Assembly (NCBI GenBank): GCA_951406725.2
Contig: OX597826.1
Coordinates: 63,364,001 to 63,428,000, forward strand
Origin: Octopus vulgaris
Taxonomy: Eukaryota
Direction: 5' to 3'
DNA length: 64,000 bases
This document shows, in pieces, positions 1-64,000 of the stretch. The notes beneath the pieces were generated by a model. It did not search any database and was not told the DNA's origin. It was given only the letters and a program-made list of their open reading frames with translations. Both the position numbers and the translations under genes were made by a program. The stretch's first letter is position 1. Every line of letters starts with the position of its first letter.

Positions 1-172
1 GAAGAACAAGAACAAGAACAAGAACAAGAAGAATGATGGAAAAATAAATAAACTGGAAAGATTTTCTCTAGTTTTGCGTAAAAGTCACTTTTCCAAAATT
101 GTATGTTTATCTTAAACATATGACTGTGTGTACGCACAAACAATATACATGAAAACACATACGCACACGTAC

Positions 173-191
173 ATGTGTGTGTGTGTATATA

Positions 192-222
<31 letters not shown>

Positions 223-441
223 TGTGTGTAATCATAATCGTTAGTCTGACAAAATTTATTTTGTCGGACTATCGATTATGGATTAAATATTTTATTCACT
301 GTCAGACTTACATTTATGTTCTTTACTCTAAGTGGCCGGACATAGCTTCTTTTGAACTTGTCACTCACTTGAATACATACATACATACATACATACATAC
401 AGACAGACAGACAGACATACATACATACGGACGGACGGACG

Positions 442-481
<40 letters not shown>

Positions 482-767
482 CACAGACACACAGACACAC
501 AGACACACAGACAGACAGACAGACAGACAAACATACATACATACATACACACATACAGACAGACAGACACACAGACAGACATACATACATACATACATAC
601 ATTCAGACAGACAGACATGCATACATACATACATACATACATACAGACAGACAGACAGACAGACAGACATACGTACATACATACAGACACACATACATAC
701 ATACATACATACAGACATACATACATATTGTGTGTGTATACATACATTAATTATATTTTGTACATTG

Positions 768-830
<63 letters not shown>
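173..830. repeat. Compound microsatellite (TG, ACAT, ACAG, ACGG)
   Basis: Seen directly. Confidence 0.95.
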
Positions 831-833
<3 letters not shown>

Positions 834-1050
834 TTATATGAAGTTAAATATATGCCCGTTCATAGAGTGACCTATGGTTTCGCATCCACAAAGTGCTTCT
901 GCTCTAACGTTTAGTGTGCTTCTTTTTCGGAGATATGATCCATTGGCGATATATATATATATATATGAGGGTGATATTAATTTAATAAATTCAATTTAAA
1001 CACCAGTGGTCTAGCGCATAAAAAACTGAGATTCAGTAAATATTATTAAT

Positions 1051-1188
1051 ACACAAATATGAGAGAGAATCCACTATGTGGACGCTCTTACGCTAGATAT
1101 AGATCCTTGCGGATCTATATCTAGATCTATATCTTACGAATCTATATCTAGCGTAAGAGCGTCCACATAGTGGATTCTCTCTCATATT

Positions 1189-1193
<5 letters not shown>
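1051..1193. repeat. Perfect 54-bp-arm inverted repeat between (TA)n tracts
   Basis: 1051-1104 versus 1140-1193. Confidence 0.95.
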
Positions 1194-1249
<56 letters not shown>

Positions 1250-1438
1250 ATAAGATCGTTAATTTAATTATCGATCTTATCAAGTGACTAGCATAGGAAT
1301 AAAAACCTTCAAAGGTAATAATTATTATTAAAATTATAATTTAGGGTATCTGAGAGATTCCTTCATGCTGGAAATAGCAGTCAAAACTTGACTCTAGAAC
1401 TACATTAAATGTTCATACAGCACTAGGAGAGATGACAA

Positions 1439-1471
<33 letters not shown>

Positions 1472-1475
1472 CATG

Positions 1476-1509
<34 letters not shown>

Positions 1510-2003
1510 TGTATGTATGTATGTATGTATGGTGAGAGAGAGAGAGAGAGAGAAGCTAGCTTTCTCCTCCGTCGCTATTCAAGTTTCACACTGGGTGCGC
1601 TCTTTCAGACGACATTTTTTATTACCTGAACGATACATCGAACGTAAAACTCTTAGCGTGTATGAAGTTTAACCACAAACCTTATCCACATGGAAATACA
1701 GTACAACATGTATTGAGGACTTTATTTTATCTCGTTAGCCTTAGAGCTAGGGCTAAGTTTAGCGTGAGTACTTGTGTGTGTGTTTGTAGGTTATTTGTAA
1801 ATCAAACATTGTGATTGCCATTTTTGTTTTTTTTGTTGTTGTTTGTTTTTCCTATTAAAGATCAACAGGCATCGATTAATGTGATAATTAAGGATTAGTA
1901 AAATCTAAAATAAACTAACATGATGAGTAACAGTGTTGCAGTGTTGGAATTATGTCAAGAAAGTATACATAAGTAGTAACTATAAAATATTTTTATCATA
2001 TAT

Positions 2004-2420
2004 ATTTCTTTACTACCCACAAGGGGCTAAACATAGAGGGGACAAACAAGGACAGACAAAGGTATTAAGTCGATTATATCGACCCCAGTGGGTAACTGGT
2101 ACTTAATTTATCGACCCCGAAAGGATGAAAGGCAAAGTCGACCTCGGCGGAATTTGAACTCACAACGTAACGACAGACGAAATACCTATTTCTTTATTAC
2201 CCACAAGGGGCTAAACACAGAGGGGACAAACAAGGACAGACAAAGGTATTAAGTCGATTATATCGACCCCAGTGGGTAACTGGTACTTAATTTATCGACC
2301 CCGAAAGGATGAAAGGCAAAGTCGACCTCGGCGGAATTTGAACTCACAACGTAACGACAAACGAAATACCGCTAAGCATTTCGCCCGGCGCGCTAACGTT
2401 TCTGCCAGCTCGCCGCCTTT
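2004..2420 (-). mobile_element. SINE family A (tRNA-like head; GCCTTTCATCCTTTCGGGGTCGATAAA core), dimeric copy
   Basis: 15-bp TSD atttttatcatatat. Other copies at ~2450-3470, 11838-12065, 12666-13052, 13668-14172, 16330-16562, 29655-29855, 35455-35930, 36008-36420, 38881-39289, 44085-44425, 51739-52375, 54993-55128, 55978-56088, 57630-58020, 59304-59535. Confidence 0.9.
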
Positions 2421-3700
2421 ATTTTTATCATATATTCGTAGTAATAATAGTCCTTCTACTATAGTCACAATGCCTGAAACTTAAACGGAACGGATTAGTC
2501 AATTATATCAACTCCAGTGTTGTTCAACTGGTACTTATTTCAATGGCAAGGAAAAAATGAAAGGCAAAGTCGACCTCGGTGGAATTTGAACTCAAAACGT
2601 AAAACCGGAAAAAATGCCGCTAAGCATTTTGTCCGGCTTGCTAACGATTCTGCCACGCCATTGCCATATTTTTAGTAATAATAGTAAGTCTTTCAACAAT
2701 AAGCACAAGACCTAGAATTTTGGGGAGAGCGGGGTGCGCTAGTCGATTACACCGACCAAATGCATGACTGGTACTTATTCTATCGGCTTAGACGGGGTGA
2801 ACAGCAAAGTCGATTTCGGGTGAATTTGAAGTCAGAACTTTAACCAGATGAAATGCCGCTAAAAGTTTTGTTTAGCTAATGATTCTGCCAGCTCGTCGAC
2901 TTCAAGCAGTAACATTAGTAATGGTTTTCAAATTTTGGCACAAGGCCAGCAATTTCAGGAGAGATCTAAATAATTACATTGACACCAACACCGCCACCCC
3001 CACCCCCAGTATTCAACTGAAATTTATTTTATTGACCCCCGAAAGGATGAAAGGCAAAGTCGACCTCGGTGGAATTTGAACTCAAAACGTAAAGACAGGC
3101 GTTGGCACAAGGCCAGCAAATTCGGAGGATGAGGTAAGTCGATTACATTGACTTCCCCAAGTGCTCAACTGGAACTTATTTTATTGACCCCGAAAGAATG
3201 AAAGGCAAAGTCGACCTCGGTGAAATTTGAACTCAGAACGTAAACACACGAAGTAATAATGATAATAATAACTGTCGTTAAAATAGGTTCCAGGCCACAA
3301 ATTCGTAGGAAGATATCAGTCTATTATATTGTCCCCAGTAGTTGGTTGTTACTGTATTTTGTCATACCCCAAAGTTGACTCTGGTGGTGTTTTGAACTCA
3401 GAACGTTGAGGCGTAACAGATATTGCTATGCGTTTTGTCTAACGCTCAAACGATTCTGCCTATCCACCCCTTAACAACCAGAAGGCACCAAAAATAGTCG
3501 TCGTCCAAATAGTCGTTTTAAACTGAATCCTTGCACTCTTTGGTGCAGATTTGAACTTAGACTGTCACAGGACGTAACTAATTACGAAAAAATATATAAA
3601 GAAAAAAAACTAAAAAAAACAATGTTAATGAGATATAATACTTTGGAATATAGTTATAAATCTTGAAGTGAAATATTGAGTCGTTCACTAGGGTCTGATT

Positions 3701-3926
3701 TTATTCAGTAGCAAAGACGAAGATGAGAAATAATATGAAACTAAAGTACATTTGTCCTCCCTTAAAGATGACATTGGGGGAACCATTGTCTTCAGGTCGA
3801 TATTGCTCTGTAATATCTTTACACTTTTCCGGCATCATTGAATAGAAGTAGTCTTGTAAAATTTCAACGAACGTCTTTGGACATCCGATAACTTCAGGCA
3901 AATTGTCAATTACTTTCTTCCACATT
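3701..3926 (-). CDS. Last coding exon (PMWKKVIDNLPEVIGC...DNGS...FSFILFLIFVFATE*), probable GPI-anchor signal
   Basis: Acceptor tcttgtatttacag, phase 2, TAA at 3703-3701. Small-residue NGS site, spacer, then terminal hydrophobic stretch. Total CDS 34+145+134+148+226=687 nt = 228 aa + stop. Confidence 0.9.
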
Positions 3927-4249
3927 CTGTAAATACAAGACATAAACAAATTTACTTTTGTAAAGTCATGACATTATATATTTGCACGTGTTTAAAAAGA
4001 AAAAAAAATATATTCTAACAAACGACTAATGTTAAACAAATAGCAATGGAAGATAAAAATAAAAATCAGTTTTTTTTCGTGCTTACAAGAACTGAAGGTA
4101 AATTGTCTTTTAATACTTACAACTAAGGCATATTAGTACGGTTGTACTTAACCAATATCTAGCATTCCCTGCGGTTCCATAGATGTTGTAAGCGTTTTCT
4201 CCTTGGCTTATCCATGAGTAGAAAGGTAGTTAGTGTAACAAAGGCTAGG

Positions 4250-4761
4250 TACCATAAATCCTCGAGTATAATACGCAGGGGATTTTTAGGGGGGCTGTAC
4301 CTCTGAAAAACCTAAACCTTGTGTATAATACGCACCCCTTCTCTAACTTGAGTCAAGGAGGTCTATATAAAGTCCTTGGTTTGTAAAAATGTATACGGTA
4401 ACGTCCATTATTATTATTGTATATAGAACATAATGCAAACTTGTAGCTTTTTTGTGCATTTTGTTTGCAGAAAATAAAGAAATAACAGTAATAACGTTTA
4501 ATAAATGTTGCTTACTGCAAGTTATGGATGATCCTTTTGTGACTTCATTGCTTTCAGGCTTAGCTTAAGATATTTTCGCGCCCGACATCACAAAATGCGT
4601 CTGAATAAACATTTCCGAACAGCAAATAGAGACTCGGACTTGCTTAGAAAATATTTTTCATTTTTAACCTCGTATATAGTACGCACTAGGGATTTTGACC
4701 TTTAAATTTTTTTTTTTGGGGGGGGGGGGCGGATGCAGATTATACTCGAGGATTTACGGTA
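4250..4761. mobile_element. pogo/Tc1-type MITE, copy 1
   Basis: TIRs CC(A/G)TAAATCCTCGAGTATAAT with TA flanks. Near-identical to 7010-7467. Confidence 0.85.
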
Positions 4762-4849
4762 CTTACTTCAGGAAACACCCTAGGGACAGCAGAGGCGATG
4801 ACAGCGGCGGTGGTAGAGGTTGTGAACCCCGTCAAATATGACTGAACAA

Positions 4850-5070
4850 TACGAGGGATAGCTAAAATTTTCTTGGCTTTAAGGGTACCACGAAAGGCCT
4901 GGTTGGCGGCCCAACCTTCCGAGTTCTTTTACAGGGCTTAGAAAAACTGAAGGACCACTGCAATAAATGTGTGAATCTGAGAGGGGAATATGTTGAATAA
5001 AATCATAATTAACTGATCCTCCTACATTTTCTTTTACCCAAAGCCAGAAACTTTTCAGCACTCCCTCGTA
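4850..5070 (+). mobile_element. Mariner-derived MITE (partial second copy at 53365-53545)
   Basis: Imperfect ~30-bp TIRs TACGAGGGA..GCT.AAA.TTT..GGCTTT with TA ends. Interior encodes LQGLEKLKDHCNKCVNLRGEYVE*. Confidence 0.8.
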
Positions 5071-5593
5071 CAGTGTTATAATACGATGAAGATTTGACTG
5101 TTATTTCTAGCAAGGCGAACGACCACATAGAATCTAGCTTGTTTGCTCATATAGTTGCTGTTGTTTATCCCCAAATGGGAGCCTTCAGCTCTGGTCCGAG
5201 AGACCCTTGATAGAAGGCATTTCAGCCGTGACCATCCAGTCTTTTGAAATTAAGGGAATGTCGGGCTACGTTATTTAATGTCCTTTACCTTATCTATGAC
5301 GGTTGGGTGTAATTTGGAAATTTGGCGAGTAACCCCCGCCCTGTCGAAATGGCCACGTAGAGGACTCCCCCATTGAGTTATTTGACAGTGCTAGTGGTGA
5401 AGGAGATAGTGGCCATCGTCGTCGTCGTGGACGGCGGCGACGGCTTCATCGTCACAGCGGTGGTGTTGATGATGTTGATGGTTGTGGTGGTAGTGGTGAT
5501 TGTGGTGGAAATTTGTGGAAGTGTTGAAAGTAGGATAATGATACTTTTCCTCCTTTTTTTTTCACATTTTTTCATTTTTTTTTTTTTACGTAC

Positions 5594-5741
5594 GGGCAAT
5601 ATTTCTTGAAGTATTCGTCAAATGTGATGTCGGAGTAGGATAATTTCTGTCTTAAATCGCTGCGTTCTTCAATCACTGCTGCAAAAGACTTTTCCATGGC
5701 GCTGGAATATTTTTCTAGACAAGGAAGATCACGGGTGAATT
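5594..5741 (-). CDS. Coding exon 4 (EFTRDLPCLEKY...EYFKKYC)
   Basis: Acceptor ccttttctgtttcag, donor CC|GTACGT. 148 nt, phase 1 to 2, open frame. Confidence 0.9.
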
Positions 5742-6134
5742 CTGAAACAGAAAAGGAAAGACCAGATCGGTTTGTAGATAGATGTCGGTGAGGAGATACG
5801 ATGCGATATTCAAAGGCTGTTCGAATCGATGTTTAACCTCTTCTGCTTTGTTTTCCTATAAAGTAAAAGCAGTCTACATCACTGCTGACGTGGAAATTTC
5901 TGACATGAGTGAACAATTTTCGTATTCCAATGCCAATAGCCCGGACTGCATCTAGCAGCCAATGGAGTAGCACAAATGTTGATGTGAGCAGTGGTACGGC
6001 AAGAACATTGCGAGCGAATGATTTAATGCATGCAGAAAGTTCTGAAGACTATATTTACTTCTCATATGATCGCATGTATGTAGATACGCAAGTATATACG
6101 TGCATATTGTATGCATGTAAGTCATGTAAGTATG

Positions 6135-6979
6135 TACAGTAATGCCTCTCTATACGAGTTAATTCGTTCCCGGAAACTGCTCGTAAAGCGAAAACTGGTA
6201 AATTTCCCATAGTATCAATGTTATATATAGTAATTTGTTCCAAGAAAAATATTTTACTAATAAAATTTATAAATATCGTAAATAAATGGCATTAAAACAG
6301 TAGTAGAATGTAAAAAATATTTTATGTAAAGTAAAAAGAATGTCAAGATCATTTATAATTAAAAATATCATAATCGTTTTCTGAATCACTTTAACTCGCA
6401 CTAGATTCGCGCACACCATCACTTGTAGACGCAATTGCCGATTCACAAGCACTCGTAGACGGACTTGTAAATTTCTTTTTTAAAAAAAAACAAGTCTAGA
6501 TATGCTTGTTGAGAAAAAACTATTTTCCGCTCTCTACAAATTTCTTGGTAACACGCAGAAACATTTGTTATAGTAATAGAAACTTTTGCATTTCGTTCAA
6601 AATTTCGTTTCCAAAGTGATGGCTTTTCGTTTCCTTTTGTTCCTGACGGTGTCCGTTGTACACTTTCGTTTAGACATATTGGATGGGTTTTAAAATGTCG
6701 AAAACACTAGTGTAAATACACGCATTCAATATAAAATATGTGTCACGAAGAATTATCATATAATAATCTCTCTCAACGAAGCGCACGCGCAAACTATGAC
6801 ATCGAAATTTTATGCCGTCATTTTTACTCCGTCGCTATATGCAGCTGTGTAGATGCGTCAGAATCAGTGTTGCCGCACACACAAAATGGCTGTTCAACCT
6901 TTTTATACTTATTATAAAACAAAACTCGTAAACCCGGAGTCTGGTAAATTGGGTCTTCGTAAAGTGAAGTATTACTGTA
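6135..6979 (-). mobile_element. Tigger/pogo-like non-autonomous element
   Basis: TA-CAGTAATGCCTC ... GAAGTATTACTG-TA ends. Residual KRKRKAITLETK transposase start on the minus strand near 6600-6640. Confidence 0.7.
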
Positions 6980-7009
6980 CATACTTTCAAGATTATCATT
7001 TAAAACATG

Positions 7010-7467
7010 TACCGTAAGTCCTCGAGTATAGTCCGCCCTTGAGTATAATACGCAGGGGATTTTTAGGGGGCTGCACCTCTGAAAAACCTAAACCTTGCGT
7101 ATAATATGCATCCCTTCTCTAACTTGAGTCAAGGAGATCTATATAAAGTCCTTGGTTTGTAAAAATGTATACGGTAACGCCCTTTATTATTATTGTATAT
7201 ATAACATAATGCAAACGTATAGCTTTTTTGTGCATTCTGTTTGCAGAAAATAAAGAAATAACAGTAATAACGTTTAATAAATGTTGCTTACTGCAAGTTA
7301 TGGATGATTCTTTTATGACTTCATTGCTTTCAGGCTTAGCTTAAGGTATTTTCACTCCCGACATCATAAAATGCGTCTGAATAAACATTGCCGAACAGCA
7401 AATAGAGACTCGGACATTGCTTATATTTTGGGGAAAAAATGCGGATTATACTCGAGGATTTACGGTA
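7010..7467. mobile_element. pogo/Tc1-type MITE, copy 2
   Basis: TACCGTAAGTCCTCGAGTATA ... TATACTCGAGGATTTACGGTA. Confidence 0.85.
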
Positions 7468-7716
7468 TTCACATTGCCAAGTATATCAATAACTATCACT
7501 ATAAACATGAATGTACAGTCAAGGTAGCTATTTCGAGGTGGATTTGAAAGAAATGATTTACATCTGTTAGTTAGTGAACATCTATGACCATATTTGAATT
7601 TTCTTTTCCCTCCCAAACAACTATATCAAGATTCTTTTTGATAAATGCTGCGATGGGAATGTTTCACCAATAACGCCTCTGTTGATATGTTCATGTGTAT
7701 ATTTATCCCGGGGTGA

Positions 7717-8036
7717 AGGCACGTGGCTTAGTGGTTAGGGCATTCGACTCATGATCGTAAGGTCGTGAGTTCAATTCCCGGCGGCACGTTGTGTCCTTGA
7801 GCAAGACACTTTATTTCACGTTGCTCCAGTCCACTCAGCTGGCAAAAATGAGTAGTACCTGTATTTCAAAGGGCCAGCCTTGTCACACACTGTGTCACGC
7901 AGAATCTCCCCGAGAACTACGTTAAGAGTACACGTGTTTATGGAGTGCTTAGCCACTTACTCGTTAATTTCGCGAGCAAGCTGTTCCGTTGATCGTATCA
8001 GCTGGGACCCTCGTCGTCGCAACCGATGGAGTGCTC
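7717..8036 (+). mobile_element. SINE family C (tRNA head, GTGTCCTTGAGCAAGACACT...GTCCACTCAGCTG core)
   Basis: TGGCTTAGTGG and GAGTTCAATTCC boxes. Copies at ~9474-9716, 21111-21430, 36489-36735, 45875-46257 (-) and 49961-50294 (-, TSD cttatggat). Confidence 0.9.
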
Positions 8037-8418
8037 CTATATTTATCCCGGAGTAGTCTTTTCAACGGATGGCATTGGATATTGTTTTAGCAACAGCATC
8101 ACGCCTCAGTTGCAGGTTGTGTCTTAATGATACTTTGGGGTAGCTACTGATCACATGCGAAAAACCCTTCTACAGAAATAGGATTTAATGAGATTTAACC
8201 GGCAGTTTTAGGGGCATCATAGGGGTTTAAGGACTTCATTGCTTCTGTTGTCCTTATTGTTCATTTAACCACAAATTTGAAAGAAAAAATCACCTTCATC
8301 TGATATGTAGAGTGTTTCTCTATCAAGTTTTTTTGCTGAGATTTGCTATTCCAGAAATGCTAAGATCGCATGGGTAGTTATCGCGAAGTGAGGACCCCTC
8401 TACACCTTATAGTACTTT

Positions 8419-8590
8419 GAGGGGGAGGAGGAGGAGGAGGAAGAGGAGGGAGAGGAGGAGGAGGGAGAGGAGGAGGAGGGAGAGGAGGAGGAGGAAGAGG
8501 AGGAGGACGACGACGACGACAATGATGATGATGATGAGAAAAAGGAGAAACAAGAACAAAGAGGAGAAGAAGAACAACAACAACGTCAAC
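8419..8590. repeat. Trinucleotide compound repeat (GGA, GAC, GAT, AAC) in intron 3
   Basis: Seen directly. Confidence 0.9.
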
Positions 8591-8635
8591 AAAAACACAA
8601 ATACAAAGAAGAGAAGTAAATATATGTGTATTTAC

Positions 8636-8769
8636 CGTCCTTCCGTTGGCACAATTTATCATAAGCCTGACGCATTGAATTAATGTCGATTCCTGTGAGA
8701 AGCATCTCTCGTGTATACGTTGAACACTCTGTTACTTTACTCATACACTGAAACAGTGTTTCTTTCTCC
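8636..8769 (-). CDS. Coding exon 3 (REKETLFQCMSKVTEC...AYDKLCQRKD)
   Basis: Acceptor ttttcgtttgtag, donor G|GTAAAT. 134 nt, phase 2 to 1, open frame with 3 Cys. Confidence 0.9.
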
Positions 8770-11079
8770 CTACAAACGAAAATATATCCTCGTTTAGATC
8801 TGATATGGCAGATTCATTTCAAGCCATAATTACATTCGATCTTCGAGAAATAATTGTTAAATCTCCTCACCCTGAAAATCACTTGCGACAGATTTAAAAA
8901 CAGAAAGAAAAACACATTGCTTCTCTGTATTTCTCAAGCAATGTTAGAGGACGTAAATAAGTCATGGGTGTTTCTTCTTCCGCTTTTGACTAAACTACAA
9001 AAATCGTAGTTACTTTCTCTTCCACCCTTTTTTTTTTTTAAATCTTTTAGTTAGGAAGAAATTTAGTATTCATTGTCCCTCACGAGGCCTCATAGTAAGA
9101 AGGAGGGAGGAGGATATTCTCAAACCAGAAACCCGGCTCCATTCCTTGCAACCAAGTGGATTCTGCTAAAGGTACCCAAGATCTCGAGTGGTGGTGTTAA
9201 ACAAGACAAAGATTTTAGTCTACCACCCATGTACGCCACGGCAGGATTTGAAATCAGAACGTAAAAAGCTGGAACAAATACTACAAGGAATCTGGTCCAC
9301 CAATCTAGCCTGCATAAGTATTTTTTTTATCGACCCTGAAAAGATAAGAGGCAAAGCTGACCTCGGCGGAATTTGAACTCAGAATGCATAAGGTCGTAAC
9401 AAATCCCACAAGAAGTCCAGTTTTGTGAAAGACAATGTATATGTACAGTCCGTCTAGTGGGTTTCTATGGTGGTGATCCCTGCTGTACTCTTTCACCACA
9501 ACTTTCTGTCACTCTTACTTCCTGTTTCCGTTGTACCTGTATTTCAAAGGGCCGGCCTTGTCACTCTCTGTGTCACGCTAAATATCCCCGAGAACTACGT
9601 TAAGGGTACACGTGTCTGTGGAGTGCTCAGCCACTTACACGTTAATTTCACGAGCAGGCTGTTCCGTTGATCGGATCAACCGGAACCCTCGTCGTCGTAA
9701 CCGACGGAGTGCTTCCACTTCCACATATGTACAGTCCGCCCAGTGGGTTTCTATGTCGTTTCTGTCTGCTTTCATGCAGAAGACTTTCGTCGGCCCGAGG
9801 TTATATAATTCCACTACGGCAATCCACCCCGAATTAGTTCACTTTTATTGACTCTGAAAAGATGAATAGCAAAGTTAACCTCGGCTGGATTTTAACTGAG
9901 TTCCATAAAGTATTATACACAACACTCAAACGAGTTGGTCAATTCTAACTAAACTTCTAACCAAATCACAAAGAATTACTAGTGACCTTCCTCCTACATT
10001 AGCAAATGCGGTGAGATTAATTCGGTTGATACATACACTCTAGAGAAGCTCGGTGTAATGATTCCTTATTATTTCGTTATTTCTTACTTTTTTTCTTTTT
10101 AGGTTTCAAGATACTATACAAGAAAGTTTTATGTTTGGAGTCAAAAATCCACTAGTAGCAATCTTGGGTTAGAAATGAAATTCAAGAGTCATTATAGTAA
10201 AACATGTCGAGTGACAAACGTTCACATTTCAATTACAAGATGCTGGGTTCGATCTCACTGCGTAGAGCTTCAGGCAACCATCTTTGACTACAGCCTCGTG
10301 CCGATTAAATCAGACAGAAAGGGCATAGAAACCTGATGGATGAACTGTACGTAGACATTTCTTTTTTTTTTTTTTACGTGTAGTAGATTTAATTCTTCTC
10401 CTAGATTAACATCACTTGCTCTTGTGTAACTTTAATGGAGTCTATTTTGCAAGTAATCTGGCCGGACTTCCGGTCTGTCGATAGCTCGATACCACCAGCC
10501 TCATCTCGTTCTGCTTCATTCAGACGTGCTTCTAAGTTCAGGGAGATTACTTCTCTGTTCTATGACTAATCTATAACAATATATCATAAGTTTTATAAGC
10601 AGGTTCTTTCCCATATTTCAGCCATGTTTTATTTAATTCTTCCACCCTCCTCAATGATCCTCTTCGGTATCACTTCTCACACTCGACCTCATCAGTAATT
10701 TCTTTCAGTTTCGCTTATCTTTCCCAACCACCTCCTACAACCTCTACCTCCTCATTGATTGCTGCCATCCTTTCTACAGAATAAGATCTACTGGAGACTT
10801 ATTCTCCAACCTTATACACCACGAGTTTCTTGCCAATAACAACTTTGAAAATTATGCCCTTAGCATCATCAAAGCCTTAGTCCTAATCTCGCATAAGAAC
10901 CCAACAGGTAATCTAGCCAAAAATCAGTTTCATCTGTCGCTTATCTTTCAGGTTGTATATTTTTGTCTCGGGTCTTCATCATTTCCTTGTATTCTCTCTC
11001 GTGTTCTGTCAGCTCTAATATACTTCAAGGGTCTGTTACGTTTCCCTTTTGTTGTGTTGCTTCAAACTACATACTCCTA

Positions 11080-11250
11080 GGCGCAGGAGTGGCTGTGTGG
11101 TAAGTAGTTTGCTAACCAACCACATGGTTGCGGGTTCAGTCCCACTGCGTGGCATCTTGGGCAAGTGTCTTCTGCTATAGCCCCGGGCCGACCAATGCCT
11201 TGCGAGTGGATTTGGTAGACGGAAACTGAAAGAAGCCTGTCGTATATATG

Positions 11251-11289
<39 letters not shown>

Positions 11290-11490
11290 CTGTGTTTGTC
11301 CCCCTAGCATTGCTTGACAACCGATGCTGGTATGCTTACGTCCCCGTCACTTAGCGGTTCGGCAAAAGAGACCGATAGAATAAGTACTGGGCTTACAAAG
11401 AATAAGTCCCGGGGTCGATTTGATCGACTAAAGGCGGTGCTCCAGCATGGCCGCAGTCAAATGACTGAAACAAGTAAAAGAGTAAAGAGA
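11080..11490 (+). mobile_element. SINE family B (GGCGCAGGAGTGGCTGTGTGGTAAG head, internal TA/TG microsatellite)
   Basis: A-box and B-box-like motifs, A-rich tail. Copies at ~13355-13665, 18620-19000, 20795-21035, 25545-26238, 30367-30850, 42637-43095, 44735-45130, 52745-53110, 53600-53995, 56865-57250, 58040-58445, 58640-58900. Confidence 0.9.
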
Positions 11491-12492
11491 GTACTCCTAC
11501 TTAGATGATACCATACTTCATTTCTCCTTACCCTTTCGCAAACATACGCCATCCATGTGCAAATGACGCCCGATTTAAACGGTATCTGTACACAGACAAC
11601 TTGAAAACGTCTTCTAGTTCGAAATTTATATATTCCCTTTCAAATACACAAACGTGCAACCGCTGTACATATCAAGGAATCAGTATTGTGACTACACATC
11701 CTCTTATAACCCACAACTAAAATCTTCCGACCTAGTAGAAATGCTATACCTCATAATTTCTTATGATCTTTTCATAGTATTCTCTCTAAGCTGCAACTCA
11801 AAGGCTAGTTTACAACATTGGGGTCAGAAAATTCCATTGGCGAGCTGGCAGAAGCTTTAGCACGCCGGGCGAAATGCGCAGCCGTATTTCGTCTGCCGCT
11901 AAGTTGTGAGTTCAAATTCCGCCGAGGTCGACTTTGCCTTTCATCCTTTCGGGGTCGATAAATTAAGTACCAGTTACTCACTGGGGTAGATGTAATCGAC
12001 TTTATCCCTTTGTCTGTCCTTGTTTGTCTCCTCTATGTTTAGCCCCTTGTGGGCAATAAAGAAATATCTTTTGAACAATTTCTGACCCTTTTACGAAGTT
12101 CAAGCAAGACCCACTTTTCGTACATTTCTGGGAGGTACTTCTGCTGTTACTAATACAACTACACATGCAAACATTCTAGACTGCTTACAACAATGGAATT
12201 TCTAGTCATTTGGAAATTATCACTAACTACAACCAAAACGCTATTTGCCTCTCTGTCTCTTCTACTGCTATCAGAATGTTCTCTGCTGCTCCACTAAGCA
12301 ACAAATGTGTACGTCGATTCTACCCAACCATTATCAATGCATTTAATTTACTTCCTCACTAATGAACATTCCTTAACCTCAAAATCTCTGATGATCATTT
12401 CATAGCAGCCACTCATATATAACATCGATTAAATTGCAACCCAAAGTCTACAGTGTTTTCTCTCAAGAACTATGGCTAGCTTTTCTCTAGTG

Positions 12493-13233
12493 CAGAGGTT
12501 CTCAACTATTTTTTTTATCGATGGACCCCTTTGATTACTATTTGATTCTGGTGGACCCCTATAGCCATCCAATGTCTAAAAACTAGTTATAAAAAAACTT
12601 CATTCAAAATTCTTATTTTGTTTTTCACACATTGTCTTGTATACGATGAATTATGTAAAATGTAAAGGCGGCGAGCTGGCAGAAACGTTAGCATGCCGGG
12701 CGAAATGCTTAGCGGTATTTCGCCTGCCGCTACGTTCTGAGTTCAAATTCCGCCGAGGTCGACTTTGCCTTTCATCCTTTCGGGGTCGATTAAATAAGTA
12801 CCAGTTACGCACTGGGGTCGATATAATCGACTTAATCCGATTGTCCTCTCTGTGTTTAGCCCCTTGTGGGTAGAAAAGAAATAGGTATTTCGTCTGTCTT
12901 TACGTTCTGAGATCAAATTCCGCCGAGGTCGACTTTGCTTTTCATCCTTTCGGGGGTCGATAAATTAAGTACCAATTGCGCACTGGGGTCGATCTAATTG
13001 ACTGGTCCCCCTTCCCAAAAATGTCGGGCCTTATGCCTAGAGGAGAAAAGTAGAAAAGTGTTATGTAAAATGTCAGAGACAGAAACCAAGCTGTTTCTTG
13101 CAATACATACCAATGCATACATCTAAAGCAAAACTTTTTCAGGAGCCTTAAAATATTATTGTGAATTCCCAATCTTCTACTTTGTTTCGTGAACCCCGAA
13201 AAATCTTATATGGACCCTGGTCGAGAATAACTG
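12493..13233. mobile_element. hAT (Charlie/Buster-type) MITE with nested SINE; partial second copy at 20303-20620
   Basis: CAGAGGTTCTCAAC ... GTCGAGAATAACTG ends. 8-bp TSD ctctagtg/ctcttgtg. Confidence 0.8.
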
Positions 13234-14260
13234 CTCTTGTGAAAATTACCACATCAGCTTTAACAGTCAAGAAAGGCCTTGCAAATGTTACGGGCGCTAT
13301 CTTGTTTTTTCAGACTTTTTTTTTTTTTTTGCTTTAGGACTATTCGAAATCTTAGGCGCAAGTGTGGCTGTGCGGTAAGAAGCTTGCTTCTCAATCACAT
13401 GGTTTCGGGTTCAGTTCCACTGTATGGCACTTTAGACAAGTGCCTTCGGCTTTAGCCGTGTGTGTGTGTGTGTGTGTGTGTGTGCGTCTATGCGTGTGTT
13501 TTTGTGTGTGTTTATCCCCTCATCACTGCTTGACAACTGGTGTTGTGTTTACGTCCCCGTAACTTAGCAGTTCGGCAAGAGAGGCCGATAGAATAAATAC
13601 TTGGCTTTAAAATATAATTCCTGATGTCGATTTATTCCGCAGTTAAATGACTGAAATAGGTAAAATATTCTTTTCTACTGTAGGTACAAAGCTTAAAATT
13701 TGGAGGGAGGGGCCAGTCGATTAGATCGACCCCAATACGCAACTACTACTTAATTTATCGACCCCCGAAAGGATGAAAGGCAAAGTCGACCTCGGCGGAA
13801 TTTGAACTCAGTTCTTAGACAGACGAAATACCTATTTCTTTACTACCCAGAAGGGGCTAAACACAGAGAGGACAAACAAGGACAGACAAACGGATTAAGT
13901 CGATTATGTCGACCCAGTGCGTAACTGGTACTTAATTAATCGATCCCGTAATACCTATTTCTTTACTACCCAGAAGAGGACAAACAAGGACAGACAAACG
14001 GATTAAGTCGATTATGTCGACCCAGTGCGTAACTGGTACTTAATTTATCGACCCCGAAAGGATGAAAGGCAAAGTCGATCTCGGCGGAATTTGAACTCAG
14101 AACGTAGCGGCAGACGAAATACCCCTGAAAGCATTCCGCCCGGCGTGCTAACGTTTCTGCCAGCTCGTCGCCAATTTGGAAGATAAAATATTAAAAGATT
14201 TAAAAGGTTTACATAGGAAAAGTTTTGGATGTAGCGCTCACGAGTTTATATTTCGATTAC

Positions 14261-14405
14261 CTGCACATAGCTTCGATGTGTTCTGTAGTCAAGTTGGATG
14301 TCAGGATATTTTGAGTAATATTAGTTTGAGTAAGACAAGTGAAATATTTCCTCATGGCTTCTTCAACACACCCAAAGCTTAAAGGTATCCACAGCAAAAT
14401 ACTCA
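14261..14405 (-). CDS. Coding exon 2 (VSILLWIPLSFG-CVEEAMRKYFTC...HIEAMC)
   Basis: Acceptor tttccatttcag, donor AG|GTAATC. 145 nt, phase 1 to 2, open frame. Overlaps track ORF 14257..14439. Confidence 0.9.
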
Positions 14406-14513
14406 CTGAAATGGAAACGATAAGATGGTTAATCGACATTTTTTTTTTTTTGTTTTTTTGTATTTTTAATGAATGTGTGACTGTTCAAATGTTACAAAAC
14501 TGTACTGAATCCT

Positions 14514-14955
14514 CTTCTCCCTGACAAGTTTTTGGGGTTTTTTTTTTATTATTGCTGTTGTGTTGCCGTTGCAGTTTTTGTGGCTATTGTTAAGCCTCAG
14601 TATAGGCACCTTATCGAGTAGATCTATGTTTGAAATCAGTCAAATTTTGACTATCCTGTCCTTCTATGTATGCACCGGAAAGCGGCGAACTTGTAGAACC
14701 GTTAGTGCGTTAGACAAAATGCTTTGCAGCATTTCTTCTCCCTGACAAGTTTTTGGGGTTTTTTATTATTGCTGTTGTGCTGCCGTTGCAGTTTTTGTGG
14801 CTATTGTTAAGCCTCAGTATAGGCACCTTATCGAGTAGATCTGTGTTTGAAATCAGTCAAATTTTGGCTATCCTGTCCTTCTATGTATGCACCGGAAAGC
14901 GGCGGACTTGTAGAACCGTTAGTGCGTTAGACAAAATGCTTAGCAGCATTTCTTC
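14514..14955. repeat. Tandem duplication of ~220 bp
   Basis: cttctccctgacaagttttt...ttagacaaaatgctt.gcagcatttctt occurs twice, near-identical. Confidence 0.9.
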
Positions 14956-16855
14956 TTGTTCTTTACGTTCTGAGTTCGAATTCTACCAAAGTCTATTTTG
15001 CCCTTCGTCCTTTCGAGGGTCAGTAAAATAAAGTACCTGTTGAGTACTGCTGTCAGTGCAATCGAATCCCTCTCCTCTCAGACTGCTGGCCTTGAGCCAA
15101 AGTTATAAAGAATTATTTTTGTGTACATGTTTTAGTAGTTGTTCAATCTTTTAACCTCAAAATAAGCGCCTAATTGAATATATCTACTTTTAAAAAAAAT
15201 CAAGCCTTGATCGTCCTATCTTACTATGAATCTCTAGACTACAATATCCAATTTATTCATATTTTAAAGACGGTAATTTAGGATTTGAAGGAATTTCTAC
15301 TGGGCTGAACGATCTGGCAGTGTTTCTACAGCTGGATGCCCTTCCTAACGCCAACCACTCCGTGAGTGTAGTGGGTGCATTTTACGTGCTACCGGCACGG
15401 AAGCCAGTCAAGGCGGCGCTGGCTATATATATATACATATATAAGTATGTATGTATGTATGTATGTATGTATGTATGTATGTATGTATGTATGTATGTAT
15501 GTATGTATGTATGTATGATGTATGTATGTATGTATGTATGTATGTATGTATGTATGTATGTATGTCAGTATGTATGTATGTATGTATGTATGTATGTATG
15601 TACGTATGTATGTATGCATGTCAGTATGTATGTATGTATGTATGTATGTATGTATGTATGTATGTATGTATGTCAGTTTGTTAAAGAGTAAACACTCACC
15701 AGGGAAGCTACTTTGTTTTGTTTGTATAGATTTTTTTTTCCTGGAGGTTGATCAGATGGTTTGATTTTAAATTGTTGTTGTTGCTGTTGTTGCTGTAGTC
15801 GCTGTTGTTGTTTTAGTTACTTCTTTTTCTGACTTAGATACTGAATGATAGAAGCTATAACATTCCATGTTTTCCGAGACGAGTAGAAAGCAGTGACATT
15901 GTTCCATTGTTCTAAACTCGGAAACTTATCAGAATACTAACAAAAGAATGGACTCTGCTAAGGGTGCCCAATGACCATGTGGTGTCGTTAAACCGAGCGA
16001 TGGGATATGTCTACCATCCCGGAACATAAATGCTCCTTCCGATAGCTTTCGCGGTTTTCTGTATGTCATGTTTCATTTGTGAAAGCATTCGGACTAGTAA
16101 AGCTGTTGCACTCAAGATCGCAAGACCGTGGTTTCGATTCCAGGACTGGGCGTTGCATTTCACGCTGGTCCGGTCCACTCAGCGATGAGTAACTCGTAAC
16201 GGACTGGAATCCCGTTCTACGGAACTGCTGTTGTCTAGGTCACTTAGATGCCATGGAAACCGAAAAAGCGGCTCTAAGAATCCTAGAACACAAGAGAGTA
16301 CTTACGTTTTGTTTACGAAGCTTTGGATACCTATTTCTTTATTACCCACAAGGGGCTAAACATAGAGGGGACAAACAAGGACAGACATAGGTATTAAGTC
16401 GATTACATCGACCCCAGTGCGTAACTGGTGCTTAATTGATCGACCCCAAAAGGATGAAAGGCAAAGTCGACCTCGGCGGAATTGGAGCTCAGAACGTAAC
16501 GGCAGACGAAATACCGCAAAGCATTTCGCCCGGCGTGCTAACGCTTTTCCCAGCTCGCCGCCTTGGATACCGCGCATTCAGACATATGCCACGCAATAGA
16601 GAAATAAGCTTTTTAACTTCAAAGCCATGTCTTGCCCATAAACAGGGTGGAAGTATTGGACAGTTGAGATGTAGAACAAATATTTACAATGAAAAGATTT
16701 TTGGTGTTTCGTGTATGCTTATTTTTAAGTCTGATGAACATTCTAGAGAGACGTCACTAAAATGACCTTATCCAGAAGAGAAAACTACGGTGACTTTGAA
16801 ATCCGGATGTAGATCCTGCATTTTATGTTCAAATGACAATTGAAGGGATTAGTAA

Positions 16856-17312
16856 AGTTAGTTAGTTAGTTAGTTAATTTTTTGGCTCAAAAAGCAAAAA
16901 GCAAGGCCATGTAGGGGGACATGGAGTTATATACAGGGTGGTGTTCATGTAAAGAGTTCAGGCCACTTGTGGTCAAGGAAGACTTTGAACCGAGCGGTCG
17001 TCGGCATCTTCACTATCTCGTCCGGCAGCTTATTCCACGGATCCGCAACCCGGACGGAGAAAGCCCCTCTCCTTCGATTGAGATGAAATCGTCGCAGATA
17101 GAGCTTTTCGGAGTGACCCCGCAGCCGACGCTCTGGAGCAGGAGTGAAGAACAGCTCTTTCGAGAGTTTACACTTTCTGCTTATGATGTTGTGAGCAAGA
17201 ATGAGATCAGCACGGCGTCGTCGTTTTACTAGAGAATAAAGGTCGAGCGTCTTCAGCCTTTCTTCATAAGACAAATTCTTGAGACCAAGAACCATGCGGG
17301 TAGCCAGCTTCT
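16856..17312 (-). mobile_element. CR1-type LINE 3' fragment
   Basis: LSYEERLKTLDLYSL.KRR.RADLI...RGHSEKL...RR.AFSVRV...WNKLP followed by a (TAAC)n tail. Confidence 0.9.
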
Positions 17313-18041
17313 GGAAATACTAGAGGAGAGCAATATTTGCAGTAACACACACGCACATGCATATACACACACACAAACGCACACGCATAGATGTGTGCGA
17401 AAATATATATCTACTATAAGGTCCAGTCTTTGTTGCAACGTGGTGGTCTATGTGCTTCAAAGATCTTGAGAGCTATGCCAGCAGAGGGCAAGCTCCAGGC
17501 AGGACCTCCTATGCTGAACAGTACAAAAGATAAAGGTCAAAATAATATGGGTTACATCTTCCCAGACGTAAAAACAGGTTTGCTTAGAGGCAATATTCCA
17601 ACAATGAAAAAAGCAAACTTAGAAAGACATCGATAACTATTCGAAATTAACAAGATCCGGGATAGGAAGGCCTTCCTTCAGAGAAGCATATAACGCAGCG
17701 GAACAAAATCTGAAACAAGGCTGCAAGGAAGAGCAGACCTCCATCAGGTGTGAAGCAGTTCAGAGTTGAGAAAAGTGGAGAAAAGCCTTTGATGGCCTAT
17801 GCTGCCACAGCGAACGTTGGTGAAACTCAAGTTAGTGGAAATCTACTAGACACTGTTATTACCCTCGCTTGGTAAATCCGAATGTCCTTTCAAAGACTAC
17901 ATAGATTCCGGGGACTGAACCCGGAACCATGTGGTTGGTAAGGAAGCTACTTACCACACAGCCATTCCTGCGCCTATTATGCATACATACAAATATGTAT
18001 GCACATACATACATATTTATATGAATATACAATATATACAC

Positions 18042-18125
<84 letters not shown>

Positions 18126-18127
<2 letters not shown>

Positions 18128-18483
18128 AGTTATAAATAACGAGAAAAATATAGTATGATAAAATGTATTTAACCTTCAGAAATTCTTATACAACAACAAT
18201 TGTTTCGCAACTGAATAAAACATGCATAGTTAATTAACTTTATTATATTTTAATATAAACAACCGAAACATGGGTTTCCCCTAACCCAATGAGATAGCTT
18301 AATAGCTACATTGGTTTAAAGTCTGTTTATATTAATGCAAACATATAAGTAATTTACTTATTACAAAATAGAATAGAATAAATTATCTATCAATGTTTTA
18401 AGTTGCGAAACAATTGTTATATAAGAATTTCCAATAGTTAAATAAATTTTATCATATTATATTTCCCTATTATTTATAACTTT
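18126..18483. repeat. Imperfect ~100-bp-arm inverted repeat next to (GATA)n
   Basis: aaagttataaataa...aacaattgtttcgcaact is mirrored by agttgcgaaacaattgtt...ttatttataacttt. Confidence 0.8.
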
Positions 18484-19224
18484 ATACACACCTTGTGGTT
18501 TTTTCTTCTATCGTACTATATATTCTAAATGTTTTGTAGAATGATACATTAAAGAGCTTTTTTTTATTAGTTGAATCCATATATTGTGACTTAAATTTAT
18601 ATTCTTTTATTATTTTCTTTTATTCTTTTATTTGTTTCAGTCATTTGATTGCGGCTATGCTGGAGCACTGTCTTTTAGTCAAACAAATCGACCCCAGGAC
18701 TTATTCTTTGGAAGCCTTGTACTTATTCTATCGGTCCCTTTTGCCGAACCGCTAAGTTACAGGACGTAAACACACCAACATCAGTTGTCAAGCAATGCTA
18801 GGGGAACAAACACAGATACACAAATACATACATATATATGTAAGGCTTCTTTTAGTTTCCGTCTACCAAATCCACTCACAAGGCTTTGGTCGGCCCGATG
18901 CTATAGTAGAAGACACTTGCCCAAGGTACCACGCAGTGGGACTGAACCCAGAAACATGTGGTTGATAAGCAATCTACTTCCCACACAGCCACTCCTGCGC
19001 ATATATAAATGTATATAAAAGTAATCTTTCCAAGAATGGTTTCGAGGGATATGTAATCCTGGCCATAACCGTGTTAGTTCTTATGTCAGTTCTCAACGCC
19101 GGCTAGCCACAGCGAATGTTGGTGAAACTCAAGTTAGTGGAAATCTACTAGACACGGTTATTACCCTCGCTTGGTAAATCCGAATGTCCTTTCAAGGACT
19201 ACATAGATTCCGGGAAGAAAATAT

Positions 19225-19535
19225 TGAAATTAATGAAGATCAGGAGAATGGAGATTTGCACATCCAATTTTATTAGACACTTAATTACATCGTTCTTTGC
19301 ATAGAGCTACGCACGTTTCGTCTGCAAACCGTTGCACACTGCTAAGTGCGCATCTTGGTGTTAACACAAATAACGCCAAGATGCACCGATAATTAACACC
19401 AAGATGCACACTTAGTGCAGCGATTTGCAACTGAGACATGCGTAGGACTAAGCAAAGAATGATGTAATTAACTAATTAACTGTACAGTAAAATTAGATGT
19501 GCAAATCTCCATTCTACTGATTTTCATTAATTTCA
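19225..19535. repeat. Imperfect ~135-bp-arm inverted repeat
   Basis: tgaaattaatgaa...gagatttgcacatc...gcatcttggtgttaa is mirrored on the right. Confidence 0.85.
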
Positions 19536-22264
19536 TCATATATATATGTATGTCATCATCATCATCATCATCAACGTTTAACGTCCGTTCTCCATGCTAG
19601 CATGGGTTGGACGGTTCGACCGGGGATCTGGGAAGCCAGAAGGCTGCACTAGGCTCCAGTCTGATCTGGCAGTGTTTCTACAGCTGGATGTCCTTCCTAA
19701 CGCCAACCACTCCGTGAGTGTAGTGGGTGCATTTTACGTGCCACCGGCACGGAAGCCAGTCAAGGCGGCGCTGGCTATATATATATACATATATAAGTAT
19801 GTATGTATGTATGTATGTATTTATGTATGTACGTATGTATGTATTTACGTATGTACGTATGTATGTATGTATGTACGTATTATGTATGTATGTATGTATG
19901 TATGTATGTATGTATGTATGTATGTATGTATGTATGTATGTATACATTATATGTATTATATGTGGCGACGGAAGAAGGTAGTCAAGTGACCAATATCCAT
20001 TGTGTAGGACTTGCAAGTCTTAATATTCGCGAATCGGAGATCTGGGCTGAATGTTTGTAACAGGGTCGACTCCGCTAAAGGCAGCCAAGGGCCAGATGAT
20101 GATGTTAGAGCAGATAATGAATTAAATCTATTCCCTATGGAGAAATACACTCTACCACAGGGGTCCCAACCACCGAGCTACTAGCCAGTCCCGGGTTTTA
20201 GAATATCTGCTACCTGGCCGCGCAGGAGAAAATGAAATTTTAAAATTCATTTCTACTTTACTGACTACTGCAGTCTGTGGGGTTTCTTTTGCATTATATA
20301 TACAAGGGGTTCTCAACCATTTTTTTTTTTTTATCTATGGACCCTTTTGATTACTATTTTATTCTAGTGGACTCCTAGAACCATTCGATGTCCAAAAACT
20401 AGCTTTATAGAAACCTCTTTCAAAATTCCTTTTTTGTTTTTCACACATTAACTTGTGTAGGTTGAATTCTGTAAAACGTCAGACAGAAACCAAGCTGCTT
20501 CTTGTAATACATACCAATGCATACATCTAAAACAAAATTTTTTCAGGGGCCCTTAAAATACTATTGTAGATTCCCAATTTACTGTTTTGTTGCGTGAACC
20601 CCCAAAAATCTTATATGTTAGAATAATTTAAAAAATTTTATCATATTATATTTCTCTATTGTTTATAACTTTATACACTCCTTATGGTTTTCTCTTGTAT
20701 CGTACTATGCATTCTAAAATTTTGTAGAATGATACATTAAGGAGCTTTTTTTTTTTAGTTGAATCCCTACATTGTAAATTAAATTTATATTCTTTTATTC
20801 TTTTATTTGTTTCAGTCATTTGATTGCGGTCATGCTGGAGCACAGCCTTTAGTCGAACAAATCGACCCCAGGACTTATTCTTTGGAAGCCTCGTACTTAT
20901 TCTATCGGTCTCTTTTGCCTAACCGCTAAGTTACGGGGACGTAAACACACCAGCATCGGTTGTCAAGCAATGCTAGGGGGACAAACACAGATACACAAAT
21001 ACATACATACATATGTAAGGCTTCTTTCAGTTTCCATATTGACCCTGGGTGAGAATCACGGATATATGTATTATATATGCAAAAAATGTGAAGGTACATG
21101 GCCTTGTGAAGGCGCGTGGCTTAGTGGTTACGGCATTCGGCTCACGATTGTAAGGTCGTGAGTTCGATTCCCGGCGACGCGTTGCGTCCTTGAGCAAGAC
21201 ACTTTATTTCACGTTGCTCCAGTCCACTCAGCTGGCAAAAATGAGTTGTACCTATATTTCAAAGGGCCGGCCTCGTCACACTCTGTGTCACGCGGAATCT
21301 CCCTGAGAATTATGTTAGGAGTACACGTGTCTGTGGATCGCCCAGTCACTTGCACGTTAGTTTCCCGAGCAGGCTGTTCCGTTGATCGTATCAGCTGGGG
21401 CCCTCGTCGTCGTAACCGACGGAGTGCTTTCCCCACATGGCCTAGTGGTTAGGACATGCACTCACGATCGCTAGATTGTGGGTTCAGTTTCGAGACCGAG
21501 CAGCGTGTTGTGTTCTTAAACAAAGCACTTCATATCAAGCTACTCCAGTTCACTCAGCTGCAAATGGGTAACCCTGTGACAGAATAGTCTTCCGATCAGG
21601 GGCAATGTTAGCCTACTCGCTTAGCCAGCGGCGTGGCATCATTCAAAAGTTAAAACGACACAAAGCGCATTGTGACCAGCGATGTATAACAGCATCTGAT
21701 AGTCTGGTCGATCGCATGATATATGCAATATATGAGTATTTTATGTGTAATAATTGAGTTATATATTATGCACTTAATTGTTTTACTGGGCGCAGGACAC
21801 CCCGTTCCATAGAAATCTTATTTTGCATGAAACAGGTTCGTATTGCCATAATATTTGGGGACTTCTGCTCTGCCAGGGGGACTCCTATACAGTTACCGTT
21901 CACCCAATTTCACTCAGAAAGTTTAGGCCAACCGAAAGCAACGGTAGAAGTCACGTGCGTCACCTGTCCCAGAATGAGATCAAATCTGGAAGCACGTGAT
22001 TGTGGTCAAGTTGTTCCTGTTTTTAAGCCTCGGGTGTGTCCTGGTTTTTTGGGCTTTCGATCAAAGATAATCCACCCATGATCATCCTGTCTTTCTTGTT
22101 CAAACACAGTGTATCTAGGGGTACGTTATCCAATGTATTTTTTCCCTTTCTTAACACAATAAGGTGAGTTACAAGGGTGATTTACCAGCTATTTCTAGCA
22201 GGTTGAATTTCTGAATCATATCAATTAGTTGTTATCTATTTTTACGCAATATCGGCTAGTCAAT

Positions 22265-22620
22265 AGCTTACGAAGAAAACCGGGTGAATAGAGTTCCAGC
22301 ATGACCGTGCCAATAGCTCGCCAAGAATAGTGAGCAAATAGAGGACTAACATGACCGTGCCCGTAGCTTACCGAGAAGAAATTAGTGAGCAGAGTACTAA
22401 CATATCGAGTGAACAGAGTATTAACATGATCGTTTCAATAGCTTATCAAGATGAACTAGTAGTGAACAGAGTACCAACATATCGGGTGATTAGAGTACGA
22501 GCACGAGCATATCAATAGCATACCAAGAAGAACTGGTGAATCGTGTACCAACTGACTAGCGCACCAACGTATCTAACTGATTAGAGTACCAACATCACTG
22601 AATTATTAAAGTACCATATA
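22265..22620. repeat. Degenerate minisatellite (~50-bp and ~22-bp units)
   Basis: Recurrent gtgaacagagtaccaacatgaccgtgccaatagctta. Confidence 0.75.
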
Positions 22621-22856
22621 ACTGGCAGAGAGGCCGAAATTTCGTACCTTCGCACTGTTAACCAGCTTTGTGCGGAAATCAATCAACACTTAGAGAGTAA
22701 GTGTAACTAATATTTAATAGAGACACAAAGTAGTGCCCCATTTCATCGCTCTTTGTCTGGCGTAGTGTCATAGAACCTATAAGTAATTGGATTGTTTAAT
22801 CTTCAGTTTCGGATTAAATATCGTCTGCGGGAAAAACTACCTGCAACAGAACAGAG

Positions 22857-23290
22857 GGATCTTTTCGGTTTGAACGGCAGTTTTTTCTAGCGGTGTCATA
22901 TGAAATTGTCACCCATAATTATGACCCTAGTATCGATCTATTGCATTTCAATCTGTTTTAGGATTAAGGGTTAGTTAGAGTTAGGATTAGGGGCGGGGGG
23001 GAAGGGTATCTTTTTTTCTTCAGAAATGTAAATAAACCCAATCTGTTTCTTAAACGAAGGACATATTCATACGGCACAGAATGTTTTTACCTCAATACAC
23101 ATCATTGATTGGTTGAAATTGCAGAAATTAAAGAAAAAAAACACCAAATATCTTACAAACCATAGAATTTTCTCAATAAAGCCAAGAGAAAAAGATGTTT
23201 TATAAACACATTCTACCAGTATACGAAGTTTAAAATTTTTTAGTTACCTAGAAATTATGTTATAAACTGCCGTTCAAACCGAAAAGATCC
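22857..23290. mobile_element. MITE with 27-bp perfect TIRs and 8-bp TSD, internal TTAGGG-like tract
   Basis: GGATCTTTTCGGTTTGAACGGCAGTTT at both ends. TSD gaacagag/gaacagcg. Confidence 0.85.
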
Positions 23291-23357
23291 GAACAGCGTC
23301 CTATACAGGGAGAAATGTCTCTCATCCACTTATTTAATAAGCTTAATAAGGGAGTGG

Positions 23358-23540
23358 ATTAACCAAACCAGTTATTAAACAAGCTCATTTTGCTTCTTCC
23401 AGGTTTTGAAAGTGCAAAACCTTGAGTTTGATGTTATAACGAAAAAAAAAGGGCAGGTTGACCAAACCAGTTACTAAAAAAGCTCGTTTCGTTTCTTCCA
23501 GGTTTTGAAAGGGCAAAGCCTTCAGTTTTGATGCTATAAA
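23358..23540. repeat. Tandem duplication of ~100 bp
   Basis: accaaaccagtta...ttcttccaggttttgaaag...gatg.tataa occurs twice. Confidence 0.8.
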
Positions 23541-24706
23541 AAGAAGCAGGTGGCTACCTCACTTTTATAGAAATTGTTGCTATGTGAAACTTTGTTGAAC
23601 ACCTCTGATAGAATAACTTTTAGATACGAAACCTCCATTTTTTTTCTTCTAATCTTTCTAATGGCTAAAGTAATTATTTTGTTAACGTTTCCCTTTTAAC
23701 CTTTTGTAGATAAATGGAAAAGAAAACATGAGGGATGAAGCAATATCATTGCAAGGGGGCATAGTCTAGTCCTAAATGATACACATTAATGTATATCTCG
23801 CTAACCAACAACAACAAGCCCTCTGCTCTGAACACCTAGCTACCATCTTAACAATCTAGCAAAACAGTTCCCCAACTTCTCACAAATCCATTATTACCAT
23901 GCGCGCACACACACGCACATTTACACACAAATTCACATAGACATTTACACACACATTCACACACCACACTCACAAATCAATCTAGAAAGCAAAAATACAT
24001 TTGTAAACTTGTAAAAGCGCACATTGAACAAGTGCCATCAAGAAATAAATTCAAGATTCTTGCAATTCAAACGGGACCACTCACAACAACTTAGTCACTC
24101 TACAATGCTTACGTTTCGCAAAATAATTACAGATGCCTCTAAAAAAAAAACATATCCCAAAGCAACAAAAAAATGCGGTCCCAATTATACACAAAAAATC
24201 TGCTCCAACCTCACAAAAACAGGAGACATCAAAACAAGACACAAGTGAAATAAAACTCAGCATCAAACAAACGACAAGCAAAATAATGAATTAAAAAGCA
24301 AAGTAAACCATAGAAACACCAAAAAAACAAAAAAAACTGGCAAACTAAATTTCTAAGATAGTTTTTACCTTTTTTCTATCCGATTCAGCCACGCAGTCAC
24401 CCAATAAACATTCTTTTAAAGTATGAAAAATACATAAATACATATATAAACGTCAATGATAAATCTTTCAAACATTTGAATTGATAAAATATATTCCTTG
24501 CATCGTCTGTCGTCATTTTTTATGTTTTTTTATTTTTTAGGAGCAAATATTTAAAAAAAAATTCTACATATTAAACAAAATAAATTGAGAACTTTCTCTT
24601 AGTTTACTGCAATCGTTTTAAAGTTCTAAGCTCCGATAGAATGTATGAGTTGTTTTTAAATACGAAAAACAAAGTGAAGAAAAAGACTTCAAGACTTTCA
24701 CCTTAC

Positions 24707-24740
24707 CGACAAATACGTATCCAAATAAAAACTCCTTCAT
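24707..24740 (-). CDS. Coding exon 1 of Cys-rich GPI-anchored protein gene (MKEFLFGYVFV, start of signal peptide)
   Basis: ATG at 24740 in aggaaATGa context. 11 codons + 1 nt, then donor G|GTAAGG (phase 1). Joins exon 2 in frame to give a continuous hydrophobic signal peptide. A possible acceptor (tctttctctgccag) at ~24788 suggests a further UTR exon upstream. Confidence 0.75.
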
Positions 24741-25089
24741 TTCCTCTTCGTTGGTATTATTTGGATGAAATACAAAGAGCTTTCAGCTGGCAGAGAAAGA
24801 TACTAATTTTTTACTAATGAGGTGTTTTGTATGTCGCTGCCGTTCGTTAACTACGTATTCACTCGTAAACTCTGTTAGGCGTTTTATGCAACCAGAGTCC
24901 AGGTGTGGTCCAGTTAAACTAGCAGATCAGTAAAATCTGATTGGCTATTCCTGATTTCTTTTCCTTTCTTTTACACATAGATATATATATTACCGTCGCC
25001 TGTTACACATGTACAAATATGCACCATGCTCAATGTGCACGTATTCACACATACATCTTGAGACGTATACATGCATACATGTATATTAT

Positions 25090-28423
<3,334 letters not shown>

Positions 28424-28489
28424 TTTATATATCACCACTCGTGTTCGACATCTCCTTTTTTTAAATATATATATATATATATACATAAA

Positions 28490-29500
28490 TATACGAAGTG
28501 GTATCAAAAAGGTCCCCGACTAGTTATTTGGAGTGCCAACAGATCGCAGTACACGCACGCGTGCGCAGTGAGAGCTAACAGTGTGCCGAGTGTACCGAAT
28601 GACATCGCTATGTTTATTTCGCAATTTGTGGAATTTGTGTTTTTGCGATCACGTGTATGCGATTTTGTCTTGGACAGCAAGTTGGAACAAAGAGCCAACG
28701 TGAAATGTTTGCGTTTAAACTTGAGAAGTCTGCTACAGAGACATCGAGCGTGCTTCGGCAAGCTTAGAGCGACGAAGTAATGTCGTATTCAACGTTTCGA
28801 GTGGCACGGTTCCTTCAAAAGCAGAGGGACGTCCTTGAAAGACGATGAGCAATCTGGAAGATCTGCCACGAGCGTTACCCTTGGAAATATGAAGAAAATT
28901 CATCAGCTTGTGCATGAGAATCGTCGGAGGACAATCAACGATATTGCTGATGTTGTTGGTCAGTCGTATGGGTCCGTACAGGCCAATGCTAATGTCTGAA
29001 TTGAACATGCGGTGTGTCTCCGCCAAGTTTGTACCCCGCCTACTGACCTCTGATCGCGTCGAAGTCTGTCAACATCTCTGTCAGCTTGCCGCTGATGACT
29101 TAACCTTCATATTGAGGATCATCACCGGAAACGAGAGTTGGGTCTGTGGGTACGACCCTGAGACGAAGAGGGTAGTTGTCACTATAGGAGAACCCTTCAT
29201 TTTCACAACCGAAGAAGGTACGACATAGCCGCAACTCAATCAAGATCATGCTCATCGTTTTTCTCTTTTTTTTCTTTGATCCACGGTACTGTGCATCGAG
29301 AATTCGACACCCTAGGCCTCACCATCAATCGAGAGTTTTACTGCGACGTTTTGAAGCGTTTGAGGGAGGACATTCGGCGACAGCGACCGGATCTCAGGAG
29401 CACGGAGAATTGGATTCTTCACGACAACAATGCACCGTGTCTCCCAGCTCTCCTCACTCGGGAGTTTCTCGTCAAAAACAACATAGTATCTCTTCCGCTA
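28490..29500 (+). mobile_element. Decayed mariner transposon 1
   Basis: Frameshifted transposase: EQRANVK, HENRRRTINDIADVVG, VSAKFVPRLLT, RIITGNESWVCGYDPETK, TINREFYCDVLKRLREDIRRQRP, WILHDNNAP. Starts at TA-CGAAGTGGTATCAAAAAG, a TIR-like end. Confidence 0.9.
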
Positions 29501-30545
29501 TTCAGCAGTGAAAGCACAGGAAGTTTTCGTTCCGTCTGTGAAAATGAAGCTTAACGTATCCGGATACCAAACGATGGTTTGACCAGTTTCGTTCGGGAAA
29601 TTTTTCTCTCGCAAATTCCTCTCGATCTGAACGACTAAGATCTGCTAATATAGGTTTCAAGTTTTGGCACAAGGGCATCAATTTCGGAGGAGAGGTAAGT
29701 CGATTACATCGAACCCAGTGTTCAACTGGTACTTATTTTATCGATCCTGAAAGGCAAAGCCGACCTTGGCAGAATTTGAACTCAAAATGTGCAGACGGAC
29801 GAAATACTGCTAAGTATTTTACTCGGCGTGCAAACGATTCTGCCGGTTCGCCCCCTTAAGATCTGCTTTTATTGGCCATCTGAAAGTCGTGGTTGAGGAA
29901 CATCCAAAGCAAACCGTTCTAGTATAAGCAAATCAGTTCAATTCAAGTCACATTTCGACCATAAAACACTTTCATGGATAAGGAAATGTGTCTAAACTTG
30001 ATTAGTGGCCCCTTCATCATCTGACGGCCTCTCGGTTTAATCAAAGTCTTGCCCTCTGTTAGTCGTAGAAGAGCAGACTTATGACCGAACCTTTCCTTGA
30101 TGCAATCATCACGAGTGATGGAAAGTGAGTTTTCTGTAGTGATATCCAACGAAAACAACAATGGTTAGCAACCAAAAAAAAAAAAGAAGAATCTACCACC
30201 AAGCCAGAGCTCGTACAGCCGAAAGAAAATCTTGTTCGTGGTTGGTATAGTCTACGAAGAAGGGTATCAAGAAGTGTTAAGCCAAAGCAAAACATTTAAT
30301 GCGGAGAAATATTGTCGTGAATTGCATGGATTGCCGAAACATTTACAGAAAAAGTGTCCATCATCAGGCGCAGGCGTAGCTGTGTGGTAAGAAGCTTGCT
30401 TCCCAACCACGTGGTTCCCGGTTCAGTCCCACTGCGTGGCAACATGGGCAAGTGTAATCAGATAAGGCGATGGGCCGACCAAAGCCTTGCGGGTGGATTT
30501 GGTAGACAGAAACTGAAAGAATTCCACCGTGTGTGTGCGTGTGTG

Positions 30546-30597
<52 letters not shown>

Positions 30598-30619
30598 TGT
30601 GTGTGTGTATGTGTGTATG

Positions 30620-30651
<32 letters not shown>

Positions 30652-31255
30652 ACCACCGTTTGACAGCTGGTATTATTGTGTTTAAGTCCGCGTAACTTAG
30701 CAGTTCGGCAAAAGGGACTAATAGAATAAGTACAAGGCTTAAAAAAGAAAAATAAGTCCTGGGATCGATTCATTCGACTAAAACCTTCTTCAAAGTGATA
30801 CCCCAGCATGGCCGCAGCTTAATGACTGATATAATTAAAAGATAAAAGATGCAAAAATCATTGATCAAATTATAAAGGAGTATTGCCTTTACACACCAAT
30901 GCAAACCCACATATCGCCCAAGTCATCCATGAGAAGATTATAAGATTAAATATCGATGTTTTGCCTCATCCTCCACGCCCCTGACTTTACTCCATTTCAC
31001 TATCATCTTTTCAAATCAGAGGAAATAGTTTATTAATTATGAAGAGGTTCAAAATTATATCGATATTGAGTTTCGAAAACTGAAGAATTTTTTCCGCTCG
31101 AGAATTAAACAATTTGCCAGATAGACGAGATTGTGTTATCAATAATTCAATAACGAAGAGAAATATCTTGATTGAATATATCAATTAATATCAAAAGCAG
31201 CATTTGTTTCTTTCCCATCTTGAAATGCGACAGGACTTGCTTTCTAACCTATTAA
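29500..31255 (+). mobile_element. Decayed mariner transposon 2 (different lineage), split by two SINEs
   Basis: RWFDQFRSGNFSL, LKVVVEEHPKQT, EPFLDAIITSDGK, NAEKYCREL, LHTNANPH, DVLPHPP, with stops and frameshifts. Right TIR-like end tgcgacaggacttgctttctaacctattaa. Confidence 0.8.
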
Positions 31256-31467
31256 CATATATTTATATATATATATATACACACACACATATATATATAT
31301 ATACATACATACAAATACACACACACACACATATATATATTAGTGGCAATCTATACCGTCATCGGAGAAACTTAACTTTCATGTCATCTGACGCAATATT
31401 TAATATTACCCGAATTTTATGTGTGAGTGTATGCATATATACATATATACATACATTCATACATTCA

Positions 31468-31616
<149 letters not shown>

Positions 31617-31806
31617 GTATGCTTCTTTATTAGCCACACAGGGCTGCACACAGACGGGACTGATTACAAAGTAGAGCTTTTCTTTTTGGGGGACAGAAAA
31701 AGAAAGGTGGGTTAGGTTTTCTATCAAAAGGGATCGTAAAAGGGAAAGAAGAAGAAAAAAAGGGAAAAAACGATCAATAGGGATCGTGTATCACAGTGTC
31801 ATGGTG

Positions 31807-31894
<88 letters not shown>

Positions 31895-32725
31895 CATTTT
31901 AGTGACATCCTATTCCTTCATCGAGGAAAGTTTCGTGTCATCAGACGTTATATTATCTGAATTTTATGTGTGCGTGTGTGTGTGTGTGTGTGTAATTCAG
32001 GTAATATGTCTAATGTCAGAAGTTTTCTCCGATGATTGAATAAATGGCCACTAAAATTGTATCAGCTGCACAACTATTCTTGAAACAGCTGTAAGGGACC
32101 ACTTATACACCTTCTTCCTTATTCTCATCCACCTTTGAATTCTACCTACAGTGACCTGCTTTACCTACTATCGAATAGAATAATACGGACTTAGCTTATC
32201 GCCGTTCCGGGAGAATACCAGGACATGTAATAACCATTACGAACATTAGGTGCAGGCATGGCTGTTTGGTAAGAAATTTGTTTCCCACCCATATGGTTCC
32301 ATGTTCAGTCTCACGGCGTGGACCTTGGACATGTGTCTTCTACTGTAACTTCCGACCAAATCCTTGTGAGTAGATCTGATAAGAAGTCTCATTATCAGTT
32401 TTTTTGTTTTTTTTTCATCATCACTGCTTAGCGCTGATATTCTTGTATCTATTCTGACAGGTGGTCCGCAAGCGCAACTCAGTCACTGATACTGACTGTT
32501 CTAAGATAAAGTTACGACTTTCGAATCTGCTCGCTGTTCCTTCCCTTCGGTATGTCCTACTCAGGAAGGCTAAAGTGCCAGAAACGCGTCTGGGAGTCCG
32601 GTGGGAGGAGACAGTGAACAGATATGGTGTTTTTACCATAAGCGAGAATTTTTTCTCCACAGTAACTCTAATGAATTTCTCTTTGGAAGTTGAAATGCCA
32701 CAAATACATTTTAACTAACCTAAAG

Positions 32726-32778
<53 letters not shown>

Positions 32779-32974
32779 GTATATAGTTAATCAAAGCCGG
32801 GTGGATTCGATATTTTTTCTCTTTGCCTGTGAGCAGAGAGTATTGCTATCTGGGAGATATCTTATGGTAGTAGAATAGTATTTAGCTACTATTTCTAAAT
32901 TTCGGTATGTGGTGAAGCAATTTTGCTAAACTCTAATTATAATTATGTTTATAATTATAATAATTTTTGTATAT

Positions 32975-33262
32975 TTATATATATATATACATACACAGTA
33001 CATACATACATACATACATACATACATACATACATACATACATGTGTGTTTGCCTGTGTGCGTGTGCGTGTGTGTGTGTGTGTGTGCGTGCATGTATAGC
33101 GCAATTGACAGGGACATTAAAGTGCGTCGTTACGCCCCTCTGTTCTCTCATTTGAAATGATGCAGAAATTAACTTTGAGTTACACCTTTTCATGGGTAAT
33201 AAATAAAGTACCAGTTGTGTACAGGTGTCGAATTCTCCCTCTCTCACTCTCTCTCTCTCACA

Positions 33263-33334
<72 letters not shown>

Positions 33335-33408
33335 CTTTCTGCCTGTATTTCTCCTAAAAGAAATCAGTTGTCGGCAGATATGGAGAGAGGACACGGACAC
33401 ACACACAC

Positions 33409-33440
<32 letters not shown>

Positions 33441-33762
33441 GTACACACACACACACACACACACATACATACACAGATATGGAGAGAGGCGGACACCATC
33501 GAAGTTAAAAATGCCCAAGACACATGCTATGTTACAACGCAAGGCAAAGCATACACATGCATGCATACATGCATACATACATACATACATACATACATGC
33601 ATGCATACATGCATACATACATACATACATACATACATACATACATACATACATGCATACATACATACATACATACATACATGCATGCATACATACATAC
33701 ATACATACATACATACATACATACAGACACACATACATACATACATACATACATACATACAT

Positions 33763-33793
<31 letters not shown>

Positions 33794-33809
33794 TACATAC
33801 ATACATACA

Positions 33810-33843
<34 letters not shown>

Positions 33844-33995
33844 CATACACACACACATACATACATACATACATACATATATACATACATACATACATAC
33901 ATACATACACACACACATACATACATACATACATACATACATACATACATACATACACACATACATACATACATACATACATACATACATACATA

Positions 33996-34032
<37 letters not shown>

Positions 34033-34831
34033 CAAATTTTTTTAACCTAGATGTTAATGTGAGTGTCTATCATCAATGCCCGAAATTTAAAGTCAATAAA
34101 AGCGTGCACGGCACCGTCGAGACTCCCAACAGCAATGCCAAGTAGTCCCTGAAACCAGCAAGAGCATGATCTCTGGCTTCGCTATGATGTGGATGTTGTT
34201 TTGGAATTCCCTTCACCTAGTGAGATGTCTAAACTAAAAGTAAGGATCACTCACAGGTGTTGGATAGCCGTTGAATCCACTGGCTTCATCCGCCTTTGAC
34301 AGGTTTTGTTTTTCCTCTTACAGAGTGCCCAACGAAAACCGCTCTCCTTACCAAGCAAGCTTGAAATGGCTACCTAGTTTAGTCGCCGGAAGCCCGGCCA
34401 TGAGACAGGTTGTACTGGGTCACATGTTACCAGTAACACTAGAAGTAACCTGACATAAACCTAAATATATATCTATCTACCTATCTATCTGCCTATCTAT
34501 CTATCTATCTACCTATCTATTTATCTATCTATCTACCTACATATCTACCTATCTATCTATCTACCTATCTACCTATCTATTTATCTATCTATCTATCTGT
34601 CTGTCTGTCTGTCTATTTGTCTATCTGTTTGTCTGTCTGTCTATCTGTCTATCTATCTATCTATCTATCTACCTATCTACCTATCTATTTATCTACCTAT
34701 CTACCTATCTACCTATCTATTTATCTATCTATCTATCTAACGCTCTATCTATCTATCTACCTATCTAACGCTCTATCTATCTATCTATTTATCTATCTAT
34801 CTGTCTGTCTGTCTATTTGTCTATCTTTCTG

Positions 34832-34899
<68 letters not shown>

Positions 34900-34963
34900 C
34901 CTATCTATCTATCTATCTATCTATCTACCTACCTATCTAACGCTCTATCTACCTATCTATCTA

Positions 34964-34994
<31 letters not shown>

Positions 34995-35015
34995 GTCTGT
35001 CTATCCACCTATCTA
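32975..35015. repeat. Microsatellite-dense block (ACAT, CT, CA, TCTA/TCTG)
   Basis: Seen directly. Confidence 0.95.
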
Positions 35016-37034
35016 TTGAGGAATCTTAAATAGACAGGAAGAAGACTGGCAACTGACTATGCAATACCAATTACCTTTCTCCAAACCAACGATGTTTATC
35101 CAAGGAAAAGGCCACCGAGATAGATAAATAACACACACACACACACACACACATACTAAGGACATCTTCAAAAACATTGAATGAACATACAGATTTCCAA
35201 CATCTATATGTTTTCTCAACTGTCTCCTCGCCCCCATCCTAGTATTCTAGCTATTCAAAACAATGAAAGATAATTGGCGTACTTAAGAAATATGTTAACA
35301 TACGCTTCTTTTTTCTTAATAATAATCTGAAATCGTGTTGGTATAGCAATCAATTCTAATGGTCGTTAACCATCATTAATGTAATATTTATTCATGAGCC
35401 CTGGAACTCAAAAGGCGGGTTAATATGTAAGAGACTGAGATCACATTATCCCTTAACGGGAGGCCAGTAATTTTGAGGGGTGAGGACAAGTCGATTATAT
35501 CAACCCCAGTACTTGACGGGTACTTTTATTTTTGTGAAGCCCGAAGAGATGAGAGGCAAAGTTGACCTCGGTAAAATTTGAACTCAGAACCTAATGAACC
35601 GGAAAATATGTCGCTAATCATTTTGTCCGACGTGCTAACTAACGTCTGACATCTCACTCCGTTTTCATTACTTCTTTCTGTTGTAGGCACAAGGATCTAA
35701 CGGGTACTTTATTTTTATCAAGCCTGAAAAGAATAGAGGCAAAGTTGACCTCGGTAAAATTTGAACTCAGAAAGTAATAAACCGCAAGAAATGTCCTAAG
35801 TATTTTGTCCGACCTGCTAACGACTCTGCCCTTATGACTTCTTTCTGCCTGAAATTTTGTTGGGAAGGAATATTCGTTTCATCGATCCTAGTATTTAGCT
35901 GGTATTTTATTTTATCGATCCCAGCGGAATGTTATAGCAATATAGCGCACATGGAATGCCCTTGTTAATAGAATAGTAACTGTAATTAGTATAATAGCCA
36001 GTATATGTTTCTTTATTACCCACAAGGAGCTAAACACAGAGGGGACAAACAAGAACAGACAAACGAATTAAGTCGATTACATCGACTCCAGTGCGTAACT
36101 GGTACTTAATTTATCGACCCCGAAAGGATGAAAGGCAAAGTCGACCTCGGCGGAATTTGAACTCAGAACGTAACGGCAGACGAAATACCTATTTCTTTAT
36201 TACCCACAAGGGGCTAAACACAGAGGGGACAAACAAGGACAGACATAGGTATTAAGTCGATTACATCGACCCCAGTGCGTAACTGGTACTTAATTTATCG
36301 ACCCCGAAAGGATGAAAGGCAAAGTCGACCTCGGCGGAATTTGAACTCACAACGTAACGCAGACGAAATACCGCCACGCATTTCGCCCGGCGTGCTAACG
36401 GTTCTGCCAGCTCGTCGCCTATAGTCCTTTTAATAGTTTCAGAGGAAGGCTTAATAACTTTTCTCTTATATTTAGGTGTTAAATTGTGGAGGCGCGTGGC
36501 TTATGGTGAGGGTGTCGGCATCATGATCGTAACATTGTGGTTTCGATTCCTGGCCCGGGCGACGCGTTGTGTTCTCGAGCAAAACTCTTCATTTCACGTT
36601 GCTCCAGTCCACTCTGCTGGAAAAAATGAGTAACGCTGCGATGGACTGGCGTCCCGTCCAGCTGGGAAACACATACGCCACTGAAACAAGGAAACCGGCA
36701 CCATGAGCCTGGCTAGGCTTTAAAAGGGCGCATTTATTATTATTTCATTTATTCTATCCGTCTCGTTTTGTGAACCGTTATGAGGTCGTAAGCAAACCAA
36801 CAACCAGTTGCCAATCTAATTCACTCACAAGGGATTAGTCTTGGTCTGTCCAGGACTATAGTGGAACACAAAACCATGTGTTTGCAAAGCGAGCTTCCTA
36901 CGGATACAGCTATACCTGCGCCTATATTTATGGAAACTAGGATATACTTCGTAAAATGCTTAAAACTTGGCTGTTTTCATTATAGAAAAATAGTCGGTTT
37001 TTTCCGCTATCCAACCACAAAAGTTAAAGATAAA

Positions 37035-38395
37035 AATTTACATTTGACAGATATTTGTCCTCATCTTGTTTGTTGTCACAACATTTCGGCTGATAAACCT
37101 CCAGCCTTCATCAGATATCTTGGGGAAATTTCGAACCTGGGTTCTCATCCCTAAGGTTTTTTGTTATAATTATTATTATTACTATTATTCAGCTCACTGA
37201 TCATGTATGGAAAAATGGAGACCACCTCCCCCTGTGGGATGAAGTTAAAATAATAGACAGAGAATACCACTGGAAAATACGAAAACTAAAAGAATCGAAC
37301 TCGGAATCTTGGGGTTAGTAGCCCGCGCTCTTAACCACTATGCCATATGCCCGTGGGCAATTATGGAGTGAATTTTAGGACTTATAAATCTAATATTCTC
37401 CTATCCTTCCTTAATACCGGTTCCCATATGCTGTCCATATCTGCACTCGGTCTGCTTAGAAGGTTGTTGGGTCCTAACATATGTGCTGCTTCTTTTAGTA
37501 TTCGTATTTTCCAGTGGTATTCTCTGTCTATTATTTTAACTTCATCCCACAGGGGGAGGTGGTCCCCATTTTTCCATACATCATCAGTTATACCCCATTT
37601 TTCAATATCTCCCCGTGTCACAGCTTTGCGATGTTCTACCACCCTTATTTTGAGAGGGCGGCATGTTTCGCCTTTGTATAACCTGCCACAGCTGCATCGG
37701 ATGGGGTATACACGCAGTTCTTGGTCATATTCTCTTCTAATGGTGGTTTTACTCGAAGGAGATATTTGCAAAGTGTTGTATTACTCTTGAATACTGTCCA
37801 GATGTCATATGGGCCGCATATCTTTTGTATTTTTTCGGAGAGGCCTTTCACATAGGGTAGACAGATGTGTACAGTTTATTGGTTTCATCCTCTTTTTTCT
37901 TCATAATTGGAGTAGAGATTATGCTTTTGGAGTAGTTGTTGCTTAATACATTGTTACTGACCTTGATCATTTCTTCGTGGTGGGTATCACGATCGCTACT
38001 TATATTCATTGCTCGATGTTTTAAGCACTAAGCAATCCCTCTCTTTATACTGCATGGATGGTGAAGGTCGGCTGGCGGTAAACGGATGTCCTGAATCCAG
38101 GTCGACTTTGCCTTTCATCCTTTCGGGGTCGATTAAATAAGTACCGGTTACGCACTGGGGTCGATATAATCGACTTAATCCGTGTATCTGTCCTTCTTTG
38201 TCCCCTCTGTGTGTAGCCCCTTGTGGGCAGTAAAGAAATAGGATGTCCTGAATCCATACTTGGTGCATCTTATTAATACGACCAGGAATGCTAGCTGATT
38301 GTCTTTTTTCTTTTTCCACTGTGAACTGTATGGATGGCTTTATTGAGTTCACATGATCTAACAGCACTTGGACATCTTCCTGGTGGGGGTCAGAC
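37035..38395 (-). mobile_element. Penelope-like element, 5'-truncated and frameshifted: RT C-terminus, GIY-YIG endonuclease, terminal repeat
   Basis: RT thumb motifs LLDHVNSIKPSIQFTVEKE and FRTSVYRQPT. GIY-YIG VYPIRCSCGRLYKGETCRPLKIRVVEH...WDEVKIIDRE...KEA (37382-37771). Downstream region is shared with 47255-47530. A SINE is inserted at 38100-38240 with 16-bp TSD ggatgtcctgaatcca. Confidence 0.9.
37074..37120 (-). ncRNA. Minimal hammerhead-ribozyme-like motif in PLE terminal repeat
   Basis: GATAT-CTGATGA-A-GGCTG(gaggtttat)CAGCC-GAAA-TG-TT-GTGAC. Core and stem II intact, stem I weak. A more decayed copy lies at 47413-47460 (+). Confidence 0.65.
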
Positions 38396-38479
38396 AAAGC
38401 AAATGCTACAGTGGTGATGAAGAACAAGTCTGACTACTCTGAAAAAGGAGTCGTCACTGGAATAATGTTTGCCTTTCAA

Positions 38480-38668
38480 ACCCTCTTTCATGGGGCCGAA
38501 GAGATGATAGTCTGAAGGCGCTAAATTATTCCAGTGACGAGGAAGTGAAAACTGTAATGAAGAAGTGGCTCAAATAGCAGTGAACAGAATTTCACGGGGC
38601 AGTTATACATGCTCTCATTCGAAAGTGGAACATTGCTATTGAGAGAAACTGTGACTATGTTGAGAAAT
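38480..38668 (+). mobile_element. Mariner transposase C-terminal fragment
   Basis: YSSDEEVKTVMKKWLK*Q*TEFHGAVIHALIRKWNIAIERNCDYVEK. Confidence 0.75.
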
Positions 38669-38709
38669 CAGTGGAGGCGCAATGGCCCAGTGGTTAGGGC
38701 AGCGGACTC

Positions 38710-38785
<76 letters not shown>

Positions 38786-39700
38786 ACTAAATATATCACT
38801 ATTAAATAAGGTGCAGCGCGTTCAGCCTCAGAATTCCAGGATTCAATTACATATAATATCATGAGAGCAGGATTATTTCTTATTTCTTTATTGCCCACAA
38901 GGAGCTAAACAGAGAGGGGGACAAACAAGGACAGACAAACGGATTAAGCCGATTAGATCGACCCCAGTGCGTAACTGGTACTTAATTTATCGACCCCGAA
39001 AGGATGAAAGGCAAAGTCGATCTCGGCGGAATTTGAACTCAAAACGCAGCGGCAGACGAAATACCTATTATTTACTACCCACAAGGGGCTAAACACAGAG
39101 AGGACAAACAAGGACAGACAAACGGATTAAGTCGATTATATCGACCCCAGTGCATAACTGGTACTTAATTTATCGACCCCGAAAGGTTGAAAGGCAAAGT
39201 CGACCTCGGCGGAATTTGAACTCAGAACGCAGCGGCAGACGAAATACCACTAAGCATTTCGCCCGGCGTGCTAACGTTTCTGCCAGCTCGCAGGATTATT
39301 TCTACCTTCATGTATGTGTGTGCATGTTATTTACCTCTAATGATGGAGGTAATTTTTAAGACATATTCTATTTCTGGTGAGTGTAATAAATGATACCCAG
39401 AAACAATATCGTATGCATTTTGTTTTCTTCTTCTTCTTTAATAACTTGGCAACTCTGAATTCGTTTTTGAGTTCTACAATATTATAGAGGTGCCAACTTT
39501 AAGAAGTAGTTTTGCGATAACTAACAATGTATTCAATGTTACAATTTTCAAAAAAAAAAAACCAAATCGAAAATCAATTATACATCCCGTCCTACAATGT
39601 GTGTGTGTGTGTGTGTGTGTGTATGCGTGTGTGCACGCGCGTGAAGTTTTTTCGACAATATAAATCTAACATGTATATACACACACACACACACATACAC

Positions 39701-39732
<32 letters not shown>

Positions 39733-39733
39733 G

Positions 39734-39869
<136 letters not shown>

Positions 39870-39953
39870 CATATATATCATATATATCATTCGCCATGAT
39901 AGATCGCTAACCACTACACATTCTTTATTTTCTCTCCTTGTTTCTTTGTGTTC

Positions 39954-39989
39954 CTTTCTGTGGAAAAGCGTAGGCTCGAAACGTTAAAG
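39954..39989 (+). ncRNA. Minimal hammerhead-like motif in a ~200-bp insert between microsatellites (39888-40085)
   Basis: CTTT-CTGTGGA-A-AAGC(gtag)GCTC-GAAA-CG-TT-AAAG. Stem I CTTT/AAAG; A6>T deviation in the core. Confidence 0.5.
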
Positions 39990-40086
39990 ACATTTTCACT
40001 TCCCGAGCGTTATACTAATACATCTGTTTGTTTTCTACACCACCTGTCTTCGTCTTTTGTCTTTTTTTTTTGTGAATTCTCCCTAT

Positions 40087-40138
<52 letters not shown>

Positions 40139-40399
40139 ATTTTTAAAATAGTATCCATATTCGTTTATATATTTTTTACATGTGTACACAGGTAAAACAC
40201 TCGTATGTGTCCATATTTGTTTACAGGCGTACTAGGTTTCGTCCATACACAGGTATTTCCGTTTGTTTCCATGCGTAGAAAGGTATAACAAAGATGGGCC
40301 TAGCAGTAGAGTGAGAACTTCATTTGATCGTATTTATCAGCGTAATTCGACTCGTGATGGTAGTCGATATTCCAATAAGTGAATTTCTTTTCATGGCGG

Positions 40400-41420
40400 T
40401 ACTTAGAGATTATTTCCATCTTGTAACTAAAATGTCTGTTTTGGTGAGGTTGAAGTATCTTCATTAGTTTTTATGAGGTATCATCAAAAGACCAGAGAAG
40501 TTTTAACGTAGGTGTGCTTGTGGCTGCAACGCAATGAAGACCGGTGATATTGAAGTTTTCAAGGTTATGATCTTTTTACGTTCTATATGAGATTTGATTA
40601 TTATATGACTTGATTATGTTGTGGAAAAATTGCGAGTGAGAAAGATAATAAAGTAAAGCTGTGAAATGAACGCGTTGATGTGAGGAAAAATGGGTAGGCT
40701 GGTGAGAAATTACACGAGTTGAGTACGAGCTATACAATAGGCGAAGAAGTAAAATTTGAAGGAATGATGATTGTGTTTGTGGTAAGAACTAGATCAGCTG
40801 AAACAGGAATGACGTGTGAAATGCAAGAGAGGACGAAAGGACACAAACACAGTAATAGAGACTCATAGACAAAAAAAGACGGCAGAAAGTAGGAAGAAAA
40901 ACCTAATGGTAGAAGCTATAGAAAGAGAACTAAAATCAGTAAGAAGTGGTGAGAATGCAAAGAATATAGATGCTGTAAAGAATGTAAAGCATTCCTTTGT
41001 AAGGAGATATCAGAATTATAAAGAAGAATATCCAGAGAAAAGTTGAGCAAAATCTGTAACAACAGATGGCGATTGGAAGCGGGAACAGAATCGTTAATTA
41101 ATAGAATAGCATAATGGAAATAATTGGTTAATAGAACACGCATAACTATAGATATAAAATCTATGTCACACAAAGGATGTGCAATCATGATTAGTGTGTG
41201 CATCAAATTGCACACAACATATACAACCAAACTATACACACATACACACACGTGTTGATACATAAATACATTGCAATGCAAGCAAATGCACGCCATATAA
41301 TGACAAAACCAGAAGATGACAAAAACAAAGTCAAGATTTGGAGTGTGTATTAATGCCGTGTGGGGAAAAGATGCGAGGTAAAAAGTAAGGTACTGCTCTG
41401 AGTGTTTGCAGATTTCGTTG
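40400..41420 (+). mobile_element. Possible highly decayed DNA transposase (piggyBac-like)
   Basis: Purine-skewed, coding-like sequence with no long ORF and a terminal GKR...VRYCSEC-like Cys motif. Weak evidence. Confidence 0.25.
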
Positions 41421-42119
41421 ATCCAAAGCGTTTGAAAGCACCATAAACTGAGAGATATCGGAGGAGTATTCTGGTAAGTTAACGTTTCAGGTTACGGAAT
41501 TGAAGACACCAAATTACTTATGGAATTAGTATTTTAGATAAGGACCTCTGTTTTGCCGAAATGTAGTGCACCACAGAGCTTGCAAGTTAAGTGGTGTATT
41601 AGTTCAGAGAAAGTACCAAATGGTTCGTCCCACTGAAACTAAACTGGTAGAAGTCGTACAGGAGATGAAGAAAGAGGGTCATCTAGATGGGAAAGAAAAG
41701 GAAGTGTCAGGTTGGTTGCGCCCAGATCATATAGGATTTTTATACCTTTTGAGAAATAGAAATAGGGGCTCGAAAAAGATAGGGGTGATTACTGGGTTGG
41801 GTAGCAGTAAGTTTAAATTGCAAAGTACGGTCTACTGGAATGATTAAATCTCAGTTATAAGACGTTTTGGCGCCGTTTATTTGGCATCGCTGTTTCGATG
41901 CTCACTTATTTGACATTAGACGTTTTGTTGTTTCTTCCTTCTCTCTCTCTCTCTCCTTTCCCCTCTCTCTCACACTTTCTCTCTGGATGTGTATCTTTCT
42001 TTGTACATGCGTGTGTGTGTGTGTACCCACCTCCCAAATTTCTTTCTCAGAATGTCAACCCTCTCGAATTCTCGACATGCAAGTGATTTGCCCTACTATC
42101 GTCAAACTGTAGTATTTCA

Positions 42120-42219
<100 letters not shown>

Positions 42220-42801
42220 ATGTGTGTTTGCCTCCAGTAACGAAACTTATAGTCACTGAAACCGCTTGAATGTCCGGACAGATGTGCCACATAGTCAGCG
42301 CCTCCAAACAGCGGTACGATAATTGTATCTTTCTGTTAAGCTGTAACGTAGAGAAAAAAAATTAAGAACACCTGGACACTAGGTGGGAACGAGAGTGCGG
42401 CAATAATACAGGTGATTGATTCATTAAGAGGAAAAACAAAATATTTGCTTCGATTTCGAAATAAATTCACGGTGTTTCCAATTATGTTTTAGTTGGCATC
42501 TATCGTTGGCTGGATGTGAGACGGATTTTTGCCACTATGTAAGAGTTACTTAACGATATAAAAGTCTACCAGGTAACTTAAAACTTTTATAAGTTCACTA
42601 ATAATTGTGTTGTTTTTACTTTTTGTATAAGATATAGGCGCAGGAGTGGCTGTGTGGTAAGTAGCTTGCTAACCAACCACATGGTTCCGGGTTCAGTCCC
42701 ACTGCGTGGCACCTTGGGCAAGTGTCTTCTGCTATAGCCTCGGGCCGACCAAAGCCTTGTGAGTGGATTTGGTAGACGGAAACTGAAAGAAGCCTGGCGT
42801 A

Positions 42802-42867
<66 letters not shown>

Positions 42868-43213
42868 TGTGTGTGTGTGTGTGTGTGTCTGTCTGTCTTT
42901 GTCCCCTAGCATTGCTTGACAACCGATGCTGGTGTGTTTACGTCTCCGTCACTTAGCGATTCGGCAAAAGAGACCGATAGAATAAGTACTGGGCTTACAA
43001 AGAATGAGTCCCGGGGTCGATTTGCTCGACTAAAGGCGGTGCTCCAGCATGGCCGCAGTCAAATGACTGAAACAAGTAAAAGAGTAAAGGAGTAAGATAG
43101 TCCTCTCACTTATTTGACATGTCATGAAGGTAAAAAGATTAAATCCAATGTCTTTGTATTGGCCCAAGAGTTGGAGCTTTCGTTATTCCTATAACTTCTC
43201 ACAACCAATGTAC

Positions 43214-43398
43214 CAGTGCTCTGCAACCGGCATGCCCCAGCACACTGGTGTGCCACGAGACGATGCTAGGTGTGCCGCTGTATAACCTGGATATAATTTT
43301 TACCTCTATATTTTTAGTTATAGTTTTAGTTCAGGTGTGCCACCGAATTTTGAAAAGAATATGTGTACCACAAATGAAAAATAGGTCGCAGAGCACTG
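43214..43398. mobile_element. Short hAT-like MITE
   Basis: TIRs CAGTGCTCTGCAACC / GGTCGCAGAGCACTG with internal GGTGTGCC repeats. Confidence 0.75.
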
Positions 43399-43500
43399 AT
43401 GTATATCAACAAATAACAACAGATACATCGGTTGTAAGAGATGATAGGAATAACGAAGGCTCCAACTCTAGAGTCAATTTGAAGACAAATAAATTAATAG

Positions 43501-43676
43501 TTGCAGCGTGGAAGGTGTTTGTAAGCCATTTAAGAAACACACAAAAGCCGTTCGATTCACTTCAACATTTAAGTTTAATTTGTCAAAATATTTTCGTCGC
43601 CAAAATCGGCGACCTGTTCGCTGAAAAAAATCCGTGCTGCATCTTAAATGGCTTACAAACACCTTCCACGCTGCAA
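43501..43676. repeat. 35-bp perfect inverted repeat enclosing a hammerhead-like motif
   Basis: 43501-43535 versus 43642-43676. Motif at 43581-43624 (-). Confidence 0.9.
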
Positions 43677-45386
43677 TTGTTTTCGTTCCAACACACGATC
43701 TCAGATCAAATCACTTGCTATGCGAGTATATCTCCGTAAATAAATTATAGTTTATAAATTATTATATGGCGCAGGGGAGATTATTCATACATTGTTAAGA
43801 AGTTTAATACGAGTTATCTAACTTGAATCTCTATGCGAGTTAAAGTGAGATAAATTAATGAGTAGAACGACGGTTTGAAAAGTTGTTATATTTAAGTACA
43901 TTACTTTACATCTTGAATTCAAATACAGGCTATATCGACCTTACCTTTCATCTGCTATGGTCGATAAAATAAAATATGAATCAAATTCTGTGGTCGATAT
44001 AATAAAACGCCAATCAAGTACTGTTGGTGTATAATTGATTACACAACAACTAAATGCGTCGTCTTGAGCCTATTATAATTTGTTTTAAATTTTAGCACAA
44101 TGCCAGCAATTTCGGAGGAATGGTCGAGTCGATTACATCGACCCGTGCTCGACTAGCACTTAATTTACCGACCTCGAAAGAATGAAAGGCAAAATCGACC
44201 TCGACGGAATTTGAACTCAGAACTTAAGGACGGGCGAAATAACACTAACCAATTCGCCCGGCTTGCTAACGATTCTGCAAGTTCACCGCCTTTCTTGTGC
44301 CGCAGTACGGATGAAAGGCATAGTCGACCTCGGCGGAATTTGAACTCAGAACGTAGCGGTAGACGAAATACTGCTAAGCATTTCGCCCGGCGTGCTAACG
44401 TTTCTTATTTCTTTATTGCCCACAAGCTAGGGCCGACTTCACCGCACGTGGATCAGCCCCTTCCTTCGCATAATTCGGTAATTTTTAAATTATGTAATAC
44501 AGTTCAAATCCCACCCCCGTTAGGGGGAGGGGCACAAAAATAGTCTAAAAGACTATTACAATTCAAAAATGTTATTCACACACGAAGAAAAAAGCCACAA
44601 TGGCCAAAGTTCAGTATTTTTGCGAAAGTGTTAAATTATTGAATTATTCCCAGGTAAGACCGGGGAATAAAACAGTTCAAAAACGTTCGAATGTAACTCC
44701 TTGTTTCAAAGGTAACAAATCCAAAATGTAATTACTCTTTTACTTGTTTCACTCAGTTGACTGCGGCCACGCTGGAGCGCCGCCTTTTTAATCGAGCAAC
44801 TCGACCCCGGGACTTATTCTTTTTGTAAGCCCAGTACTTATTCTATCGGTCTCTTTTGCCGAACCGCTAAGTAACGAGGACATAAACACACCAGCATTGG
44901 TTGTCAAGCAATGCTAGGGGGACAAACAGACACACAAACACACATACATATATATATACATATATACGACAGGCTTCTTTCAGTTTCCGTCTACCAAATC
45001 AACTCACAAGGCATTGGTCGGCCCAGGGCTATAGCAGAAGACACTTGCCCAAGATGCCATGCAGTGGGACTGAACCCGAAACCATGTGGTTGATTAGCAA
45101 GCTACTTACCACACAGCCACTCCTGCGCCTATGTAATATCAACAAAACAGCAAAAATTCTTACCACGAGGAAAGACAAGTGTTGACTCTTGTAAGGTAAG
45201 CAAGCTACTTTATTTTATTAAATTTGCCACAAGGGCAGCACACAGGGAGTAGCTTGCGGGCTGGACACAGACAGTAATGGGATGAATGATAATGATACAA
45301 GGATGATAAGGATGGGAGAAAAGAAAAGTGCCCGCCGACTTTCGCTTCTCTAAAACATTGTTCCTTTTTCTTTTCAAATCACATAA

Positions 45387-45774
45387 TCTCTCTATATATA
45401 AACGGCAGTTTGTCTGTGTGTGTTTCTGTGTGTCTGTTTGGTTGTACCCTCACCCTGACCACGGCTTTCAACCAATTCTGATGAAACTTGACACACACAT
45501 AGCCCAATGTCATAATTCAAAACTAACGCAGCGAAAATTTTGAAAAGTTCCCCCAGTTCTGAAAAAGATCAATAAATTCGACATGGGGTCGACAATCAGA
45601 AACACAAACCACAGATGGTCTAGGGGACGCAACTCGACCTTTTTAACTATCAAAAAAAAAATTTACCATCATTTTTTTTCCCATTTTTTTTGCTATTTTT
45701 TGGCTATAACTCTCTAAAAATGCTTTATAGTTATTTCCCTTACAAACCCGAGCAACGCCGGGCGATACTGCTAG
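45387..45774 (+). mobile_element. Non-autonomous Helitron
   Basis: A|TC 5' end, subterminal hairpin CCCGAGCAACGCCGGG (45747-45762), CTAG|T 3' end, no TSD. Confidence 0.85.
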
Positions 45775-46269
45775 TAAGGCTATAAAACTCTTACACAGTT
45801 CAGTAAATAGACACACACGAGGCAATAATCGTCTTACTTTTTATATAAAAAAAAAACAGTCTTTTTGAGGTGTGGAAGCACTCCGTCGGTTCCGACGATG
45901 AGGGTTCCGGTTGATCCGATCAACGGAACAGCCTGCTCGTGAAATTAACGTGTAAGTGGCTGAGCACTCCACAGACACGTGTACCCTTAACGTAGTTCTC
46001 GGGGATATTCAGCGTGACACAGAGAGTGACAAGGCCGGCCCTTTGAAATACAGGTACAACAGAAACAGGAAGTAAGGGTGAGAGTGAGTTGTGGTGAAAG
46101 AGTACAGCAAGGATCACCACCATCCCCTGCCGGAGCCTCGTTGAGCTTTTAGGTGTTCTCGCTCAATAAACACTCACAACGCCCGGTCTGGGAATCGAAA
46201 CCGCGATCCTACGACCGCGAGTCCGCTGCCCTAACCACTGGGCCATTGCGCCTCCACCTTTTTGAGGTA

Positions 46270-47072
46270 ATACAACTCTTACAAAAATGTCCGGCAATTC
46301 CAACTCTTCTGTCCGACCAGGCTCATCGCTTCATTGAAGCACCTGGTCAGTTTCAAACTTGAACATTTCATGCACAGATCGGTCTCCCACATGACCTCCG
46401 CAGCCACCTTGCGAAGGCCACTCAGGGTCTTCCGTGCAGGACAGAAGCCCCTCCCACCGGCCCTTCCTTTCAATTTTGCCAATTACACTCTGCAATGTCC
46501 CTCCCTTGTGAAAGAGGACCACAAATTCCTCCTCCATCGGCACACCCGCCAAAGGAGCATCGGGACACGCCGGCAGCGTGTCACAAACCGCTGGAGGGTG
46601 GTGTTCCTCTGCTGTGTCCAGCAGGTCCTCCCTTCCTCCCGCAGCCCTCGGGTCCTTCGGTGGGTTGCCAGCCTTTCGCTTTCGTTTTTTCGAGGTTTCC
46701 ACCTCCCGACATCCTCCTCCTTCTCTCCCTCCAATGAGGGAGCAGGAAGTGATGCCTCAATTAACTGCTCCAAGACCCTATTTTGGTCATTGGGGCAGTT
46801 TTTGATGTGGCCGGTTTCTAGGCACAGGTGACATTTGGGGGGGGGGGGGCGTCCCTCGAGCATCACCGGATACCTAGACCCGGCCATCCTCAAAAAATCT
46901 GGGAAAACCAGACTTTCAGCTGATTGGGTCCATAGAGTCAAAACAGCTTTTGCCCCCTCCCAATCAGCCGCTGGTAGCATTTTTACATTGAGCAACTTGG
47001 CACTGCTACCACCCAGACCCCGTCGGATAGAATCCTCTATCCACTCAGGCTCAATTCCGGGTGGCAAACCGC
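46270..47072 (-). mobile_element. Non-LTR retrotransposon ORF1/gag-like fragment with zinc knuckle (Tx1/L1-like)
   Basis: GLPPGIEPEWI...FPDFLRMAGSRYPVMLEGRPPPPKCHLCLETGHIKNCP. GC-rich relative to flanks and frameshifted downstream. Confidence 0.65.
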
Positions 47073-47530
47073 AGAAGTGGGTAGAATTCTTCACATATGA
47101 TGTTGACTTACCTGCTACTGGAATGATTATATCCACAAGGAAGTGGCTCAGTGGATGACATGCCAAACCCCTACTGCTCATTATGGGTCTTAATGGAATA
47201 CCATCCTTGTGAATCTTAGGGAAACCGTACATGACAATCTTAGGGAGACCGTAATTGCCCACAGAAATATAGCGTAATGGTTAAGAGCGCAGGCTACTAA
47301 ACCCAAGATTTCAAGTTCAATACCAGGCAGTGCCTTGAATAAATAATAATAGAAACATCAGCAAAAAATACCTTAGGAGTAAGAACCCAGGGTTGGGTTC
47401 AAAATTCCATTAGGACACCTGATCAAGGCTGGAGAGTAAATCAGCTAAAATGTTAAGGTAACAACAAAGATGAGGACATATATCCATCCAATATAAATGT
47501 ACAAAATTCCTCATCTCTAAAATATAGAAC
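47073..47530. mobile_element. Penelope-like remnant: RT N-terminal fragment (-) abutting an inverted terminal repeat (+)
   Basis: MYGFPKIHKDGIPLRPIMSS...YVKNSTHF is the PLE RT N-terminal signature. 47255-47530 (+) matches 37035-37370 (-). Inverted terminal-repeat geometry is typical of PLEs. Confidence 0.85.
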
Positions 47531-47904
47531 AGTAAAAACAGATTTGTTATAGTTGGACTTGTTTTCAATATTTTATTATTAGCAACAACTATTGTCTAGC
47601 CAACTTATGCTTATCTGGCTCTTCAGCAGATAATACTCAGTCTCTTATCCATAGCAGGGTCACATTAGACATAGGGTAATTTTTTGATATATTTAAAACT
47701 GAAAAAAGAAGCACATTTTATATGCTAGCAAATATGGCTTTTTTTTTTTTTCTTCAGAAAATACTTTACCACAGCTTCTCTCTTGCGTTAGTGCACTTGA
47801 AATTCATTTATTTCTTTGAGAGAACCTTTTATCATGGATATTAGTGACATAGCTACTCTTTTGTATTAGTGCATGTGTGAGTAATTGGGGTATTTCTATG
47901 AGAG

Positions 47905-48185
47905 ATGCCAGAGCCGCCTCGACTGGCTTCCGTGCCGGTGGCACATAAAATACACCAATCCGACCATGGCCGTTGCCAGCCTCGCCTGGCACCTGTGCAG
48001 GTGGCACGTAAAAAGCACCCACTACACTCACGGAGTGGTTGGCGTTAGGAAGGGCATCCAGCTGTAGAAACATTGCCAGATAAGACTGGAGCCTGGTGCA
48101 GCCTTCTGGCTTCCCAGATCCCCGGTCGAACCATCCAACCCATGCTAGCATGGAGAACGGACGTTAAACGATGATAATGATGATT
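47905..48185 (+). mobile_element. SINE family D with (GAT)n tail
   Basis: GGTTGGCGTTAGGAAGGGCATCCAGCTGTAG...CCCATGCTAGCATGG...AAACGATGAT. Copies at 15310-15425, 19553-19775, 50840-51030. Confidence 0.85.
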
Positions 48186-48198
48186 ACAGATATGGTTT

Positions 48199-49167
48199 CT
48201 ATCCTGTATGAATTTTTCTGTGATTAAATAAATGACCATATTGAGCGAAAGAACTACCACAGATATTACATGGATATGGTTTCTCTCCTGTATGAATTCG
48301 TCTGTGTTTAATTAAGTTATCATTTTGAGAGAAAGAACTACCACAGATATCACAATGATATGGTTTTTCCCCTGTATGAACTCGTTTGTGAGTATTTAAA
48401 TTAGAATTTTGAGAGAATGATTTACCACAGATATCACATTGATATCGTTTTTTACCTGTGTGAGTGTATACGTGCTTAGTTAAGTCACTACTCGAAGAGA
48501 ATGCTTTATGACAAATATCACAGTAATATGGTTTCTCTCCTGTATGAATACGCTTGTGACTGGTAAGGTTGCCCTTTTGATTAAAAGATTTACCACAGAT
48601 ATCACAGCCATATGGTTTCTCTCCTGTATGACAGTATTTATGCACAGTCAAGAGACTCGCAGAAAAGAATGATTTACCACAGATATCACACCGATATCGA
48701 TTCTTACTTGTGTGACTGTATTTGTGGTTAGTCAGCTCACCACTTGAAGGGAATGCTTTGCCACAGATCTCACAGCGATATGGCTTCTCTCCTGTATGGC
48801 TACGCCTATGGATGGTGAGATTACCTTTTTGAGAGAATGATTTACCACAGATATCACAGTGATGTGGCTTCTCTCCTGTATGACTGTATTTGTGTATAGT
48901 TAAAGAACCTTCATAAGAGAACGCTTTACCACAGATATCGCATCGATGTGGTTTCTCATTTGTGTTAATGCATTTGTGTTTAGTTAAATCCCTTCTTCCA
49001 GTGAATGCTTTACCACAAGTATTACAGTGATATGGTTTTACTTCAGCACAAATACGTTTGTGGGCAATGAGGTTAACTTCTCGAGAGAATGACTTTTTAC
49101 AGATATCACAGTGGTATGATGACTTTCCCATTATTTTTGGCATCTCTTCAGAAAAATAAAAATCCAT
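48199..49167 (-). CDS. C2H2 zinc-finger array protein, 11 fingers (first two atypical), intronless CDS
   Basis: Repeated CxxCGKxFx5LxxHxxxH with TGEKPY/H linkers in a 322-aa ORF. Acceptor ctatttttctatttcag places the exon start at 49540. Confidence 0.95.
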   Translation of the reverse strand: MDFYFSEEMPKIMGKSSYHCDICKKSFSREVNLIAHKRICAEVKPYHCNTCGKAFTGRRDLTKHKCINTNEKPHRCDICGKAFSYEGSLTIHKYSHTGEKPHHCDICGKSFSQKGNLTIHRRSHTGEKPYRCEICGKAFPSSGELTNHKYSHTSKNRYRCDICGKSFFSASLLTVHKYCHTGEKPYGCDICGKSFNQKGNLTSHKRIHTGEKPYYCDICHKAFSSSSDLTKHVYTHTGKKRYQCDICGKSFSQNSNLNTHKRVHTGEKPYHCDICGSSFSQNDNLIKHRRIHTGEKPYPCNICGSSFAQYGHLFNHRKIHTG

Positions 49168-51080
49168 TCATTAAATTAATTTTTTTTTTTTTTCTCAATT
49201 CATGAGTATTTTCCCTAACAAATATACCTTCTGTTTTCTTTCCGTCAACTGCAATTTTTGTCATTGGTTGCATATGCAGAAAACACCTTTGTAAAGTTGT
49301 CCAAATTTAATTTGAGTACAATATCAGTCTCTATATACATATATATTCCAAGATAGTGAAGAAGTGGAATGTTGCTGTTAATCCAAGTTCAGAAAAAAAT
49401 ATTTCAGTGTAATTCAACATGGATATATGAAAACAAGGTTGTGCCTGTTCTGTATAATGTCCTTTAGTCAATAAAAGATGATAGCTGTTGATGATGCCTC
49501 TGAAGTTAAAAATTATTTAACTCTGATGTTGTCCGATATCCTGAAATAGAAAAATAGTATAAGATATAGAAGACACAAATTTTACCACATTATTATACTG
49601 TTAAACAATAGATATATACACTTACTAGGACAACTGAAATCATATATAATGATATGTGTGTGTGTGTCTTACTTGACTTCAGTCATTAGACTGCAGCCAT
49701 GCTGGAGCACCATAGTGATGGCTTTCCTCAAATAAATTAACCCTAGTACTTATTCTATTAATGCCTTTCACCAAATCACTAAGGTACCGGGACATAAACA
49801 AACACTGGTTGTCAAGAGGTAGGCAGGGACATATATATCCAGTATAAGCAATTGGGGCAATATTATATTAAAATAGCCCTCTATGTATCATACTTAATGT
49901 ATACACTGCCAAAAGGCCAGTTACAGTGGTATTTGTCTTGAGATAACATCTCTTATGGATGCTGAGACCCCCTTCGGTCATGACTGACCATGGGATTGCA
50001 CCTAGAAAGTTTACCCTCCCAGACACAAGTCCGGGCAAGGTTGTTTATGGAAGACCAGCAGTCACCCATGCATACCAGCCTCCTCTCTCCACACCACCAG
50101 TGTTATCCAAGGGAAAAGCAAAGGCCGATACAGCTTGGCACCTGTGATGTCGCAACTCATTTCTACAGCAGAGTGAACTGGAGCAACGTGAAATAAAGTG
50201 TCTTGCTCAAGAACACAACACACAGCCCGGTCCGCGATTCGAACTCACAACCTCACAATCGTAAGCTCAATGCTCTAACCACTGAGCCATGCGCCTTATG
50301 GATATATGGTGTTAAAAACACAATGAGCCAATTACTTGAAAGTTAAACCAAAACAGATTTTCAAAAATTTCTAGAATGCCTGGGAAAATCCCTATAGACC
50401 TGCAAAACTATGTTGAAATGGTGCATTTTTGACTAAACATTGACACGGACACAATTTCTTCCAAATCTACACAATTTGGAAGATATCGAAAATATTTGTC
50501 TTGAAAATGTTAAAAAATATTGCAAATATCAAGGTATTATTTATTCATGCACATAATTCACCTGCTTTAATGCGTGACGTTTAAGTTAAGGAAAAAAAGC
50601 ATGTATTATTTTCTAACTCATTTTTGGAAGCATTTTGAAATTGCTTTGCAAAATGTAGCAGAGCCAATGTCAATTGCATCACATTTTGGGCATATCTTTT
50701 TTTTTTTTCTTCCCAGCAGCAGGTGAACAAATTTGATTTAATTAAATATTGTCAGTTAGAAGTGTACCAGGATGATTTATAGGGGGAAAAAAACTTTGTC
50801 GAGGGATCTGGCCAAAATTTTCTAGGGCACAACAAATATGTCACGTAAAAAGCACCCACTACACTCACGGAGTGGTTGGCGTTAGGAAGGGCATCCAGCC
50901 GTAGAAAAACTGCCAGATATGACTAGGCCTGATGAAGCCTTCCGGCTTCACAGACCCCAGTTGAACCATCCAACCCATGCTAGCATGGAAAACGGATGCT
51001 AAACGATGATGATGATGATGATGACGACATCGTGTGACGTACGTGACGAACCTGAAAAGCTCATGGACAAGTAAAAGTCA

Positions 51081-51391
51081 CTAACTACAACCATTTGAGT
51101 TTAGTGTGCCATATCCCTTTACTTTTGATTTTGGTGTTGATGCTTCCTTCTTCTCAATAGCCACACGTTTCTTTTTGTCTCTGCAAGTATGCTGCCTAAC
51201 CCGATCTTTTTTCCTTTGTTCCCGCAGTTCAGATGGGCTCATCATGGCTCTGTTTCCATTCCGTAACAAGCGCAATCGTTCGTTTTCCTTTTTCTGAAAG
51301 TCTGGATCTTTTGCCTTTTGGCGCTGTCGTTGAAGGCGTTTTCTCTCGGCTGGAGTCATAGCTTTCTTGTGACTGGTCTCTTCCATGATTT
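51081..51391 (-). other. Exon-like basic coiled-coil ORF (101 aa), resembling a DNA-transposase N-terminus
   Basis: Acceptor gaattttag 5 nt before the ATG. MTPAERKRLQRQRQKAKDP...ERLR...RKKDRVRQHTCR is non-repetitive and K/R/E-rich. Family assignment is by impression only. Confidence 0.45.
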
Positions 51392-54016
51392 CTAAAATTC
51401 AATCAGGAGAATAACATTTCAGGATTAAATGGATGAATTTTTGTTAGTCCTGGCAAATAATTTATATTTATTTTCACTCGGCAAAGAAATGTGAATAATA
51501 AATTATTTCATCCAATTACTGGCTACTGAAATGATTTAGATACACATGAAGGCAGATAGGGTAAGCAGGGTTGCATGGCACACACAATACATATTATTCA
51601 TGTGCAGTTAACACATACAACTGCCAGAATAAATTGTCCTTTGTGGCATATGAATGTCTTCTGTGTTCATTATTATTTCGATTATTAAGGCTGCGAGCTT
51701 GCAGGATCATTACTGCACTGGACAAAATGCTTGTATAAGGGCAGCGAGCTGGCAGAATCGTTAGCACGCCGGGCGAAATGCTTAGCAACATTTCACCTGC
51801 CGCTATGTTCTGAGTTCAAATTCCGCCGGGGTCAACTTTGCCTTTCATCCTTTCGGGGTCGATTGAATAAGTACCAGTTGCGCACTGGGGTCGATATAAT
51901 CAACTTGATACGTTTGTCTGTCCTTGTTTGTCCTCACTGTGTTTAGCCCCTTGCGGGTAGTAAAAAAATAGGTATTTCATCTGCCATTATGTTCTGAGTT
52001 CAAATTCCGCCGACGTCAACTTGGCCTTTCATCTTTTCAGGGTCGATAAATTAAGTACCAGTTATGCACTGGGATTGATGCAATCAACTTAATCCCTTTG
52101 TTTGTCCCCTTGTAGGCAATAAAGAAATAATTATCTTTTTTTGAAATTTCAAGCTCAATGTAAATATACACCAAGAGGCTCTTTAGCCCCTTGTGGGTAG
52201 TAAAAAAATAGGTATTTCATCTGCCATTATGTTCTGAGTTCAAATTCCGCCGAGGTCAACTTTGCCTTTCAGCTTTTTAGGGTCAATAAAATAAGTACTA
52301 GTCATGCACCAGGGTCAATGTAATCAACTTAACCCTGCTCCAAAATTGCCAGCCTTGTGCCAAAATTTGAAAACAATAATTTCAGGTGAAAAAAAAAAGT
52401 TTTATGTAATGTCATATATATGTCACACTTTTTGGATCCTCTTCAAAAAATTCAACATACATTCCAGATAAAAAAAAATTTGTTTTATACTTGCCTGGGA
52501 GATCAAACTTTACAGTGAAAAACAATATAAGTCAATACAAATTGAGTATGTTCAAAATTTACAGCTTAAAAAGTTGTCTCCGGCTATTATGTATGTAATG
52601 TGAGACTGACCCAATAACTATAAAAGTGAAACATGCTTTTCAACAGTGCATACACATTAAATACGATACAGATGGCTATTTTAATTTTTTAATAGTGCCT
52701 CAATTGCATATATCAGATTTCTATTCAGCTGGGAAGCTTTTATTTTTTTTACTTGTTTCAGTCATGACTGTGGCCATGCTGGAGCACCGCCTTTAGTTGA
52801 GCAAATCGACCCCAGGACTTATTCTTTGTAAGCCTAGTACTTATTCTATCGGTCTCCTTTGCCGAACCGCTAAGTTACAGGGACGTAAACACACCAGCAT
52901 CGGCTGTCAAGCGATGTTGGGGGGGGGACAAAACACAGACATATACACACACACATACATATACACGACGGGCTTCTTTCAGTTTCCGTCTACGAAATTC
53001 ACTCACAAGGATTTGGTCGGGGCCGAGGCTATAGTAGAAGACACTTGCCCAAGGTGCCATGCAGTGGGACTGAACCTGGTACCGTGTGGTTGGTAAACAA
53101 GCTACTTACCATGCAATCAGTGAATATTCTATTCACTGTTTCTTGTATCAGAGATGACAAGTTCTTGTCCGAGTATGTGGCTGGCTGACAGCATGTGCCA
53201 TTGAAAAGGCTAAAAGGCATCTGGTGTTCTTGCTACTTATTGCTGGAACAAACGTTTGTCTCTCTGCTATTTGTCTTAACACAGCATGTCCATAAGAAAC
53301 GCTATTTCAGGACAAAATCACAGTAACTGGCCTATCAACATTAAAAATGCTACATAGTTGGTGTTCCTGGCTTTAAGGGTATCGCAAAAGGCCTGTTCGG
53401 AAGCCCAACCTTCTAAGTTCTTTTACAGGGCTTAGAAAAACTGAAGGACCGCTGCAACAAGTGTGTGAATCAGAGGGGAATATATTGAATAAAATAACAT
53501 ATCTTCCTGTATTTTCTTTTACCCAAAGCCATTTTTTTCCTGACCCTCTTCCATTTCTTTTTTTATTTTCACTTTCATTTCTGAGTTCCCATTTTGATAC
53601 TCTTTTACTCTTTTACTCGTTTCAGTCATTTGACTGCGGCCATGCTGGAGCACCGCCTTTAGTCGAGCAAATCGACCCCGGGACTTATTCTTTGTAAGCC
53701 CAGTACTTATTCCATCGGTCTCTTTTGCCGAACCGTGAAGTGACGGGGACGTAAACGCACCAGCATCGGTTGTCAAGCAATGCTAGGGGGACAAACACAC
53801 ACACATATATATATATATATATACACATACATATATATGACGGTCTTCTTTCAGTTTCCATCTAACAAATCCACTCACAAGGCACTGGTCGGCCCGGGGC
53901 TATAGTAGAAGACACTTGCTCAAGGTGCCACGCAGTGAGACTGAACCCAGAACCATGTGGTTCGTAAGCAAGCTACTTACCAGACAGCCACTCCTTTGAC
54001 CAAGATATTTTAAATT

Positions 54017-54162
54017 GGTTAATATCTAGATCCGCACCCAGGTGGGAAAAATGGAAAAGAATATGTGTAACAGGTGTAAGGCATCGTATATTGAAGGAAT
54101 ATGACATATTACACATATTCTTTTCCATTTTTCCCACCCGGTCGCGGATCTAGATATTAACC
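54017..54162. repeat. 54-bp near-perfect inverted repeat
   Basis: 54017-54070 versus 54109-54162. Confidence 0.9.
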
Positions 54163-54846
54163 TTTAAATTTTTGTTGCATTTCTGATGCCTAAGGATGGA
54201 CATTGATATGTATAAGACTTTTTTCAAACGTAACTTCTGGAGAATTGGAGAGGCAAATTTACTTTTTTTTGTCAGACTCATTTTGACCTAGCTAAACTTG
54301 TCTTTTATATATATACTCAAAGAGAAAGGAGATATTCTTCTGAAACAGTGTTCTGAATATGTTATAGTGATTTTGATGCATCTAGGGGTCATTTGCTTAG
54401 CTGATACAGTTTTTAGTAAGGCAATGAACATTTGTAAATTTTATTTTTTCTCTTAGTAAAGAATTCCTCATTCTGCCCCACCACCACGCTATAGAAAAAT
54501 ATATTTTACAAACTGGCAACAGTGAAAAATAATCACAATATAAAAAAAGGAATTTCATTTTAATCGTGAAAAGTACTATTAAGTGGGACTGGGAGGGGGT
54601 GTAACATTTTTTTTCATTCTTTCTTTTTCGAATAAGAGTTTCAGAATGTGAATTAACGAAAGAGAAAAAAAATCATTCTAGGGATGGTTGCTGCTCCTAA
54701 AGTACGATGAGGGATGAGTGCGGAGCAAGACGTCTGAAAAACGGTTTTTTTGTCAAGTGTCCTCCCTGCGCTCCCAGTGTTTTGAAACGTGGGAAACTAA
54801 AATTTGTAGAAAATTCCACCCAACTAACAATTATAAATAAATAAAT

Positions 54847-55323
54847 GGCGTAACTTCGGTACACGACCCAGAAGTACCGAATACATTTCAAGAAAGTATT
54901 TTTTTTTATATATATGGGGAGTTAGGGTTAGGGTTTCTGAGCGTAACTTCAGTATAGGTACCGGATACATTTCAAGAAAGTGGGGTTTTTTTCGAGGTCG
55001 ACTTTGCCTTTCATCCTTTCGGGGTCGATAAATTAAGTACCAGTTACGCACTGGGGTCGATGTAATCTACTTAACCCCTTTGTCTGTCCTTGTTTGTCCC
55101 CTCTGTGCTTAGCCCCTTATGGGTAGTAATATATATATATATATATATATATGGGGAGGGTTAGGGTTGGGGTGGGAGAAAAGGGTTTCTGTTATCTTCA
55201 GAAATGTAAACAAAGCCACTTTGGTGGCTTTGTTTACATTTCTGAAGATAACAGAAACCCTTTTCTCCTAACCCTAACACAAACCCGTTCCGGTACTTAC
55301 GGTACCTATACCGAAGGATCGCC
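54847..55323. mobile_element. Related MITE with TTAGGG tracts, internal ~45-bp-arm hairpin and nested SINE fragment
   Basis: Ends GGCGTAACTTCGGTA / TACCGAAGGATCGCC, flanks aaataaat/aaataatt. Shares tcttcagaaatgtaaa with 22857-23290. Hairpin at ~55175-55268. Confidence 0.65.
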
Positions 55324-55564
55324 AAATAATTAAACGGAGAGGATAGACAGATTTTGAAAAACATTTCTTTTTTTCTTTTTATATCTCCTGCCTCCTCCGT
55401 CCGTCGACGTTTTGAAATGTAGGATACTATAGAATGTAAAAAAAAAATTCTGAAAGAAACGGAGAAACTACGATTTATATGTAAAGGTGTTTTTTTGAAA
55501 GACTGCTTTGCCAGTTAATAGCGAAGAATTGCCGAAATCTGTAAAATACGTGGATAATACTTAC

Positions 55565-55900
55565 TTAAAGATGCGATCATCAGATGCAATAACGATGTAC
55601 TTGGAAGGATTTGGAATCAACGAAGAAATTGATAGACTCTGCAGAGCTGGCAACTATTTCTTACAGAATATCCCTATTTTCTTCTACTTGATACACAATC
55701 TTATAAATTAATTACAGTAGTTAATTAGTTATTTGTAACATTGTGTAAATGAATGTAAAGAGAAAATTTCACAACAGCATGCTGCTTTTTCAGTTTACCG
55801 GAAACGTCTTTGATCGTAAGAAAGAAATTACCTCTAATCAGAAAAGAGTGCTATACGGCTTCCTGTTGTTAAACGCATGCTCAGATCTGACCCCCAATTA
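55565..55900 (-). promoter_or_regulatory. Probable promoter and non-coding first exon of the zinc-finger gene
   Basis: Consensus donor AA|GTAAGT at 55564-55559. Locally CpG-retaining sequence with ETS-like CCGGAA (~55798) and CAGGAAG (~55859) and an NRF1-like CGCATGCTCA (~55874). The link to the 49540 acceptor is inferred. Confidence 0.45.
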
Positions 55901-56088
55901 AAAGACATTGTTAACCCTAAAAAATACTATTGTTGCTTAACCCGGTGGTTAGATCTGATACCGAAGTAAACGACGGTATTAAGTACCAGTTACGCACTGG
56001 GGTCGATGTAATCGACTTAATACCTATGCCTGCCCGTCCTTGTTTGTCCCCTCTATGTTTAGCCCCTTGTGGGCAATAAAGAAATAGG

Positions 56089-56379
56089 TACTACTTAAGA
56101 AGAATGGTCCCGGTGCGCGCACTCGCGCATCCGCGCTAGCTAGTCGTGACTAGTCAATCCTACAACACCTACCTTGTAAAGTAAATTAAAACACAAAATA
56201 AATAAAAAAAATTTACACAAAGTAAATAATTTTTTTTAAACAAAATAAATAAAACACAAAAACAAAAGGTAAATAATTCTTTAAACAAAGTAAATAAAAC
56301 AAAAACACAAAGTAAGGATCGACTAGTCACGACTAGCTAGCGCGGATGCGCGCACCGGGACCACTCTTCTCAAGTAGTA
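56089..56379. mobile_element. MITE/foldback with ~60-bp CpG-rich TIRs and A-rich spacer
   Basis: TACTACTTAAGAAGAATGGTCCCGGTGCGCGC...GCTAGCTAGTCGTGACTAGTC is mirrored at 56316-56379. Confidence 0.8.
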
Positions 56380-59300
56380 ACGCAAATGACAAGCAAATCG
56401 TTGGGATGTATGCGTCCAAGAAGATGAGTGACAACAGGTGGAGGAAATAGCTAAGAGCAGGGATTCTTAGAGACAGTAAAAGAAAACGAGGACGGTAATG
56501 TGCAATGGTGAGATTTGACAGCCCTCTGAAATAATTTTCACAATAAATTATGATATAACCCTAATCTACACCACCTGAAATGTATCACTAGAAAATTTTA
56601 TTAAAAAAAAAAAATATGTATTTTTCAGAAAGTTATGAAGAAACAAAATCAACGAAGCACATATCTGTAGTTATGCCCGAGACAATAACTAAAGATGTGG
56701 GTCTATTTCAATACTTTCACCCGCACGATTTTCACTAAGACAAAAAAAGCCAAAAACTCGGATCTTTGTGTGGAATCAAGTACTCTGACCTAATATGGCG
56801 CAAATCCCTTATTTTTGTTCAAACTCCTTATTTTTTTCGCAACCCACCCCTACCCTTTTTTTTTTAGGAGTGACTGTGTGGTAAGTAGCTTGTTTACCAA
56901 CCACATGATTCCGGGTTCAGTCCCACTGCATGGCACCTTGGGCAAGTGTCTTCTACTATAGCCTCGGGCCGACCAAAGCCTTATGAGTGGATTTGGCAGA
57001 CGGAAACTGAAAGAAGCCCATCATATATATGTATATATATATATATATGTGCATGTATGTTTGTGTGTCTGTGTTTGTCCCCCTAGCATTGCTTGACAAC
57101 TGATGCTGGTGTGTTTATGTCCCCGTCACTTAGCAGTTTGGCAAAAGAGACCGATAGAATAAGTACAAAGAATAAGTCTCGGGGTCGAGTTGCTCAATTA
57201 AAGGCGGTGCTCCAGCATGGCCACAGTCAAAATGACTGAAACAAGTAAAAGAGAGAAATCCCGGAATCACTGGAATTTTTTTTCCGTTGAATGAATTACA
57301 GTGACCTAATATTCCACAAAACCCTTTTTTTGATCCAGAAAACGGGGTTGATTGAGACCCTCGAAAATTTCTCCTTCCCCCTGGGAACTACATCCACACG
57401 ATTTTCTCCAAGAAAAAATAAGACTGATTCTTTGCGCGGAATCAAGTACCCTATGCTGCAAACCCCTTATTATTGTTCTGAAAAAAGTGGGGTGGGAAAC
57501 CGGAACTCCTCCCTCCCTCCCCAAATCCCGGAATCATTGGAATTTTTTTTCTGTTGAATGAATTAGTGACCTCCTAATATGCCACAAACCCCTTTTGGGG
57601 GGGGTCCAGAAAATGGGGTGGGGTGGAGTATTTCGCCCGTCATTACATTCTAAGTTCAAATTCCGAGGTCAACTCTAACTTTCATCCTTTTGGGGTCAAT
57701 TAGCTAAGTACCAGTGAAATACTGGGGTCAATGTAATTGACTCATCCCCACCCCCCAAAATTGCTGCCCTTGTGGCAAAATTTGAAACCCTTATTATAAT
57801 AATGGTGGTGAGTTGGCAGAATTGTCAGTGCACCAGGAAAAATGCCTACCTAGCAGTACTTAGTCTGTCTGTACGTTCCGAGTTCAAATTCCGGCAAAGG
57901 CAACTTTGCCTTGCATCTTTTTGTGGTTGATAAATTAAGTACCAGTCAAGTAATGAGGTTGATGTAATCAACTATCCCCCTCCCCTCAAATTCCAGGCCT
58001 TGTACCTATAATAGAGAGGATTATTATTATTCGTGGTGTACTCTTTACTCTTTAACTTGTTTCAGTCATTTGACTGCGGCCATGCTGGAGCACTGCCTTT
58101 AGTCGAGCAAATCGACCCCGGGACTTATTCTTTGTGTAAGCCCAGTACTTATTCTATTAGTCTCTTTTGCCGAACCGCTAAGTGACGGGGACGTAAACAC
58201 ACCAGCATCGGTTGTCAAGCAATGCTAGGGGACAAACACAGACACACAAACACACACATATATATATATATACATATATACTAAAGGCTTCTTTCAGTTT
58301 CTGTCTACCAAATCCACTCACAAGGCATTGGTCGGTCTGAGTCTATAGCAGAAGACACTTGCCCAAGATGCCACGCAGTAGGACTGAACCTGGAACCATG
58401 TGGTTGGTTAGCAAGCTACTTACCACACAGCCACTCCTGCACCTAAAAGAGATACACTCTTCAGGTCACTGCCTGGAACCGAACCAGGAATCTTGGGGTT
58501 ACTAGTCCGCGTTCTTAACCACTACGCTATATACACAAATGTTTTACATTCAGAATCAATGTCCTTGATACCAGGTCACAACCAGTTTCCTTAGATATTG
58601 AGGACCTTTCTTACAATCCTTGCTGGTCCCAATAGAGCAAATTTCTGGATCAATTTGGTAGATAGATACTGAAAGAAGCTCGTTATGTGTGTGTGCCTTT
58701 GTACATGTGTTTGTCCCCCACCACTTCTTAACCAGTGTTGGTGTGTTTATGTCCCTATAACTTAGTAGTTTGGCAAAACAAACTGATAGAATAAGTACCA
58801 GGCTTTACAAAAAATAAGTCCTGGTGTCAATTTGTTCAACTAAAATTCTTCAAGGTGATGCCCCAGAATGGCCACAGTCTAATGACTGAAACAAGATAAA
58901 AATATCTACATAAATCAGATAAGCTGCATGTTTCTTCTGATACAAGGTATAACAAAAAGGGACATATAAAACACTTTCATCAAATGATACAATAGCATTT
59001 AAAATGTCTAGAGAGGAGGTTTACAAAACCAGAACTCGAAGAGTTATCAGCAAGGCTAAAGATGGATAACAGAGTAGAATGCTTGGCACCCTAGTCCCCT
59101 TTTATAATACTTTAGAACCATAAAGTAAACTTCGAAAGTAACCCTAGGTGTAAATTAATTTATCCAACAAAGCCAGAGTTAGGTGTAGATAGCAAAAGAA
59201 AATAGAAAAAAATCATTTTCAAAGTAAAAAGAAGCTTCCTCATTAAGGTTAGGGGGTAACATTTAAGAATAACTTCTACTCTGAATTAAAAAAAAAAAAA

Positions 59301-61173
59301 TTAAGGCGGCGAGCTGGCAGAAACGTTAGCACGCCAGGCGAAATGCGTAGCCACATTTCGTCTGCCGCAACGTTCTGAGTTCAAATTCCGCCGAGGTCGA
59401 CTTTGCCTTTCATCCTTTTGGGGTCAATTAACTAAGTACCAGTTACACACTGGAGTCGATATTATCGACTTAATCCGTCTGTCTGTCCTTGTTTGTCCCC
59501 TCTGTGTTTAGCCCCTTGTGGGTAGTAAAGAAATAATTTAAGAATAACTGGAATAACATTGCTAGATAAAAGAGAACAAAAACTAAATACACACATTTCA
59601 ATATAGCTGACTTTTATCCCTCAATAACCAAAATTTCATTGATGTAGGCTTTAGGTTTTATGAATGCAGACACTGATAACAGTGAGTCGGGTATTAATGC
59701 GATTATGAACTCAAAATTGACATTTCCCTCCGGAGCATAAATATAGCAAGCTATCAAATAGGAACTGCTAAGTTCAGCTATTCAGCTTGTAAGAATTTTG
59801 GCTGTTATATCAGAGTTTGTAATGCTGCAAAGCTGAATGGAAAAGAGAATAAAACAGTTGGTCATTAAAGAATTTATGAGAACTACCCACTAGATGGTAA
59901 TTTGGGCAAAGTTAATAATGTAGTGCTAAAGGAAAAACAAAAACTGAATGAACATTTAAAAACTGAATTTATAAACATACATATTTGTCATTCTTAACTA
60001 AAATTTTGAAAAATAAAATGCACTATAGCTCTGTCAAAATTTTTATAATTCTTGCATGAGAAACTTTCACATATTCAAAACTACCTGGTTGATAGTAGAT
60101 AAGGCACAACCATATAGGATTGGTAACTTCAAATCAAAAATGCAGTGTGACCTTTGAGTAAAAAATTAAGAATTTTGGTTCCAAGCAGTCATGGTTTGAA
60201 CAAAAGAGATATGTGTATTAGGCATATGCAAACCACACACACACACGTAAGCATGCATATATTGATTTTTAAAATATTAAGTAGTACAGTTTGATGAGAA
60301 ACGTTAGCAACATTGTCTGTATGAAATTGAAGATGTTTGGAATATTCTAACAGTCAGAAATAGAAATAAAAATACAAGCTTGAAACAGCTGTTTTAGCAT
60401 GTCACTCATAAAGTTTTTGTTTTGTTTTTTAAAGATTCTCAGTTGGTATGGTCTCAGTTGATAAGAGCCTGGTGGAATGATGTGGAATTCCTTTTCCATA
60501 TCAGCAAAATCAAACAAAAATAATTCTTCATACTTTGCCACAACTTATAAAATTCTTGCATCCAGTCAAATGCAACATTCTTTGTAATTTGCCAATTTTC
60601 ACACAAACTTTTTTCTGTTACTTTTGGTCCACTGCATGTTCCTGTAGCTTTGTTAATTAAAATTATATTCAGCCTTGTGCATAAAATCTGTACTAGTACT
60701 ACTACCTAGTCCTTTTCAGAATTATGTATAAACTTTACAGATACTTAAATCCTTTCTGGAATTGTGCATAGTGTGCATGAACTGCAATTCATCTTCAGAA
60801 TTGTAAATAACCTGCATCAAGAATTTCTTTTTATTTGTGCATAACTTGCCTGAGCATCAAGATCATTTTGGAATTACTGTGTAAGTCTCGCAGAATTGGA
60901 CATAAGCTACACCAACTGTTTCAGAATTTTGCACACCAAGTCCTTTTTTTCTTTCTTTGATATTGTCAGTAACTTGCACTAAGTCCATTTTGGAATTGTG
61001 CATACAACATCAAAAATTTTGGGATTTGTACATGCAAAACCCTCATTATGTCACTTCAAAAATTTTTTATACTAGTATCAATTTTCTGAATTGTGTATAA
61101 CCTGCACCAAGTCTTTCTCAGAATCGTGCATATTAATACCAAGTTTCAAGTTCTTTAGTCTTTAGTCTTTTGC

Positions 61174-63435
61174 TTAATTTGAAAAGTTACCTTCCAATTT
61201 TTTCTTCATTCGTTCATGACCCACATCATCATCATGTTTCCGTTTACTCTGCAAAGTTCTTACATTGCCAGGATCATCATCAGTAGTTATGTTACTTTCC
61301 GATGGCGCTTGGCTTTCCATTATTCTGGCATTGCCAGCCATTTCCTCTTGGCTCTCTACCACATTTATATTACCCTCCCACTCTTTCTTGGTCTCCATTA
61401 TGCTTCTGTCATTACCCCTCTCATCACTATCCATCTCTCCTTGACTCTCCACTACATTTGTGTTGCAAGCTGTCCCTTGATTTTCCACCTCATTTGCATC
61501 ACAGTCAGCCTCTTCCTGACACTCTACTTCATTTGTGACACAAGCAGTCTCTTCTTGACTTTCCACCACATTTGTGTCATTAGCTGTCTCTTCTTGATTC
61601 TTCATAGCACTCATATCACCTGCCGTCTCTTCTTGATTTTTCATTAATATTTTGCCACAAGTCATCTCTTCCTTGCTCTCCACTACTCCTTCATCAATAT
61701 CTGTTACCTCTTTGGTCTCCCATATATTTGTATCATCATATATGTTCTTTTTGCTCTCCTTAGCATTTGTTCCACAATCCCTCCCTTTGCTCTCTCCCAT
61801 ATTTGTGTCATCAGTTATTTCTCCTTTGCTCTTCCTTACATTTGTAGCTTCATAAATTTCCTCTTTGTTTTTTCCAATATTTTTGTCATCATAAATCTCC
61901 TCTTTGCTCTCCTCTACATTTGTGTCTCTGGCCAACAGCTTTCTGTTCTCCACTGCATCCAAGTTATCTGATGTCTTTTGAAACAACATCTCTCTTTCAC
62001 TTTCTTGTTTATACAGCACAAATTGAGTATCATCTTCCAAGTTCTGATTTGGTGGCACAAGTCTTGAGTCACCCTCAGCTTCTTTTTTATTTTGCCTGAA
62101 GGGCACATCACCTTGTTTACTTTGCAAATTGCTTTCACCACCTTGCTCACTCTTCATAAGTGACACATCACCCTCAACACTCTGCACAAGAGACACATCA
62201 TCTTTAGCCTGTCTCTCAAGTGACACATCTCCTTCCCGCCCTTGCCTAACTTGAATGAGTGACACTTCATTTTCAGCTCCCTGCAAGAGTAGTAAATCAT
62301 CTCCAGTCTCATGTGTGCTGTCCCTTTCAGCTTCCTGTTTAGATTGTGCATCTTCATCTTGTTTACTCTGTGAGAAACACACATCCACAGATTTACTTTG
62401 GGAAGAACCAATACCTTCAGAACAGCTATCTATACTTTTTCTCTCCAGTTTTACATTGCACTCTCCATTTTCTATCACATCTGTACATGTCTTATTATTT
62501 ATAACATCTTGCTTACACTCTGAAAGGTCTACATCTTCTACTATGGCTTTGACTTCACACAAAGCCAGCTGCACACCACTCTTAGCAGCAAGCAAGCTAT
62601 TTGAAAGTTCTGTAGTCTGCTGTAGTTTGTAGTCTGCTGTAACCTTCATACTATCCGTGAATTCCATATCTTTCTGATTTTTGTTAGCATAAGTATTAGT
62701 TAAAATATCTTCATTCTCTATTTTCACATCATCAGTATTTCTAACTGAAAGTTTAGAATCAAAACATGCCTTTTCTCCAGTTGCACCCAAGTCTCTATTA
62801 CTTTCCTGGGCATCTAAAACTTTACTTTTACGGTCAATGTTTTCCATTTTCACTTCAGATTGTACTACAGAATCTTCTCTTCCAAAATTACAAACTTCAT
62901 TTAAGTATTCTATTGTATTGATGGTATAGTCTTGTACAGAACACTCAGAAGTCACTTCAATGTTTTCATTCAATACACATGACCCGGATTCTAACAAACC
63001 AGATAATTTAAAAGCTTCACAATCATCTGGTTTGGAAACTTGCAGATTTTGTATACCTTTTGCTATCAATTCTTTGGCCTCAGCAAGTTTTTCTTCAAAT
63101 TCATTCAATAGTTTGACTGTTTGACACTTTTGCTTCATCATCATCATTCGTAATGTTTCCCGGGCCTGATTTGGTCGGATTTCATTGATAAGATGATTGA
63201 GGTTTATGAATAGTAAACGCAGGTCATTCAGTTTTTCTTGCCTATCTGAAGAGTTGGGGTTCCGAATAAGTATGTCTATTAAATCTAGAAAGCACACAAG
63301 AATGGAATGGTTCAGTTTCTTCATTTCCTTTTTACGATTATGGTTTTCAGGATATAACTGTGTAAGTCCTAGGGATTCTAATGTCTGAATGGGTTCATTA
63401 ATGTTGGAAGGTACACCAAATACTGTGTAGTTCTC
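61174..63435 (-). CDS. MED7: Mediator subunit 7-like protein, last exon, with long acidic repetitive C-terminal extension
   Basis: N-terminal ~130 aa match the MED7 family (Y.VFG, LES.G..QLYP, KKEMKKLNHSILVCFLDLIDILIR.P, EKL.DL.LLFINL.HLINE.RP.QARETLR.MM..QK). Poly-T + GCAG acceptor ends at 63436 (phase 0). The true start exon was not found in the window; the track's TTG start lies in the intron. Confidence 0.92.
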   Translation of the reverse strand, partial: ENYTVFGVPSNINEPIQTLESLGLTQLYPENHNRKKEMKKLNHSILVCFLDLIDILIRNPNSSDRQEKLNDLRLLFINLNHLINEIRPNQARETLRMMMMKQKCQTVKLLNEFEEKLAEAKELIAKGIQNLQVSKPDDCEAFKLSGLLESGSCVLNENIEVTSECSVQDYTINTIEYLNEVCNFGREDSVVQSEVKMENIDRKSKVLDAQESNRDLGATGEKACFDSKLSVRNTDDVKIENEDILTNTYANKNQKDMEFTDSMKVTADYKLQQTTELSNSLLAAKSGVQLALCEVKAIVEDVDLSECKQDVINNKTCTDVIENGECNVKLERKSIDSCSEGIGSSQSKSVDVCFSQSKQDEDAQSKQEAERDSTHETGDDLLLLQGAENEVSLIQVRQGREGDVSLERQAKDDVSLVQSVEGDVSLMKSEQGGESNLQSKQGDVPFRQNKKEAEGDSRLVPPNQNLEDDTQFVLYKQESEREMLFQKTSDNLDAVENRKLLARDTNVEESKEEIYDDKNIGKNKEEIYEATNVRKSKGEITDDTNMGESKGRDCGTNAKESKKNIYDDTNIWETKEVTDIDEGVVESKEEMTCGKILMKNQEETAGDMSAMKNQEETANDTNVVESQEETACVTNEVECQEEADCDANEVENQGTACNTNVVESQGEMDSDERGNDRSIMETKKEWEGNINVVESQEEMAGNARIMESQAPSESNITTDDDPGNVRTLQSKRKHDDDVGHERMKKKLEGNFSN

Positions 63436-64000
63436 CTGCAAAAAAAAAAAAAAAAAAACTGCTTGTAAAAATAATTATTTCTATATAGGTACAGGCATGG
63501 CTGTGTGGTTAAGAAGCTCACTTTTGCAACCATATGGTCTCAGGTTCAGTCCCATTGTGCAGAGCCTGCACCATACTTCTGTATCTATTTTGGTATGGGT
63601 CTTTTATGATTGGATTCCCTTCCAAATACCAACCACTCCACTGAATAGGCTGAGTGCTTTCTACATGGCATTCCATATTATGGAAGTATTACATTCAAGA
63701 AAATCATGCATTAACAGAGTTCTGTAGAGTGGTACAGGTTTTCTGATTTTTATGTTCATTGATTTACATCTAATCTAAAGGCAATGGTAATGTCGCGGCA
63801 CAAACATCCAGCACCATATTAGGTGAGATCTCGTGGCAGCTATTGCCATCTCCAAGACTGGAGCGAGACCTCACCTGCATCCATTTGCCATGTGCAAGAT
63901 CACGAGGCTCGCAATGGAGAAAACTATATAAATGGGAAACTGATTCAGATCAGCCTCTTTTGGCACCATAGACAGCAGCATTGGCTGAACACCAACACAG

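Follow-up and report, generated by a model that had tools for sequence, protein, structure and literature searches.

An expressed and apparently undescribed MED7 paralog with a long acidic tail in Octopus vulgaris

The DNA analysed here (hereafter the window) is a stretch of 64,000 nt from contig OX597826.1 of Octopus vulgaris. Its longest open frame, located on the minus strand at 61174-63435, encodes 753 amino acids and a stop codon without interruption. This frame is coding exon 2 of a long MED7 paralog: its translation matches residues 38-790 of P0010 (CAI9732019.1, O. vulgaris) at 100% identity and it is covered by RNA contigs. The exon starts directly behind a polypyrimidine tract followed by an AG (63436-63459, minus strand). 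This splice acceptor, whose junction is present in contigs of runs X2 and X8, ends a phase-0 intron of 1857 nt, of which the part at 63436-64000 (minus strand) lies in the window. Coding exon 1, located 1.86 kb upstream of exon 2 and outside the window (G000:C13:63429293-63429419), provides 16 nt of UTR and codons 1-37, giving a protein of 790 aa. The paralog also has its own 5'-UTR exon, outside the window as well, with its 3' end at G000:C13:63434559 and a GT donor. At the other end, the 3' UTR extends at least over 60332-61173 (minus strand) according to the contigs. Hence, an earlier note on this DNA was right to report an uninterrupted MED7 frame, but this frame is one exon and not the whole gene, 37 more codons lying outside the window.

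Two other frames of the minus strand were observed in the window. The first one (48202-49167, 322 aa) encodes tandem C2H2 zinc fingers, a class expanded in octopus, and contains about nine copies of an 84-nt repeat. The second one (46486-47280, 265 codons) resembles, by eye, a fragment of retrotransposon reverse transcriptase.

Residues 2-124 of the paralog match the Pfam Med7 profile (E 1.4e-36, 126.9 bits for a cut-off of 25.8) and human MED7 chains from the PDB match it with an E-value of 7e-32. Like the other members of this family (PF05983; human chain in PDB 7EMF/7ENA), which form the hinge/knob/connector subunit of the Mediator middle module, it has a proline-rich stretch and three helices. 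Over residues 1-40, it shows 58% identity to the canonical octopus copy, its first proline motif being unchanged and its second one two residues shorter; this segment includes the proline-rich region corresponding to the putative MED31-binding Med7N. The part of the core encoded by exon 2 (residues 38-170; 63037-63435, minus strand) comprises a beta-hairpin, two bundle helices and a long connector helix, as indicated by the Pfam profile, the PDB chains and the predicted helices. In the structure model, the hairpin spans residues 40-47 and the helices residues 71-95, 102-123 and 125-167. The bundle and connector helices, i.e. the MED21-binding Med7C, are predicted to be present, in a model of modest confidence for this region and of low confidence for the whole protein (mean pLDDT 40.5, pTM 0.20, pLDDT under 50 for 578 of the 790 residues). 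Its best structural matches are MED7 chains (E 9e-8, TM about 0.3), the first five being mammalian chains with 157-166 modelled residues out of the 233 of the human protein. A predicted complex between residues 50-175 of the core and three MED21 exon peptides scored 0.21 for a mark of 0.34, which speaks neither for nor against binding.

Identity of the core to its canonical counterpart is 56%, and reaches 66% in the bundle. At 86 positions, at least 90% of 92 canonical MED7s agree on the residue; the paralog keeps 59 of these positions and has changed the other 27, mostly to residues that none of the 92 sequences has. The changes include residues of the helix kink and of the beta-hairpin. For instance, the motif EIRPNQARE (residues 122-130; 63157-63183, minus strand), located at the kink between helices 2 and 3 according to the alignment and the predicted structure, carries the substitutions pointed out in the earlier note: the human sequence is EYRPHQARE and most molluscs have EFRPHQARE. 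Neither the F to I nor the H to N change was seen in the 92 canonical MED7s, and both flank the kink at residue 124. The R, P, Q and A of the motif are retained, as are most conserved residues of the bundle. Judged from the sequence, the 27 changed positions would be as consistent with a lost function as with a new one. The paralog and the octopus canonical copy have in common a rare M at canonical position 137 (1 of the 92 sequences). Downstream of the core, the last 49 residues of the canonical protein and their conserved motif are undetectable in the paralog (profile score of 2.2 bits vs 61.7 for the canonical copy). A candidate remnant of this motif at residues 200-218 was rejected, with 12% identity and no profile match. 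The paralog thus has neither the aromatic-R-P-H hinge, nor the C-terminal D-x-x-M-C, nor the length of 205-240 aa of canonical bilaterian MED7s.

In place of this conserved C-terminal part, the frame runs without a stop from the MED7 domain into an acidic tail of 620 aa (residues 171-790; 61177-63036, minus strand), which represents 78% of the protein. As previously proposed, this tail is rich in D and E (22.7%, with 11.8% K+R and a net charge of -68) and probably disordered, FoldIndex being negative in 11 out of 12 blocks of fifty residues counted from residue 201 and pLDDT below 50 over most of the tail. Its length had been correctly estimated, whereas the length of the protein, said to be about three times the usual one, is 3.6 times that of the canonical octopus MED7 (790 vs 219 aa). 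Since about 49 of the 620 residues stand in for the normal C-terminus, the net gain is 571 aa. The KRKH-x8-MKKK ending described earlier is also present (residues 768-783; 61198-61245, minus strand). It is a bipartite NLS-like motif by its sequence, with basic residues conserved among the full-length orthologs of three species.

The tail is single-copy: protein and DNA searches of the genome found no second copy of it, and it does not match the 3' region of the canonical gene. An atlas search with the tail gave no match, and no homolog was found beyond the octopus cluster among the best 150 of 798 matches from 1.84 billion representatives. Its last third contains degenerate 39-nt (13-aa) tandem repeats (61434-61923, minus strand, in two blocks at 61434-61597 and 61707-61923) and its middle shows a 30-nt period (61950-62400, minus strand). 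Moreover, the O. bimaculoides ortholog has a further run of short units, accounting for about 70 extra residues. These data show that at least part of the growth of the tail took place by tandem duplication within it. At 62606-62641 of the window, a 17-nt tandem duplication resulted in a net insertion of 15 nt (KLQQT) that is found in O. vulgaris only; this change is compound and keeps the frame. A faint 39-nt period was also noticed in the 3' UTR (60600-61170, minus strand; 0.34 vs a background of 0.29); it possibly corresponds to decayed repeats.

A search of the genome with the Pfam Med7 profile gave two MED7 matches among the nine candidates scored. One is the paralog and the other is a canonical MED7 of 219 aa (G000:C13:65033963-65034340), located on the same contig and strand, 1.6 Mb from the paralog. 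The earlier note hesitated between a lineage-specific paralog and an ortholog that had gained a disordered region, and proposed to look for a second, canonical MED7 in the genome. The presence of this copy supports the former and contradicts the latter. Long acidic MED7 tails are known in some nematodes (715 and 393 aa), which could suggest that the long gene is the sole octopus MED7. However, the genome contains a canonical spliced MED7, identical in three Octopus species, making this reading extremely improbable. Both genes have the same layout of three exons: each has an upstream 5'-UTR exon, an acceptor lying just a few bases before the start codon, and a phase-0 intron after the second proline stretch. 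Since both introns are at the positions found in the parent, the paralog is a DNA-level duplicate and not a retrocopy; a retrogene is therefore ruled out. The O. vulgaris models of the canonical protein (P0012 and P0133, 275 and 195 aa) have N-termini unlike those of the 219-aa form of other species, which are likely mis-modelled starts.

RNA contigs from runs without tissue labels were aligned to exon 2 (X1, X2, X6 and X4) and to exon 1 (X2, X6, X8 and X4). Exon 1 is covered exactly by contigs from two of the four runs, X2 (877 nt) and X8 (4434 nt). On one side, these contigs contain the first bases of exon 2 and, on the other side, a mismatch-free sequence from 5.1 kb upstream, lying behind a GT donor. 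The X2 contig runs 737 nt into exon 2, up to about residue 282, i.e. beyond the MED7 domain and beyond the position of the canonical stop, and a second X2 contig reaches from the last part of the tail through the stop into the UTR. Furthermore, X6 contigs tile positions 1797-2739, 2790-4110 and 4081-4334 of L012, which amounts to almost the whole of exon 2 plus several hundred UTR bases, and the unique bins of the intron are almost empty of contigs. The X8 contig has 4276 letters 3' of exon 1; from this length, we infer that it would include the whole of exon 2 and about 2 kb of UTR. No splice joint inside exon 2 was found among the alignments listed. Since the contigs joining exon 1 to exon 2 extend into the tail, the locus is transcribed with its tail. 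Two eventualities raised by the earlier note, an unexpressed locus and transcripts splicing out of the tail soon after the MED7 domain, are thus not what the contigs show.

These contigs also bear on a 1126-aa O. vulgaris model (P0007, CAI9732018.1) according to which the real product would be a fusion of FAXDC2 with the MED7 paralog. The FAXDC2 gene (G000:C13:63450463-63460936; L005, L006) is on the same strand, about 21 kb upstream of the paralog. However, both exon 1 contigs lead to the separate 5'-UTR exon 5.1 kb upstream and not to FAXDC2, and RefSeq has separate proteins in two other species. A fusion product is therefore very unlikely and CAI9732018.1 is probably a mis-joined model.

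No contig from X6 and X4 was found on exon 1 of the paralog, only the canonical transcript being found there. X4 contains a spliced contig of the canonical MED7 and, among the pieces listed, a single 238-nt piece of the paralog. Among 24 runs, 11 hold part of the stretch (share of 0.05-0.69) and 13 runs with the same label hold next to none of it. This patchy coverage would fit a restricted expression, keeping in mind that contigs show presence and not absence and that their depth cannot rank genes. Upstream of the 5'-UTR exon (L024:1560-2000, minus strand), short words resembling E2F, MYB and CHR-like elements were noticed by eye; such words are common in AT-rich DNA.

Orthologs of the long paralog were searched among proteins of 414-1318 aa. 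This search retained 3 of the 7994 proteins scored and missed a 715-aa nematode MED7; broken copies are invisible to such a protein search. Besides O. vulgaris itself (790 aa), the paralog is found in O. sinensis (790 aa), in O. bimaculoides (863 aa) and as a 551-aa piece. No further shorter piece was found among 120 of 155 matches, the best one having 56% identity. A search by name found no paralog in Argonauta or in cephalopods further away, a result that is not evidence of its absence. Among the best 150 of 798 profile matches, 4 of the 149 others exceed 400 aa. Furthermore, 22 named non-cephalopod molluscs have a full-length MED7 of 217-222 aa (19 from a search covering lengths up to 315 aa and three from a separate search). 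Long tails are thus not general in molluscs, contrary to another eventuality considered in the earlier note.

In a core-only tree of 29 sequences, the four long copies separate as one clade (100/100). The stem of this clade amounts to about 1.2 changes per site, vs 0.06 for cephalopod-type canonical copies. The clade joins these copies with values that are not firm (83/77), another tree being similar (89/85). Trees in which the paralog groups only with Octopus, or with both Octopus and Argonauta, are not rejected (p-AU 0.09 and 0.21), so that more than one date of the duplication within cephalopods fits the data. Overall, the paralog likely arose within cephalopods by DNA-level duplication.

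Three Octopus species have one and the same canonical MED7 sequence, and 209 of its 219 residues are identical in Argonauta; for FAXDC2, O. sinensis and O. bimaculoides share 343 of 351 residues. When O. vulgaris is compared with O. bimaculoides, the paralog has 155 identical residues out of 170 in the core (91%) and 494 out of 564 in the tail (88%). Comparison with P0004 gives 76 out of 96 (79%) and 289 out of 401 (72%), respectively. The core, which has no indels among orthologs, changes nearly as fast as the tail. The earlier note proposed to measure dN/dS on the tail, for which crude ratios from small, mixed samples were obtained: about 0.3 (7 vs 5 changes, among 12 listed of many) and about 0.8 (29 base changes resulting in 22 changed residues, two individuals being mixed). 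These ratios suggest that the sequence of the tail is weakly constrained.

Fast change throughout the protein, a crude ratio reaching about 0.8 and a number of repeats that varies between species, as seen from the extra units of O. bimaculoides, could indicate a relaxed duplicate heading to a pseudogene. Such a gene would be transcribed, its tail would come from read-through and repeat slippage, and little in it would matter. However, the frame is open in all four lineages found, down to 72% of tail identity, and the splice sites are used. Moreover, among the X6 contig alignments listed, the indels of the coding sequence (24, 3 and 15 nt) are in-frame, whereas those of the UTR (1, 1 and 7 nt) are frame-breaking. 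In simulations, a 570-codon frame remained stop-free in 20 of 2000 cases (1%) at 6% random change and in 0 of 2000 at 12%. The open frames, the indels and the simulations suggest that the frame is under selection, and we consider a relaxed duplicate quite improbable. With a parent in the genome, a spliced transcript and a frame kept across species, the gene has the properties of an expressed protein-coding paralog.

Other long acidic MED7s are found as database models in Panagrolaimus sp. ES5 (715 aa), Bursaphelenchus okinawaensis (393 aa) and Macrostomum lignano (329 aa). In these nematodes and this flatworm, as in the octopus paralog, the core is followed by an acidic tail (28-35% D+E) and the C-terminal motif is undetected. 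Since the core alone aligns with the octopus paralog, without any match between tails, these proteins likely have an independent origin. [quoted passage not shown] Unlike the octopus paralog, the latter has retained the C-terminal motif and contains an insertion at an internal position. It carries an F to M change at the kink position, where the octopus paralog has I or M, and an L to M change at position 78.

Several Mediator subunits are known to have paralogs, i.e. MED12/12L, MED13/13L, the CDK8 pair, Med1, Med27, fish Med30 and Candida Med2 (accessible part of PMC2475620). These likewise allow alternative Mediator assemblies, and no animal Med7 duplicate figures among them in that part of the article. 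Unlike these subunits, MED7 is an essential scaffold, and its octopus copy differs by a large added region that is disordered, instead of by minor changes. Furthermore, testis-biased duplicates of the basal transcription machinery have been described, such as the tTAFs of Drosophila and the expansions of Pol II and TFIIB in stalk-eyed flies (PMC4824122, available sections, in which Mediator has no occurrence). Like them, the octopus paralog is a lineage-specific and fast-evolving copy of a normally single-copy core component whose parent is conserved. However, duplicates of MED4, MED10, MED21 and MED31 were not found in octopus.

Exon-level searches, which may miss divergent copies, found one locus each for MED31, MED4 and MED10 and one real locus for MED21, one of two MED21 motif matches being due to chance. 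Exon 1 of MED21 (L019:1496-1545; G000:C6:131253011 onwards) has an apparent GC donor, exons 2-4 being in L021 and L022. Since the partners are apparently single-copy, there would be a single slot for which both MED7s compete. It appears moderately probable that this expressed and intact MED7 duplicate is an interchangeable variant subunit, which would replace MED7 in part of the Mediator complexes, probably those of a restricted type of cells, for instance germ cells. A germline role is suggested by its fast rate and by analogy with the tTAFs and the duplicates of stalk-eyed flies (PMC4824122, in the sections available). The retained N-terminal proline-rich stretch and the three helices may still bind MED31 and MED21, and the last residues of the tail may bring the protein into the nucleus. 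The hinge region is reported to contact the Pol II CTD, MED26 and the disordered region of MED13 (PMC6130968, PMC10104585 and 10.1101/2024.07.01.601608, accessible parts). The changes in the beta-hairpin and the kink would retune these contacts, and the tail would be a large flexible polyanion at the end of the connector helix, which may alter recruitment or condensate behaviour. More tentatively, octopods may build another Mediator, specific to a cell type (likely of the germline), in which the paralog with its rewired hinge would take the place of the essential hinge subunit, and its acidic disordered arm of about 600 residues would alter how the complex meets Pol II, MED26 and the kinase module. 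Such a natural variant of the core of Mediator would have an independent parallel in stalk-eyed flies.

The paralog could also have an opposite role, as a decoy or poison subunit. It would bind MED21 and MED31, but its altered hinge and hairpin and its bulky tail would prevent engagement of Pol II or MED26 and hence damp Mediator activity, for instance when transcription shuts down in gametogenesis. Its changes do flank the helix kink and the hairpin. Moreover, hinge mutations block the association of Mediator with Pol II without destabilising the core (PMC6130968 and PMC12985170, in the parts available), and the hinge is the seat of the MED13 disordered region, which competes with MED26 (10.1101/2024.07.01.601608, likewise in part). 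However, conservation of the R, P, Q and A of the motif and of most conserved bundle residues argues against such a decoy, which we regard as unlikely. Alternatively, the paralog may act independently of Mediator, the acidic tail with its NLS-like motif being the working part and the core a decaying remnant or a scaffold. Like an acidic chaperone, the tail would then bind, for example, histones or the basic proteins of sperm. The share of the tail in the protein, its strong negative charge, the maintenance of the frame and of the terminal basic motif, and the loss of conserved positions in the core are all consistent with this role. Nevertheless, after an initial burst, the rate of change of the core is a little lower than that of the tail, without indels among the orthologs, and the partner-binding segments of both its ends are retained, which makes a role outside Mediator rather improbable.

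Databases label the paralog protein as 'uncharacterized' or 'MED7-like'. Literature searches, in which coverage of subscription papers is thin, found nothing on MED7 with octopus or on the identifiers of the paralog, and no description of an animal MED7 paralog. Likewise, its gene identifiers gave no match in full-text literature or in the searched part of the supplements of PMC11202624, PMC9699675 and PMC9712504. The octopus gene is thus a real, expressed and apparently undescribed paralog of a core Mediator subunit. Variants of animal Mediator are known mainly for the kinase module and for peripheral subunits, whereas MED7 is an essential scaffold whose hinge decides the binding of Pol II, MED26 and the kinase module. 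An expressed paralog with changes at invariant positions of the hinge and hairpin, beside a parent without a single residue change among three species, offers a natural comparison for studying the function of the hinge and of the unresolved C-terminal part, and bears on whether tissue-specific core Mediators exist. It also shows that a disordered region of 570 residues can join a core transcription subunit and stay in frame.
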